Assembly (NCBI GenBank): GCA_965219995.1
Contig: CBDCOX010000002.1
Span: 448,001-512,000, forward strand
Origin: Candidatus Latescibacterota bacterium
GTDB taxonomy: Bacteria; Latescibacterota; UBA2968; GCA-2709665
DNA length: 64,000 nt
Direction of reading: 5' to 3'
Shown: positions 1 through 64,000 of the stretch, piece by piece
Position numbering within the stretch: the stretch's first letter is position 1
How the letters are laid out: the number at the start of each line of letters is the position of its first letter
Notes under the pieces: model-generated
Databases searched by the model: none
Told to the model about the DNA's origin: nothing
Seen by the model: the letters and a program-made list of their open reading frames with translations, nothing else
Program-made: the position numbers and the translations under genes

Positions 1-11799: not shown

Positions 11800-12483
11800 A
11801 TGTACGTATTGGGCATTGAAACCTCGACACCGGTGTGCAGTGTCGGGCTGGTGGACGACGATCGCGTGCTCGCGTCGTTTTCGCAGAACACCGGGCTGCG
11901 GCACGCGGAACGGACGATGGCGATGGCAGATCGGGCTATGGCGGACGCGGGAGTCGAATTCGCGGACCTGGATGGCGTGGCCGTGGGTTCGGGACCGGGT
12001 TCGTTTACGGGCCTGCGTATCGGCATGGCCGGGGCGAAGGGCCTGTGCCTCGCGTTGGACCTGCCGCTTTTGGCCGTGCCGACACTGAAGGGGCTGGCGG
12101 CGCAGGTTGTCATGGAAGGGATGCCTGTCTGTGCAATGCTCGATGCCCGTCGCGGAAACATCTATGCGGGCGTTTACAGTCTCGACGGCGGCTGTCTGGT
12201 GGCGCGGTATCCGGACGCGGCGACGCCTCTCGAAGAGCTGATTCCAAAGCTGCCGGAACCGGTGCTGATTGTCGGCGAGGGCGGCGTGACATACAGGGAC
12301 CGGATCCAGGCATACATGGGCAAGGACGCCCGGTTCGCCCCGGCGTCCACCCATCCCAGCGGCGCATCGGTCGCGCTTTTGGGGGTTGAAAGCCTGAGGG
12401 CCGGAAACGCGGTCGACGCGACGACGGCGGAACCCGAATACCATCGCCTGAGTCAGGCGGAGAGTGCCGGCACTGCGCAATAG
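11800..12483 (+). CDS. tsaB: tRNA t6A biosynthesis protein TsaB
   Basis: LGIETST, GPGSFTGLRIG, LDARRG. Confidence 0.94.
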   Translation: MYVLGIETSTPVCSVGLVDDDRVLASFSQNTGLRHAERTMAMADRAMADAGVEFADLDGVAVGSGPGSFTGLRIGMAGAKGLCLALDLPLLAVPTLKGLAAQVVMEGMPVCAMLDARRGNIYAGVYSLDGGCLVARYPDAATPLEELIPKLPEPVLIVGEGGVTYRDRIQAYMGKDARFAPASTHPSGASVALLGVESLRAGNAVDATTAEPEYHRLSQAESAGTAQ

Positions 12484-12520
12484 CGGGGCCGTGCCCGCCG
12501 CTACCGGGAGACCGAATTCG

Positions 12521-13027
12521 ATGCGAGACAAGGCGACCTCCGATTGTACGCTCTGTGAAATGGACGCAGGGCATCTCGACGCTGTATTGGAAATCGAACG
12601 CGAGGGTTTCGCGGACCCGTGGCACAGAAGGGACTTTGAAGACGCGCTGAACCGGGACAACAGGTATTGCCCCGTTTACTTGTGCGGCGAACGGGTCGTC
12701 GTATATGCGGTTGGATTTCTTGTAGCCAATGAATATCATCTGGCCAATCTTGCGGTACATCCCGGTCTTCGGCGCCGCGGACTCGCGCGGCGGTTTCTGG
12801 TGGCCCTGATGGAACGGTTGCCGGTTCGAAATGTGCAGATCGTAACGCTCGAGGTGCGCGTCTCCAATCGGCCCGCCATCGCGCTCTACGGCAAGCTCGG
12901 ATTTCGGACGGTTGCGATTCGTCGCGGATATTACCGATCGACGGGGGAAGATGCGCTTGTGATGTTGAAAATGCTGCATGGACGTTTTTCGGACCACGTG
13001 TACGCCGCTGGATCGGCTTTACATTAA
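12521..13027 (+). CDS. rimI: RimI-like ribosomal protein alanine N-acetyltransferase (GNAT)
   Basis: NLAVHPGLRRRGLA, LEVRVSN, LYGKLGF, RRGYY, EDA; follows tsaB; start uncertain. Confidence 0.88.
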   Translation: MRDKATSDCTLCEMDAGHLDAVLEIEREGFADPWHRRDFEDALNRDNRYCPVYLCGERVVVYAVGFLVANEYHLANLAVHPGLRRRGLARRFLVALMERLPVRNVQIVTLEVRVSNRPAIALYGKLGFRTVAIRRGYYRSTGEDALVMLKMLHGRFSDHVYAAGSALH

Positions 13028-13048
13028 TCAGTATACAGGCGATCGCGC

Positions 13049-14146
13049 ATGTTCAGCCACGCAGTCACGGGACAGAAACGCCTGACAGAGCGCCTCGAGC
13101 GGATGGCTCGCGGTCCGAATCTGCCGCACGCGCTCCTGTTTACCGGACCCGAGGGTGCGGGCAAGACCGCCGCCGCCCTTGAATTGGCGCGAAGCCTTTA
13201 CTGCAACCAGGGGAGTGCGGGCTGCTGCGAGAATTGCCGGGGATGCAGGAAGACTGCGAGCTTGAACCACCCGGACCTGACTCTGCTGTTTCCGTTTTCA
13301 TCGCGAACGCCGCCCGAAATGGAGCGAGAGACGTTGCGGCAGGTCGCAAGCGATCCGTACGGCTATCCGCTGCCGGCCGACCACGCCACGCTTGCCATCG
13401 AGCGGATACGAACCCTGCAGAAGCAGTTTGCATACGGTGCGTTCGAGGGAGGGTGGCGGGTGGCGGTCATCCTGCACGCGGACCGGATGCGTGCGGAGGC
13501 CGCCAATGCGCTGCTGAAAACGCTGGAAGAACCGCCCTCACGGTCTCTGCTGATTCTGACCTCATCCACGCAGGAGACTCTGCTGCCGACCATCGTCTCC
13601 CGTTGCCAGTGGGTGGCGTTTCCGGCCGTGGCGGTTGACGATACGGCCCGGATGTTGATGGACGGGTCCGGGGTCGATGCCGATACGGCGATGTCCGTGG
13701 CACGTTCCTGCGGCGGAAACCTGAGGCGTGCACGGGACATGATCGAGAATGAAGTCGATGACCTGCAAGACAGGGCGTACCGGTTCGTGGCGGCGCTCCT
13801 GTGGGACGATGAGGCCAGAACCCATGCGGCGCTTGAAAAACTGGCTTCAGACCGGGATGAAGCCCTGCATCTGCTCGGTGGCGCGGAGGTGTGGCTGCGG
13901 GACGTTCTGGTTCTCCTCTATGGCGATTCCGGCAGCGTGACGCACAGTCGAAGGGTTGAAGATATACGACGGCTGTCCCGAGCGTTCGGCCTTGAGGACG
14001 TGCAGCGCACGGCAGCGAAGATCGAGTCGTTGCGCGAGATGAATCGCCGCAACGTCAATTTCTACGTTGGCCTCGTTTCGCTCTGGCGTGAGATCAGGAG
14101 CGTAGGGAATCAGGCTGCGCACGGTCAGAACGCTATATCAGTATGA
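13049..14146 (+). CDS. holB: DNA polymerase III delta' subunit
   Basis: HALLFTGPEGAGK, zinc Cys cluster, HPDL, AANALLKTLEEP, LPTIVSRC. Confidence 0.92.
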   Translation: MFSHAVTGQKRLTERLERMARGPNLPHALLFTGPEGAGKTAAALELARSLYCNQGSAGCCENCRGCRKTASLNHPDLTLLFPFSSRTPPEMERETLRQVASDPYGYPLPADHATLAIERIRTLQKQFAYGAFEGGWRVAVILHADRMRAEAANALLKTLEEPPSRSLLILTSSTQETLLPTIVSRCQWVAFPAVAVDDTARMLMDGSGVDADTAMSVARSCGGNLRRARDMIENEVDDLQDRAYRFVAALLWDDEARTHAALEKLASDRDEALHLLGGAEVWLRDVLVLLYGDSGSVTHSRRVEDIRRLSRAFGLEDVQRTAAKIESLREMNRRNVNFYVGLVSLWREIRSVGNQAAHGQNAISV

Positions 14147-14310
14147 ACGATGAGGTGCCGGGCGCAATGCGGACGAAGGTCGGATCCTCCAACAGCGATC
14201 TCTCGCGCTTTGACGCTTCCGCCGTCTCGCGTCTGCCGTCTCACGGCGGGTTGGCTTCGACCGGCGGCGCAGTCGCGGACAGCCGGTCAGATACGGGGAA
14301 GGTTGGTTGA
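14143..14310 (+). CDS. Putative 55-aa small ORF bridging holB and metG
   Basis: ATG overlaps the holB stop (ATGA) and its TGA directly abuts the metG ATG in frame; no recognisable domain. Confidence 0.3.
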   Translation: MNDEVPGAMRTKVGSSNSDLSRFDASAVSRLPSHGGLASTGGAVADSRSDTGKVG

Positions 14311-16215
14311 ATGGGGCGGTTCTACATAACAACCCCGATATACTATGTAAACGACGAGCCGCATCTGGGACACGCGTATACGACCATTATTGCGGACGTG
14401 TTTGCCAGATATCATCGGTTTGCGGGCGACGACGTGCTGTTTCTGACCGGCACGGACGAGCACGGTCAGAAAGTGGCGCAGGCGGCGAAAGCCCGCGGCG
14501 TGGACCCGCAGGATCATTGCGACGAGATGGTCGAACGCTTCCGCAGGCTCTGGTCGTCTTTGAATGTCTCATACGATGACTTCATTCGTACAACCGAATC
14601 CAGGCACCGGCGCGTGGTTCAGCGTATTCTCCAGCGCCTCTACGATGCCGGGGAAATCTACGCCGACGACTACGAGGGCTGGTATTGCGTGCCGGACGAA
14701 AGGTTCTGGACGGAGAAGGATCTGGTCGACGGGAAATGCCCGGAGTGCGGGCGGGAGGTGACGAGGATATCGGAGAAGAATTATTTCTTTCGAATGGGGA
14801 AATACCAGGCGTGGCTGACAGACCGCATCCGGAACGACCCGCGGCTTGTGCTTCCCGCCACACGCAGAAACGAGATGCTCGGCTTTTTGCGCCGGCCGCT
14901 GAACGACCTGTGCATATCCCGCCCGAAGGCCCGGTTGTCCTGGGGCATTCCGTTGCCATTCGACGAATCATACGTGTGTTACGTGTGGTTCGACGCGCTG
15001 ATCAACTACATTACGGCTGCGGGTTATCTTCAGAATACCGAAGCCTTCGCACGGTGGTGGCCGGCTTCCTGCCACCTGATCGGCAAAGATATTCTGACGA
15101 CGCATTGCATTTACTGGCCGACGATGTTGAAGGCGATGGGCGTTGAGACTCCTGAAACGGTGATGGCCCACGGTTGGTGGCTTGTCGACGAGGAGAAGAT
15201 GAGCAAGTCACTGGGCAACGTGATACGTCCCCTGGACCTGGCGGAGAAATACGGCGTGGACGCCTTTCGTTATTTCCTGGTTCGCGAGATGGTGCTCGGC
15301 ACGGACAGCACCTTCAGCGAAACGGGATTCATCCACCGGTACAATTCCGAGTTGGCGAACGATCTGGGAAACCTGCTTAATCGCACGGTGGTCATGGCCT
15401 GCCGGTACCTGGACGGACGGGTCCCCGAATCGGATGTGAACCACCCTGTACTTACCGCGTTGAAGGCGCAGGCGCTCCGCACGCTGGACGGCGTGATGGA
15501 TGCGCTGGGTAACATGAACCCAACGGGAATCCTGGACGCGATCTGGGACCTGGTTCGGCAGGCCAACCGGTTCGCGGAAGCACAGGCGCCCTGGAACCTG
15601 GCCAGGGATCCGGAGAACCGGGATGTGCTGAAGGCGACGATCTACGGCCTTCTCGAAACCATGCGCTATCTGGCAGTGCTGCTCTTTCCGGTGCTGCCCG
15701 GTAAGGCGGAGGAAATTTGGGAGCAGATCGGTGCGGATGGAGATGTGAAAGCACAGACGATACAGAGCCTTCGTCCCTGGGGCGGACTGCGCGCCGGTGC
15801 GCAGGTGCGTGCATGCGGTCCGATTTTTCCCAGGATCGAATCGATAAAACAGGACCTCTCGGAGACAATTGAAATGGCTGAAGGGAAAGAGGATCTGGTA
15901 CCGTTCAAGGAGTTTCAGAAGTTCGAGTTTCGCGTGGCCACGGTGGAGTCCGCCGAACGGGTCCCCGGCGCCGACCGGCTGCTGACGCTGAAGGTCAGTC
16001 TGGGTGAAGAGCGTCGCCAGATCGTCGCCGGAGTCGCGAAACACTACCGTCCCGAATCGCTGGTTGGCCGCCAGATCGTCGTGGTGGCGAATCTGGAGCC
16101 GGCAACCATCCGCGGGGTGGCGTCGGAAGGGATGCTGCTGGCGGCATCGGCAGACGGGCGTGTCGCTCTGCTGCAGCCGGACGCCGATGTTCCCGATGGA
16201 GCGGAGGTCGGTTGA
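14311..16215 (+). CDS. metG: Methionine--tRNA ligase with C-terminal tRNA-binding domain
   Basis: TTPIYYVN, HLGH, TGTDEHG, YVWFDAL, KMSKS; C-terminal OB-fold (VVVANL...SEGMLL). Confidence 0.97.
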   Translation: MGRFYITTPIYYVNDEPHLGHAYTTIIADVFARYHRFAGDDVLFLTGTDEHGQKVAQAAKARGVDPQDHCDEMVERFRRLWSSLNVSYDDFIRTTESRHRRVVQRILQRLYDAGEIYADDYEGWYCVPDERFWTEKDLVDGKCPECGREVTRISEKNYFFRMGKYQAWLTDRIRNDPRLVLPATRRNEMLGFLRRPLNDLCISRPKARLSWGIPLPFDESYVCYVWFDALINYITAAGYLQNTEAFARWWPASCHLIGKDILTTHCIYWPTMLKAMGVETPETVMAHGWWLVDEEKMSKSLGNVIRPLDLAEKYGVDAFRYFLVREMVLGTDSTFSETGFIHRYNSELANDLGNLLNRTVVMACRYLDGRVPESDVNHPVLTALKAQALRTLDGVMDALGNMNPTGILDAIWDLVRQANRFAEAQAPWNLARDPENRDVLKATIYGLLETMRYLAVLLFPVLPGKAEEIWEQIGADGDVKAQTIQSLRPWGGLRAGAQVRACGPIFPRIESIKQDLSETIEMAEGKEDLVPFKEFQKFEFRVATVESAERVPGADRLLTLKVSLGEERRQIVAGVAKHYRPESLVGRQIVVVANLEPATIRGVASEGMLLAASADGRVALLQPDADVPDGAEVG

Positions 16216-16985
16216 GGACAATGCTTGTCGATACCCATGCCCATCTGAGTTTTCCACAGTTTCTAGGGGAGGAAGCGGCGACGATCGGGCGGGCCCGGGC
16301 GGCAGGGGTCGCACGCATCGTGAACGTCGGCACAAACCTGGACGTGAGCCGGCGTGCAGTGGATCTGGCTTGCCGGCACGAAGGAGTCTACGCAACGGCG
16401 GGGTTCCATCCTCACGACGTCGAACTGGCCGACCCGGACGGCTTGACGGCGCTGGGACGGCTTGCAGAGAACGAAAACGTCGTGGCGGTGGGTGAGACGG
16501 GTCTGGATTTCTATCGCGACTATGCGCCCCGGCCTCTCCAGGAGCGGATTTTTCGCTTCCACATCAACCTGGCGCTTCAGTCGGGGCTGCCGCTCGTTAT
16601 CCACAGTCGCGGCGCGGAGGACCGGGTGATGGACATCCTCGAGGCCGAGGGCGGTCAGGCGGCAGGCGGGGCGTTGCACTGCTTCGGCGGATGTGAGGGC
16701 CAGGCCGGGCGGGCCGTGGATCTTGGCTTCCATCTGGGATTCGGCGGAACGTTGACTTACGGACGTTCCACGTCGTTGCCCGTGGCGATGGGCATTCCGC
16801 CCGATCGGGTGCTTCTGGAGACCGATTGCCCGTATCTTGCGCCGGTGCCGTATCGGGGACGGCGGAATGAGCCGGCCTACGTCAGGCAGATCGCAGAATT
16901 CATGGCCGGTTGCGCGGACGAGCCGTTGGAAGACATCGCCGCCCGAACCACTGCAAGTGCCCTTCGGCTATTCGGGTTGACGTGA
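16212..16985 (+). CDS. tatD: TatD family nuclease
   Basis: DTHAHL, GFHPH, VGETGLD, IHSR, LHCF, ETDCPYL. Confidence 0.94.
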   Translation: MRTMLVDTHAHLSFPQFLGEEAATIGRARAAGVARIVNVGTNLDVSRRAVDLACRHEGVYATAGFHPHDVELADPDGLTALGRLAENENVVAVGETGLDFYRDYAPRPLQERIFRFHINLALQSGLPLVIHSRGAEDRVMDILEAEGGQAAGGALHCFGGCEGQAGRAVDLGFHLGFGGTLTYGRSTSLPVAMGIPPDRVLLETDCPYLAPVPYRGRRNEPAYVRQIAEFMAGCADEPLEDIAARTTASALRLFGLT

Positions 16986-17815
16986 TGGACAAACCCAAAA
17001 AGGGCCTTGCACAGCATTTCCTGACCGACGAGGGGGCTGTCCACAGGATCGTGAAGGCGGCTTGCGCGGGCGCCGACGATCTGGTCGTCGAAATCGGTCC
17101 GGGCCGCGGCGCGCTGACAGGCAGGCTGCTGGCGGAATCGGCCAGGGTGATCGGCATCGAGCGGGACGAGGCGCTGTGCGGTTTCCTGCGGTCCCGATTC
17201 GGTAGCGAATTGCATCTGCGCAACCAGGACGTTCTGACGATTGACTTTCACGAACTGATTCGCGCGGAAGGATTTGAGCGGGCGGTTCTGGTGGGCAACC
17301 TGCCATACAACATCACGGGCGCGGTACTCCATCGGATCCTGGAATCCCGCTGCCGATTCAAAAGAGCCGTCCTGACGGTTCAACGGGAGGTCGCCCGTCG
17401 AATTGTCGCCGCGCCGGGCAACAGGGACTACGGGATCCTCTCGATCGCCGTTCAGTTGGTTTCCCGGCCCAGGAAACTGTTCGACCTGAGTCCCGGCGTG
17501 TTTTTTCCGGCGCCCCGCGTCTTTTCATCCGTGATGCGTCTGAACTTCCAGGGGGAAGCTCCCTACCGGATTCAGGATGAGGAGTTCTTCTTTCGCGTGG
17601 TCCGAACGGCGTTCGCCCAGCGGCGAAAGATGTTGAAAAATACGCTGCGCGGAGTGGTGGACGGCAGGACTGCGGTCCTGGAACGAGCGGGCGCGGCAGC
17701 GGCGATCGACCTCAGGTTGAGACCGGAAGCGATTTCCATACCCCAGTTTGAGCGTATCTGTCGCGCGCTCAGGGCATCTTGCGATACCAGCAGGCCGGAC
17801 TGCGGCAGCCGATAG
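16985..17815 (+). CDS. rsmA: 16S rRNA dimethyladenosine transferase
   Basis: LAQHFL, EIGPGRGALT, GNLPYNI, QREVA, RRKML; ATG overlaps the tatD stop. Confidence 0.95.
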   Translation: MDKPKKGLAQHFLTDEGAVHRIVKAACAGADDLVVEIGPGRGALTGRLLAESARVIGIERDEALCGFLRSRFGSELHLRNQDVLTIDFHELIRAEGFERAVLVGNLPYNITGAVLHRILESRCRFKRAVLTVQREVARRIVAAPGNRDYGILSIAVQLVSRPRKLFDLSPGVFFPAPRVFSSVMRLNFQGEAPYRIQDEEFFFRVVRTAFAQRRKMLKNTLRGVVDGRTAVLERAGAAAAIDLRLRPEAISIPQFERICRALRASCDTSRPDCGSR

Positions 17816-17914
17816 CGGTTGTGTGGCATTCGCCTTCGCGGATTGCCGATGCCGGCATGATTTCCGCAGGGGCTTCCGCGGAAAAATCGTCCATCCATCC
17901 AAAAGGGATTCGAA

Positions 17915-18844
17915 ATGCCTCCGATGCCGAAGGCGGACAAGATCTGGTTCAACGGAAAGTTCGTGGATTGGGACGACGCAAGAATTCATGTGTTGTCGCA
18001 CGTCGTACACTACGGGTCCAGCGTATTCGAGGGAGTTCGCTGTTACAAAACGCACAGAGGGCCGGCCTGTTTCCGGTTGGCGGATCACGTGAACCGGCTG
18101 TACGATTCGGCCAAGATTTACAGGATGCCGATCCCGTACGAACCTGAGGAACTGTCTCGGGCCATTCTGGAATCCATCCGCACGAACGGCCTTCAGGCCT
18201 GTTACGTGCGTCCCGTGATCTTTCGAGGATACGGAAGTCTGGGCGTGGATCCCTCGTCCTGTCCCGTCGAAGTCGTGATTGCCGTGTGGGAATGGGGCGC
18301 CTATCTGGGGGAGGAAGCGCTGGAAAAGGGCGCCGCGGTTCGGTTCTCCTCGTGGAACCGGCTGGCGCCGAATACGATGCCGTCGCTCGCCAAGGTCGGC
18401 GCCAATTATATGAACTCGCAGTTGATCAAGCTGGAGGCGCTCGCCGACGGTTACGTGGAAGGAATCGCGCTGGACGCGCAGGGTCACGTGAGCGAAGCCA
18501 GCGGAGAAAACATCTTTATGGTGAAGAACGGAGCGATTTATACGCCTTCCACCGGATCGTCGATTCTGCCCGGCATTACCCGTCATTCGGTGATCACGCT
18601 GGCGCGTGACCTGGGCTATGCGGTAACGCAGCGTGCCATTCCGCGAGAGTCACTATATATCGCCGACGAAGTCTTTTTTACCGGTAGCGCGGCCGAAGTG
18701 ACGCCAATCGCGAAGATCGATCACATTCCTATCGGAGCAGGGACCCGCGGGCCCATCACGAAAGCCCTTCAGGACGCTTTCTTCGGCGTCGTGTCCGGGG
18801 AGTCGGAAGACCGGCACGGCTGGTTGACCTTTGTCAATCGTTGA
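17915..18844 (+). CDS. ilvE: Branched-chain amino acid aminotransferase
   Basis: [39 protein letters not shown]. Confidence 0.95.
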
Positions 18845-18902
18845 TCCCCGTACCTCCGGAAAACCAGGGTGCCGCAAAGGCGCCGAAAAGCGAAATACAC
18901 AT

Positions 18903-19721
18903 ATGGGCGAGATAAGCAGCAAAAGGATCGCCGTCATTGGCGCCGGAAATATGGGCGGCGCGTTGATTACCGGACTGGTGCAATCCGGCGCTGTACCTCC
19001 GGAACGGGTGACGGCCGTGGATATCGATGCGACGTTGCTGGCGGCGCATCGGACGGCATTGGGGGTGAATACCAGCCGCGATGCCGCGTCCGGGCCCGCC
19101 GAGCACGACGTGGTCGTGCTCGGCCTGAAACCCCAGATCTGGGCTTCGGTTGTCGCACCCGCGTCACCGTCCCTTACCGAACGGCAGACCGTGCTTTCGA
19201 TTATGGGCGGCGTGCGGACCGGGGCGATCGAGGAAGTCCTGGGCGGGAGGATCCCTGTCGTACGGGCGATGCCGAATATCCTGGCGCAGATTCGCGCGTC
19301 TGTTTCTGCCATTTGCGCGGGCCGGTTCGCGCAGGAAACGCATATCGCGACCGCTGAAGCCATTCTGGAGACGGTCGGTGAGTCCGTACGCTTGAGCGAA
19401 GCACAGATGGATGCCGTAACGGGACTTTCCGGCAGCGGCCCCGCCTTCGTGTATATGATGATCGACGCGCTTGCCGACGGGGGCGTCAGGATGGGGATTC
19501 CGAAGCCCGTCGCGCTCAAGCTGGCCGCGCAGACGGTTTTCGGCGGTGCGAAGATGGTGATCGAGAGCGGGCAGCACCCGGCGGTGCTGAAAGACCAGGT
19601 CACGTCCGCCGGGGGCACGACCATTGCCGGATTGCAGGCCCTGGAGCTGGGCGGATTTCGCGCCGCGTTGATGAAGGCGGTGGAGGCCGCGACCCGGCGT
19701 TCCGAAGAGCTGGGAGCGTAG
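18903..19721 (+). CDS. proC: Pyrroline-5-carboxylate reductase
   Basis: IGAGNMG, RAMPN, GLSGSGPA, VTSAGGTT. Confidence 0.95.
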   Translation: MGEISSKRIAVIGAGNMGGALITGLVQSGAVPPERVTAVDIDATLLAAHRTALGVNTSRDAASGPAEHDVVVLGLKPQIWASVVAPASPSLTERQTVLSIMGGVRTGAIEEVLGGRIPVVRAMPNILAQIRASVSAICAGRFAQETHIATAEAILETVGESVRLSEAQMDAVTGLSGSGPAFVYMMIDALADGGVRMGIPKPVALKLAAQTVFGGAKMVIESGQHPAVLKDQVTSAGGTTIAGLQALELGGFRAALMKAVEAATRRSEELGA

Positions 19722-19762
19722 CCGGTCGGTTTCCCGTTGCAGGGACCGGGACGGAGCATCTG

Positions 19763-20368
19763 ATGATCGTGATTGTAGACTGTGGTGCGGGCAATCTGCG
19801 CAGCGTGCAGAAGGGATTTGAGCGGGTCGGTCACGCCGCGTTGATTTCGGATCGCCCGGCAGACGTGAACAGCGCCGACCGCGTGGTCTTGCCCGGGGTG
19901 GGGGCCTTTGGAGACGCGATGGTGAATCTCAAGGCGGGCGGCCTGATCGAGCCGCTTCTGGATTCGATCGGCAGCGGCCGGCCATTCCTGGGCATCTGCG
20001 TCGGTCTCCAGCTTCTTTTTTCCGAAAGCGACGAGATGGGCCGGCATCGCGGGTTCGGCGTTTTCCCGGGGAGTGTACGGCGTTTTCCCGACGGTGTGCG
20101 AGTCCCCCAGATCGGGTGGAATCAGGTTCGCATCCGGAGGCAGACGCCGCTTCTCGAGGGCATTCCCGACGATGCGTTTTTCTATTTCGTACATTCGTAC
20201 TATGTTGACCCGGACCTGGAATCCGATTGTGTGGCGACAACGGATTACGCGTTGGACTACACGTCCGTCGCGGGGCGGGGGGCCGCTTACGGCATCCAGT
20301 TTCACCCCGAGAAGAGCCAGGACCTCGGACTTCTTATCCTGAAGAATTTCGCGGAGCGGGTATGCTAG
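19763..20368 (+). CDS. hisH: Imidazole glycerol phosphate synthase, glutaminase subunit
   Basis: [33 protein letters not shown]. Confidence 0.96.
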
Positions 20369-21150
20369 CAAAGCGCATCATACCCTGTCTGGACGTCAAG
20401 AACGGGCGAAATGTCCGCGGTGTGAAATTTTCCGCGGACAGGGACGCCGGAGACCCCGTTGACCTGGCCCGCAGGTACGACGAGGAGGGGGCTGACGAAC
20501 TCGTATTTTACGACATTACGGCGTCGGCCGAGAAGCGGGAGATCGTGGCCGATCTCGTGCGCCAGGTGTCGGAACAGGTATTTATCCCGTTTACGGTGGG
20601 CGGCGGCGTCCGGACCTTTGATGATATCCGCACAATCATCGAAGGCGGCGCCGAAAAGGCATCCATTAATTCGGCCGCCGTTCGTACACCGGAGTTGATT
20701 ACCCGCGGCGCGGAGCGATTCGGAACGCAGGCAATCGTCGGATCCATCGACGCGGTACGCCGGGGGGGGAGGTCCGAACGTCCGGAATGGGAGGTCGTGA
20801 TCAACGGAGGAAGGACGCCGACGGGCAAGGATGCCCTGGAATGGGCGCGGGAACTGGTCGACAGGGGCGCGGGGGAGCTCGTGTTGAACAGCATTGATGC
20901 CGACGGTACGAAGGAGGGGTACGACATCGATCTGAACCGCGCGGTTGCTGAGCTTGTGGACGTTCCGATCGTGGCTTCCGGCGGATCGGGCGGGCCGGAG
21001 CATATGTATCAGGTGCTTCACCGGGGCAAGGCGAGTGCGGCGCTTGCGGCGTCGATCTTTCACTATCGGCAATATAGCATTCCCCAGGTGAAAGCATACC
21101 TGGCCAGGCGGGGTGTGTGTGTTCGGCCCCGTGTCAGGGTGGAGCTGTAA
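20362..21150 (+). CDS. hisF: Imidazole glycerol phosphate synthase, cyclase subunit
   Basis: [49 protein letters not shown]. Confidence 0.96.
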
Positions 21151-22358
21151 TGGATTCTCACAAGACACGACCGGATGAGGGGCGTCGAACCGGGGATGGA
21201 TCGATGGGCGACTCCGGTCCGGGCGCGGCCTGCCCTGAGCGACAGGAGCTCTTCCGGGGTATCCGGCGTGTCGTGGTGAAGCTGGGGACCCGTCTGGTGA
21301 CGCTGCAGGACCGCGCGTTGAATCTGCAGCTGATAGATCGTCTGGCTGCCGACGTGGCGGAATTGCGCCGAACGGGTATTCAGGTCGCCGTCGTCTCCTC
21401 GGGCGCGGTGGGGGCCGGCATGGGACGGCTGGGCCTGGTCGAGCGGCCGCGACGCCTGGCGGCATTGCAGGCAACGGCGGCGGTTGGACAGGGGCTGCTG
21501 ATGAACGCGTACAAGCTCGCGTTCCGAGCCCATGACGTCCCGGTCGGTCAGGTTCTGCTGACGGCCGATGACCTGGACAACCGGAGACGTTACGTGAACG
21601 CACGGAATACGCTGGATTCGTTGTTTCGATTCGGCGCCGTTCCGATACTCAATGAGAACGACAGCGTGGCGGTTGAGGAACTCCAGCTCTCGGTAGGCGA
21701 CAACGATCGCCTTTCCGCGCTCGTCACGCATCTGGTCGACGCCGACCTTCTCGTCATTCTCACCGACGTGGATGGACTCTTCTCCGAAGATCCCGACCGA
21801 AACTCACACGCGCGCCTCATTGCCCGGGTTGAGGAGGTTCGGTCCGATATGATCGAAAGGGCGGGGAAAGCCGGCAGCCGGGTGAGCCTTGGAGGCATGC
21901 GTTCAAAGCTGGAGGCGGCGCAGAGCGTGACGCGGGGGGGCAGGCTGGCCGTCATCGCAAACGGCCACCGGACCGGACTGGCACAGATCATCGCAGGGTC
22001 GCAGGCGGGCACGTTGTTTCTTTCCGCGCGGAAGAGACAGCCCGGCCGGAAGGCCTGGATTGCCAATTCCCGTCGAAACGGCGCCGTGGTTGTGGACGAC
22101 GGCGCCGTGGAAGCAATCGTGAAACGTGGAAAGAGCCTCTTGCCTTCGGGTGTCGTGGAGGTGGTCGGCGCCTTCGAGGCCGGAGAGTTGATTGCCGTTG
22201 AAGACCGGCGCCGGCTGGAGGTGGCGCGCGGTGTGGTCAAGTACGGTTCGGATGACGTGCAGCGTATCCTGGGCAAATCAACCGGCGAGGTCGGTTCGAT
22301 TCTGGACGTGGAGACGGGAGGTGAGGTCGTTCACCGGGATGACCTGGTGGTGCTTTAA
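21150..22358 (+). CDS. proB: Glutamate 5-kinase with PUA domain
   Basis: VVKLGT, VSSGAV, NENDSV, GDNDRLSA, GGMRSK, SLLPSGV; start uncertain. Confidence 0.95.
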   Translation: MDSHKTRPDEGRRTGDGSMGDSGPGAACPERQELFRGIRRVVVKLGTRLVTLQDRALNLQLIDRLAADVAELRRTGIQVAVVSSGAVGAGMGRLGLVERPRRLAALQATAAVGQGLLMNAYKLAFRAHDVPVGQVLLTADDLDNRRRYVNARNTLDSLFRFGAVPILNENDSVAVEELQLSVGDNDRLSALVTHLVDADLLVILTDVDGLFSEDPDRNSHARLIARVEEVRSDMIERAGKAGSRVSLGGMRSKLEAAQSVTRGGRLAVIANGHRTGLAQIIAGSQAGTLFLSARKRQPGRKAWIANSRRNGAVVVDDGAVEAIVKRGKSLLPSGVVEVVGAFEAGELIAVEDRRRLEVARGVVKYGSDDVQRILGKSTGEVGSILDVETGGEVVHRDDLVVL

Positions 22359-22397
22359 GTTCATCGACGCAGCGATACTTCACAGGAGTTTGTCGAG

Positions 22398-22745
22398 ATG
22401 AGGTTCTACAGAGGAAAACGTGAATTCCTGTACGCGCCGCGCAGGAGGATGTACCGATTCCTCTGGGCGCTGCCGGCGCTGTGGTTCGTGTACCTGTTCT
22501 TCGCGGGAGAGAGCGGCTACCTGCAGATACGGGAACGGGGCCGGCAGATCGAGGGCATGCGCGGTGAGATTGAAACGGTAAGGGCGGAAAACAGGCGGCT
22601 GGAGGCCGAAGTCGAAGAATTGAAGAACGACCTGGCGATCATAGAGAGGATCGCGCGAGAGCGGTACGGCATGGTAAAGGAAAACGAAACGGTCTATATG
22701 GTGTATCCAGGAGCGCGCGACCCGGCCGCGATCACCCGGAAATGA
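22398..22745 (+). CDS. ftsB: Septum formation initiator (FtsB/DivIC family)
   Basis: Single TM segment, coiled coil, IERIARERYGMVKENE. Confidence 0.85.
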   Translation: MRFYRGKREFLYAPRRRMYRFLWALPALWFVYLFFAGESGYLQIRERGRQIEGMRGEIETVRAENRRLEAEVEELKNDLAIIERIARERYGMVKENETVYMVYPGARDPAAITRK

Positions 22746-23524
22746 TATCGAAGACCGAGGGCCTGGTTCTGCGCGGTTACCGGATGAGCGAGAGCAGCAA
22801 GGTGGTGGTCATCTACACCCGTTCCGCCGGGAAGGTACGGGTTGTCGCCAGGGGCGCCCGGCGTCCCAGGAGCAGGTTCGGCGCCAGCGTAGAGCCGTTG
22901 ACCTGGGGAGCCTATGTTTTATATAGCCGCGAAAACAGAGATCTGCAGACGCTGAGCGAAGGCGATATTCTGTATGCCTTTGAGGGCCTCAAGAGAGATT
23001 ACAGGCGCCTTGTCTACGCAAGCGCGGTGTGCGATCTCCTGGATCGCCTGACACCGGATGAAGATCCGAATTCCCTCCTCTGCAGCGTTGCCCTGGACAC
23101 GCTTCGATGGATGGAGACGATTGACGAAGCCGCAGTTGAATTGCCTCTCTGGTATTTTCAGCTGAAGGCGGCTGCGGCGCTGGGTTACCGTCCCCATTTG
23201 AGCGGATGCGTGCAGTGCGGCGCGGGAATATCCGGAGGCCGGGTCTGTTTCGACGCGGGACGGGGCGGCACGGTCTGTCACCGTTGCGAGCGCGGCGGAA
23301 TCGGGGTTAAAATGCCCACGGTTCAATTCCTCGAGCAACTTCAGACAGCGCGTGCGGACCGGGTCGACGAGAAGGGGTTCGGGTCGATCGACATCAGCGA
23401 AGCGCGGCGCGTCTTACGCAGTTTTTTGTGGCGCCACATTGAGAACCGGGGCCAGGTCAAGTCACTGGACTTTCTGAATCGCATGCTGGCTGCGGAGTCG
23501 CCATCGGTCCCCTACGGAAGTTGA
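22742..23524 (+). CDS. recO: DNA repair protein RecO
   Basis: EGLVLR...ESSK, ARGARRPRSRF, CxxC...CxxC zinc finger. Confidence 0.92.
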   Translation: MISKTEGLVLRGYRMSESSKVVVIYTRSAGKVRVVARGARRPRSRFGASVEPLTWGAYVLYSRENRDLQTLSEGDILYAFEGLKRDYRRLVYASAVCDLLDRLTPDEDPNSLLCSVALDTLRWMETIDEAAVELPLWYFQLKAAAALGYRPHLSGCVQCGAGISGGRVCFDAGRGGTVCHRCERGGIGVKMPTVQFLEQLQTARADRVDEKGFGSIDISEARRVLRSFLWRHIENRGQVKSLDFLNRMLAAESPSVPYGS

Positions 23525-23617
23525 AGACCGGACGGCGACAGGGGGAATACGAAGACAACAGTCTGATTTTCCGTCGATCCTGAAGTGGAACGGATTGGCG
23601 GTACGGGAGAACAGGCC

Positions 23618-26287
23618 GTGCTCGAGAAAAAGTACGATCCGGGGTCGGTGGAAGCAACCTGGTACACCTTCTGGGAAGAGAAGGGCTATTTCAGGCCGGA
23701 ATACCAGGCAGACGGAAAGGCCTATGCCATCACAATTCCGCCGCCGAATGTCACGGGAGAGCTGCACATGGGGCACGCGCTGCAGCATGCGATACACGAT
23801 GCGGTGGTGCGTTGGAAGCGGATGCAGGGTTACCGGACGCTCTGCCTGCCCGGCACCGACCACGCCGGAATCGGCACCCAGATGAAGGTGGAACAGCAGC
23901 TTTTCGCCGAGGAAGGAAAAGGGCGCCACGATGTTGGCCGGGAGGAGATGTTAAAACGAATCGTCGCCTGGAAACAGCAATACGGGGGAACCATACTCAA
24001 TCAGCTCCGGGAAATGGGTTGCAGCTACGATTGGGATCGCGAACGGTATACCATGGACTGCAGTTACGCCCGGTCGGTTTTGTCGGCTTTCGTGAGATTC
24101 TATGAACGGGGATGGATATACCGCGGCAGGCGGATGGTAAACTGGTGCCCGAGTTGCGGCACGGTCATATCCGATCTGGAGGTGGAAGAGCGGGAACAAG
24201 AGGGACACCTGTGGCATATTCGTTATCCGGGTCTTGAGGGAGGGCCGGACGTGGTCGTCGCCACGACGCGACCTGAGACGATGCTGGGAGACACGGGCGT
24301 GGCGGTGCATCCGGAAGACCGGCGCTGGCAGCGGGCGATCGGCCAACGCGTCGTTCTGCCGCTCATGGACCGCCCCATTCCCATCGTGGCCGATCGGTAC
24401 GCGGACCCGGAGATGGGCAGCGGTGCGGTAAAGGTGACCCCCGCGCACGACCCCAATGACCACGAAATCGGTCTGCGGCACGGGTTGCCCGAGATCCAGG
24501 TGATCGGATTCAATGGAGAGATGACCGGTGAAGCGGGGGCGTATCGCGGCATGGACCGGTTCGCCTGCCGAAACGCGGTGATTGCCGACCTGAAGGCATC
24601 GGGACTGCTTGACCGCATAGAGGATTACGAACACATGGTGCCGCACCACGATCGATGTGGCACGGCTATCGAGCCGCTGCCGATGGACCAGTGGTTTCTG
24701 GCTATGAGGTCCCTTGCGGATCAGGCGCTGCCCGCTTTGAAGAAGCAGGAAATCAAATACGTACCGGATCGATTCCGGGAGTATTCCATTGAGTGGCTGG
24801 AAAACATCCAGGACTGGTGCATCTCCCGTCAGATCTGGTGGGGACACCGGCTCCCTGTGTGGACCTGCGAGGGGTGCGGAAAAATGCTGGTTCGGGAGGA
24901 CGCGCCCGATTTCTGCGATGTCTGCGGGAGCCGGGATCTCACACAGGATCCGGACGTTCTGGACACCTGGTTCTCGTCGGCCCTGTGGCCCTTCGCCACG
25001 CTGGGGTGGCCCGAGCAGACTGAGGACCTGAAGGCGTTTCATCCAACCGACCTGATGATCACGGGCAGGGATATTCTCTACCTCTGGGTCGCGAGAATGA
25101 TCATGACAGCCGTCGAGTTCGTGGATGAGATTCCCTTCGGGACCGTACTTGTGCATCCGACCGTCCAGACGCGTGACGGGAAACGAATGAGCAAGTCACT
25201 GGGTACCGGAATCGATCCGAGGGAGCTGATCGACCGGTACGGAGCGGATGCCACGCGTCTTTCACTGCTTTACCAGTGCGGCAGTTCGCAGGACATCCGG
25301 TTCGACGCCGACGTCGTCGACAACCATTTGCAGGATTCTCCGATCACGGAGTCCTGCAGGAATTTCTGCAACAAGATCTGGAATGCCGCCCGGTTCGTGC
25401 AGATGAACCTGGAGGAGGGCGACATCCTGCCGGCCTCGCCGCATGTGGACCCGTTCGACTCCGCGGACCGATGGATACTCAGCCAGTACAACCGCACCGT
25501 TTGTGCCGTGACCGGATCGCTCTCGGCCTACCGCTTTGACGAAGCATCCAGGACCCTGTACGAGTTCGTCTGGAATGCGTTTTGCGACTGGTACCTGGAA
25601 ATCGCCAAGGTGCGGTTGAACGCAGCCGACCCGAAAGCGGGAGCGGCCGCGCGCCGCGTGCTCGTCCATGTGCTGGAGGGCTCCCTGCGTCTGCTTCATC
25701 CGATGGCGCCATTTATCTCCGAGGCCCTGTGGCAGCAGCTTCCCCGTTCCGGGGAAGCGCTGATTGTCGCGAAGTGGCCGGAGGCGGACCTCGGTCGATT
25801 CGACGAGACTGCGGAGCGGGAGATGGCGCTATTGCAGGAGGTGGTGGGTGCAGTCAGGAATATTCGCGGTACGATGCGCGTGCCGCCGGGCAGGCGCGCC
25901 GACGTCCATTTGAAGGTGAATTCGGTCGAGGTTGCAAACATCCTGAGCCGGTTCGAGGTCTACCTTGGCGCGCTTGCGAGGGTAGCGGACCTTCGCATCG
26001 GCGCCGATATCGCCCGGCCGCCGGCTTCTGCCAGCGCCGTGTTGAAGGATGTCGAGATCTTTGTGCCGTTGCAGGGGCTGATCGATCTGGACCTGGAGCG
26101 TCAGCGTCTGAAGAAGGAAATCGAAAAGCTGGAGGCGCTGCTGGGCGGGCTGGACCGGAAGCTCAGTAACGCGGGTTTTCTGAACAATGCGCCCTCCGAG
26201 GTGGTCTCGAAGGAAAAGGGACGCCACGCACAGTACAGCAGTGCACTCGGCAGGTTGAACGAGAACCTCGAAGCAGTGACGTCGTGA
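23618..26287 (+). CDS. valS: Valine--tRNA ligase
   Basis: PPPNVTGELHMGH, ATTRPET, WCISRQIWWGH, RMSKS, C-terminal coiled coil; start may be 23585. Confidence 0.97.
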   Translation: MLEKKYDPGSVEATWYTFWEEKGYFRPEYQADGKAYAITIPPPNVTGELHMGHALQHAIHDAVVRWKRMQGYRTLCLPGTDHAGIGTQMKVEQQLFAEEGKGRHDVGREEMLKRIVAWKQQYGGTILNQLREMGCSYDWDRERYTMDCSYARSVLSAFVRFYERGWIYRGRRMVNWCPSCGTVISDLEVEEREQEGHLWHIRYPGLEGGPDVVVATTRPETMLGDTGVAVHPEDRRWQRAIGQRVVLPLMDRPIPIVADRYADPEMGSGAVKVTPAHDPNDHEIGLRHGLPEIQVIGFNGEMTGEAGAYRGMDRFACRNAVIADLKASGLLDRIEDYEHMVPHHDRCGTAIEPLPMDQWFLAMRSLADQALPALKKQEIKYVPDRFREYSIEWLENIQDWCISRQIWWGHRLPVWTCEGCGKMLVREDAPDFCDVCGSRDLTQDPDVLDTWFSSALWPFATLGWPEQTEDLKAFHPTDLMITGRDILYLWVARMIMTAVEFVDEIPFGTVLVHPTVQTRDGKRMSKSLGTGIDPRELIDRYGADATRLSLLYQCGSSQDIRFDADVVDNHLQDSPITESCRNFCNKIWNAARFVQMNLEEGDILPASPHVDPFDSADRWILSQYNRTVCAVTGSLSAYRFDEASRTLYEFVWNAFCDWYLEIAKVRLNAADPKAGAAARRVLVHVLEGSLRLLHPMAPFISEALWQQLPRSGEALIVAKWPEADLGRFDETAEREMALLQEVVGAVRNIRGTMRVPPGRRADVHLKVNSVEVANILSRFEVYLGALARVADLRIGADIARPPASASAVLKDVEIFVPLQGLIDLDLERQRLKKEIEKLEALLGGLDRKLSNAGFLNNAPSEVVSKEKGRHAQYSSALGRLNENLEAVTS

Positions 26288-26410
26288 AATGTTCGTATTC
26301 GGGTACGATCGGGCTGGAGGCAGTCGTGTGATGCGAAATTCCCGGCGTCCCGCCGGAAATGCGGGACATCGGCTGAGCCCTCGGCCCGATTCAGATTGGA
26401 AGTCTGCAAC

Positions 26411-28564
26411 ATGATGAAATCCTATGCGCGTCGCATCCTGCTCTATTGTGGGTTCTGTGTGCTGGTATACGCGGGCGTGGCGGGAGGGGTGGTACTGCGA
26501 TTCAAGGACGAGTTGCCGTCATTTGCACAGCTGGAGGAGGTTGAGCCCGCTCGAACCACGAGCATCATATCCACCGACGGCGCGGTGCTGAAGCGGTTCT
26601 GGGTCGAGAATCGGGTACCGATCACGTACGACCGGATTCCCGATACCGCAATATGGGCGCTGATCGCGACGGAGGATCAGCTCTACTGGCGTCATTGGGG
26701 CGTGAGCCTGCCCGATATCTTTCGCGCCGTATTGCGTAACCTGACGCAGGAAGGCAGTCTGAAGGGCCACGGCGCCAGTACGATTACGCAACAGCTCGCC
26801 CGGAACCTGTTTCTGGATCAGAAACAGACATGGACGCGGAAGGTAAAGGAGCAATTGACGGCCGTGCTGCTCGAACGGACGTACACGAAACAGGAGATCA
26901 TCGAGATCTATTTCAACAAGGTCCTGTTCGGAAACGGCGCGTACGGACTTCAGTCCGCTGCGGAGCGGTTCTTCGGCAAAGACGCGTCGGAACTGTCGCT
27001 GGACGAGTCAGCGCTGCTGGTCGGACTGCTCAGGGGACCCTACTTCTATTCACCGATCAACCATCCACAGCGCGCCGTGGATCGCCGCGATCTCGTACTT
27101 CGTCTGATGCGAAACACGGGCAGAATCACTCAGGACCAATACCTGTCCGCCACGCGTCTGCCCATTGTCTTGAAGGATACCGCGGATGAAGAGATCGGCG
27201 AAGCGCCGTATTTCACTGAGTACATTCGCCGGTACCTGGAGAACAACTACGGCTGGAATCTCCTGTACAAGGACGGCGCGTCTGTGCATACGACGGTGGA
27301 CAGTCGAATCCAGTCCATTGCCGAGGAGACCCTGTTAAGCCACCTTGAGACGGTGCAGAAACGGGTGGATGCGAAAAAACGGTGGAGCCGGCCGGATACG
27401 GCGTTCTGGGCTGGTATCGGAACCCGGGAAGACTCGCTGAGGGCCACGGTGGTACAGGGCGCGCTGGTCGCACTGGACCCCCGCACGGGCCATATTCTGG
27501 CGATGGTAGGCGGCCGCGACTTCACCGAGACCAAGTTCAACCGGGCCGTTCAGGCGCTGCGTCAGCCGGGATCGGCATTCAAGCCCATCATCTATGCGTC
27601 GGCAATCGCACAGAAGATCCCGCCCACGCGCCGTTATCCGGATACGGCCGTTACCGTGGAAATGTACGACGGCAGCTTGTGGCGTCCCCAGAACTACGAT
27701 CGGAAGTTCCTGGGCTGGATGACCATGCGGGAAGGTCTCGCCATGTCCAGGAACGTGGTGACAACGAAGATTCTGGAGGAGATCGGGCCGCAGACCGCGG
27801 TGCGCCTGGCGAAGCGGATGGGAATTACCAGCAGGATCCGGGCGGTGAAGTCCCTTGGCATGGGCACGAGTGAAGTGAAATTGATCGACCTCGTATCGGC
27901 ATACGGGACGTTGCCAAACGGCGGCATCCTGGTGGACCCGGTCGCCATTCTGAAGATCGCGGACAAGGACGGCAATGTTGTCGAAAGCCGGGTTCAGGGC
28001 ATAGAGCACGAGGCGCTCAGTGCGGAGGCGGCCGCCGTTGCAACAAGCCTGCTCCGGTCCGTCATGGATATGTACAAGCGGACGCCAAAGGGAACCTGGC
28101 GCGGAACGGGTACAGGCGCCCGTTCATACTACGGGTTTCGGCGGCCGGCGGCCGGAAAGACGGGTACCACACAAAACTTCGCGGACACTTGGTTTGTGGG
28201 CTTTACGCCGCAGATCGTGGCCGGCGTGTGGATCGGCTTCGACGATTACCGGGTTTCTCTCGGAAGCAGGATGTCGGGCGCGGTCGTGGCGCTGCCTGTG
28301 TGGGCGAAATTCATGAATAAAGTACATCGCGCACTCAATTTGCCCGAGGAAGATTTCGCGCTTCCGCCGGGCGTCGCCCAACTTGAGGTATGCGGCGATA
28401 CATATGAGGTGGCGTCCATATACTGCCCGACGCGATTGGAGGAAGTGTTCGTGCCCGGCGCCGAACCGACGTCTCCCTGTCCGGACCATACAGCGGCTGT
28501 CGTCCGGCAGCCCGACCTCCAGAAACAGGATCGGGAGAACGCGAAGCGGGCGTATCAGTTCTAG
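26411..28564 (+). CDS. Class A penicillin-binding protein (PBP1A family)
   Basis: N-terminal TM, ATED, GASTITQQL, SAFK (SxxK), SRN, KTGT. Confidence 0.93.
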   Translation: MMKSYARRILLYCGFCVLVYAGVAGGVVLRFKDELPSFAQLEEVEPARTTSIISTDGAVLKRFWVENRVPITYDRIPDTAIWALIATEDQLYWRHWGVSLPDIFRAVLRNLTQEGSLKGHGASTITQQLARNLFLDQKQTWTRKVKEQLTAVLLERTYTKQEIIEIYFNKVLFGNGAYGLQSAAERFFGKDASELSLDESALLVGLLRGPYFYSPINHPQRAVDRRDLVLRLMRNTGRITQDQYLSATRLPIVLKDTADEEIGEAPYFTEYIRRYLENNYGWNLLYKDGASVHTTVDSRIQSIAEETLLSHLETVQKRVDAKKRWSRPDTAFWAGIGTREDSLRATVVQGALVALDPRTGHILAMVGGRDFTETKFNRAVQALRQPGSAFKPIIYASAIAQKIPPTRRYPDTAVTVEMYDGSLWRPQNYDRKFLGWMTMREGLAMSRNVVTTKILEEIGPQTAVRLAKRMGITSRIRAVKSLGMGTSEVKLIDLVSAYGTLPNGGILVDPVAILKIADKDGNVVESRVQGIEHEALSAEAAAVATSLLRSVMDMYKRTPKGTWRGTGTGARSYYGFRRPAAGKTGTTQNFADTWFVGFTPQIVAGVWIGFDDYRVSLGSRMSGAVVALPVWAKFMNKVHRALNLPEEDFALPPGVAQLEVCGDTYEVASIYCPTRLEEVFVPGAEPTSPCPDHTAAVVRQPDLQKQDRENAKRAYQF

Positions 28565-28609
28565 TTCCCCTGCCCGCGCAGACCGCTCTAACCCGTCACG
28601 GACAATAAG

Positions 28610-28643
28610 AAACACCCGGCGAAAATATCGCCGGGTGTTTTTT
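28610..28643. terminator. Terminator between convergent PBP1A and secDF genes
   Basis: 13-bp stem AAACACCCGGCGA/TCGCCGGGTGTTT, followed by further T's. Confidence 0.85.
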
Positions 28644-28660
28644 GGCGTTCGGGTTGCCGT

Positions 28661-31213
28661 TTATGCTCTCGCGCGGCGGGAGGTCGCGGCTGCAGCCTCC
28701 TTGCGGCGATCCGCCGCATTCTGCCAGACAAGCACGAGAGGACTGGCCACGAACGACGAGGAATAGGTTCCTACGATCACCCCGATCATCAGCGCGAACG
28801 CGAAATCGCGAATGACCTCCCCGCCGAGGAGAAGCAGGCCCAGGACAACGAGCAGTGTTGTGCCTGAGGTCAGAACGGTACGATTGAGGCTTTCGTTGAT
28901 ACTCCGGTTGATGACCTCTGCCGAACTGTCTCGCCGGTAGAGCTTTCGGTTTTCGCGAATGCGGTCGTACACCACGATGGTGTCGTTCAACGAATACCCG
29001 ACGATCGTGAGCAACGCGGCCACGATGGCCAGAGAGATCTCTTTGTCCATCAGGGAAAAAACGCCCAGCGTGATCAGAACGTCGTGGAATAGCGCCACGA
29101 CGGCGGCGATACCGAACTGAATCTGCTTGAAGCGCCACCAGATGTAGAGCACGATCAGAACCAGAGAAACGAGAATCGCATTGACCGCGTTCTGCTTCAG
29201 TTCGCTGCCAATCTTGGGCCCGACCGCCTCCTGGCGCCTCAGCCACTGCGCGGGATCGGGAATGCTGGACGCGAATTCCGCCTTGAGCGTGTTTTTTATG
29301 GCGTCCGCCGTGACCGTACCTTCCGCTTCTTCCTCGACGCGAATCAGAATATCAGAGGCAGGTCCGAAGACCTTTATTTCGCTGTGTCTCAGGTCGCGTT
29401 TTTCACCCTTCACGTCAACGTCTTCAAGGGCATCCCGGAGGTTGGCGACTTGCACCGGAGGGTCGAAGTGCAACTCCAGCAGCGTGCCTCCCGCGAAGTC
29501 GATGCCGAGGTTGTAGCCGCCCCTTGTAATCGTGGAACCCAGACCGACCAGGATGACAAACACCGACAGCACGAACGCGGGCTTGCGCAGACTGAGGAAG
29601 TCGAATGACGGGCGGCGGAATATGGTCAGTCTGCCAATACTGATGGAGCTGAGTTGCCAGCGATTGATCGCAATATTGAAGAGGGTCCGTGTGACGAACA
29701 GCGCGGTGTACATGCTGCAGAGGATACCGACCATGAGAGTCAGCGCGAAGCCCCGGATCGGACCCGTTCCGAACTGGTAAAGCACAACTGCGGTGATTAC
29801 TGTGGTTATATTGGCGTCGACAATGGTGAGCAGCGCCCGGCCGTATCCGTCTTCGACGGCGACGCGAAGGGTCTTGCCGTTGCGCAGTTCCTCGCGAATG
29901 CGCTCGAAAATGAGCACGTTGGCGTCGACGGCCATACCGATCGTGAGAATGATCCCGGCGATCCCGGGCAGGGTGAGCGTTCCGCCGAAGCCGGCCAGGA
30001 TTGCCATCACAAACACGAGATTCAGGAATAATGCAAAATTGGCCACGAGCCCCGAAAGGCCGTAGTAGAAAACCATAAAGACCATGACGATGGCCAGGCC
30101 GATCAGCGCGGCCTTCCGTCCCTGCTCGATGGAATCCCTTCCCAGCGAAGGACCAACCGTCCGGTCTTCCACGATCGGAGCATTGGCCGGCAGGGCCCCC
30201 GCCCGCAGCACGATCGCCAGATCCTTTGCTTCCTCCAGGTCGCCGCTGCCTTCGATAATGGACCGCCCATCCCGGATTTTCGCGCGAATGGTAGGCGCCG
30301 AGTAGATCTGGTCGTCGAGAATGATGGCCATACGTTCTTCGAGGTGAGCTCCTGTCACCCGGGAGAAGAGCTTGATGCCGTCGTTCGTTGTGGTAAAGTT
30401 GATAATGGGCTGGCCCGCATTTTCAAAACTCTGACCCTTGGTAACCTTGGCGTCCTGGACGATTTCGCCGGTCATTTCGATGCGTTTATACAGATAGTAA
30501 AGCCGCCGGTACTTCTGCCCGTCTCCGAGTTCCTCCACTTCATTTCCCCACAGGAACTGGGTATCGCCGGGGATGAGTTCCACGATTTCAGGATCTTCAA
30601 ACAGGATGGCTTTTACGGTCTGAATCCTGTCGGCCGGAACGATCAGGTCTTCGCCGAGTGAGAGCACGTACCGCTTGATTGAGGGTTTTTCGTCCACGGC
30701 GTTCTCTTCAAAGAGGCTGGCCGCGTCCTTTCTCGTGGTGTCTTCCCCGGCGCGTGCGGCAAGGCGCGTTTCGATTTTGTCGAGTAAGCCGAAGCGGTCG
30801 GGTACCGGCGCGAGGATCTTGAATTCGAGGCGCGCCTGCGTCTGTATGAGGTTCTTGGCGCGCTCCACGTCCTGAACGCCGGGAAGCTCGACCACGATAC
30901 GCCACTCGCCCTCTCTATGGATAATGGGTTCGGCCACGCCGAACTGATCGACCCGGTTGGTGATGATTTCCTTGACGCGGTCCACAACGTCCGTCCGTTC
31001 GTCTTCGGAAAGACCGGTGGGGTCCACTTCGAGAACCAGATGGATACCGCCCTGGAGGTCCAGCCCCAGGTTGACGGCCTCCCGTTTGACGGCTTCCAGT
31101 CTATCGGGGTCCGCCGGCGGGTCGAAGTAATACCGGTACGTCGGAAAGAGGTAGTACAGAGCCAGCAGGATGGATCCGAGGATAATCAGGATTCGGACGT
31201 TATCTCTTTTCAT
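28661..31213 (-). CDS. secDF: Fused protein translocase SecDF
   Basis: LGLDLQGG, VGPSLG, GMAVDANVLIFERIREE (SecD); GIDFAGG, HDV, GYSLNDTIVVYDRIRE (SecF). Confidence 0.96.
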   Translation of the reverse strand: MKRDNVRILIILGSILLALYYLFPTYRYYFDPPADPDRLEAVKREAVNLGLDLQGGIHLVLEVDPTGLSEDERTDVVDRVKEIITNRVDQFGVAEPIIHREGEWRIVVELPGVQDVERAKNLIQTQARLEFKILAPVPDRFGLLDKIETRLAARAGEDTTRKDAASLFEENAVDEKPSIKRYVLSLGEDLIVPADRIQTVKAILFEDPEIVELIPGDTQFLWGNEVEELGDGQKYRRLYYLYKRIEMTGEIVQDAKVTKGQSFENAGQPIINFTTTNDGIKLFSRVTGAHLEERMAIILDDQIYSAPTIRAKIRDGRSIIEGSGDLEEAKDLAIVLRAGALPANAPIVEDRTVGPSLGRDSIEQGRKAALIGLAIVMVFMVFYYGLSGLVANFALFLNLVFVMAILAGFGGTLTLPGIAGIILTIGMAVDANVLIFERIREELRNGKTLRVAVEDGYGRALLTIVDANITTVITAVVLYQFGTGPIRGFALTLMVGILCSMYTALFVTRTLFNIAINRWQLSSISIGRLTIFRRPSFDFLSLRKPAFVLSVFVILVGLGSTITRGGYNLGIDFAGGTLLELHFDPPVQVANLRDALEDVDVKGEKRDLRHSEIKVFGPASDILIRVEEEAEGTVTADAIKNTLKAEFASSIPDPAQWLRRQEAVGPKIGSELKQNAVNAILVSLVLIVLYIWWRFKQIQFGIAAVVALFHDVLITLGVFSLMDKEISLAIVAALLTIVGYSLNDTIVVYDRIRENRKLYRRDSSAEVINRSINESLNRTVLTSGTTLLVVLGLLLLGGEVIRDFAFALMIGVIVGTYSSSFVASPLVLVWQNAADRRKEAAAATSRRARA

Positions 31214-31299
31214 TTTATGGTCGTGACTCCTGTAAACGCGACGGATCCGGGATTGGAACGGCGCCGGTCGCGTGATGTCGCCTCTGGGGTCGCGTCGAC

Positions 31300-32265
31300 C
31301 TACTTATGTCGATCGACCACGTGTCTTACGGCGAGTTCCAGCGCATTTCGGGCGTCCGACGAGTTCAGTTCGGCCAGGCTCTTCAGGCCGGAGGAGGCAT
31401 ACTGCCGCGCTTCCCGTCGGGCGGCTTCGATACCGTCGTAACGCCTTACGAAGCGAAAGACTTCCTGGAGTTCGGCGTCGGATTCAATGCCGTTGCGCAC
31501 TTTTTCCTGAATCTGTTCGGCGTCGCCGTTGGGGCAATTCGCCAGAGCGCGAATCAGTGGCAACGTCAGTTTTTTCTCACGTACGTCCGTGCCCACCGGC
31601 TTTCCGAGAGACGCTTCGTCCCCGACAAAGTCCAGCAGATCGTCGGTTATCTGGAAGGCGATTCCCACTTCCTTGCCAAACGCGGACATCCTCGAGACCT
31701 GCTCGGGTGTGCCGCCTCCCAATATGGCGCCAACCTCGCAGGCCAGCGCCATCAGCGATGCCGTCTTCTTGTCGATCATGTTGAAATAGCGCGCCGCTTC
31801 AGCGTCGTTTCCGCTCTCCACCTCCAGAATCTCACCTTCGATCATCCGGCTGACTGCGCGTGTGGCGGCTCGCATGACTTCCATGGAATCGAGACCGACC
31901 AGGAGCTGCAATGCCCTGGCCAGCAGGAAGTCTCCCATCAGAACGGCTGCTTTATTGCCCCATCTCAGGTTGAGGACCTCCGCGCCCCTGCGTTTGTCGG
32001 CAAGGTCGATAACGTCATCGTGGATCAACGTCGCCGTGTGGATGATTTCAATGCCGGCGGCGGCATCCACCACCCTGTCGGAACATCGTCCGATGGCCTG
32101 TGCGGTAAGTAGAGAAAGAGCCGGACGAATGATCTTGCCCTTCGTCGTCAGTATATGACTGCCCATGGCCTGAACCAGGTTGACATCGGAGGCCAGCGTT
32201 TCCGTGAATCGCCTTTCGAAACGCCGGATCTGGGGCTGAATGGGCTGAAGAATCTGATCTAACAT
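31300..32265 (-). CDS. Polyprenyl diphosphate synthase (IspB/HepT-like)
   Basis: GKIIRP, HTATLIHDDVID, RRG, FQITDDLLD. Confidence 0.93.
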   Translation of the reverse strand: MLDQILQPIQPQIRRFERRFTETLASDVNLVQAMGSHILTTKGKIIRPALSLLTAQAIGRCSDRVVDAAAGIEIIHTATLIHDDVIDLADKRRGAEVLNLRWGNKAAVLMGDFLLARALQLLVGLDSMEVMRAATRAVSRMIEGEILEVESGNDAEAARYFNMIDKKTASLMALACEVGAILGGGTPEQVSRMSAFGKEVGIAFQITDDLLDFVGDEASLGKPVGTDVREKKLTLPLIRALANCPNGDAEQIQEKVRNGIESDAELQEVFRFVRRYDGIEAARREARQYASSGLKSLAELNSSDARNALELAVRHVVDRHK

Positions 32266-32368
32266 AGGGCTTCAGGATGGCGGTGTGCGAACCGGAGATC
32301 AACCTTCGGATGCTGACGTTGGAAGATTGGGATAAGACCTTCCAACGTAACAAAAACGAGCGGTTTTG

Positions 32369-35104
32369 TCAATCATTAGCTGGATGTTCGGTACTGACGC
32401 TGGATACGATTTCCCATGTTCTGGCGGGTACGGCATCGTACCCGATACCGCCGCGTTTGGTATAGACGCGGGCCGATCGGTCGTCTGATTCGACGTGAAG
32501 AATGGGAAAGCCCGTGTCATAGGGGCCGCCCCGGACCAGCAGCGTGCCGCCGACCGGACGCCGTTCGGCCAGCGGCCGGTCGATCCGGTACAGGCTGTTG
32601 ACGTTGTCCGTGTTCACGTCCGAAATTGTGCCGCGCAGAACCGGATCCTGAAGTTCGAGCACGTGGTCGTTCAGGCCGGACGTCGTTCCGCCGATAAGAT
32701 ATGCGAACGTCAGTTTTCCCTCGGACGTCAGGGAGAATACGGTAACGCGGCCATTCGATTCGAGGGAACCTTCCGGAAAGTCGAAAACAGCCTTTCGACC
32801 CTCCCGGCAGACCGCCACGAGATCGGTGCCCGATGCGTGCACGACCCGGACACCCACGGCATCGCGGTTCGCGGAATCCACGCGCTCCACCGACGCAATG
32901 AACGGACGGGGACGGGGACTGACGTCGAAGAGGCCAACATATACGCTGTCGGCGGGGGCGCCGGTCCGGCGGCGGATGACGTACGGGACCGTCTCCCCGG
33001 TCAGGACGTTGTCGCGTGAGCCGGTGCCCCGTTCGCCCCACCCCTGACCGACAAGCACCTGCTCCAGGCCATCCGGCATCGCGTAGGCGGTGAACCGCTG
33101 GCCGCCCCGGTCGAAGTGGATGGACCACGGAGTGTCTGCGGGAGCGGCCGCCACGTTCTCCAGATCGTGCCAGGCGGCGTCGGTCGGCTGAAGCTCCAGA
33201 TTCCGTAGTGTGCCTTCCGCCGCCGGACCGTGGAAGAGATAATCGTGAACACGGCCGCCGTTGACGCAGAAACAGTCGAGCAGATAGCTGCCCCCGGCGC
33301 CGTGGTCGATGACGGCGCACAGGCGGCGATAGGTGTCGATATCGTAAGCCCGGGAAGAGACCTCGGCAACCTTTACGGGTCCGCCGCTGTCGAACAGGTG
33401 GAGGCTGCCGCCCCGCCCGTCGCGCTTCTGGTCCTGCTCGTCAACGATCACGGTGTTGTGTGCGATGGATCGAACGGTATTGTACTTGTCGGGCCGGTCC
33501 CAGAGGTATCCGAGGTCGGTCAGGGCTTCGTACCCGTCCTTCCAGTAAACGAGGTTCAGACTGTCCTCGTGGTGGTGCCCACCCCAATCCGAGGCGCTTA
33601 GAAGCGCGGTACTCGCGCGTCCGCGTTCGCCGGTGCGCAGGAGGCCGATGCGCAGGGCGGGAAAGAACCGGTCGGTCAGGACGAGGGGCGCCGACGGGTC
33701 GGCCTTCAGGTCCGGGGCGCGGTGAAAGAGGGCGTACTCGCCGCCGTGATTGTCCAGATCGAATTCGCACAGTTCGGCGAGGAGGGCGACGTGGTTCGCG
33801 CCGCCGTATCGGGCGGCGATGATATCGGCAATTTCGACGGACATCCTGCACGCGGTCACGTCGTCCGCGATGACGCCATAGCCCAGATCGGGCATCGGAC
33901 TGGCGACGTATCCTTCAAGAACGGCCCTGTAACGGCTGTCGCCGTAGATGTCCAGTTCCTGCCGGCGGCCTTCCGGCGAGGCGGAGTCCGCGGGGAAGGA
34001 GTACCCATGCGCCGCATCGGCGAAATGCCGAATGCCGTTGAGGGTCATGAATCCGTATCCGGGCGATTCGGAACTCATGCCGTCTTCAAGAAACCAGTCG
34101 TAGACGAAATGATTGAACCCGTCCAGGCCGAAACGGACCAGATCCGGTTCGTCGAGACAAAGGCCGACAAGGCCCGCGGCAGAGCGGTTGGTGGCGCTCT
34201 TGTTATTGAAATTCGGATCCGCGAGCAGAAGGATCGTACTTTCAAGCAGGAGATCGCGTTCGATCTTTCGACAAACGACCGGGGTGTACACGGGTCGGCC
34301 GTCGGCCTCCGCGCCGCGCGTGAGGTCGTAGGCGACGGTGACGTCCGAGACGAACGTGCCTTCCATGCCCACGCCCGTGGCGCGTCCGGCCATCCAGTAC
34401 CCCACGTGCAGTTTGCCGTCCGGCCGGTTTGGAGGCACCACCAGTTCCGGCCTGGGCAGATCCAGGATATTTTTCGCGGCGATCTCAACCGGCGCGTCCG
34501 AGAACTCGCCGTACCCGGAGTGAACCATATAGCCGGGATAAACCTCGGCGAATCGCAGGAGGATATCCCTGGCGTTCTCGGCGTGTCGGACCTCCTGCGT
34601 CAGGACGTAGGCCAGCGCACACTGACGCGCCATTCGCGCCATATACTCGCATTTGCGGGCGCGGATGTTGGCGGTCCATGACGAGACGAAGGGAAACCCG
34701 ATGAGGTCCCAGTGTCTGCCCGTGTAGTATGTGATTTCCTGACCCCCGCCGAAGTCGGTCCTGAACACGACCTCTTCCGGGAATTCCGAATTGGGATAGA
34801 CGGTCCTGCAGGTCGTGCAGACCAGTTGATCGGGACTCTCCGGTTTCCATTCATAGTGTCCGTGTATCGGGGCCGCTTCGCACACGGGGCACATGGTAAA
34901 CAGTTCGCTGTTTGGCGTTTCCCGGGGAATCCATTGCTTCAGATCGTCTGCCGTCGTGTGGCGTATTGTCGCCACCGCCTCCAGGAGATTTTCCAGAAAC
35001 CGCTGCGCCCACACGCGGCGCTCGATGTTTTCGCGCGCGACTTCCAGATCCTGTGACTTGAAAAGGGTCCTGGGGTGTCGTACTGGATTGGCATGGGTCT
35101 CCAT
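32369..35104 (-). CDS. Large heparinase II/III-like polysaccharide lyase with N-terminal Cys cluster
   Basis: DGMSSESPGY, GHHHEDSLNL, DLGY and AHNTVIVD motifs; CPVC...CTTC; likely start METHAN (the ORF-track extension overlaps the upstream gene). Confidence 0.7.
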   Translation of the reverse strand: METHANPVRHPRTLFKSQDLEVARENIERRVWAQRFLENLLEAVATIRHTTADDLKQWIPRETPNSELFTMCPVCEAAPIHGHYEWKPESPDQLVCTTCRTVYPNSEFPEEVVFRTDFGGGQEITYYTGRHWDLIGFPFVSSWTANIRARKCEYMARMARQCALAYVLTQEVRHAENARDILLRFAEVYPGYMVHSGYGEFSDAPVEIAAKNILDLPRPELVVPPNRPDGKLHVGYWMAGRATGVGMEGTFVSDVTVAYDLTRGAEADGRPVYTPVVCRKIERDLLLESTILLLADPNFNNKSATNRSAAGLVGLCLDEPDLVRFGLDGFNHFVYDWFLEDGMSSESPGYGFMTLNGIRHFADAAHGYSFPADSASPEGRRQELDIYGDSRYRAVLEGYVASPMPDLGYGVIADDVTACRMSVEIADIIAARYGGANHVALLAELCEFDLDNHGGEYALFHRAPDLKADPSAPLVLTDRFFPALRIGLLRTGERGRASTALLSASDWGGHHHEDSLNLVYWKDGYEALTDLGYLWDRPDKYNTVRSIAHNTVIVDEQDQKRDGRGGSLHLFDSGGPVKVAEVSSRAYDIDTYRRLCAVIDHGAGGSYLLDCFCVNGGRVHDYLFHGPAAEGTLRNLELQPTDAAWHDLENVAAAPADTPWSIHFDRGGQRFTAYAMPDGLEQVLVGQGWGERGTGSRDNVLTGETVPYVIRRRTGAPADSVYVGLFDVSPRPRPFIASVERVDSANRDAVGVRVVHASGTDLVAVCREGRKAVFDFPEGSLESNGRVTVFSLTSEGKLTFAYLIGGTTSGLNDHVLELQDPVLRGTISDVNTDNVNSLYRIDRPLAERRPVGGTLLVRGGPYDTGFPILHVESDDRSARVYTKRGGIGYDAVPARTWEIVSSVSTEHPAND

Positions 35105-35217
35105 AGCGCTCTCGCTTCGTGTCTGACTTGGAACTTCCGGGGTACTGCCTCTGATGGGTTGCTGAATCTCGGCAGGCGGGTGAGCCGGGACGCTGCGCAC
35201 CGTCGCCGCCAGGTCTG

Positions 35218-35964
35218 TTATCCACGCGCACGACCCAGGTAATCGGCCGCCCCGGCGGCGATCCAGGGTCCTATATTGGTCAACAGAAAGCGTGCGCCAA
35301 GGCCTATGTACTTCTCCACGTTGTCGTTTCCGGTCAGGGTGCCAGGCGTGCGCCCCGCGTCCCTGATGCGGGCCAGGGTCTCGTCGACCGTGCATTGAAC
35401 GTCGGGATGGTCGTTGTTTCCGATATGGCCCATTGAGGCGGCCAGATCCGACGGAGCGACAAAGAACACGTCAATATGATCCACCACGAGGATGGCGTCC
35501 AGGTTCCGGACCGCGGCGATATCCTCGATGAGCACGACAAGAAGCGTCTCGTCGTTCGCGGCGTGCAGGTAGTCGGGTACGCCATAGCCCTGACGGCTGG
35601 TGAAGAGGCCGCGTTTGCCCGCTGGCGCGAATTTGCCGCCGTAGACGACATTGCGCGCCTCCGCTTCCGTGTTGACGTGGGGTACGACGATGCCCTGCGC
35701 GCCCCGGTCCAGGGTGCGGTATATCAGGGCCTGATCGTTTCGGTTGACCCGGACGATCGAGGACATGCCCCAGATGTCGCAAGCCCTCGTGAGGTTGCCG
35801 AGGTCGGCCGCGTTTACGGGACCGTGTTCTCCTTCCAGCCAGACGCCGTCGAAGCCGGTATGGCCGAAGGCGTCGATGTCGTCGGGATGTGTCAGACCGC
35901 CTGCGACGCAAGCGATTCCGCCGTCGGCGAGTGTTCGTTTGACTCGGTTGGGTCGGATGGTCAA
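35218..35964 (-). CDS. HpcH/HpaI-family class II pyruvate aldolase
   Basis: FDGVWLEGEHGP, LDRGAQGIVVPHV, LIED, FVAPSDL. Confidence 0.88.
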   Translation of the reverse strand: MTIRPNRVKRTLADGGIACVAGGLTHPDDIDAFGHTGFDGVWLEGEHGPVNAADLGNLTRACDIWGMSSIVRVNRNDQALIYRTLDRGAQGIVVPHVNTEAEARNVVYGGKFAPAGKRGLFTSRQGYGVPDYLHAANDETLLVVLIEDIAAVRNLDAILVVDHIDVFFVAPSDLAASMGHIGNNDHPDVQCTVDETLARIRDAGRTPGTLTGNDNVEKYIGLGARFLLTNIGPWIAAGAADYLGRARG

Positions 35965-36040
35965 GAGCGATTCTCCTTATCGTGTGGAACCCACGGCGTG
36001 CGGCGGCTGGAGACCCGAACGGGTCTTGCGCGGGGATTCG

Positions 36041-36805
36041 TTAGAGATCGATACTTACGGGAGCATGGTCCGAAACGCTAAGCCCGGACCGGCGGTGTAC
36101 CGCGGCGGTACGGAAACGTCCGGCGACCGCGGCATTGCCGAGCAGGTAGTCGATTCGCCAGCCCCGATCCAGTTCGCGGGCCCTCCCGCGATTGGACCAC
36201 CAGGAGTAGGGCCCGTGCACGTCTCCGAAATGCTGCCGGACAAAGTCGTTCCAGCCCGCGGCCAGCAGGTCGGTCATCCACTGCCTTTCGTGGGGCAGGA
36301 ATCCCGAGTTTTTTTCGTTCCCTTTGGCATAGAAAATGTCTCTCTCCGTGTGAGCGATATTGAAGTCGCCGCCGAGAATCACGGGCTCGTCCCGCTGCGT
36401 GTATTGCTTTGACCAGGGCAGAAACCTGGCCATCCAGAGGTCTTCCTTGATTTTCTGACGGTCTTCGCTGGATGAGCCGGACGGAAGGTACACGTTGACC
36501 ACCCGGACGCCGTTTACCCGCGCGTGTAGGATGCGTCCTTCCGGATCGGACTCGTGGATCCCCTTGCCGAGGACCTCGATCCGATGGCGGGACCAGATCG
36601 CAACCCCGGAATACCCCTTGCGTTCCGCGGGATGCCAGTGGACATGCCAGCCGGGCGGATTCATCCACCGGCCGGGGAGTTGCTCGGGGAGTGCGCGGAC
36701 TTCCTGAAGCAGGAGCACATCCGGCGCGATTCGTCGGACGTGTCGGGCAAAGCCCTTGCGGAGTGCGGCGCGGAGGCCGTTCACGTTCCAGGTGGTAATT
36801 CGCAT
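36041..36805 (-). CDS. xth: Exodeoxyribonuclease III / AP endonuclease
   Basis: TWNVNGLRA, LQE, GYSGVA, GDFNIAH, YSWW, GWRIDY, SDHAP. Confidence 0.94.
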   Translation of the reverse strand: MRITTWNVNGLRAALRKGFARHVRRIAPDVLLLQEVRALPEQLPGRWMNPPGWHVHWHPAERKGYSGVAIWSRHRIEVLGKGIHESDPEGRILHARVNGVRVVNVYLPSGSSSEDRQKIKEDLWMARFLPWSKQYTQRDEPVILGGDFNIAHTERDIFYAKGNEKNSGFLPHERQWMTDLLAAGWNDFVRQHFGDVHGPYSWWSNRGRARELDRGWRIDYLLGNAAVAGRFRTAAVHRRSGLSVSDHAPVSIDL

Positions 36806-36878
36806 AGGACGGTAGCGGTCCGGATGTACTTTGTCGACGGGCAGGTTGGGTGTGAGGCCGATATCGGCTTGCCGGAGG

Positions 36879-38750
36879 CTAAGCGAGGGATGTGTCAACG
36901 CTCAGCGATTGTTTCCCCCGGGAGATGGTGATTCGGCCGTCTTCGGGTCGTATTGCCACGTCTGCCGTGTCGCAGCCAATGCCGAAGGCAACGGCGAACC
37001 TGGCGCGTCCGGGTTGCAGTTCGGTCTCGATCTTAAGGTATTCGATTTCCAGACTCTCGGCATCCCCGTGCCCGGGTTTCAGATCCCTGTGTCTGCCGGT
37101 GGCGAACAAGGCGTCCGACGGGGCCAGCAGCCGGGCGTTCACAACCGATTCCGCTGTCGCGATCACGGCCGAAGACCCCGAAACCTGTGCCGTCCCGGAA
37201 AAGTGAACCCGGGATTCCATACGAGTCGTGTCCGTTACTTCGATCTCGTCAACGACGACAAAAAGCGCGGGCCGCAGGAAGACGTAATGGCGGACAAAGA
37301 TCGACAGTTTGTCGATGCCGTAAGCCGGGGCGATGGAAGCCCGGAGGTAATCATGCGCGCCGGTGAATTCGACCTTCTCTACGATTCCGACGAGACGTCG
37401 TTCATCGGGTTGACCCTGCCCGTCGAAGAGCGGCAGATTGTGACCGTGGGTCGATTTGAAGATCCATTCGCCGGGGTCCCCGTAGCGCCCGATGCCCAGT
37501 TCGCGCACGACGGTCCTCCGGCCGGCGTGGATAATATAGTTTCCGACGTCGGCGTGGCCGTGGGGCTCGACCGTCGCGCCGATCTTCAACGCCAGGACCG
37601 GGGCGTCGGGATCCTCCCATGACCCTCGCATGACGCACCAGCCGGCATCGGGAAAGTAGGCCGACGGGTGGGGAGGGGCGGGGAGTTCCGGAACGGTCCC
37701 GGACGCGTCCCAGAGAAGCTCCGCCAGTTTGATGGACGGCCGGCGTTCGGTTGTGAGCCGGTCGAAGTACGCCGCGGCGCGGTTGTCATATTCCAGTGCG
37801 AATTTGCGGAAAGCCATGCCATCGGGGAAGTGTTTGCCGCAGTCGGCGAAATTGACCACGCGATCGGGCGGGAGAAAGCAGTTGATAGGAAAGTCGACCG
37901 TACGTTCGAGTTTGGGATGATCGTAGAGATTGATCTGCCCGCGGGTGAGTCGTCTGAGCGCGTCGGAGAGGGGAAAGGACGTACTGATGCCGTAATTCCA
38001 GTATCCCGGACCCTCTTTCCAGGAGCCATCGTTCTGAATGGCGTCGTAGAACTTCGTGACGCGTTCGACGCACTCCCGAACAACGCCGAGCATGGCTTCG
38101 CGAGGCCGGATTCCCGTCCGAAGGTGGACGTGCTTTGCGTCGAGCAGGGCCAGGGCGCACAGACCCATGTTGGAGACGCACACGGAACACCAGTTGCTGT
38201 CGTATCTCGACGCCCAGAAATGGTGTTGCATGCCCCCGATGCAATGGCCCAGTCCGCGCGCGAAGATCATGAATTCGAGCTCACGACGCTGATTTTCGGA
38301 AAGCGCATCGTAGAGCAGGTCGTACGCGGCCGCGAAACTGGTACAGGTATGGCTGCCGTCCAGATCCAGAAGCATGAATTCGTGGACCGGGTGGACCCAC
38401 GAAGGCCAGCTCATGATTGAAGTGAGCCCTTCCCAGGCCTTTTCGAAATAGGCCCGGTCCCGGTCGACCGCATAGGCCAGTACATAATCCTCAAGGAGAT
38501 TCCGGGCCTCGGCGGACAGCCGGCTGTATGATTCCCAGACGCCGTTCCGGTAGCTTTCCTCTCGGGGTGGCGGCGTCGGGAACGGTTGATCCAGTCGGGC
38601 GTCGAGTCGTTTGCGCGTCTGTGTGTAAACCTCCGCGTGGGAGCCGTCCAGGCAGAACTCCCGAATGCGTTCCAGGTCGGAACCGGAGAAATAGAGGTAG
38701 GGATGTACCAGTGTTTCGGGAATGAGGCGGTCGACGTCGGGAACGGTCAT
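36879..38750 (-). CDS. Heparinase II/III-family (DUF4962-like) lyase
   Basis: HPYLYF N-terminus, SNW, DGSWKEGPGYWNYG, NFAD, HGHAD, HNLPLFDG. Confidence 0.8.
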   Translation of the reverse strand: MTVPDVDRLIPETLVHPYLYFSGSDLERIREFCLDGSHAEVYTQTRKRLDARLDQPFPTPPPREESYRNGVWESYSRLSAEARNLLEDYVLAYAVDRDRAYFEKAWEGLTSIMSWPSWVHPVHEFMLLDLDGSHTCTSFAAAYDLLYDALSENQRRELEFMIFARGLGHCIGGMQHHFWASRYDSNWCSVCVSNMGLCALALLDAKHVHLRTGIRPREAMLGVVRECVERVTKFYDAIQNDGSWKEGPGYWNYGISTSFPLSDALRRLTRGQINLYDHPKLERTVDFPINCFLPPDRVVNFADCGKHFPDGMAFRKFALEYDNRAAAYFDRLTTERRPSIKLAELLWDASGTVPELPAPPHPSAYFPDAGWCVMRGSWEDPDAPVLALKIGATVEPHGHADVGNYIIHAGRRTVVRELGIGRYGDPGEWIFKSTHGHNLPLFDGQGQPDERRLVGIVEKVEFTGAHDYLRASIAPAYGIDKLSIFVRHYVFLRPALFVVVDEIEVTDTTRMESRVHFSGTAQVSGSSAVIATAESVVNARLLAPSDALFATGRHRDLKPGHGDAESLEIEYLKIETELQPGRARFAVAFGIGCDTADVAIRPEDGRITISRGKQSLSVDTSLA

Positions 38751-38840
38751 TGAAACTCCTGATTGCCGGGAACCGGGCAGGTGCCTCCGGTCGCCGCCAG
38801 CGCGGGGTCTCGAGGCCCGTTTTTCGTGGATTCGTGCGCT

Positions 38841-38869
38841 AATATAGCGATCGGAGATTTGGGGGTCAA
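38841..38869 (-). promoter_or_regulatory. Sigma70-type promoter of the lyase cluster
   Basis: Minus strand TTGACC-17bp-TATATT. Confidence 0.65.
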
Positions 38870-38897
38870 GCAGATGTAAGAAAGGGGAGGGAGTCCG

Positions 38898-39773
38898 CTA
38901 CGTGCGCTTTCTTGCCAGAAGAACCCGTTCTGTTCCCGTCAGGTCGGGGACAGTCCGTTCATGGCTTAGCACGGACGACTGCGACAGCAATTGCACCACG
39001 TCTGCCGCGGTGCCGTCGGCCACTTCGAGAGCCAGCCAGCCGCCCTGGTACAGGAGCGCTGGCGCCCGCGCGATGATCGAACGGTGGAAGGCCAGCCCGT
39101 CCGGCCCGCCATCCAGTGCGAGCGGCGGATCGAAGCATCGGACTTCGGGCTGAAGGACCCGCAGGTCATGGGAAGCGACGTAAGGGGGGTTTGAGACAAT
39201 CGCGTGGAATACGGCCCGGGTCCGGAACGCGGAAAGGAGGTCTGCACAGACGAATGCGATCCGGCGACTGACGGCATTGCGCCGAGCGTTTCGGACTGCA
39301 AGGCGCAGGGCTTTCGGGGAAACGTCGGCGGCCACGAGGCGGCTTCGCGGGAGCGCATACGCGAGCGCGACGGCGATGGGTCCGGCGCCGGTGCCAATAT
39401 CCAGGATCCGTGTTCCGGCGTCGGCATCCAGGCAGTCGACAAGCGTTTCTACCAGAATTTCGGTTTCGGGACGGGGAATGAGCGCGTCGGGGCCGACGTG
39501 GAACGGCAGCGAGAAGAATTCGGTCTCGCCCAGCAGGTGCTGAAGCGGCACACGCATGCGCCGTCGATGAACAAGGTCTTGAAGGCGCGCATGCTGCGCC
39601 GGCGTGAGCCGGCTCCGCGCATTCGCGTAGATGCCGGATCGGCCGGTGTTCAGAACCGCTGCAAGCAGCCACTCGGCGTCCGCGCGCGCGTCCGGCACAC
39701 CGGCCTCCGCGAGGTTTCGCTCCGCGCCGGCGAGGGCGTCGGAGATGGCAGGCGGAGTGGAACGTTCGGCCAT
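38898..39773 (-). CDS. prmC: Release factor glutamine methyltransferase
   Basis: PLQHLLG, LIPRPETE, LDIGTGAG, SNPPY, ALDGGPDGL; follows prfA. Confidence 0.95.
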   Translation of the reverse strand: MAERSTPPAISDALAGAERNLAEAGVPDARADAEWLLAAVLNTGRSGIYANARSRLTPAQHARLQDLVHRRRMRVPLQHLLGETEFFSLPFHVGPDALIPRPETEILVETLVDCLDADAGTRILDIGTGAGPIAVALAYALPRSRLVAADVSPKALRLAVRNARRNAVSRRIAFVCADLLSAFRTRAVFHAIVSNPPYVASHDLRVLQPEVRCFDPPLALDGGPDGLAFHRSIIARAPALLYQGGWLALEVADGTAADVVQLLSQSSVLSHERTVPDLTGTERVLLARKRT

Positions 39774-39808
39774 GTTCTTCCCGTCGAGGCCCCCTGGACG
39801 GGTCGGCA

Positions 39809-40897
39809 TCAGGCGGAAATGGCGGGTTTCTGCTCGCTGTCGTTGATTTTCTCGGTATGATCGGCCAGGCGCAGGGCGTTGATCAGTTCGTCCAGGTTGC
39901 CCCCGAGCGTCTCTTCGAGCTTGTGCAACGTCAGCTTGATCCGGTGGTCGGTGACCCGCCCCTGGGGGAAATTGTAGGTGCGAATCTTCGCGCTGCGGTC
40001 CCCGGTACCCACCTGAGCCCGCCGGCTTCGCGACGTTGTGTCCCGCTGCTCCTGGACGGCGCGGTCCAGGAGCCGGGCGCGGAGAACTTTTATAGCTTTG
40101 GCCTTGTTCTTGTGCTGGGATTTCTCGTCCTGGCACTGTACGATCAGGCCGGTGGGAAGGTGCGTAATTCGGACGGCCGAATCGGTCGTATTGACGCTCT
40201 GGCCTCCCGGCCCCGAGGAACGGTAGACGTCAACCCGTATCTCTTCCGGGTTGATTGCGATATCCACTTCTTCCGCCTCCGGCAGGACAGCGACCGTGGA
40301 CGTGGACGTGTGGATGCGCCCGCTGGATTCGGTCTCGGGAATTCGCTGAACCCGGTGGACGCCGCTTTCGTACTTCAGATTGCCGTAGACATCGCTTCCA
40401 CCAACCGAGAAGATGACTTCCTTGAACCCGCCGATGCCCGTCGGGTTGGCGCTGAGGAGTTCGGCGCGCCACCCCTTCGACTCGGAGTAGCGGGTATACA
40501 TCCTGTACAGATCGGCGGCAAACAGGGCAGCCTCCTCGCCCCCGGCTCCGGCGCGAATCTCCACGATTGTGTTTTTGCTGTCATTGGGGTCTCTGGGGAC
40601 CAGTAGGAACTGAAGTTTCCCGGCGAGTCTGGCTTCATCCTGCTCGAGTTCGGTACGTTCCTCGCGGGCGATTTCAACCAGCTCGGCGTCGTTCGAATCC
40701 CGGATGATTTCTCCCGCTTCCTCCAGGTTCGCTGCGACTTGCCGATATTCGCGATAGGTGTTGACGATTTCTTCCAGACCGCGAAACGCCATCGTGAGTT
40801 CCCTGAATCTGTCGGGACTGGCCGCAACGTCGGGCCGCGCCATTTCCGCGCGGATCTCTTCGAAACGTTTTTCCACGTCTGACAGTTGACCGAACAT
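39809..40897 (-). CDS. prfA: Peptide chain release factor 1
   Basis: GAGGEEAALF, PET anticodon motif, GGQ, RTYNFPQ. Confidence 0.97.
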   Translation of the reverse strand: MFGQLSDVEKRFEEIRAEMARPDVAASPDRFRELTMAFRGLEEIVNTYREYRQVAANLEEAGEIIRDSNDAELVEIAREERTELEQDEARLAGKLQFLLVPRDPNDSKNTIVEIRAGAGGEEAALFAADLYRMYTRYSESKGWRAELLSANPTGIGGFKEVIFSVGGSDVYGNLKYESGVHRVQRIPETESSGRIHTSTSTVAVLPEAEEVDIAINPEEIRVDVYRSSGPGGQSVNTTDSAVRITHLPTGLIVQCQDEKSQHKNKAKAIKVLRARLLDRAVQEQRDTTSRSRRAQVGTGDRSAKIRTYNFPQGRVTDHRIKLTLHKLEETLGGNLDELINALRLADHTEKINDSEQKPAISA

Positions 40898-41029
40898 GCG
40901 ACTCCCTCATCCGTTTTTCATAAGGCACGGTTACAGCCTTACGGAAGGCAACAAAAAAGGCGAAGCGGTACGCACGGCCACCGGCGGGTGGACGATGCCG
41001 TTTCACCTTATTTCAAGAAAGTTCGATTG

Positions 41030-41287
41030 CTAATCTACGGCAGCTTCCGTCGCTTCAGTCGGCTCCGGATCCTCGCCTGCTTCCGCGTCGTTCAAATTGT
41101 ACCGCCGCCGGTAACGCTCTACCATACCCGCGGTGTCCACGAGTCGCTGCTTGCCCGTGTAAAACGGATGACAGTTGGAGCAGATGTCCACCCGAAGGCC
41201 GGGCACGGTCGCCTGGGTCGTGAGTGTATTGCCGCAGGCGCAGGTGATCGTGGTTTCGACGTAGTCGGGATGAATATTCGGTTTCAC
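41030..41287 (-). CDS. rpmE: 50S ribosomal protein L31, zinc-binding type, with acidic tail
   Basis: GTG start, [24 protein letters not shown]. Confidence 0.93.
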
Positions 41288-41337
41288 CTGGCAAGCATCC
41301 TCAGATTCGGATAAGTCGACAACGAACACAGACGCGG

Positions 41338-41366
41338 AATATAAATAAAAACGAATCCCCACGCAA
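41338..41366 (-). promoter_or_regulatory. Promoter of rpmE
   Basis: Minus strand TTGCGT-17bp-TATATT. Confidence 0.6.
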
Positions 41367-41454
41367 GAATTTAACGTTCGAACGGGGCCGCCAGATCGCG
41401 GAGCTCGTCCGGGGAGGCGAATCGGCCCGGCGGGAAGGCCCCCGACGGGCGGTT

Positions 41455-42762
41455 TTACAACTGCCTGTTCATTGAATCCAGAAAGGCCTCGTTGTTCCTG
41501 GTGCCGGCCATCTTCTCCTTGAGGAACTCCATGGCTTCCAGAGCGGGCATCTGGTTGAGCAGGCGGCGCAGGATCCAGACCCGGTTGAGTTCCTTTTCGT
41601 CCAGCAAAAGCTCCTCTTTCCGGGTCCCGGACAGCGTCACGTCTATGGCGGGATAGATGCGCCGGTTGCTCAGCCGCCGGTCCAGCTTCAGTTCCATGTT
41701 GCCTGTGCCCTTGAATTCTTCGAAAATGACCTCGTCCATGCGACTTCCCGTTTCGACGAGAGCGGTAGACAGGATGGTCAGGCTGCCGCCCTCTTCGATG
41801 TTTCGCGCGGCGCCGAAGAATCGTTTGGGCCACTGCATGGCGCTGGAGTCGAGGCCGCCGGTCAGGATGCGGCCGCTATGGGGCACGACGTTGTTATACG
41901 CACGGGCGAGGCGCGTGATGCTGTCCAGCAGGATCACGACGTCCTGCTGATGTTCCACCAGGCGCTTGGCCTTTTCGATCACCATGTCCGCGACCTGGAC
42001 GTGCCGTGTCGGCGGTTCGTCGAACGTGGAACTGATGACCTCGCCATTGACGGACCTCAACATGTCCGTGACTTCCTCCGGACGCTCGTCTATAAGGAGC
42101 ACGATGAGGTTGACTTCGGGGTGATTCTGGGTGATGGCGTTGGCTATTTTCTGAAGCAACATGGTCTTGCCGGTAAAGGGAGGGGCGACGATCATGCCGC
42201 GCTGCCCCTTGCCGATGGGGGTGAGCAGGTTCATAATACGCGTTGAGAAGTCGTTGGAATCGTATTCCAGCTTCATGCGCTGCCGCGGATGCAGCGGCGT
42301 GAGGTTGTCGAAAAGAGTCTTCTGCTTGGCCTGTTCCGGATCTTCGAAGTTTACGGCCTCAACGCGAATGAGCGCAAAATACTTCTCGTCGTTCTTCGGC
42401 GGGCGGATCTGTCCCGATATCGTGTCACCCGTGCGAAGATTGAAACGTTTGATCTGCGAATGTGAAACGTAGATGTCGTCGGGCCCGGGGAGATAGTTAT
42501 AATTGGGCGACCGGAGGAATCCGAAGCCGTCCTCCAGGATTTCGAGGACGCCTTTGGCGAGTATCAGCCCGTTCTTCGCGGTCTGTGCCTGGATAATCGC
42601 GAAAATCAATTCCTGTTTCCGCAGGCTTCCGTAGCTCTGGATTTCAAGGCTCTGGGCCAACCTCGCGAGTTCGGAAATGGTCATGTTCTGGAGTTCCAGT
42701 ACTTCCACGCCATTTGCCCGGGGAGGCGTTTTTCGAATTTCCCTGGTTGTTTCGGTTGCCAT
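41455..42762 (-). CDS. rho: Transcription termination factor Rho
   Basis: [48 protein letters not shown]; start MATET chosen. Confidence 0.97.
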
Positions 42763-42993
42763 TGGCGGATCCAATTTGCTGGAGTTGCGGAATAGTTGAT
42801 GCGGGCGGTCAATCCTTCGGGGATTCCGGCCGGATTCGGCCCGCCGGGGAGAGCGGCGGATATGTGGATCGGATTTGTGTGACAATAAGGAGGCGGATCG
42901 AGGAAGACCGGGTAACCAGGGATGCCTGAAGCGAGGAGCCGTCTGGTTGTATGCGGTGAAAAAGTGGGAAGGAAGTTGAAGAATACCACCGAA

Positions 42994-43022
42994 AAAGTAA
43001 ACCAAGACGTGAGCATTGTCAA
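42994..43022 (-). promoter_or_regulatory. Promoter of rho
   Basis: Minus strand TTGACA-17bp-TACTTT with an AT-rich upstream region. Confidence 0.65.
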
Positions 43023-43474
43023 GTTTTTTCTTTATTTTTTCTAAAGATAGAGAAAACGAGAGCCGGAATTTGCGCGGGACCGAACCCTCATGGGAGCAAC
43101 CGAAACGGACCCGAAGAATGAGTGCCGTCCGCAGGTTTTGCGTCCGGGCGTCCGGATTCCACGCACGACCCTTCCGTTCAGGGGACGTTCTTCTTCCCGG
43201 TCGAAATCGAGGAGGAAAACGTTCAGATATCCAGGGTGCGTACTCGCCAGAAGCCGGAATGCCAATCCGCGTTTCAACTCATTCCTGCCGAGTAAGTTAT
43301 GCGCATAAATCGTGACGCCGGTCAGGGCGGGTTCCCCCGGTTGCGCCCGGAAGGGCCATGGGTCGGGTCGACCCGTTCTGACGGAGAATCGGTCTTGCAT
43401 TTCGGGGATGGGATGCATAGGTTACCAGCCCGTCGATAAAGTCCATCCGGGCTGCGTCCGACCGGAGAGCCGTC

Positions 43475-44548
43475 ATGTCGAATTCTGCCGCCGATTGCGG
43501 CATCGAGTTGCTCGAGGGCCTGAACGAAGGCGTCATTGCGTTCGACCGGCATCGCTGTGCCGTGTTGGCCAACGGGGCGTCGATTCGCCTGCTGGGACTT
43601 GCCGGGCGCGATGTGATCGGCCGCGGCGCCGACGAGCTGTTTGACGGTTGCCCGGAACTGTTGAAAATTCTGGAGGCCGGGTTTAAAGGTCGTCTGTGCC
43701 GCGAACCGAAAGACGTGATCTTGCAGCAGGAAGAGGGTGGAATGCGTCGTTTGGGCGCTACCACGTCGTATCTGAAAGCGGATACAGGCCATGGAGTCGT
43801 TCTGGTTGTACAGGACGTTTCGGCCCTGAAACGGATGGAGTGGGGGATGTACCAGGAGGAAAAGATGAGCGCGCTCGGGCGTCTGGCCGCATCCGTCGCT
43901 CACGAGGTCCGGAACCCGCTGGGCGCGGTCGACATTCAGCTGCAGCTTCTGGAAGATGACCTGAAGGACGTCGAAGAGGGACTGAGGGGCCGTGTTTATC
44001 GCAGGCTCAATATCGCGCAGATGGAAATGAAGCGGCTCGACAGGATTGTACACAATTTTCTGAGGTTTACCCGAACCCCGAGGCTGGATCTGCAGCGGAT
44101 AAGCCTCAACAGCGTGGTTCGACACGTTTTCGACCTGGTCTCACCGGAGGCGCGCGAACGGGGCGTTCGGCTGAATCTGGATCTCCTTGAAGGTCTTCCC
44201 GCGGTGGATGGAGATGAAAGCCAGCTTGGCCAGGCCGTCCTGAATATGACCGTCAATGCGTTCCAGGCCATGACATCGGGCGGAGAACTCTCCGCCCGAA
44301 CGCGGATGGATGCCGAGGGCAGTCAGGTCCGCCTCTCGATTTCGGATACCGGATGCGGGATTCCGGACGAGGAAATCGACCGGATATTCGAGCTCTATTA
44401 TACGACTCGCGATGAAGGGACCGGCCTTGGGCTCTCCATTGCCCAGCAGATCATCTATCAGCATCGGGGCCACATCGAAGTGGAGAGCGAAGCGGGCGAG
44501 GGAGCTGTTTTCAAGGTTTATCTGCCCACCCCCGGACCCACGCGTTAG
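43475..44548 (+). CDS. Cytoplasmic PAS-domain sensor histidine kinase (NtrB/AtoS-like)
   Basis: PAS start LNEGVIAFD, H-box AHEVRNPL, N-box NAFQA, DTGCGI, GTGLGL; no TM segment. Confidence 0.92.
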   Translation: MSNSAADCGIELLEGLNEGVIAFDRHRCAVLANGASIRLLGLAGRDVIGRGADELFDGCPELLKILEAGFKGRLCREPKDVILQQEEGGMRRLGATTSYLKADTGHGVVLVVQDVSALKRMEWGMYQEEKMSALGRLAASVAHEVRNPLGAVDIQLQLLEDDLKDVEEGLRGRVYRRLNIAQMEMKRLDRIVHNFLRFTRTPRLDLQRISLNSVVRHVFDLVSPEARERGVRLNLDLLEGLPAVDGDESQLGQAVLNMTVNAFQAMTSGGELSARTRMDAEGSQVRLSISDTGCGIPDEEIDRIFELYYTTRDEGTGLGLSIAQQIIYQHRGHIEVESEAGEGAVFKVYLPTPGPTR

Positions 44549-44588
44549 CGGGCCGTTACCGGTGAACGGTGCCGACGGACGGATAGAC

Positions 44589-45950
44589 ATGGAAACCAAA
44601 GATATCAGGATCTTTGTTGCCGACGACGAATACCACATATGCGAGGGGCTTAAAGAGTTCCTGACGAAGGTCGGGTATTCGGTCGATGTCGCGTATGACG
44701 GCGTGGAAGCGTCCGAACGTCTGAGCGCGCGGGTCTACCATGCGGCCATTCTGGATCTGAAGATGCCGGGAATCGACGGGATTGCCCTGTTGAAGCGACT
44801 GAAGAAAACCAGCCCCGATACCGGCGTTATCATGATTACCGCCTTTGGCGAGATCTCCACGGCCGTAGATGCCATGCGCCTGGGTGCGTATGATTACCTG
44901 GCGAAGCCGGTGGATCTCAAACGTCTGCGCCTCTCCCTGCAGCATCTCCTCGAGCATCAGGCTCTGGTCGCCGAAAACAAGGAGTTGCGGGCCTGGCTGG
45001 GATCGACTGAGGCTTTCGGAGAGATCGTGAACCGGAGTCCGGCTATGCAGAAGGTCTGCGATACGCTGGCGCAAGCTGCAATAACCGATGTTCCCGTACT
45101 GGTGATGGGCGATACCGGTACAGGCAAGGAGCTTGTGGCCCGGGCGATCCACCAGCGGAGCAGCCGCCGCGAGGGTCCCCTCGTGGCCGTGAACTGCGGC
45201 GCCGTTCCGGAAACGTTGTTCGAACGTGAGTTGTTCGGCCACATCAAAGGTGCGTTTACGGGCGCCCACGCCGACACGCCGGGCCGGTTCGCCGCCGCGG
45301 AGGCCGGCACGCTGTTCCTGGATGAAGTCGGTGAGATTCCACTCGCCAACCAGGTGGATCTCCTGAGGGTTCTGGAGGAGAAGGTGTACACCCCGGTCGG
45401 CAGCAGCGTGTCCACAAAGGCGGATGTACGGATCATCTTCGCCACGAACAGAAATCTGGATCAGGAAGTGAAGGAGGGTCGATTCCGGGAAGATCTGTAT
45501 TACCGGATCAATGTCGTCCCCATTCGGCTTCCGCAGCTACGAGACCGCAAGGAGGATATTCCGCTGCTTGTCGAGACCTTTCTGGATGAACTCTGCGTGT
45601 CACATCGCAAATCCAGGAAGCGATTTCTGCCGGACGCGATGCGGACGATACTGGACTATGCCTGGCCGGGAAACGTACGGGAGTTGAAGAACACCGTGGA
45701 GCGGATCGTCGTGACGTGTCCGGAGACCGAGGTCGGTCCTCAACGTCTCCCCTCGGGCGTCCGCGCGTCTGCTCCGGTTCCGAAGAATCTCGTTATTCCA
45801 CTGAGTACCTCAATAGAGGAAACGGAACGCCTTCTGATCGAAAATACGCTGGCACACGTCACGTCCAACCGCCAGGAAGCCGCCCGAGTGCTGGGTATCA
45901 GCGTACGTGCCCTCCATTACAAGATCAAGAAATACAGCCTCGGCTCCTGA
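44589..45950 (+). CDS. Sigma54-dependent response regulator (NtrC/AtoC family)
   Basis: Receiver domain (ADDE, LDLKMPG, KP), GDTGTGKE, GAFTGA, LFLDEV, FREDLYYR, WPGNVREL, Fis-type HTH. Confidence 0.95.
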   Translation: METKDIRIFVADDEYHICEGLKEFLTKVGYSVDVAYDGVEASERLSARVYHAAILDLKMPGIDGIALLKRLKKTSPDTGVIMITAFGEISTAVDAMRLGAYDYLAKPVDLKRLRLSLQHLLEHQALVAENKELRAWLGSTEAFGEIVNRSPAMQKVCDTLAQAAITDVPVLVMGDTGTGKELVARAIHQRSSRREGPLVAVNCGAVPETLFERELFGHIKGAFTGAHADTPGRFAAAEAGTLFLDEVGEIPLANQVDLLRVLEEKVYTPVGSSVSTKADVRIIFATNRNLDQEVKEGRFREDLYYRINVVPIRLPQLRDRKEDIPLLVETFLDELCVSHRKSRKRFLPDAMRTILDYAWPGNVRELKNTVERIVVTCPETEVGPQRLPSGVRASAPVPKNLVIPLSTSIEETERLLIENTLAHVTSNRQEAARVLGISVRALHYKIKKYSLGS

Positions 45951-46000
45951 GTAAGGAAGGCTGCGCATCCGGTTTATTCGCCGCCCCGGCCGCGTCCTGC

Positions 46001-46045
46001 TGCAAAATATGCGCAATCGTTACGGTTTCGGATGCAAAATTTGCG
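46001..46045. promoter_or_regulatory. Tandem candidate enhancer (UAS) sites
   Basis: TGCAAAATATGCG (46001) and TGCAAAATTTGCG (46033), 32 bp apart, 100-145 bp upstream of the -24 element. Confidence 0.6.
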
Positions 46046-46143
46046 TTATCAGACGTAGTGGAACAGATCTCTCGCGCCCGGCGATTGGTATCGTTGGGCG
46101 CAAGTATTTTAATATTAAACACTTGTGTTTTTTGCGCAAAAAC

Positions 46144-46159
46144 TGGCATTAAAGTTGCT
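46144..46159 (+). promoter_or_regulatory. Sigma54 (-24/-12) promoter
   Basis: TGGCAT-TAAAG-TTGCT with exact GG-N10-GC spacing, next to a bEBP gene. Confidence 0.85.
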
Positions 46160-46188
46160 TATGTTTTTGGGGACCATATCATTGGAAT

Positions 46189-46228
46189 CGCTGATCGCTT
46201 GGATTTTCCGCTGATCGCTTGGATTTTC
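46189..46228 (+). repeat. Perfect 2 x 20-bp tandem repeat
   Basis: CGCTGATCGCTTGGATTTTC at 46189-46208 and 46209-46228. Confidence 0.9.
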
Positions 46229-46334
46229 ATCAAAACCGTGAACTTCGCGGTGGTTATCGAGGGTTTGATATCGCGAGGTGACACACGGTTCAATCCGAAC
46301 AGTCTGCAAAAACTGCACTTGCATCCCTGCAAAC

Positions 46335-46883
46335 ATGGCGCTGTCAAAATTCTACTACAGCAGTGAGTGGGAAACGGACCTGAGCGGCGTGGTCGGCTTT
46401 CATCCGGAGACGATGGTCGCGAGCCTGGCGCCCCGCGACCGGATGGGTGCAATCAAGGCGCTTGTCGACCCGTTGCACGCATCGGGGTACGTGACCGACA
46501 GTCTGCGGTTCCTTCAGTCTGTTCTGGACAGAGAAGACCTCGAGAGCACCGCTGTCGGGAACGGGATTGCTTTTCCCCATGCCCGTTGCGGTTCCGCCGC
46601 GCATCTGGGTATGGCGCTGGGCATTTCTCCGGTCGGCGTGGATTTTCACTCGGAGACCCACCCGGAGCCGGTTCGACTCATCTGCCTTGTGTCGGTGCCC
46701 GGGGAGGGCGACATAAGATATCTGCCCCTTCTGGGCTGTTTGTGCAGGCTGTTTCATGAAGAATTCACCGCAACATTTCTCAAGTCCCGTTCGGCAGAGG
46801 AAATGAATGGTCTGCTGATGCGGCAGATGCGCCTGCATGGCGCGATGCCCGAGGCGAACAGGGCGCACGTTTTGGCGACGTAG
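46335..46883 (+). CDS. PTS EIIA (Ntr/fructose-mannitol type) protein
   Basis: LDREDLESTAVGNGIAFPHAR phospho-His motif, GVDF, PVRLI. Confidence 0.85.
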   Translation: MALSKFYYSSEWETDLSGVVGFHPETMVASLAPRDRMGAIKALVDPLHASGYVTDSLRFLQSVLDREDLESTAVGNGIAFPHARCGSAAHLGMALGISPVGVDFHSETHPEPVRLICLVSVPGEGDIRYLPLLGCLCRLFHEEFTATFLKSRSAEEMNGLLMRQMRLHGAMPEANRAHVLAT

Positions 46884-46921
46884 AATTGGATTACGCACAC
46901 TAATCTTCTGGAGGTCGGACC

Positions 46922-47773
46922 GTGGCTGGAATTATGATTCAGGATAGCGAATCTCTTGATCTCTACCTCAGGGATATCGCTTCTTCGGAACCGCTGACTG
47001 CCGAGACCGAGATCGCGCTCGCGCACCGGATCCGGAAGGGAGACCAGCGGGCCAGGGACAGGCTGGTTGCATCGAATCTCCGTTTTGTCGTCAGCGTCGC
47101 CAGGGAGTACCAGAACCATGGCGTGCCTTTGGCCGATCTCATCAGTGCGGGAAACATGGGCCTGATGACGGCTGCGGAGCGATTTGACGGGACGCGCGGG
47201 TTCAAGTTCATATCCTATGCGGTCTGGTGGATCCGCCAGGCCATCCATCAAAGCCTCGCACAGGATTCCCGTGTGGTCAGGTTACCTATAAACCGAATCG
47301 ATCTGTTGCACAATATCGCGAAGGTGTCGCGAGAGATCCGGCAATCTGAAGAGGCCGATCCCGATCCTGAGACGATCGCTGAGAAACTCGGCGTTTCGGT
47401 GGACATGGTACAGGATACCCTCCTCCGGGCGAGGGACGTCTGGTCGCTCGATGCGTCGTTCAAGGACGATGACGACCACAGCCTGCTCCATATTCTGCCG
47501 GACAGTTCTCAAAAGGCGCCGGACCTGGAAGTGGTCGACGAGTCGGTCAAGGATCAGGTCAAGATGGTCCTCGAAACACTCGATGCGCGGGAAGCGGAAG
47601 TGCTGCGGCTTTATTTCGGGTTGGGCGACGAGGAAGCAATGACGCTGGAGGAGATCGGCACCAGGTTCAGCCTTACGCGGGAACGCGTCCGGCAGATAAA
47701 GGAAAAGGCCCTCCGTCGACTTCGCCATCCGCGGCGCCGGCTGCAACTCGAGCCGTTGATGGAGTCGGCGTAG
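46922..47773 (+). CDS. RpoD/RpoS-family sigma70 factor lacking region 1.1
   Basis: LDLYLRDI (1.2), NLRFVVSVA, DLISAGNMGL, GFKFISYAVWWIRQAI, TLEEIG...TRERVRQI; SD GGAGG. Confidence 0.93.
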   Translation: MAGIMIQDSESLDLYLRDIASSEPLTAETEIALAHRIRKGDQRARDRLVASNLRFVVSVAREYQNHGVPLADLISAGNMGLMTAAERFDGTRGFKFISYAVWWIRQAIHQSLAQDSRVVRLPINRIDLLHNIAKVSREIRQSEEADPDPETIAEKLGVSVDMVQDTLLRARDVWSLDASFKDDDDHSLLHILPDSSQKAPDLEVVDESVKDQVKMVLETLDAREAEVLRLYFGLGDEEAMTLEEIGTRFSLTRERVRQIKEKALRRLRHPRRRLQLEPLMESA

Positions 47774-47831
47774 GCCGACGCGGCATGTTCCCGGCCCGAA
47801 AGGGGTGGGGACGATTCCCGCGGGGGATTCT

Positions 47832-47869
47832 ACCGGGCGGAGATGAGAAACGGTCTCCGCCCGGTTTTC
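47832..47869 (+). terminator. Terminator after the sigma factor gene
   Basis: 12-bp stem ACCGGGCGGAGA/TCTCCGCCCGGT followed by a T-rich tail. Confidence 0.65.
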
Positions 47870-48009
47870 TTGCATTCTTCAACCGCGGGAGGGTACCGGA
47901 TTCGACTCAGATAAACCGGGATGTATCGATCGGTTTCCCGTTCGTTGTGACAAATGGGCGGAACTTTCGGTGAGAGCACTGTTTTTTTCTTCCTCCGGGT
48001 TCGGCGCAC

Positions 48010-48039
48010 TTGACAAATTCCCACAATCGGGCCTATATT
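48010..48039 (+). promoter_or_regulatory. Promoter of hup
   Basis: TTGACA-18bp-TATATT. Confidence 0.6.
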
Positions 48040-48071
48040 CAGGGCAAATTCCAGAAAGGGGGTGAATTGCC

Positions 48072-48347
48072 ATGTCGAACAGGGCCGATCTAGTCGATGC
48101 GATTGCAAATCAGGCCGGTCTCTCAAAAAGGAATGCGGAATCCGCACTGCGTGTCGTTCTGAACGAAATCGCCGATTCGCTCAAAAACGGTGATCGCGTC
48201 GCTATTTCCGGGTTCGGGACGTTTTCGGTCGGAACCAGAGCCGCACGGACCGGTCGTAATCCACAGACGGGCGAGACGATTCAGATTTCCGCGGGCAAGA
48301 CCGTTCGTTTCAAAGCTGGAAAAGCACTTAAGGACGCTGTCAACTAA
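48072..48347 (+). CDS. hup: DNA-binding protein HU
   Basis: GFGTFSV, ARTGRNPQTGE, FKAGKALKDAVN. Confidence 0.96.
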   Translation: MSNRADLVDAIANQAGLSKRNAESALRVVLNEIADSLKNGDRVAISGFGTFSVGTRAARTGRNPQTGETIQISAGKTVRFKAGKALKDAVN

Positions 48348-48374
48348 CCGATATTTCTTCAATTCTGTCCATGG

Positions 48375-48439
48375 AGCCTCGAGAGCAACACTCGATCGAG
48401 GCTTTTTTTCTTGACAGAGCGGATTCCCGGAAATATACT
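48375..48439 (+). promoter_or_regulatory. hup terminator directly followed by a sigma70-type promoter
   Basis: AGCCTCGA...TCGAGGCT followed by a T run, then TTGACA-17bp-TATACT (48411-48439). Confidence 0.65.
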
Positions 48440-48511
48440 GTTCCGCGTGTTCCATAAGATGGCGGGCCGGAAAACTCCGGTACGTTCCCGGCTGTCCAGG
48501 CGGAGACTGAA

Positions 48512-49030
48512 ATGAATCGCCGATTGACGTTCTTGATTCTTACACTGAGTGCGGGGTTGGCGCTGGGCTGCAGTGATCGCCTGGCGCAGATGCAGGAGCA
48601 GCTTGCCGGCACGTGGGAGTTGGAGTCCCGAACGTTGCCGGATGGGACGGTGCTTGGCAGGGCCGAGATTTCGGGCGTGTTCTCGTGGCAGCCGATCGAT
48701 TCGCGAAAAGCCCACGTCACGCTGAACCTGCTCATGGACGCGGCCGGCGAAAAACCCAGGACATTCGATTTCTCCGCGAGCAAATACGAAATCTCGACCT
48801 CCGCGATTACGCGTTCGCGGTATCTGCTTATGCGGCAGGGTTACCGCTCGTCGTCCGAATCGCCGATCACGATATACCATAAAGCCAAGGTCGAAAAGGG
48901 TAAGATTACGCTCGAGGACGGGCTGATTCGCATCACGCACGAGCGAGGGTACAGCGAAGAGTTCGGGGGCGATCGGATGGTCGCATCGTTTCCCGGTGTA
49001 TTTGAGGATACCTGGAAGCGGGTACGGTAG
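48512..49030 (+). CDS. Putative lipoprotein, lipocalin-like
   Basis: MNRR, hydrophobic stretch, lipobox LALGC; LAGTWEL motif. Confidence 0.65.
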   Translation: MNRRLTFLILTLSAGLALGCSDRLAQMQEQLAGTWELESRTLPDGTVLGRAEISGVFSWQPIDSRKAHVTLNLLMDAAGEKPRTFDFSASKYEISTSAITRSRYLLMRQGYRSSSESPITIYHKAKVEKGKITLEDGLIRITHERGYSEEFGGDRMVASFPGVFEDTWKRVR

Positions 49031-49291
49031 GGTGGGCGGCGGCACGGCGGGCAACACCGGGCAGGGTCGGTTCGCCACGACGAAGTGAGAATCGACAGTA
49101 GCGAAACCCCCTGAATTCCGTAGGGTGCGCTGGTTTCCCGATGAATGAACGTCGTCCGAATTGCAGCGGAACGGGAAACGAATCAGGCCGGACAATTCTC
49201 CGAGCCTGTTTTTTTTCACCGATTCGGACCGCCCGCGGCGCGGCCGCGCGGACGTATCGCAGGCGACCGCGAAGTCGCAAGGAGATTGGGT

Positions 49292-50713
49292 ATGGCAGGG
49301 TTCTTTGAGCCACTGAAAGGCTTCGAAGTCAGAAAGATGCCGGCGCGAAAACCGTCTTTCTGGAAACTGGCCGGTCCAGGCGCCATTCTGGTCGGGCTGT
49401 CCATCGGCGCGGGCGAGATCGTCATCTGGCCGCGCATCGTCGCGGAATACGGGGCGAGCATGGTGTGGGCGGCCTGTCTCGGCATCTTTCTGCAACTCTG
49501 GATCAACTTTGAAGTTGGGAGATGGACCGTTGCCACGGGCGAAACGGTATATACCGGATACAGCCGGGTGTGGCGCGGATTCGCTCCCGTATTCATTCTG
49601 ATGACGATATTCAGCTGGATCGCGCCGGGGTGGGGACGCGCGTCGGGGTTGGCCCTGAAGGCGCTGCTGGTGGGGCCCCACGGATGGGGTTCGGATACAT
49701 TCTGGACGGTCATCACCTTTGCGGGAGTGGCCCTGATTCTGTTCGGGCCGAAGCTCATCTACCAGTCCGTCGAGCGGAGCATCGAGCTGCTCGTGGTGAT
49801 TGTGACAATCGGTCTGATCGTGGTCGCGTACGCGGTAGGGTCGGTCGAGACCTGGACGTCGCTGGGGAGGGGCGTTGTCAATGTCGGATACATCGATCCG
49901 GGCATGAGCGTCAAGGCGATGTTCATCGCCCTCGTATTTGCGGGCGCCGGCGGCACGGCCAATCTCTTCTATACATTCTACCTCCGGGACAAGCATATCG
50001 GGATGGGTGCGCATCTGCCCGAGATGCAGAACCCGCTCCGGGGGCGGACGGAGGCGATGCCCTCCACCGGGTTCCGGTTCGAGGAGACCGAAGAGAATAT
50101 CGGTCATTTCAGACGCTGGTTCGACTATGTGAAGAAGGACCAGATGCTGTTCTTCTGGGCCCTGAATTCGGTAACCATCCTGCTGTTTATCTTTGGCGCG
50201 CTTGCGGTCCTGCACCCGAACGGAATCGTTCCGGCCGGGGGCACGCTGATCTGGGACGAGGCCGAGGTCCTGGCAACGGTCTGGGGCGAGACGGGGAGAT
50301 ATGTCTTCCTGGTGGTGGGGCTTGCCACCCTGTTCAGCACACAGCTCGCGCTGGTCGACGGGGTGTCGCGGTCCATTGCGGACATGGTGTACACCAATTT
50401 CAGAGGGGCGAGGAAGCGGGAATTGAGCTGGTGGTACCTGGTCGTGGCGGCGACGTGGATCGTGGCCGGTTGCGTCATTACCTACGTGATGGAAGCCCGC
50501 GGAGTGAGCGAACTGGGATTCCTCTTCAACGCCGCCTATATCGGCGGATTCGCGATGGCGATCTATACCCCTCTCACGCTCTATATCAACCATCGCCACC
50601 TGCCGGCGGCGGCCCGCCCCGGTTGGGTGTGCACCCTCATGATGGGGATTGCATCGCTCGTTTACATTATATTCGCCGTGGCTTGCCTGCTCTGGGAATT
50701 CGGGTGGATATGA
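49292..50713 (+). CDS. Nramp-superfamily (YcsG-like) membrane transporter
   Basis: GPGAILVGLSIGAGE, RWTVATGE, about 11 hydrophobic segments; SD AGGAG. Confidence 0.75.
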   Translation: MAGFFEPLKGFEVRKMPARKPSFWKLAGPGAILVGLSIGAGEIVIWPRIVAEYGASMVWAACLGIFLQLWINFEVGRWTVATGETVYTGYSRVWRGFAPVFILMTIFSWIAPGWGRASGLALKALLVGPHGWGSDTFWTVITFAGVALILFGPKLIYQSVERSIELLVVIVTIGLIVVAYAVGSVETWTSLGRGVVNVGYIDPGMSVKAMFIALVFAGAGGTANLFYTFYLRDKHIGMGAHLPEMQNPLRGRTEAMPSTGFRFEETEENIGHFRRWFDYVKKDQMLFFWALNSVTILLFIFGALAVLHPNGIVPAGGTLIWDEAEVLATVWGETGRYVFLVVGLATLFSTQLALVDGVSRSIADMVYTNFRGARKRELSWWYLVVAATWIVAGCVITYVMEARGVSELGFLFNAAYIGGFAMAIYTPLTLYINHRHLPAAARPGWVCTLMMGIASLVYIIFAVACLLWEFGWI

Positions 50714-51118
50714 GAGTGACCTGTGATCGCTAACGGCTGTCCTCATCATTCAGACGCCGATGGATCTACGAAGGGATATCCTGTCCGGAGGACTCCCAGA
50801 GCAGAGCGCGCTGATCCGTCCAGCAACGTAGTTCAATGTTCCACCGAGGGTGTCAGGGCAGAGGATCCTGTGCATCCCGTGAGGGGATTCGCGCTGTGCA
50901 TATGGCAGGCCCCGCGCCCAGCGGCGACTTTTGGTTCCTTTTGGTCGCTTCAAAAGGAACCCGCCGGAGGCAGGGAATTTGGGGAGATGTGGATGTTGAG
51001 TTTCATCTTCGTCTTTTGATACAAGTGGTTCGCTGAGAGCTGATTACAGATCGCTGCTTTTCTCCGGTCGAATTCAGGCAACCTGTTTCCGGGACAGAAC
51101 ACTGAGGTGTCCTTGAGT

Positions 51119-52183
51119 ATGTCAACCCACGGGGCAATCTTCCGCGTGGCGCTGACCGCCGACTTTTACGATGCCGACGGAACGTGCAAATTCAGCGATA
51201 TGGGCCTCTCCGTATTCGACGACCATGCCCATATACGAACGTCGGTATTCCGCGGACATCGGCCGGAGATCGGTCCGGATCAGGTAGAAAACGTCCAGGG
51301 TGTGTTCGTACTTACGCCGGCCGTGACCGCGGAGACGGTTTCGGCATCGGAAAACCTGCTGGCCATCGGCCGTTTCGGCGTGGGGTACGACTCGGTCGAC
51401 GTGGGCGCATGCACCGAGGCCGACGTGGCCGTATTCATCGCGGCCGGTGCGGTCGACCGGTCGGTGGCCGAGGCAACCGTGGGTTGGATAATCGCGCTGA
51501 CCCACCACATGCGCGTCAAGGACCGGCTGGTGCGTACCGGCGGGTGGGACGAACGAACCCGATATATGGGCAGTGAGTTGCGTGACCGCACGTTCGGCGC
51601 AGTGGGGCTGGGCGGGATCGCACGGGAGACGGTCCGGTTGCTGGGGACGTTCGGAATGAGTCCGCCTCTCGCATTCGATCCGTACGTCGATCCCCGGGAG
51701 GCGCGGAAGCAGGGCGTGACCCTCGTGTCGCTCCGGGATCTGTTGTCCGCGTCCGATTTTGTATCCATCCACTGTCCATTGACCGATGAGACGGAGGGCC
51801 TGATCGGCGCGCGGGAGCTGTCCCTGATGAAACGCAGTGCCTATCTGATCAATACGGCGAGGGGCGGGATCGTGGATGAGGATGCACTGTTCGACGCCCT
51901 GGAAGCCGGCGCGATCGCGGGCGCGGCGCTGGACTGTTTCGCGGTGGAACCGGTCGTGAAGCCGCAACGGTTCGGCGGATTCGACAACGTTCTGCTTGCG
52001 CCGCATTCGGTTGCGTGGACGGATGAGCTGTTTCGCGACATCGGACGAGCGGTCTGCCGGAGTATGGTGGCGCTGTCTCTCGGGACGCGACCCCGGGGTA
52101 TTGTGAATCCGGACGTCTTCCGCCGCCGCGGATTTCAGGAGAAGTGGTCCCGGCTGCGCCGGAGACGCACAGCCGGCGCGTAA
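51119..52183 (+). CDS. D-isomer-specific 2-hydroxyacid dehydrogenase
   Basis: GVGYDSVD, GLGGIA, SIHCPL, INTARG, LAPH. Confidence 0.9.
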   Translation: MSTHGAIFRVALTADFYDADGTCKFSDMGLSVFDDHAHIRTSVFRGHRPEIGPDQVENVQGVFVLTPAVTAETVSASENLLAIGRFGVGYDSVDVGACTEADVAVFIAAGAVDRSVAEATVGWIIALTHHMRVKDRLVRTGGWDERTRYMGSELRDRTFGAVGLGGIARETVRLLGTFGMSPPLAFDPYVDPREARKQGVTLVSLRDLLSASDFVSIHCPLTDETEGLIGARELSLMKRSAYLINTARGGIVDEDALFDALEAGAIAGAALDCFAVEPVVKPQRFGGFDNVLLAPHSVAWTDELFRDIGRAVCRSMVALSLGTRPRGIVNPDVFRRRGFQEKWSRLRRRRTAGA

Positions 52184-52246
52184 GCGGTCGTTACCGCCGG
52201 ATTTTTGTTCATCCGAGCCGCATTCATGCGAATGAGGGGACGGGTT

Positions 52247-53719
52247 GTGTCTGAGGTGATTCGAATTCATCCCGAAAACAGAAAGATCTTCGACTATCGC
52301 GGACGCGCGCTGGTGCTGGTCTGCGCGACCGAACACTACGGGGCCGTGATGAACAGGCCGTTCCGTTTCGAACGCTATCTGCGGGACGCCGCTGAACGGG
52401 GGCAGACGCTCACGCGGTTGTTCACGCTGTTCAGAGAATTGCAGACGCCCGTGAATCCGTACTCGACCTGCAAGCCAGAATCGCCGGACTATATTGCGCC
52501 GTTCGAAAGGACAGGCCCCGGAAACGCTCGGGACGGACAGCCGCGGTACGATCTGACGCGCCGGAACGCCGAATTCTTCGATCGGCTGCACGCGTTTCTG
52601 TCTCTTGCGGAGTCATATGGGATCATCGTGGAGGTGGTGCTCTTCAGCAACACGTACAAGGACGAGGTCTGGGCGCTCAATCCGCTGAATCCCGCCAACA
52701 ATATAACCATGGAGCCGCCGGATCAGCCGGTGCCCTGGCAGGAGTATATGACGTGCCGGCGGAAGGACCTGCTGGCCTGGCAGCGCGCGCACGTTCGCGG
52801 TATCGTCACCGAGACCAACCGGTACGGGAACGTGATCTACGAGATCTGCAACGAACCGTGTCATTTCCCAGGTCCTGACGAACTGCCCGGATCGGAGGAG
52901 GTGAATGGTTGGCAGGCGCAGTTCATCGAACAGATCCGTGAGCTGGAAAGCGGGATGCCGAAGCAGCACCTGATTGCGGGACAGGAAGCGATGACGATCA
53001 GGCCGTTCGATCAGCCTTCCGACGGATCGTTCAGCGCCATGGATTTCGACGTGGTGAATATACACCCGCTGCCCAATACCCTGTGCGAAGGTCGAAGTTA
53101 CGATCTCGGCGACTTCATGTCCAAACAGCTCAAGCTGCGGCCGTTGCGTGATTTTTCCCTGGCAGCCTATGAACGGTCGAAGCCGCTGAATCACGATGAG
53201 GACAACATCGCGACCCAGTACAAGGAGATTGAAGGATGGACGGTCCATCGCAAGCGGGCCTGGACTTCGCTGTTTTCGGGGGCCCATTACGATATGATCG
53301 ACTTTTCGATCCTGCCCTATCTCGAGGCGGGAACACCCGACTCGCGAAACGGGATTCGGAGGTGGATGGGCAACCTGTCCGGGTTCATCCACTCGATCGA
53401 TCTTGTGAGGGCCCGCCCGATGATGCCGGGATGGCTGAGAGAACGGCCGGACCACACGCTTGAATCGGTATTCGCGGTTGCGGGCGAGGACTACTGCATC
53501 TATCTGGCCGACGACCGCGAGCGCGAGGAAGCCGGATGCGGCGAACCGATTGAGGGACGGCTTTGCATGGACCTGCCGGCTGGCGCGTTTGAAGTGTGCT
53601 GTTTTTCGCCTGTTGACGGCGTCTATTCTCCCCGTGTGCCAATCGGCGGCGGCGTGCGTCGACTGGTTGTTCCGCCGTTTCGACACGACATTGTCGTTCG
53701 CGTCACGAAAGTGGAGTAA
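52247..53719 (+). CDS. Putative clan GH-A glycoside hydrolase without signal peptide
   Basis: YEICNEP acid/base motif, VNIH, candidate nucleophile in PLNHDE; start uncertain. Confidence 0.6.
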   Translation: MSEVIRIHPENRKIFDYRGRALVLVCATEHYGAVMNRPFRFERYLRDAAERGQTLTRLFTLFRELQTPVNPYSTCKPESPDYIAPFERTGPGNARDGQPRYDLTRRNAEFFDRLHAFLSLAESYGIIVEVVLFSNTYKDEVWALNPLNPANNITMEPPDQPVPWQEYMTCRRKDLLAWQRAHVRGIVTETNRYGNVIYEICNEPCHFPGPDELPGSEEVNGWQAQFIEQIRELESGMPKQHLIAGQEAMTIRPFDQPSDGSFSAMDFDVVNIHPLPNTLCEGRSYDLGDFMSKQLKLRPLRDFSLAAYERSKPLNHDEDNIATQYKEIEGWTVHRKRAWTSLFSGAHYDMIDFSILPYLEAGTPDSRNGIRRWMGNLSGFIHSIDLVRARPMMPGWLRERPDHTLESVFAVAGEDYCIYLADDREREEAGCGEPIEGRLCMDLPAGAFEVCCFSPVDGVYSPRVPIGGGVRRLVVPPFRHDIVVRVTKVE

Positions 53720-53722
53720 CGG

Positions 53723-54538
53723 ATGGGACGCATGGACGGACAGGTTGCATGGGTGAGCGGGGGCGCCTCCGGAATGGGAGAGGCCACGGCGGAACTGTTC
53801 GCATCCGAAGGCGCCAGAGTCGCCGTGACCGACGTCCAGGAGGCGCGTGGCCGCGAGGTGGCGCATCGTATCAGGGAACAGGGCGGTGAGGCGATTTTTC
53901 TGGGGTGCGACGTTGCACGGGAAGAGCAGGTGCGGGAGTCCATCGAGGCGACGGTGGCGAATTTCGACGGTCTGCAGACGATTGTCAACTGCGCGGGAAT
54001 CGTGCATGTTGCGTGCCTGCACACATATTCCGGGAGGGACTGGGATCGTTTGATGGGGGTCAATCTCAAGTCCGTTTTCTTTTCGCTCAAGTACGGCATT
54101 CCGCACTTGCGGGAGCATCGGCGGAGTTATATGGTGAATATCGGCTCGGTCGGCAGCTTTATCGGTCAGGCGAATACGCCCGCATACACCACGTCCAAGC
54201 ACGCGGTTCTGGGATTGAGCCGGTCCATCGCGCTGGACTACGCGGGAGACGGGCTGCGCTGCAACTGCATCTGTCCGGGCATTACGGACACGCCCATGTT
54301 ACGGCACCATCTGAATACCACGCCTGACCCGGAGGCGACGCTGGCGCAGCGTCTGCAGCGCGTCCCGACGGGAACCGTCATCAGGCCCGCGGACGTGGCA
54401 CGGGCAGCACTTTACTTCTGCACCGAGGCGTCCGCCGGAATCACCGGCACGTCGCTGGTCGTCGATGGCGGTTACATCGCTGCGGCGGAGTGGGAGACGG
54501 CGGGTCCGACGCGTTTTGCGGAGGAAACGCGACCATGA
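53723..54538 (+). CDS. SDR family oxidoreductase
   Basis: SGGASGMG, NCAGI, YTTSK, CPG. Confidence 0.92.
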   Translation: MGRMDGQVAWVSGGASGMGEATAELFASEGARVAVTDVQEARGREVAHRIREQGGEAIFLGCDVAREEQVRESIEATVANFDGLQTIVNCAGIVHVACLHTYSGRDWDRLMGVNLKSVFFSLKYGIPHLREHRRSYMVNIGSVGSFIGQANTPAYTTSKHAVLGLSRSIALDYAGDGLRCNCICPGITDTPMLRHHLNTTPDPEATLAQRLQRVPTGTVIRPADVARAALYFCTEASAGITGTSLVVDGGYIAAAEWETAGPTRFAEETRP

Positions 54539-55365
54539 ATCTGGCGTGCTCGGATTTTACGTTTCCCCTGCTTCCGCACGACGGTGCGCTTCAACTGGTC
54601 TCCATGCTGGGGTTCGAGGGGGTGGACATCGGTCTCTTCGAGGAGCGGTCTCATCTGTGGCCTTCGCGTGAGTTTCACGACGTGCCGCGCTCCGCCCGCA
54701 GACTCAGGAGAAAGCTGGACGGCTTCGGACTGACACCTGCGGATGTTTTCTTGCAGGCGGCGATGGACTTCGTGCCCTACGCCATCAATCATCCGCAGGA
54801 GGCGCGACGCCGGAAAGCGCGCGACTGGTTTCTGAAGACGCTGGAATACGCCGCCGAGTGCGGTTGCGCGCACGTCACGACACTGCCGGGTGTGTATAAC
54901 GAGGACGAGTCCCGGGCGGATTCGTTCAGCCGGGCCGTCGATGAATTGAACTGGCGGGTGGCGAAGGCGGGCGAGCACGGCATCGTCTTCGGCGTTGAGG
55001 CGCACGTCGGCTCTCTCGCTCCCCGTCCGAAGTCGGTACTGCGGCTGGTAGAGGCCGTTCCCGGCCTGACCCTGACGCTGGATTACACGCACTTCACGAA
55101 AGTCGGCCTTCCGGATTCCGACGTGGAGCCCCTCGTGGCATACGCCAGCCATTTCCATGCACGCGGCGCACGCAGAGGCAGGATACAGACGTCCTTCGAT
55201 CACAACGTCATAGACTATCGGCGGGTTGTGGACGTGATGAAAGCGACAGGATACCCGGGATGGCTGGGCGTCGAGTACGTCTGGATCGACTGGGAGCACT
55301 GCAACGAGTGCGACAACGTCTCGGAGACGATCAGGTTCCGCGATTTTTTCAAGTCTCTGGACTGA
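54535..55365 (+). CDS. Sugar phosphate isomerase/epimerase (xylose isomerase-like TIM barrel)
   Basis: GFEGVDI, GVEAH, LDYTH, HFHAR, GYPGWLGVE; ATGA overlap with the SDR gene. Confidence 0.82.
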   Translation: MNLACSDFTFPLLPHDGALQLVSMLGFEGVDIGLFEERSHLWPSREFHDVPRSARRLRRKLDGFGLTPADVFLQAAMDFVPYAINHPQEARRRKARDWFLKTLEYAAECGCAHVTTLPGVYNEDESRADSFSRAVDELNWRVAKAGEHGIVFGVEAHVGSLAPRPKSVLRLVEAVPGLTLTLDYTHFTKVGLPDSDVEPLVAYASHFHARGARRGRIQTSFDHNVIDYRRVVDVMKATGYPGWLGVEYVWIDWEHCNECDNVSETIRFRDFFKSLD

Positions 55366-55426
55366 ATGGCGCCCGGGAAAGATGCGTCCCACGACGGACG
55401 GCAACGGTCGATCGTCTCGGGTGCTA

Positions 55427-55455
55427 TTGACAACACCCGGAATCCGGAGTATATT
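55427..55455 (+). promoter_or_regulatory. Promoter of ssb
   Basis: TTGACA-17bp-TATATT. Confidence 0.7.
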
Positions 55456-55533
55456 CGAATGAAGGCTATTTGGGTGAGGATTGTGCCATCGTTTATAAAA
55501 AATTGTTTTTATTTTATTTAAAGGAGGTCCATC

Positions 55534-56034
55534 GTGGCACGTAGAGGCGTAAACAAGGTAATTCTAATTGGGAATATCGGGGCGGATCCGGAATTGCGAT
55601 ATACAGCGGGCGGAACTGCCGTAACGAACTTCAATATGGCCACCAACGAGAGTTGGAACGACAACTCGGGCGAACGGCAGGAACGAACCGAATGGCACCG
55701 GATCGTAGTATGGGGCAGGCTGGCGGAAATCTGCAATCAGTACCTGCGGAAGGGCAGCAAGGTCTATATCGAGGGACGCCTGCAGACCAGCAGCTGGGAA
55801 GGCCAGGACGGACAGAAGCGGTATACCACCGAGGTGATTGCCAGAGATATGCAAATGCTGGACTCCCGTGACGATCCAGATGCTGGCGGCGGTTTTTCCC
55901 AGGGACAGCGTCCGCAGGCGGAGGGAGCCCCCGGCAATCGGCAGGGTACCGCCGAAACGGGCGGCAGTCCGGACGCGGGTCAGGGCGGGTCGGGCCCGCC
56001 GGGCTACGGCGCCGACGACGATCTCCCCTTCTGA
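55534..56034 (+). CDS. ssb: Single-stranded DNA-binding protein
   Basis: [24 protein letters not shown]-terminal DDDLPF. Confidence 0.97.
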
Positions 56035-56217
56035 GCACGATGGTTTCCGGCATCGCGAGGGCGTCAGGAAACTTTCGAGATTACTGGGCTGCGAATTCTT
56101 TTTGCAGCCCCATTTTCTGTACGTACATTGACAGCGTACCTGCGATGGGGATGAATTCCGCGACCGACCGTAGAGCGAACATCCGTCGGATACGGGTCGG
56201 CTAACGTGTGGTGTGGA

Positions 56218-56820
56218 ATGTTGAAGCTGATTGCGTTTTTTTCCGGCGCCGCGTTGATGGGGCTTGAAATCGTAGGCAGCCGGGTGCTTGCGCCGTATTT
56301 CGGCAGCTCCGTTTTCGTCTGGGGAAGCCTGATCGCGGTGGTCCTGGCCGCGCTGAGTCTGGGCGCGTATTCCGGGGGCAGGCTTGCGGACAGGATGCCT
56401 TCAGGCCCGCCGCTCGCCGCGTTGCTGGGTTTCGCGGGCGTGACGGCGTTTTGCCTGCCCTGGGTGGCGGGGGCGGTGAATCGCGCCGTTTTTGTCATGG
56501 ATGCGGGTCCGCGGGGCGGGCCGCTGCTGGCGTCGATCCTTCTGTTTGCGATACCGGGGGTTGCGCTGGGAGCCGTCACGCCCTTTGTCGTCCGGATGCT
56601 CGCGGATCGGGTCGACAGGGTCGGCGGCGTCGCGGGCACGGTATCCGCGTTGTCCGCGGCGGGGAGCATCGCAGGGACGCTGGGTACGGCGTTCTATCTG
56701 ATACCCGCGATGGGGGTACGGCACATACTCCACCTGATCGGAGCCGTACTCCTGGTGCTGGCGGCGATGGCGATGTGGGGTACGCACCGGTGCGCGGTAT
56801 CGCTCGAAGACCGATCCTAA
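56218..56820 (+). CDS. Membrane half of a 'fused MFS/spermidine synthase' family protein
   Basis: FFSGAALMGLEIVGSRVLAPYFGSS, GGRLAD, GSIAGT; about 6 TM segments. Confidence 0.8.
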   Translation: MLKLIAFFSGAALMGLEIVGSRVLAPYFGSSVFVWGSLIAVVLAALSLGAYSGGRLADRMPSGPPLAALLGFAGVTAFCLPWVAGAVNRAVFVMDAGPRGGPLLASILLFAIPGVALGAVTPFVVRMLADRVDRVGGVAGTVSALSAAGSIAGTLGTAFYLIPAMGVRHILHLIGAVLLVLAAMAMWGTHRCAVSLEDRS

Positions 56821-56944
56821 CAAAGCGCACGCGGCGGACGAGACGAGTGAGAGGATGAAAATCATTCGCGCATCGTCGAAAGCGCAGGACGGGGCGGGAT
56901 GCGCCGCCTTGTATGACACGCCAGGCGTTTGCGATAACCGTCCA

Positions 56945-57874
56945 GTGATCAAACGGTATCCGTTCGGCATTCTTTCTCTGCTTTTGTCGGTCTTTCCGCT
57001 CGCGGCATGCGACGTCCGGCCGGAAATCCCGGAGCAGGAAGAGCTGGTCTACGTCCACGACTCACTGTACAATCACATCGTGGTTTCCGAAGACGTCGAA
57101 GCTCGCTACCTCAGGTTCGGTTACGGCGCGAAACAGAGCGCGATGACGCTTGCAAACCCGGCGGCTCTGCGTGTGCCTTACACGGCATACCTTGCGTTGG
57201 GAACGGCGTTCACGAAACCGGAACGCGTGCTGATGATCGGACTGGCGGGGGGATCGGTCGCACGATTCGTACGGTCCGCCTGCCCGGAGGTCGCGATGGA
57301 CGTGGTCGAACTGGACCCCCACGTGGTTGGCGTGGCCAGGCGCTTTTTTGGTGTCGAAGCGGACGCCGCACTCAGAGTCCACGTGGACGACGGGCGGATG
57401 TTCGTGAAACGGACGGACGAACGTTACGACTGGATCGTACTGGACGCGTTTCATGCGGACTCCATGCCGCACCATTTGGCAACGGAGGAATTCTTCCGGG
57501 AGGTGAGGGGAATCCTGACGCCTCGCGGCGTCGTTACCGTGAACGTCGCGCCGCTCGGACCGGGCGTACTGTATCTCTCGATCATTCGAACGTTGGCAGA
57601 GGTGTTTCCACAGGTTTACCTGTTTCAGGTGCCTGAGCGGAGCAACATTGTGGCCGTCGCCACGCTGGATGCAGACAGGCGTAACGGAATTGAAATCGCA
57701 CGGGCAATACGTGAATTGAAATCGGAAATCGGCGACGCGCTGGAACGGCTGATCCCCATGACGCCTTTTGGCGAGCGCAAGCCCGTCGTCCGGGGCGTAC
57801 CCGTGCTGACGGACGACTATGCGCCTGTCGACTGGCTGCGATTCCGGCGGGCGCCCGGTGCAAGTATACAATAA
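56945..57874 (+). CDS. Spermidine synthase-like SAM-dependent enzyme with candidate lipoprotein signal
   Basis: DSLYNHI, IGLAGGS, VELDP, DGR, YDWIVLDAF, LTDDYAP; LAAC lipobox; alternative start 56855. Confidence 0.75.
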   Translation: MIKRYPFGILSLLLSVFPLAACDVRPEIPEQEELVYVHDSLYNHIVVSEDVEARYLRFGYGAKQSAMTLANPAALRVPYTAYLALGTAFTKPERVLMIGLAGGSVARFVRSACPEVAMDVVELDPHVVGVARRFFGVEADAALRVHVDDGRMFVKRTDERYDWIVLDAFHADSMPHHLATEEFFREVRGILTPRGVVTVNVAPLGPGVLYLSIIRTLAEVFPQVYLFQVPERSNIVAVATLDADRRNGIEIARAIRELKSEIGDALERLIPMTPFGERKPVVRGVPVLTDDYAPVDWLRFRRAPGASIQ

Positions 57875-57935
57875 TCGCGGCGTCGGGCCGCGGCTCGTCA
57901 CACCGCCCGGCAGCCCAATTGGAAGGAGGCATTGG

Positions 57936-59591
57936 ATGGCAAGAGCATGGAGTCCTGAACCGGAGTTGCTGGCGTCGCTGGATGCGGCTGTACCGGAAAT
58001 CCTGGCGTCCCAGAAAGAAAACGGACAGTTCGGTACGGAGCCGTGGATCTGTGGAGACCAGAACCTGATTTTTCCCCTGGCAGCGGCATGGCATCTGAAC
58101 GAAAGCGGATACCACCGGAACGACGAGGTGCTGGAGGCGATCGTTCGGGGCGGCGACGCGCTGATTCACGCGCAGGATGAGGAAGGGAAGTGGACGTTTC
58201 TCAAGAAGGACTATTCGGAGTGGGGCCAGATCCTGATGCCCTGGACCTACAGCCGCTGGATCCGCGCGTATCAGATCGTCCGGGACGCATTGGACGCCGA
58301 TGCGCGCGCCCGATGGGACGAAGCGCTGCTGTTGGGGTTCGACGGCATCGCCAGGACCTGTCTCGCACACGTCCACAACATTCCCGCACACCATTCGATG
58401 GCTCTATTCTGTGCCGGTACGGTGTTCGACCGGGAGGACTGGCGAAACCAGTCGCGGGCGTTCATGGCACGGGTGGCCGGCGCGCAATCGCCGCACGGTT
58501 GGTGGCCTGAGCACAACGGGCCGGTCGTGGCGTACAACTACGTCTACTCGGAATCTCTCGGCATCTACTACGGGATGTCGAACGACGCTGCGGTGCTGCC
58601 GGCGCTGGACCGGGCGGCGCGTTATCACGCGAGTCTGACCTATCCGGACGGCAGCCCGGTAGAAACGGTGGACGGGCGCAATCCGTATCACGCGGGAGTT
58701 CGCCTGGGCAATGCGGGTTTCAGCCACACAGCGGCGGGGCGCGGGTATCTGGCGCGCCTGCACGGGTTGTTTCTGGCAGAGGGCGCGCGGTTCGATCCGG
58801 ACTATGCGGCGAACCTGCTGCTGAACGGCGGCCGCGGAGAAGCGGAGGAGACCGCTGCCGGGCGGGCCCGGCACGTTTACCGGATGGGGGACGAGGCCAC
58901 CGCGGTGAGGAACAGCCCCTGGTTCCTCTGTCTGTCGGCCTTTGTCGTGGATTTTCCACAGAACCGGTGGGGCCAGGACCGGCAGAATTTCGTCAGCGTG
59001 TTTCACGACAGCGTTGGGCTGGTGCTGGGCGGCGGGAATACCAAGTTGCAGCCTCTGTGGAGTACCTTTACCGTGGGCGACAAGGGACTTCTGGCACACA
59101 CGCCCGGAGACGAGGATCCCGACTTCGACGTGCCCGACGGATTGATCCACGTGCCGGATGAGATTTCGTACGATTCGGACGAAGCCGGCGGACGGCTGAG
59201 GATGCGCTACGGTGCGGAGACCTGCGGGGTGGAGGTGAGGATCGAGTCCGAAACCGAGTTGACGCTGGTGTTTGCCGCCACGGCGAATTCCGGTTTGCCC
59301 GTTGACGGACACGCGACGCTGATGCCGCACCTGGATCGGGAGGTGAGATTTGCGTCCGGAGAGGTAGCGATGCTGGGTGAAACGAAAGCGGAATGGACCG
59401 GCGAGCCATGGCTGGAACACGCGGGCTGGCGATTGCATCTGCCGCCCGGCGGCCGCGTGGTCTGGCCGGCGCTGCCGCACAATCCGTATCGGAAGGCGGG
59501 GGATTCGACCATCGAGGAGGCGCGCCTGGTGGCGGTTCTGCCCTTTTCCGCGGACGTGGACCGGCATGTGCTGAAACTGGAGGTCCTGTAG
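57936..59591 (+). CDS. Hypothetical protein, possibly alpha/alpha-toroid lyase-like
   Basis: Long ORF with SD AGGAGG; HNIPAHH, GWWPEHNGPVVAYNYVY, YPDG resemble heparinase-like catalytic segments. Confidence 0.55.
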   Translation: MARAWSPEPELLASLDAAVPEILASQKENGQFGTEPWICGDQNLIFPLAAAWHLNESGYHRNDEVLEAIVRGGDALIHAQDEEGKWTFLKKDYSEWGQILMPWTYSRWIRAYQIVRDALDADARARWDEALLLGFDGIARTCLAHVHNIPAHHSMALFCAGTVFDREDWRNQSRAFMARVAGAQSPHGWWPEHNGPVVAYNYVYSESLGIYYGMSNDAAVLPALDRAARYHASLTYPDGSPVETVDGRNPYHAGVRLGNAGFSHTAAGRGYLARLHGLFLAEGARFDPDYAANLLLNGGRGEAEETAAGRARHVYRMGDEATAVRNSPWFLCLSAFVVDFPQNRWGQDRQNFVSVFHDSVGLVLGGGNTKLQPLWSTFTVGDKGLLAHTPGDEDPDFDVPDGLIHVPDEISYDSDEAGGRLRMRYGAETCGVEVRIESETELTLVFAATANSGLPVDGHATLMPHLDREVRFASGEVAMLGETKAEWTGEPWLEHAGWRLHLPPGGRVVWPALPHNPYRKAGDSTIEEARLVAVLPFSADVDRHVLKLEVL

Positions 59592-59626
59592 CAACATGAC
59601 CACTCCGGTTCAACGGGTATTCGTGC

Positions 59627-60499
59627 ATGGAACGCAGGGCTGAGGACGGATGGTTCAGGATCGACGTGAACCTGCCGGCGTACGCGTCGGAAGCGGTTTT
59701 GGAACTGCTGTTCCGCCTGGGAAGCTCAGGACTGGAGGTGCAAAGCGGGGCGGCAGGCGGTAAGACCGGACTGAAGGCTTACTTTCCCCCTGAAAGACAC
59801 AGCGCCCGAGTGGTATCCGGCCTGTGGAGCGGACTGGCCTCGACGTTCGGAGATTTGCGGTCCGTGCGCGTGGAAGTGGCGGAGGTCCCGCCGGAGGATT
59901 GGGCGTCGTCGTGGAAGTCCCGTTTCCGGCCCGTATACCCGGTTCCGACGGTTGCGGTCTGTCCACCCTGGGAACGCGTCGACGATCCGGAAGGCGGGTT
60001 CACGCTCGTCATCGAGCCGAAGACGGCTTTTGGAACCGGTCACCACGAAACGACACGGCTGGCGCTGAAGATGATGCACGCCGTCGTGAAACCGGGCGAC
60101 ACTGTGTTGGACGTGGGCACGGGCTCGGGAATCCTGAGTCTCGCCGCGGCCGGGCTTGGCGCTGCAAAGGTGACGGGTATCGACATCGATCCGACGGCCG
60201 TGCAGAATGCCAGGGCGAATATGTGCCTGAATGAGATTGCCGGCGACGTGGCATTTCGCGTGGGTACTGTTGAAGGCGTTATGGGTGATTTCGACGTTGT
60301 CGTCGCCAATATCGACAGCCGGACGCTGCGCCGGTTGCTGCCCTCGCTGGCCTCACGCGTGGCGCCGCGGGGCAATCTGATCCTGGGGGGCGTGCAGGTT
60401 CGGGAACGGGCGACGTTCCTGAAGGCATTACGGACGGCCGGTCTAAGGGTGGTGGAGGTCCTGGACGAGACCGGATGGCTGGGCATTCGGGCGGCGTGA
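59627..60499 (+). CDS. prmA: Ribosomal protein L11 methyltransferase
   Basis: EDWASSWK, PPW, AFGTGHHETT, LDVGTGSGIL, VVANI. Confidence 0.93.
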   Translation: MERRAEDGWFRIDVNLPAYASEAVLELLFRLGSSGLEVQSGAAGGKTGLKAYFPPERHSARVVSGLWSGLASTFGDLRSVRVEVAEVPPEDWASSWKSRFRPVYPVPTVAVCPPWERVDDPEGGFTLVIEPKTAFGTGHHETTRLALKMMHAVVKPGDTVLDVGTGSGILSLAAAGLGAAKVTGIDIDPTAVQNARANMCLNEIAGDVAFRVGTVEGVMGDFDVVVANIDSRTLRRLLPSLASRVAPRGNLILGGVQVRERATFLKALRTAGLRVVEVLDETGWLGIRAA

Positions 60500-60526
60500 C
60501 AGCTTCCGGTTTTGAACCGCGCAGCG

Positions 60527-61645
60527 TCAGCCGTCGCCCAGTTTGAGCATTTTTTCGGTCGATTTGAGCCCGTGTCCCGTGAGCGGCGCTACAATACACT
60601 CGTCAACGGACGCCGGGACTTTACTGAAGGCCGCTATGGCGGTTGCTGAGGTGGGTTCGGCGTAAAGGCCCTGGTTGCAGATTTCCAGCAGGGCTTTTTC
60701 AATTTCGTGGTCGGTCACGGAAACAACCTCGCCGCCGGTCTCCCGAACGATGTCCAGGATCTGCGAAGCGCGCGCGGGTTCGGCAATGGCAATTCCCTCG
60801 GCAAGGGTGTCCCCCGAGGACGCGTGGGGAATCCCGGGGAGTCGATCCCGCCACATCCGGTAGATGGGGGCGCAGCCGGCGGCCTGCACGGCGATCATTC
60901 TGGGTAGCCTGGCGATCAAACCGTTCTTCAGGAGGTCCTGGAATCCAAGAAAGGCGCCGATCAGCAGGGTGCCGTGCCCGGTGGGGACGATCAGGGCATC
61001 GGGCGCCGTAAATCCGAGCTGCTCCCAGATCTCGAATGCGTACGTCTTGGTCCCCTGAAAGAAAAACGGGTTCCAGACGTGGCTTGCATAGAAGTGGCGG
61101 TCGGCCGCTTCCATCGCCGCACGCGCCGTGGCTTCCCTGGAGCCGGGAACGCGGATCAGTTTTGCGCCGTAGAGTCGGATCTGCGCGAGTTTCCCCGGGG
61201 AAGTGGACTCGGGGACGAATATTTCACACGCCATTCCCGCCTTTGCCGCGTATGCGGCGACGGCGGCGCCGGCGTTGCCGGAGGAATCCTCCACGACTTT
61301 TTCAACACCCAGTTCGAGCGCGCGACTGATGAGTACGGATGCGCCGCGGTCTTTGAAGGAACCCGTGGGGAAGAGGTTCTCCTGCTTGACGGTAAGGGGT
61401 CTGCCATCGATCCGCGCCTGAACGAGCGGCGTAAATCCTTCGTTGAACGAGACGACGTGGTGGTCCGCGCTTATCGGCAGCGCTTCCCGATATCGCCACA
61501 TTCCGGGAGGCCGGCCGGTGATCCGGCGCGTGTCGATGGCGCCCTCGAAATCGACGTCGAGGGGCGCGCCGCAGCCGCATCTCCAGCGTCCGGTCGCCTC
61601 AGGATGGGTGGCGCCGCATGCCCGGCAGACCAACTGCATTGTCAT
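60527..61645 (-). CDS. thrC: Threonine synthase-like PLP enzyme
   Basis: N-terminal Cys motif, GMWRY, EGFTPL, PTGSFKDRG, DSSGNAG, EPTSA. Confidence 0.8.
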   Translation of the reverse strand: MTMQLVCRACGATHPEATGRWRCGCGAPLDVDFEGAIDTRRITGRPPGMWRYREALPISADHHVVSFNEGFTPLVQARIDGRPLTVKQENLFPTGSFKDRGASVLISRALELGVEKVVEDSSGNAGAAVAAYAAKAGMACEIFVPESTSPGKLAQIRLYGAKLIRVPGSREATARAAMEAADRHFYASHVWNPFFFQGTKTYAFEIWEQLGFTAPDALIVPTGHGTLLIGAFLGFQDLLKNGLIARLPRMIAVQAAGCAPIYRMWRDRLPGIPHASSGDTLAEGIAIAEPARASQILDIVRETGGEVVSVTDHEIEKALLEICNQGLYAEPTSATAIAAFSKVPASVDECIVAPLTGHGLKSTEKMLKLGDG

Positions 61646-62430
61646 CGCTGAACTCTTCCTTTCAGCATGCCTGAGGTGATGGCGATCGCCGTGCGGCGCG
61701 GGAGGAACCGGCCCGTGAAATTGAGCACCCTGTTGACGAGGCCGTGGATCACGGAGGGCCTTTTGCCGAGGCTCTTCAAAGCCAGGGCCACAACGGCATC
61801 GGGCGCGGCCTCTCTGAGGCCGCTCGCATCCTTCATGCGGGCGACGCGGGTGAATTCGGTTCTCGTAAAGCCGGGCGAGAGCGACAGCGCGTCGATGCCT
61901 TCCTTCCTGTATTCCTTCCAGAGGGATTCGCCCATCAGAAGATTGAAGGCTTTCGTGGCGCCGTAGACGCCGAGATACGGGGTCGCCTGGTACGCGGCGG
62001 TGGATGCGAGGAAGATCAGCCCGCCGCGACCTCTCTCGAGCATACGGGGGAGGTAGTGGTTGGTGAGCTGTACCGGCACGACGCAGTTCAACACGGTCAT
62101 ATTCACGACGCGGCCCGGATCCTGGTCCGTATAAGCGCCGGAGAGGCCGAAACCGGCGTTGTTGACCAGCATCCCGACTTCAAGGTCGCCGGTCCGGTCT
62201 TCGATCCGCCGGCAGGCGTTGGGGTCCGTAAGGTCTGCGGAAACGACGCGCGTCCGTACGCCGTGAGCCCGCCGGATGGCGCCGGCGAGGGCTTCCATTC
62301 GTTCCGCCCGGCGGGCCACGAGCACCACGTTCAGGCCCCTGGCCGCGATCTGCTTCACGAATTCGGCCCCGAGGCCGGATGAGGCGCCGGTGACCACGGC
62401 CCACTCGCCATATTTCTCCCGCCATCTCAA
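61642..62430 (-). CDS. SDR family oxidoreductase
   Basis: TGASSGLG, NNAGFG, YGATK. Confidence 0.9.
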   Translation of the reverse strand: MRWREKYGEWAVVTGASSGLGAEFVKQIAARGLNVVLVARRAERMEALAGAIRRAHGVRTRVVSADLTDPNACRRIEDRTGDLEVGMLVNNAGFGLSGAYTDQDPGRVVNMTVLNCVVPVQLTNHYLPRMLERGRGGLIFLASTAAYQATPYLGVYGATKAFNLLMGESLWKEYRKEGIDALSLSPGFTRTEFTRVARMKDASGLREAAPDAVVALALKSLGKRPSVIHGLVNRVLNFTGRFLPRRTAIAITSGMLKGRVQR

Positions 62431-62512
62431 GGGTAATGCTCCTTAATAGCCAGTTGGACCCATGCCGTGACAGAACGCGCGAAACCGGGTCGGATTCTTC
62501 CATTGGGAACGA

Positions 62513-63364
62513 CTAGCATTTCAGTGCGGATTCGGCCAACGCGTCCGTATCGGCCACCATCCTGGCCCATGCGCTGTCGGTATAGTCGGGACCGAAGTCG
62601 AAGGGCGGGGTTTCGATGCACATGGTACGGTCGTAGCCGATGCGAGCGGCATGCCGGAAAAATAAACGCCAGTCCACTCTGCCGTGGCCGGGGGCGAGGT
62701 GGGAATCACGGTCGCCCGCGTTGTCCGCCAGATGAAATGCGACCATGCGGGGTGCCATGACTTCAAAGAATCGGTGCGCATCTCCACGGCCGGCCACCAG
62801 GGCGTGGCCGGTGTCCAGGCAGAACCCGAGGTTGGGATGCGCGAAGTCCCTGATGATCCGCTCGAAATGTTCCGGCCTGGACGTGAACCGACCGCCGCCC
62901 GAGGGCAGCATATTCTCCAGGGCGATCGTGAAGTCGAGGGCTTCCGCTTCCCGCAGGAGCGTCTCGAGGCTCTTTCCGATCTGGCGGAAATAGGTCTCCA
63001 GGCCCTCCACGCCGGCGTCGGTCCGATTGGTCGTTGGATGCTGTATGCCAACGGTGGCCCCGAGGAGCGACGCTTTTCTCATCCAGAAGCGCATATTGTC
63101 CACGGCCCGCCGGCGTGTCGTTTCATAGAAGGAAGCGATGTCGTCGTCGGCAGAAAAGGGCAGATGAAACGTTTCGATGCAGAGGCCGGCGTCTCGATAG
63201 CTGGCGCCCAGTACCTGGAGTTCGGTTTCGGTTTTTCCTTCAAAAAGCGGCGGTGAGCCTTCGATGCCCGCCAGACCCGCGAAGCGACAGGTTTCCACGA
63301 TTTCATCGTGGGATTTCCCGGCCAGTGTATACCCTGTTGTGGTCCACGTCCATGCCTTTCGCAT
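62513..63364 (-). CDS. Sugar phosphate isomerase/epimerase family protein
   Basis: IALENM, CLDTGH, FHLADN, DSHLAPGHG, CIE. Confidence 0.85.
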   Translation of the reverse strand: MRKAWTWTTTGYTLAGKSHDEIVETCRFAGLAGIEGSPPLFEGKTETELQVLGASYRDAGLCIETFHLPFSADDDIASFYETTRRRAVDNMRFWMRKASLLGATVGIQHPTTNRTDAGVEGLETYFRQIGKSLETLLREAEALDFTIALENMLPSGGGRFTSRPEHFERIIRDFAHPNLGFCLDTGHALVAGRGDAHRFFEVMAPRMVAFHLADNAGDRDSHLAPGHGRVDWRLFFRHAARIGYDRTMCIETPPFDFGPDYTDSAWARMVADTDALAESALKC

Positions 63365-63480
63365 GATGGTTTCCTTCTTGAATGTGTGAAACGGGTGAGC
63401 GCAGGCACGCTCGAATGGTTGGGCGCTACCCGGTCCCTGACCCTCGGCCTCGCCTGCAGAGCGACTCTTTCAACGGAATG

Positions 63481-64000
63481 CTACACCTTTGCCGCCTGCG
63501 CCCTCTTTCCCTCCCAGCGATCGTACCAGTCCAGCAGTTGAGGCGATGGCGCGAAGTCATGTATGGTCACCCGTTTGCGTCCGGGCAGATAATTGCCGAT
63601 GTGCCATCCATTGGGATGGTAGAGCGCGAAATCCCCCGCGTCCATATACAGCCGCTCGGAACGCGGCATCGCCTGGGTATACTCCAGACACGCGCGTTCC
63701 CGTGCTTCGTACGGTACGTCTTCCGGAGGCAGGGGAGCCCCGGCCGCGTCGGCCTCCTCGGGCAGATCGTCTCGCAGGTAGCTTCCCGGCACGTACCACG
63801 TGCAGTTGTCCTCATAGAGCGGGCAGTTGATCTGGTTGAACCAGAGCGGGTCGCGGTTCACGCGGCGAAACTCCTCCACGTCTGGAACGTTGGATGTCTC
63901 CCGAAGGTCCCGGTGCCAACGGGTGCACCAGGGCTGGTCCTCTGGCTCCAGCAACAGTCCCATTCGCTTGAGTTCGCTATTGGCGATTCTGTGCTCGGGG
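63481..64000 (-). CDS. Phytanoyl-CoA dioxygenase (PhyH) family protein, 5'-truncated
   Basis: WHRD, VPGS, AGDFALY, WHIG, R..IH; frame remains open to the window edge. Confidence 0.7.
   Translation of the reverse strand, partial: PEHRIANSELKRMGLLLEPEDQPWCTRWHRDLRETSNVPDVEEFRRVNRDPLWFNQINCPLYEDNCTWYVPGSYLRDDLPEEADAAGAPLPPEDVPYEARERACLEYTQAMPRSERLYMDAGDFALYHPNGWHIGNYLPGRKRVTIHDFAPSPQLLDWYDRWEGKRAQAAKV

What the first reader, a model, noticed from the sequence alone, without database searches (positions are those of the whole stretch)
43475..48347. Self-contained sigma54-to-sigma70 cascade: PAS kinase, bEBP, -24/-12 promoter, PTS EIIA and alternative sigma
Seen: a TM-less PAS histidine kinase and a GAFTGA-containing response regulator are followed by an AT-rich gap with two enhancer-like repeats, an IHF-like site and an exact sigma54 promoter (46144-46159). 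This promoter faces a two-gene unit of PTS EIIA and a region-1.1-less sigma70, closed by a terminator. Known: sigma54 driving a second sigma factor is characterised in Borrelia (Rrp2-RpoN-RpoS, with the cytoplasmic PAS kinase Hk2 encoded next to rrp2), where the components are not in one locus with rpoS. Inference: this is a one-locus phosphorelay switch that changes the sigma regulon (stress, dormancy or life-stage). The co-transcribed EIIA may give metabolic feedback on the kinase or sigma selectivity. I know of no description of this arrangement in FCB-like lineages.
Basis: partly seen in the sequence, partly recalled or inferred. Interest (0 to 1): 0.8.

Follow-up and report, generated by a model that had tools for sequence, protein, structure and literature searches.

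The report
Sigma-54 switch driving an alternative sigma
In an uncultured Latescibacterota bacterium, a sensor kinase and its sigma-54 activator sit next to a conserved sigma-54 promoter that appears to switch on a PTS regulatory protein and a second, non-housekeeping sigma factor, giving a compact and testable switch of the cell's transcription programme.

Summary
Window 43475-47875 carries a soluble PAS histidine kinase and a REC-AAA+(GAFTGA)-HTH sigma-54 activator. Then come two 13-bp palindromes 32 bp apart, a terminator-like hairpin and an exact -24/-12 element (46144-46159). A 175-nt leader with a third palindrome follows, then EIIA, a 283-aa RpoD-like sigma and a strong terminator. HU (48072-48347) lies behind that terminator and is not part of the unit.

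The genome (Candidatus Latescibacterota MAG) has one rpoN, 14 activators and seven short RpoD-like sigmas. Another paralogue, not this one, looks like the primary sigma.

The -24/-12 element is kept, with a varying spacer, in 45 of 45 orthologous loci of the order. It is also kept in 44 of 46 loci of a second order, and seen in one locus of a second class. Cassette-linked sigmas fall in one clade of a quick tree.

In this genome the palindrome pair occurs only here, so the activator looks dedicated to this operon. Loci without EIIA keep promoter and sigma, so the sigma is the core target.

EIIA keeps its phosphorylatable histidine. EI, HPr and HprK are present, and no PF02378-type EIIC was found. 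EIIA's partner is unknown. This is a new variant of known sigma-54-to-sigma cascades; the physiological signal and regulon were not tested.

The parts
43475..44548 (+). Soluble PAS histidine kinase, NtrB-like in architecture, 357 aa
   Evidence: PAS, HisKA and HATPase_c. H-box SVAHEVRNPLG with H143 invariant in 15 of 15 aligned orthologues. No hydrophobic span. No NCBIfam equivalog cut-off is reached; the best hit is AtoS at 282.5 bits against 646.
44589..45950 (+). Sigma-54 enhancer-binding response regulator (REC, AAA+, HTH_8), 453 aa
   Evidence: Pfam. GAFTGA at residue 221, Walker A, receiver Asp in AILDLKMPG. Best NCBIfam hits are AtoC at 432 bits against 714 and NtrC at 405 against 558.6, both below cut-off.
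46001..46013 (.). Upstream palindrome 1 (TGCAA-N3-TTGCR type), presumed activator site
   Evidence: It is paired with site 2 at 31-34 bp in 44 of 45 orthologous loci.
46033..46045 (.). Upstream palindrome 2, starting 111 nt before the -24 motif
   Evidence: The -111 position (+/- a few nt) is also kept in the second order, f4. It is the only such pair in the 5.4-Mb genome.
46074..46101 (+). Terminator-like GC-rich hairpin between enhancer and promoter, followed by AAGTATTTTA
   Evidence: 12-pair stem. Conserved within the genus alignment and not evident in L071 or L085. Inferred to stop read-through from the kinase-activator operon.
46113..46125 (+). Weak IHF-like site in a 76% A+T tract
   Evidence: One mismatch to a recalled consensus, against 13 such hits in the whole window on both strands. 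Sequence not conserved in relatives. Function not shown.
46144..46159 (+). Sigma-54 -24/-12 promoter TGGCATTAAAGTTGCT; start expected near 46170
   Evidence: 1 match against 0.10 expected. GG and GC are invariant and the spacer varies in 45 of 45 loci and 30 of 30 loci.
46190..46229 (+). 20-nt tandem duplication in the leader, specific to this genome
   Evidence: Read directly from the sequence. Absent from the other 14 genus loci in the alignment.
46305..46317 (.). Third palindrome (TGCAAAAACTGCA) in the transcribed leader
   Evidence: A palindrome at +116 to +170 from the motif start is present in 45 of 45 loci of the order and in 43 of 46 loci outside it.
46335..46883 (+). PTS EIIA (fructose/mannitol/Ntr type), 182 aa
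   Evidence: PF00359. GxAxPHAR with H82 invariant in 17 of 17 aligned sequences. Below the cut-offs for PtsN and FruA EIIA.
46922..47773 (+). RpoD-like alternative sigma factor (group-2-like), 283 aa, GTG start behind a GGAGG motif
   Evidence: Regions 1.2, 2, 3 and 4. 75-99% identical across the order. H109 in region 2.4 is invariant in 18 of 18 orthologues, where the six paralogues have L.
47832..47875 (+). Intrinsic terminator closing the EIIA-sigma unit
   Evidence: 13-pair stem with 9 G-C pairs, then TTTCTTGCAT.

Best explanation
This is a two-tier transcription switch encoded in one place.

How it works. A cytoplasmic PAS kinase phosphorylates its partner, an NtrC-type sigma-54 activator. 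The activator binds 13-bp TGCAA-N3-TTGCR palindromes: two upstream, centred about 131 and 163 nt before the expected start, and probably a third about 140 nt downstream in the leader (about 120 nt in relatives without this genome's 20-nt duplication). It then opens the sigma-54 holoenzyme at the -24/-12 promoter 46144-46159. The transcript carries EIIA and a lineage-specific RpoD-like sigma factor, and ends at the hairpin 47832-47865. The new sigma, which is not the housekeeping one, competes for core polymerase and redirects transcription. The hairpin at 46074-46101 keeps read-through from the kinase-activator operon out of the target operon, so that sigma synthesis depends on sigma-54.

Role of EIIA. 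EIIA is the end of a transport-less PTS (EI, HPr, HprK; no PF02378-type EIIC found). It is inferred to report the PEP and carbon state to the circuit after translation. My preferred guess, at about 0.35, is that it acts on the transmitter of the adjacent kinase, as PtsN does on KdpD and PhoR.

Shown versus inferred. Shown: the domain make-up, the motifs and their conservation, the presence of rpoN, and that the sigma is non-primary. Inferred: binding of the activator to the palindromes, the transcription start, co-transcription, the EIIA partner, the signal and the regulon.
For: Domains are confirmed.

Promoter:
- It is the only strict match in 64 kb, against 0.10 expected.
- GG and GC are invariant with nine or more different spacers in 30 of 30 loci and 45 of 45 loci of the order.
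- A strict motif stands between activator and sigma in 44 of the 46 loci sampled outside the order: 45 from a second order (f4) and one from a second class (f9).

Sigma-54 machinery:
- rpoN is present in this genome and in 50 of 53 genomes of the order.
- Relaxed -24/-12 motifs cluster near the 14 activator genes: 9 of 138 lie within 4 kb, against 2.7 expected.

Enhancer:
- A palindrome pair at 31-34 bp spacing occurs in 44 of 45 loci, and a downstream palindrome in 45 of 45.
- Genome-wide, the only such pair is this one.

Target:
- None of the six other sigma paralogues has a strict motif within 700 nt upstream.
- L085 and the g25, g23 and g22 loci lack EIIA but keep activator, promoter and sigma.

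Non-primary status:
- The paralogue at C2:2402418-2403275 scores highest against RpoD models, 308.8 and 303.9 bits against 279.7 and 264.2 for this sigma.
- That paralogue is 86-100% identical across the order and 75-86% in five further families. The focal type is 75% or more only inside the order.

Operon:
- The EIIA-sigma gap is 38 nt, with no plus-strand terminator-like site between 46101 and 47832.
- The gap is 32-62 nt with a conserved GGAGGTT in 12 of the 17 relatives listed.
- One RNA-library contig of a 90-95% alike relative (X3, record 17, 1623 nt) covers 46209-47769 across both genes. That shows coverage, not a single transcript.

PTS: one HPr and one EI, adjacent to each other, and one HprK; no PF02378 EIIC; H82 invariant.

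Kinase link: kinase and EIIA co-occur in 53 loci, are both absent in 5, and the kinase alone is absent in 1; no locus has the kinase without EIIA (with L088 corrected).

Precedents: PtsN binds the kinases KdpD and PhoR (PMC13104625, passages).
Against: - No transcription start, transcript end or expression level was measured.
- Genome-wide, the strict motif is not enriched: 10 hits against 7 in one Markov simulation. The case therefore rests on position and conservation.
- The palindrome pattern is not enriched in the window as a whole: 8 hits against 6.1 expected.
- The loci counted are relatives and the two order-level sets overlap in genomes, so the counts overstate independent support.
- Two of the 46 loci sampled outside the order lack a strict motif. 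L173 has a one-mismatch variant at the expected place; L163 has nothing convincing.
- The candidate primary sigma was not found at E <= 1e-120 in family f4 (0 of 76) or in five further families (f5, f6, f9, f13, f14). 'Primary' is therefore an inference from score and breadth, not a proof.
- The kinase-EIIA co-variation rests on about two independent losses and has one counter-example, L076.
- EIIA is below the curated cut-offs for PtsN and FruA-type EIIA.
Confidence: 0.8

Rival explanations
1. EIIA, together with the second EIIA-like gene found directly after the sigma in some genera, acts on the sigma factor itself. It would be a phosphorylation-dependent anti-sigma or stability factor, not a regulator of the kinase.
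For: EIIA is encoded directly before the sigma in one unit, the usual layout for sigma regulators. In five loci (L056, L058, L066, L071, L085) a second EIIA-like gene of 154-163 aa with a GVAIPH/GVALPH motif starts 12-45 nt after the sigma stop. L085 lost the upstream EIIA and the kinase but kept that gene. In Azotobacter vinelandii, unphosphorylated EIIA-Ntr promotes ClpAP degradation of RpoS (PMC12923157, passages).
Against: Four loci (L127, L167, L168, L173) have the promoter and the sigma with no adjacent EIIA of either kind, so the sigma works without one. Presence of EIIA follows presence of the kinase. The focal genus has no close copy of the second EIIA; the best match is 32%.
Confidence: 0.2
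2. The kinase and activator are this phylum's general NtrB-NtrC nitrogen regulators, and the EIIA-sigma operon is only one of many targets.
For: The kinase has the NtrB architecture, and NtrC is among the best family hits. Outside the focal genus a glnD homologue lies divergently upstream in 10 loci and a glutamine synthetase gene lies 0.8-5 kb downstream of the sigma in 24 loci. The 32-bp spacing of the two sites resembles E. coli glnAp2 (recalled from memory).
Against: The palindrome pair is unique in this genome. None of 24 glnA upstream regions has a sigma-54-like motif or a palindrome. The focal genome lacks a glnD match at E <= 1e-20 and lacks that glnA type, with a best match of 38%. 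The NtrC and NR(II) equivalog cut-offs are not met.
Confidence: 0.1
3. The 283-aa sigma is the housekeeping sigma of this organism, and the sigma-54 promoter merely adds to its expression.
For: It is very conserved: 96-99% in the genus and 75% or more in the order. Short primary sigmas without region 1.1 are known in Bacteroidota (recalled from memory). Its region 4.2 is nearly identical to that of the candidate primary sigma.
Against: Another paralogue scores higher against RpoD models. That paralogue is more conserved and more widespread. It and its f3 orthologue form a separate clade with 99 support in the quick tree. The focal type is confined to the order at 75% or more.
Confidence: 0.04
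4. The -24/-12 match is not used, and EIIA-sigma is transcribed by read-through or from an unrecognised sigma-70-type promoter.
For: No start site was mapped. The strict motif count genome-wide is close to chance.
Against: The position-specific conservation is hard to explain without function: GG and GC are invariant while the spacer changes, across two orders and in one locus of a second class. A terminator-like hairpin lies upstream of the motif. No sigma-70-like match was found between 45950 and 46335.
Confidence: 0.02

Closest known systems
Borrelia burgdorferi Hk2-Rrp2-RpoN-RpoS cascade
   Same: An NtrC-type response regulator activates sigma-54 to transcribe the gene of an RpoD-family alternative sigma, and a cytoplasmic kinase is its cognate partner (abstracts of PMC11109971, PMC7649798 and PMC2940757 in the listing).
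   Different: Here the kinase, activator, enhancer sites, promoter and target sigma are contiguous, and the activator keeps an HTH_8 domain with conserved palindromes. An EIIA gene is co-encoded with the sigma. The phylum is different.
Vibrio flagellar hierarchy (FlrA/sigma-54 to FliA; FlrC downstream enhancers)
   Same: Sigma-54 with an activator drives the gene of a sigma-70-family factor; FliA is a class II gene. FlrC binding sites typically lie downstream of the start and still act as enhancers, which is a precedent for the third palindrome (PMC6504787, passages).
   Different: The target here is an RpoD-like sigma with region 1.2, not sigma-28. No flagellar genes were seen among the cassette genes. 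The activator looks dedicated to one promoter.
Enterobacterial NtrB-NtrC and glnAp2
   Same: A soluble PAS kinase of about 350 aa, a REC-AAA+-HTH activator, and two upstream sites about three helical turns apart. The glnAp2 geometry is recalled from memory.
   Different: The equivalog cut-offs are not met. The target is a sigma operon, not glnA, and the glnA genes near related loci carry no such sites (0 of 24).
PTS-Ntr / PtsN (EIIA-Ntr)
   Same: An EIIA_2 fold with the phosphorylatable histidine, in a genome with EI and HPr and no PF02378-type permease found. PtsN regulates the kinases KdpD and PhoR by binding them (PMC13104625), and affects RpoS stability in Azotobacter (PMC12923157).
   Different: It is not in the rpoN operon; rpoN lies about 390 kb away. 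It scores 32.3 bits against the PtsN cut-off of 138.7. It is transcribed from a sigma-54 promoter together with a sigma gene.
Group 2 (non-essential RpoD-like) sigma factors, including RpoS
   Same: Regions 1.2 to 4 are present and region 4.2 is close to that of the presumed primary sigma, which suggests overlapping promoter recognition.
   Different: The RpoS equivalog is not met, at 267.8 bits against 378.7. H109 in region 2.4 is specific to this clade. The regulon is unknown.

Membership tests
Sigma-54-dependent promoter | GG and GC dinucleotides spaced as in TGGCAC-N5-TTGCW | tested here: met
   46144-46159 is an exact match. Conserved in 45 of 45 loci and 30 of 30 loci.
Sigma-54-dependent promoter | rpoN encoded in the genome | tested here: met
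   One TIGR02395 match at 428.8 bits against a cut-off of 277.35. Present in 50 of 53 genomes of the order.
Sigma-54-dependent promoter | An activator with GAFTGA and enhancer sites about 100-150 nt upstream | tested here: met
   GAFTGA at residue 221. Palindromes start 143 and 111 nt before the motif. Binding itself was not tested.
Sigma-54-dependent promoter | Transcription starts about 12 nt after the GC and depends on rpoN | not testable with these tools
   Only assembled contigs of RNA libraries were available, and these cannot show a start.
NtrC equivalog (TIGR01818) / AtoC equivalog | Score over the curated cut-off | tested here: not met
   NtrC 405 bits against 558.6; AtoC 432 against 714. 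It is a member of the NtrC-type activator class by domains only.
Primary sigma RpoD | Best RpoD score in the genome and the widest conservation | tested here: not met
   The paralogue at C2:2402418 scores higher and is more conserved and more widespread.
RpoS equivalog (TIGR02394) | Score over the curated cut-off | tested here: not met
   267.8 bits against 378.7.
Group 2-like RpoD-family sigma | Regions 1.2, 2, 3 and 4 present, and the protein is not the primary sigma | tested here: met
   Pfam. Non-primary by comparison. Dispensability was not tested.
PtsN (EIIA-Ntr) | EIIA_2 domain with the conserved phosphorylatable histidine | tested here: met
   PF00359 at 76.6 bits. H82 invariant in 17 of 17 aligned sequences. 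That this histidine is the phosphorylated one is by analogy, recalled from memory.
PtsN (EIIA-Ntr) | Equivalog score and location in the rpoN operon | tested here: not met
   TIGR01419 at 32.3 bits against 138.7. rpoN lies at C2:883565-885001 and this gene at C2:494335-494883.
Regulatory-only PTS | EI and HPr present, no permease | tested here: inconclusive
   EI, HPr and HprK are present. There is no PF02378 match in a 98.6%-complete genome. Other EIIC families (mannose, galactitol, ascorbate types) were not searched.

The most novel reading that the evidence does not exclude
The EIIA proteins of this cassette are phosphorylation-dependent partner-switch regulators. Through HPr they would tie the cell's PEP and carbon state directly to a sigma-factor switch, either by clamping the NtrB-like kinase that controls the sigma's synthesis or by binding the sigma itself. 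That would be a PTS-gated sigma cascade, a coupling not described so far, conserved across at least two orders of an uncultured phylum.
Probability: 0.3. Interest if true: 0.75.

Novelty: new variant of a known kind. Interest (0 to 1): 0.55.

Why it matters
Latescibacterota have no cultured member that I know of, so their regulation can only be read from genomes. This cassette gives a complete circuit in under 4.5 kb: sensor, activator, three operator-like sites, a promoter and an output sigma. It is conserved across at least two orders, seen in one locus of a second class, and each part can be rebuilt in E. coli. It shows that sigma-54 sitting on top of a second sigma is not peculiar to spirochaetes or flagellar systems. 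It also places a PTS EIIA inside such a cascade, which offers a concrete way to test how carbon or PEP status could gate a change of sigma programme. The fixed geometry (a palindrome 111 nt before the -24 motif and another in the leader) is a clean natural case for studying enhancer sites on both sides of a sigma-54 promoter.

Tried and rejected
- Complex prediction. Three chains were sent: kinase residues 120-357, the sigma, and EIIA as partner. The verdict was 'no answer'. Scores were 0.59, 0.59 and 0.62. With the partner replaced, scores were 0.00 and 0.00. With the sigma replaced, the score was 0.61.
- RNA-library contigs. X1 record 1 and X3 record 17 both begin at 46209, and X3 has an adapter-like loose end there. 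No contig covered 45900-46167. These are assembled contigs from one study, so neither the shared end nor the uncovered part says anything about a transcription start or about silence upstream. The runs hold a 90-95% alike relative, not this genome.
- Rfam. No family matched 42700-48600 at E <= 1, so there is no known riboswitch or leader RNA. I did not fold the leader.
- Genome-wide strict motif count. 10 hits against 7 simulated, which is no use as evidence.
- Nitrogen link. glnA upstream regions carry no motif or palindrome in 0 of 24 loci.
- Tree. The careful tree did not finish in 288 s, so only the quick tree is used.
- Literature. 'Latescibacteria' + 'sigma' gave 80 papers, and none of the 15 listed was relevant. 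'Latescibacterota' + 'sigma-54' gave 0. 'Latescibacter' + 'rpoN' gave 1, unrelated. Subscription journals are outside this library.

Full report
**What is there.** On the plus strand the window carries five parts in series.
- A 357-aa kinase (43475-44548) with PAS, HisKA and HATPase_c domains. It has no hydrophobic span; its highest 19-residue hydropathy mean is 1.05.
- A 453-aa response regulator (44589-45950), 40 nt further on. It has receiver, sigma-54 interaction and HTH_8 domains, GAFTGA at residue 221 and a Walker A motif.
- A 384-nt gap.
- A 182-aa PTS EIIA of the fructose/mannitol/Ntr type (46335-46883).
- A 283-aa RpoD-like sigma (46922-47773), 38 nt after EIIA, with regions 1.2, 2, 3 and 4.

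None of the four proteins reaches an NCBIfam equivalog cut-off. The best scores are AtoS 282.5 bits against 646, AtoC 432 against 714, NtrC 405 against 558.6, FruA-type EIIA 64.4 against 103.5, PtsN 32.3 against 138.7, RpoD 279.7 against 555 and RpoS 267.8 against 378.7. The names used here therefore describe architecture, not orthology.

**The gap.** Reading 5' to 3':
- two 13-bp palindromes, TGCAAAATATGCG (46001-46013) and TGCAAAATTTGCG (46033-46045), 32 bp apart;
- a 12-pair GC-rich hairpin (46074-46101) followed by AAGTATTTTA;
- a 42-nt tract of 76% A+T, holding a one-mismatch match to an IHF consensus that I recalled from memory (46113-46125);
- TGGCATTAAAGTTGCT (46144-46159), a perfect sigma-54 -24/-12 element;
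- a leader of about 165-175 nt that holds a 20-nt tandem duplication (46190-46229) and a third palindrome, TGCAAAAACTGCA (46305-46317).

The strict sigma-54 pattern occurs once in the 64-kb window on both strands, against 0.10 expected from shuffles.

After the sigma gene there is a 13-pair hairpin with a T-run (47832-47865). Behind it lie a TTGACA-18-TATATT match (48010-48039) and an HU-family gene (48072-48347).

**The genome.** The window is C2:448001-512000 of a 5.44-Mb assembly in two contigs, 98.6% complete. Close relatives found in public genomes are nearly all titled Candidatus Latescibacterota MAGs; a few are titled Gemmatimonadota.

The genome has:
- one rpoN;
- 14 proteins with full-length, strong matches to the sigma-54 interaction domain;
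- three EIIA_2 genes;
- one HPr next to one EI, and one HprK;
- no PF02378-type EIIC (other permease families were not searched).

It also has seven RpoD-like sigmas, all about 278-293 aa and all without region 1.1. Relaxed -24/-12 motifs lie within 4 kb of activator genes 9 times out of 138, against 2.7 expected. Several of these are canonical, which suggests that the usual sigma-54 promoter grammar applies in this organism.

**Is this the primary sigma?** Probably not.
- The paralogue at C2:2402418-2403275 scores highest against the two RpoD models, 308.8 and 303.9 bits, against 279.7 and 264.2 for the focal protein.
- That paralogue is 98-100% identical in the genus and 86-95% across the order.
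- It is 75-86% identical in families f3, f7, f8, f10, f11 and f12.
- Matches of 75% or more to the focal sigma are confined to the order: f1 21 of 21 and f2 29 of 31. The two misses are in genomes 90-91% complete.

Against this, the candidate primary type was not found at E <= 1e-120 in family f4 (0 of 76) or in f5, f6, f9, f13 and f14.

The focal clade has an invariant histidine (H109, AIHQSL) in region 2.4, where all six paralogues have leucine. Region 4.2 is almost the same as in the candidate primary sigma. This is the pattern of a group-2-like factor, with overlapping but shifted promoter preference. That last point is inference.

**Conservation of the circuit within the order.**
- With EIIA as query, 38 of 41 genomes of the order sample had a strong match. 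The other three had only weak ones.
- All 30 loci returned had activator, EIIA and sigma in the same order, and all 30 had TGGCA[CT]-N5-TTGCT in the activator-EIIA gap.
- In a second, overlapping sample with 7-kb flanks, I examined 49 loci. Two were other paralogues and two were cut at the sigma.
- In the remaining 45, the -24/-12 element was present in 45, a palindrome pair at 31-34 bp spacing in 44 (the other has 30 bp), and a palindrome at +116 to +170 in the leader in 45.

The GG and GC never change, while the five spacer bases take at least nine forms. Purifying selection on a sigma-54 promoter predicts exactly this pattern.

**Conservation beyond the order.**
- In family f4 (another order of the class), a sigma of this type is present in 75 of 76 genomes.
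- Of the 50 loci examined outside the order, 49 were from f4 or f3 and one (L179) from f9.
- 46 of the 50 had an activator upstream of the sigma: 45 from f4, plus L179.
- 44 of those 46 had a strict motif between activator and sigma.
- Most had a palindrome about 111 nt upstream, and 43 had one downstream.
- L173 has a one-mismatch variant at the expected place, and L163 has nothing convincing.
- L179, from family f9 in another class, has kinase, activator, a strict motif, EIIA and sigma, with extra DNA between activator and promoter.
- In a quick maximum-likelihood tree, all 21 cassette-linked sigmas fall in one clade (SH-aLRT 93, below the 95 mark). Seven unlinked duplicates nest inside it. 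The candidate primary type and another paralogue type lie outside.

The cassette thus looks old in this phylum. All these loci are kin, so the counts are not independent trials.

**What the promoter is for.**
- In this genome the palindrome pair (at most one mismatch each, 31-34 bp apart) occurs only here.
- None of the other six sigma genes has a strict -24/-12 motif within 700 nt upstream.
- Five loci lack EIIA between promoter and sigma yet keep activator, palindromes, promoter and sigma: L085 in family f1, and L127, L167, L168 and L173 in f4.

The constant output of the circuit is therefore the sigma, and the activator looks dedicated to it.

The terminator-like hairpin between enhancer and promoter is conserved in the genus but is not evident in two more distant loci that I read. 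I read it as insulation from the kinase-activator transcript. That is inference.

The downstream palindrome has a precedent in Vibrio FlrC, whose sites typically lie downstream of the start and act as true enhancers (PMC6504787, passages). A repressive role cannot be excluded.

**Co-transcription.**
- The EIIA-sigma gap is 38 nt here.
- It is 32-62 nt in 12 of the 17 relatives listed, and a GGAGGTT motif lies just before the sigma start in 16 of the 17 (the other has GGAGGTC).
- No plus-strand terminator-like site lies between 46101 and 47832.
- In coded RNA-library runs, contigs of a 90-95% alike relative cover the unit. One 1623-nt contig (X3, record 17) spans 46209-47769 across both genes.

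By the tool's own caution, that contig shows coverage in an RNA library, not a single transcript, a start or a level.

**EIIA.**
- The motif G-x-A-x-P-H-A-R is kept, and H82 is invariant in 17 of 17 aligned sequences at 37-85% identity. By analogy with other EIIA_2 proteins (recalled from memory), H82 is the phosphorylated histidine.
- With EI, HPr and HprK present and no PF02378 permease found, the PTS here is probably regulatory, as in PTS-Ntr.
- EIIA presence follows kinase presence. Both are present in 53 loci; this counts L088, where an insertion widens the kinase-activator gap. Both are absent in 5. The kinase alone is absent in 1 (L076, where foreign genes replace it). EIIA alone is absent in 0.
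- The four f4 loci without both share the same upstream neighbours, so there are only about two independent losses.
- In several genera a second EIIA-like gene follows the sigma directly. The focal genus has no close copy.
- Known PtsN proteins bind the kinases KdpD and PhoR (PMC13104625, passages). Unphosphorylated EIIA-Ntr promotes RpoS degradation in Azotobacter (PMC12923157, passages).

Either kind of link is possible here. On the co-variation I lean towards the kinase, with low confidence.

**Signal and regulon.** Both are unknown. Outside the focal genus, glnD lies divergently upstream of the cassette in 10 loci, and a glutamine synthetase gene lies downstream in 24 loci. This hints at a nitrogen connection. 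However, those glnA genes carry no sigma-54 motif or palindrome (0 of 24), and the focal genome lacks both genes in that form.

**Comparison and verdict.** Sigma-54 driving the gene of another sigma is established in Borrelia (abstracts listed) and in Vibrio (FliA as a class II gene). New here are:
- the full circuit in one place, with a DNA-binding activator and sites on both sides of the promoter;
- the EIIA gene inside the operon;
- conservation across at least two orders of an uncultured phylum, plus one locus of a second class.

Full-text searches found no description of this arrangement. That library lacks most subscription journals.

I rate the finding a new variant of a known kind, of moderate interest.

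Noticed in passing
L045, L049, L088 (EIIA-sigma gap); L017, L019, L022 (between activator and palindromes); L088 (kinase-activator gap): A shared insert of about 165-205 nt (for example ...CTGTCTTAAAA..CCCAGCGGTCTTCGCGCGGCTGCAAA...) appears at different intergenic places of this locus in several genus members. It looks like a small mobile repeat. It does not disturb the promoter or the palindromes.
   Followed up: partly
window 46190-46229: A 20-nt tandem duplication (GCTGATCGCTTGGATTTTC plus one base) in the leader is present only in this genome among 15 genus loci. It shifts the third palindrome from about +141 to +161.
   Followed up: partly
L056 7864-8355, L058 7877-8350, L071 7898-8368, L085 7876-8364, L066 916-1380: A second EIIA-like gene (154-163 aa, with a GVAIPH/GVALPH motif) starts 12-45 nt after the sigma stop in several genera. 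The best match in the focal genome is only 32%.
   Followed up: partly
L085 2327-5158 (-) and 9364-10737 (+); 24 loci with glnA and 10 with glnD: Outside the focal genus the cassette is flanked by a glnD-like uridylyltransferase gene (divergent) and a glutamine synthetase gene downstream. This hints at a nitrogen connection, but no shared regulatory sites were seen.
   Followed up: partly
window 48010-48347: An HU/IHF-family gene with a near-consensus TTGACA-18-TATATT match follows the sigma terminator. An HU homologue lies downstream of the sigma in many, but not all, related loci. Whether it helps bend the sigma-54 promoter region is open.
   Followed up: no
G000 C2:202289-203260, 2941232-2942083, 147891-148859 (upstream of three sigma paralogues): TTGACA-like and TATAAT-like hexamer pairs stand upstream of other sigma paralogues. 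This suggests that this phylum's main sigma reads classical -35/-10 promoters rather than the Bacteroidota type; the Bacteroidota contrast is recalled from memory.
   Followed up: no
family f4 genomes: None of 76 genomes of family f4 has a match at E <= 1e-120 to the candidate primary sigma of the focal order, although more distant families do. The main sigma of f4 may have diverged or been replaced.
   Followed up: no
L089 4507-7789: A contig titled Candidatus Komeilibacteria carries three RpoD-like sigma genes in tandem, 42-57% identical to the focal sigma. This is unusual for that group and may be a binning error.
   Followed up: no
L076 151-4696: In one genome of genus g6 the kinase gene is replaced by a 1262-aa secreted-looking protein and a 180-aa ORF, while activator, promoter, EIIA and sigma remain.
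   Followed up: partly
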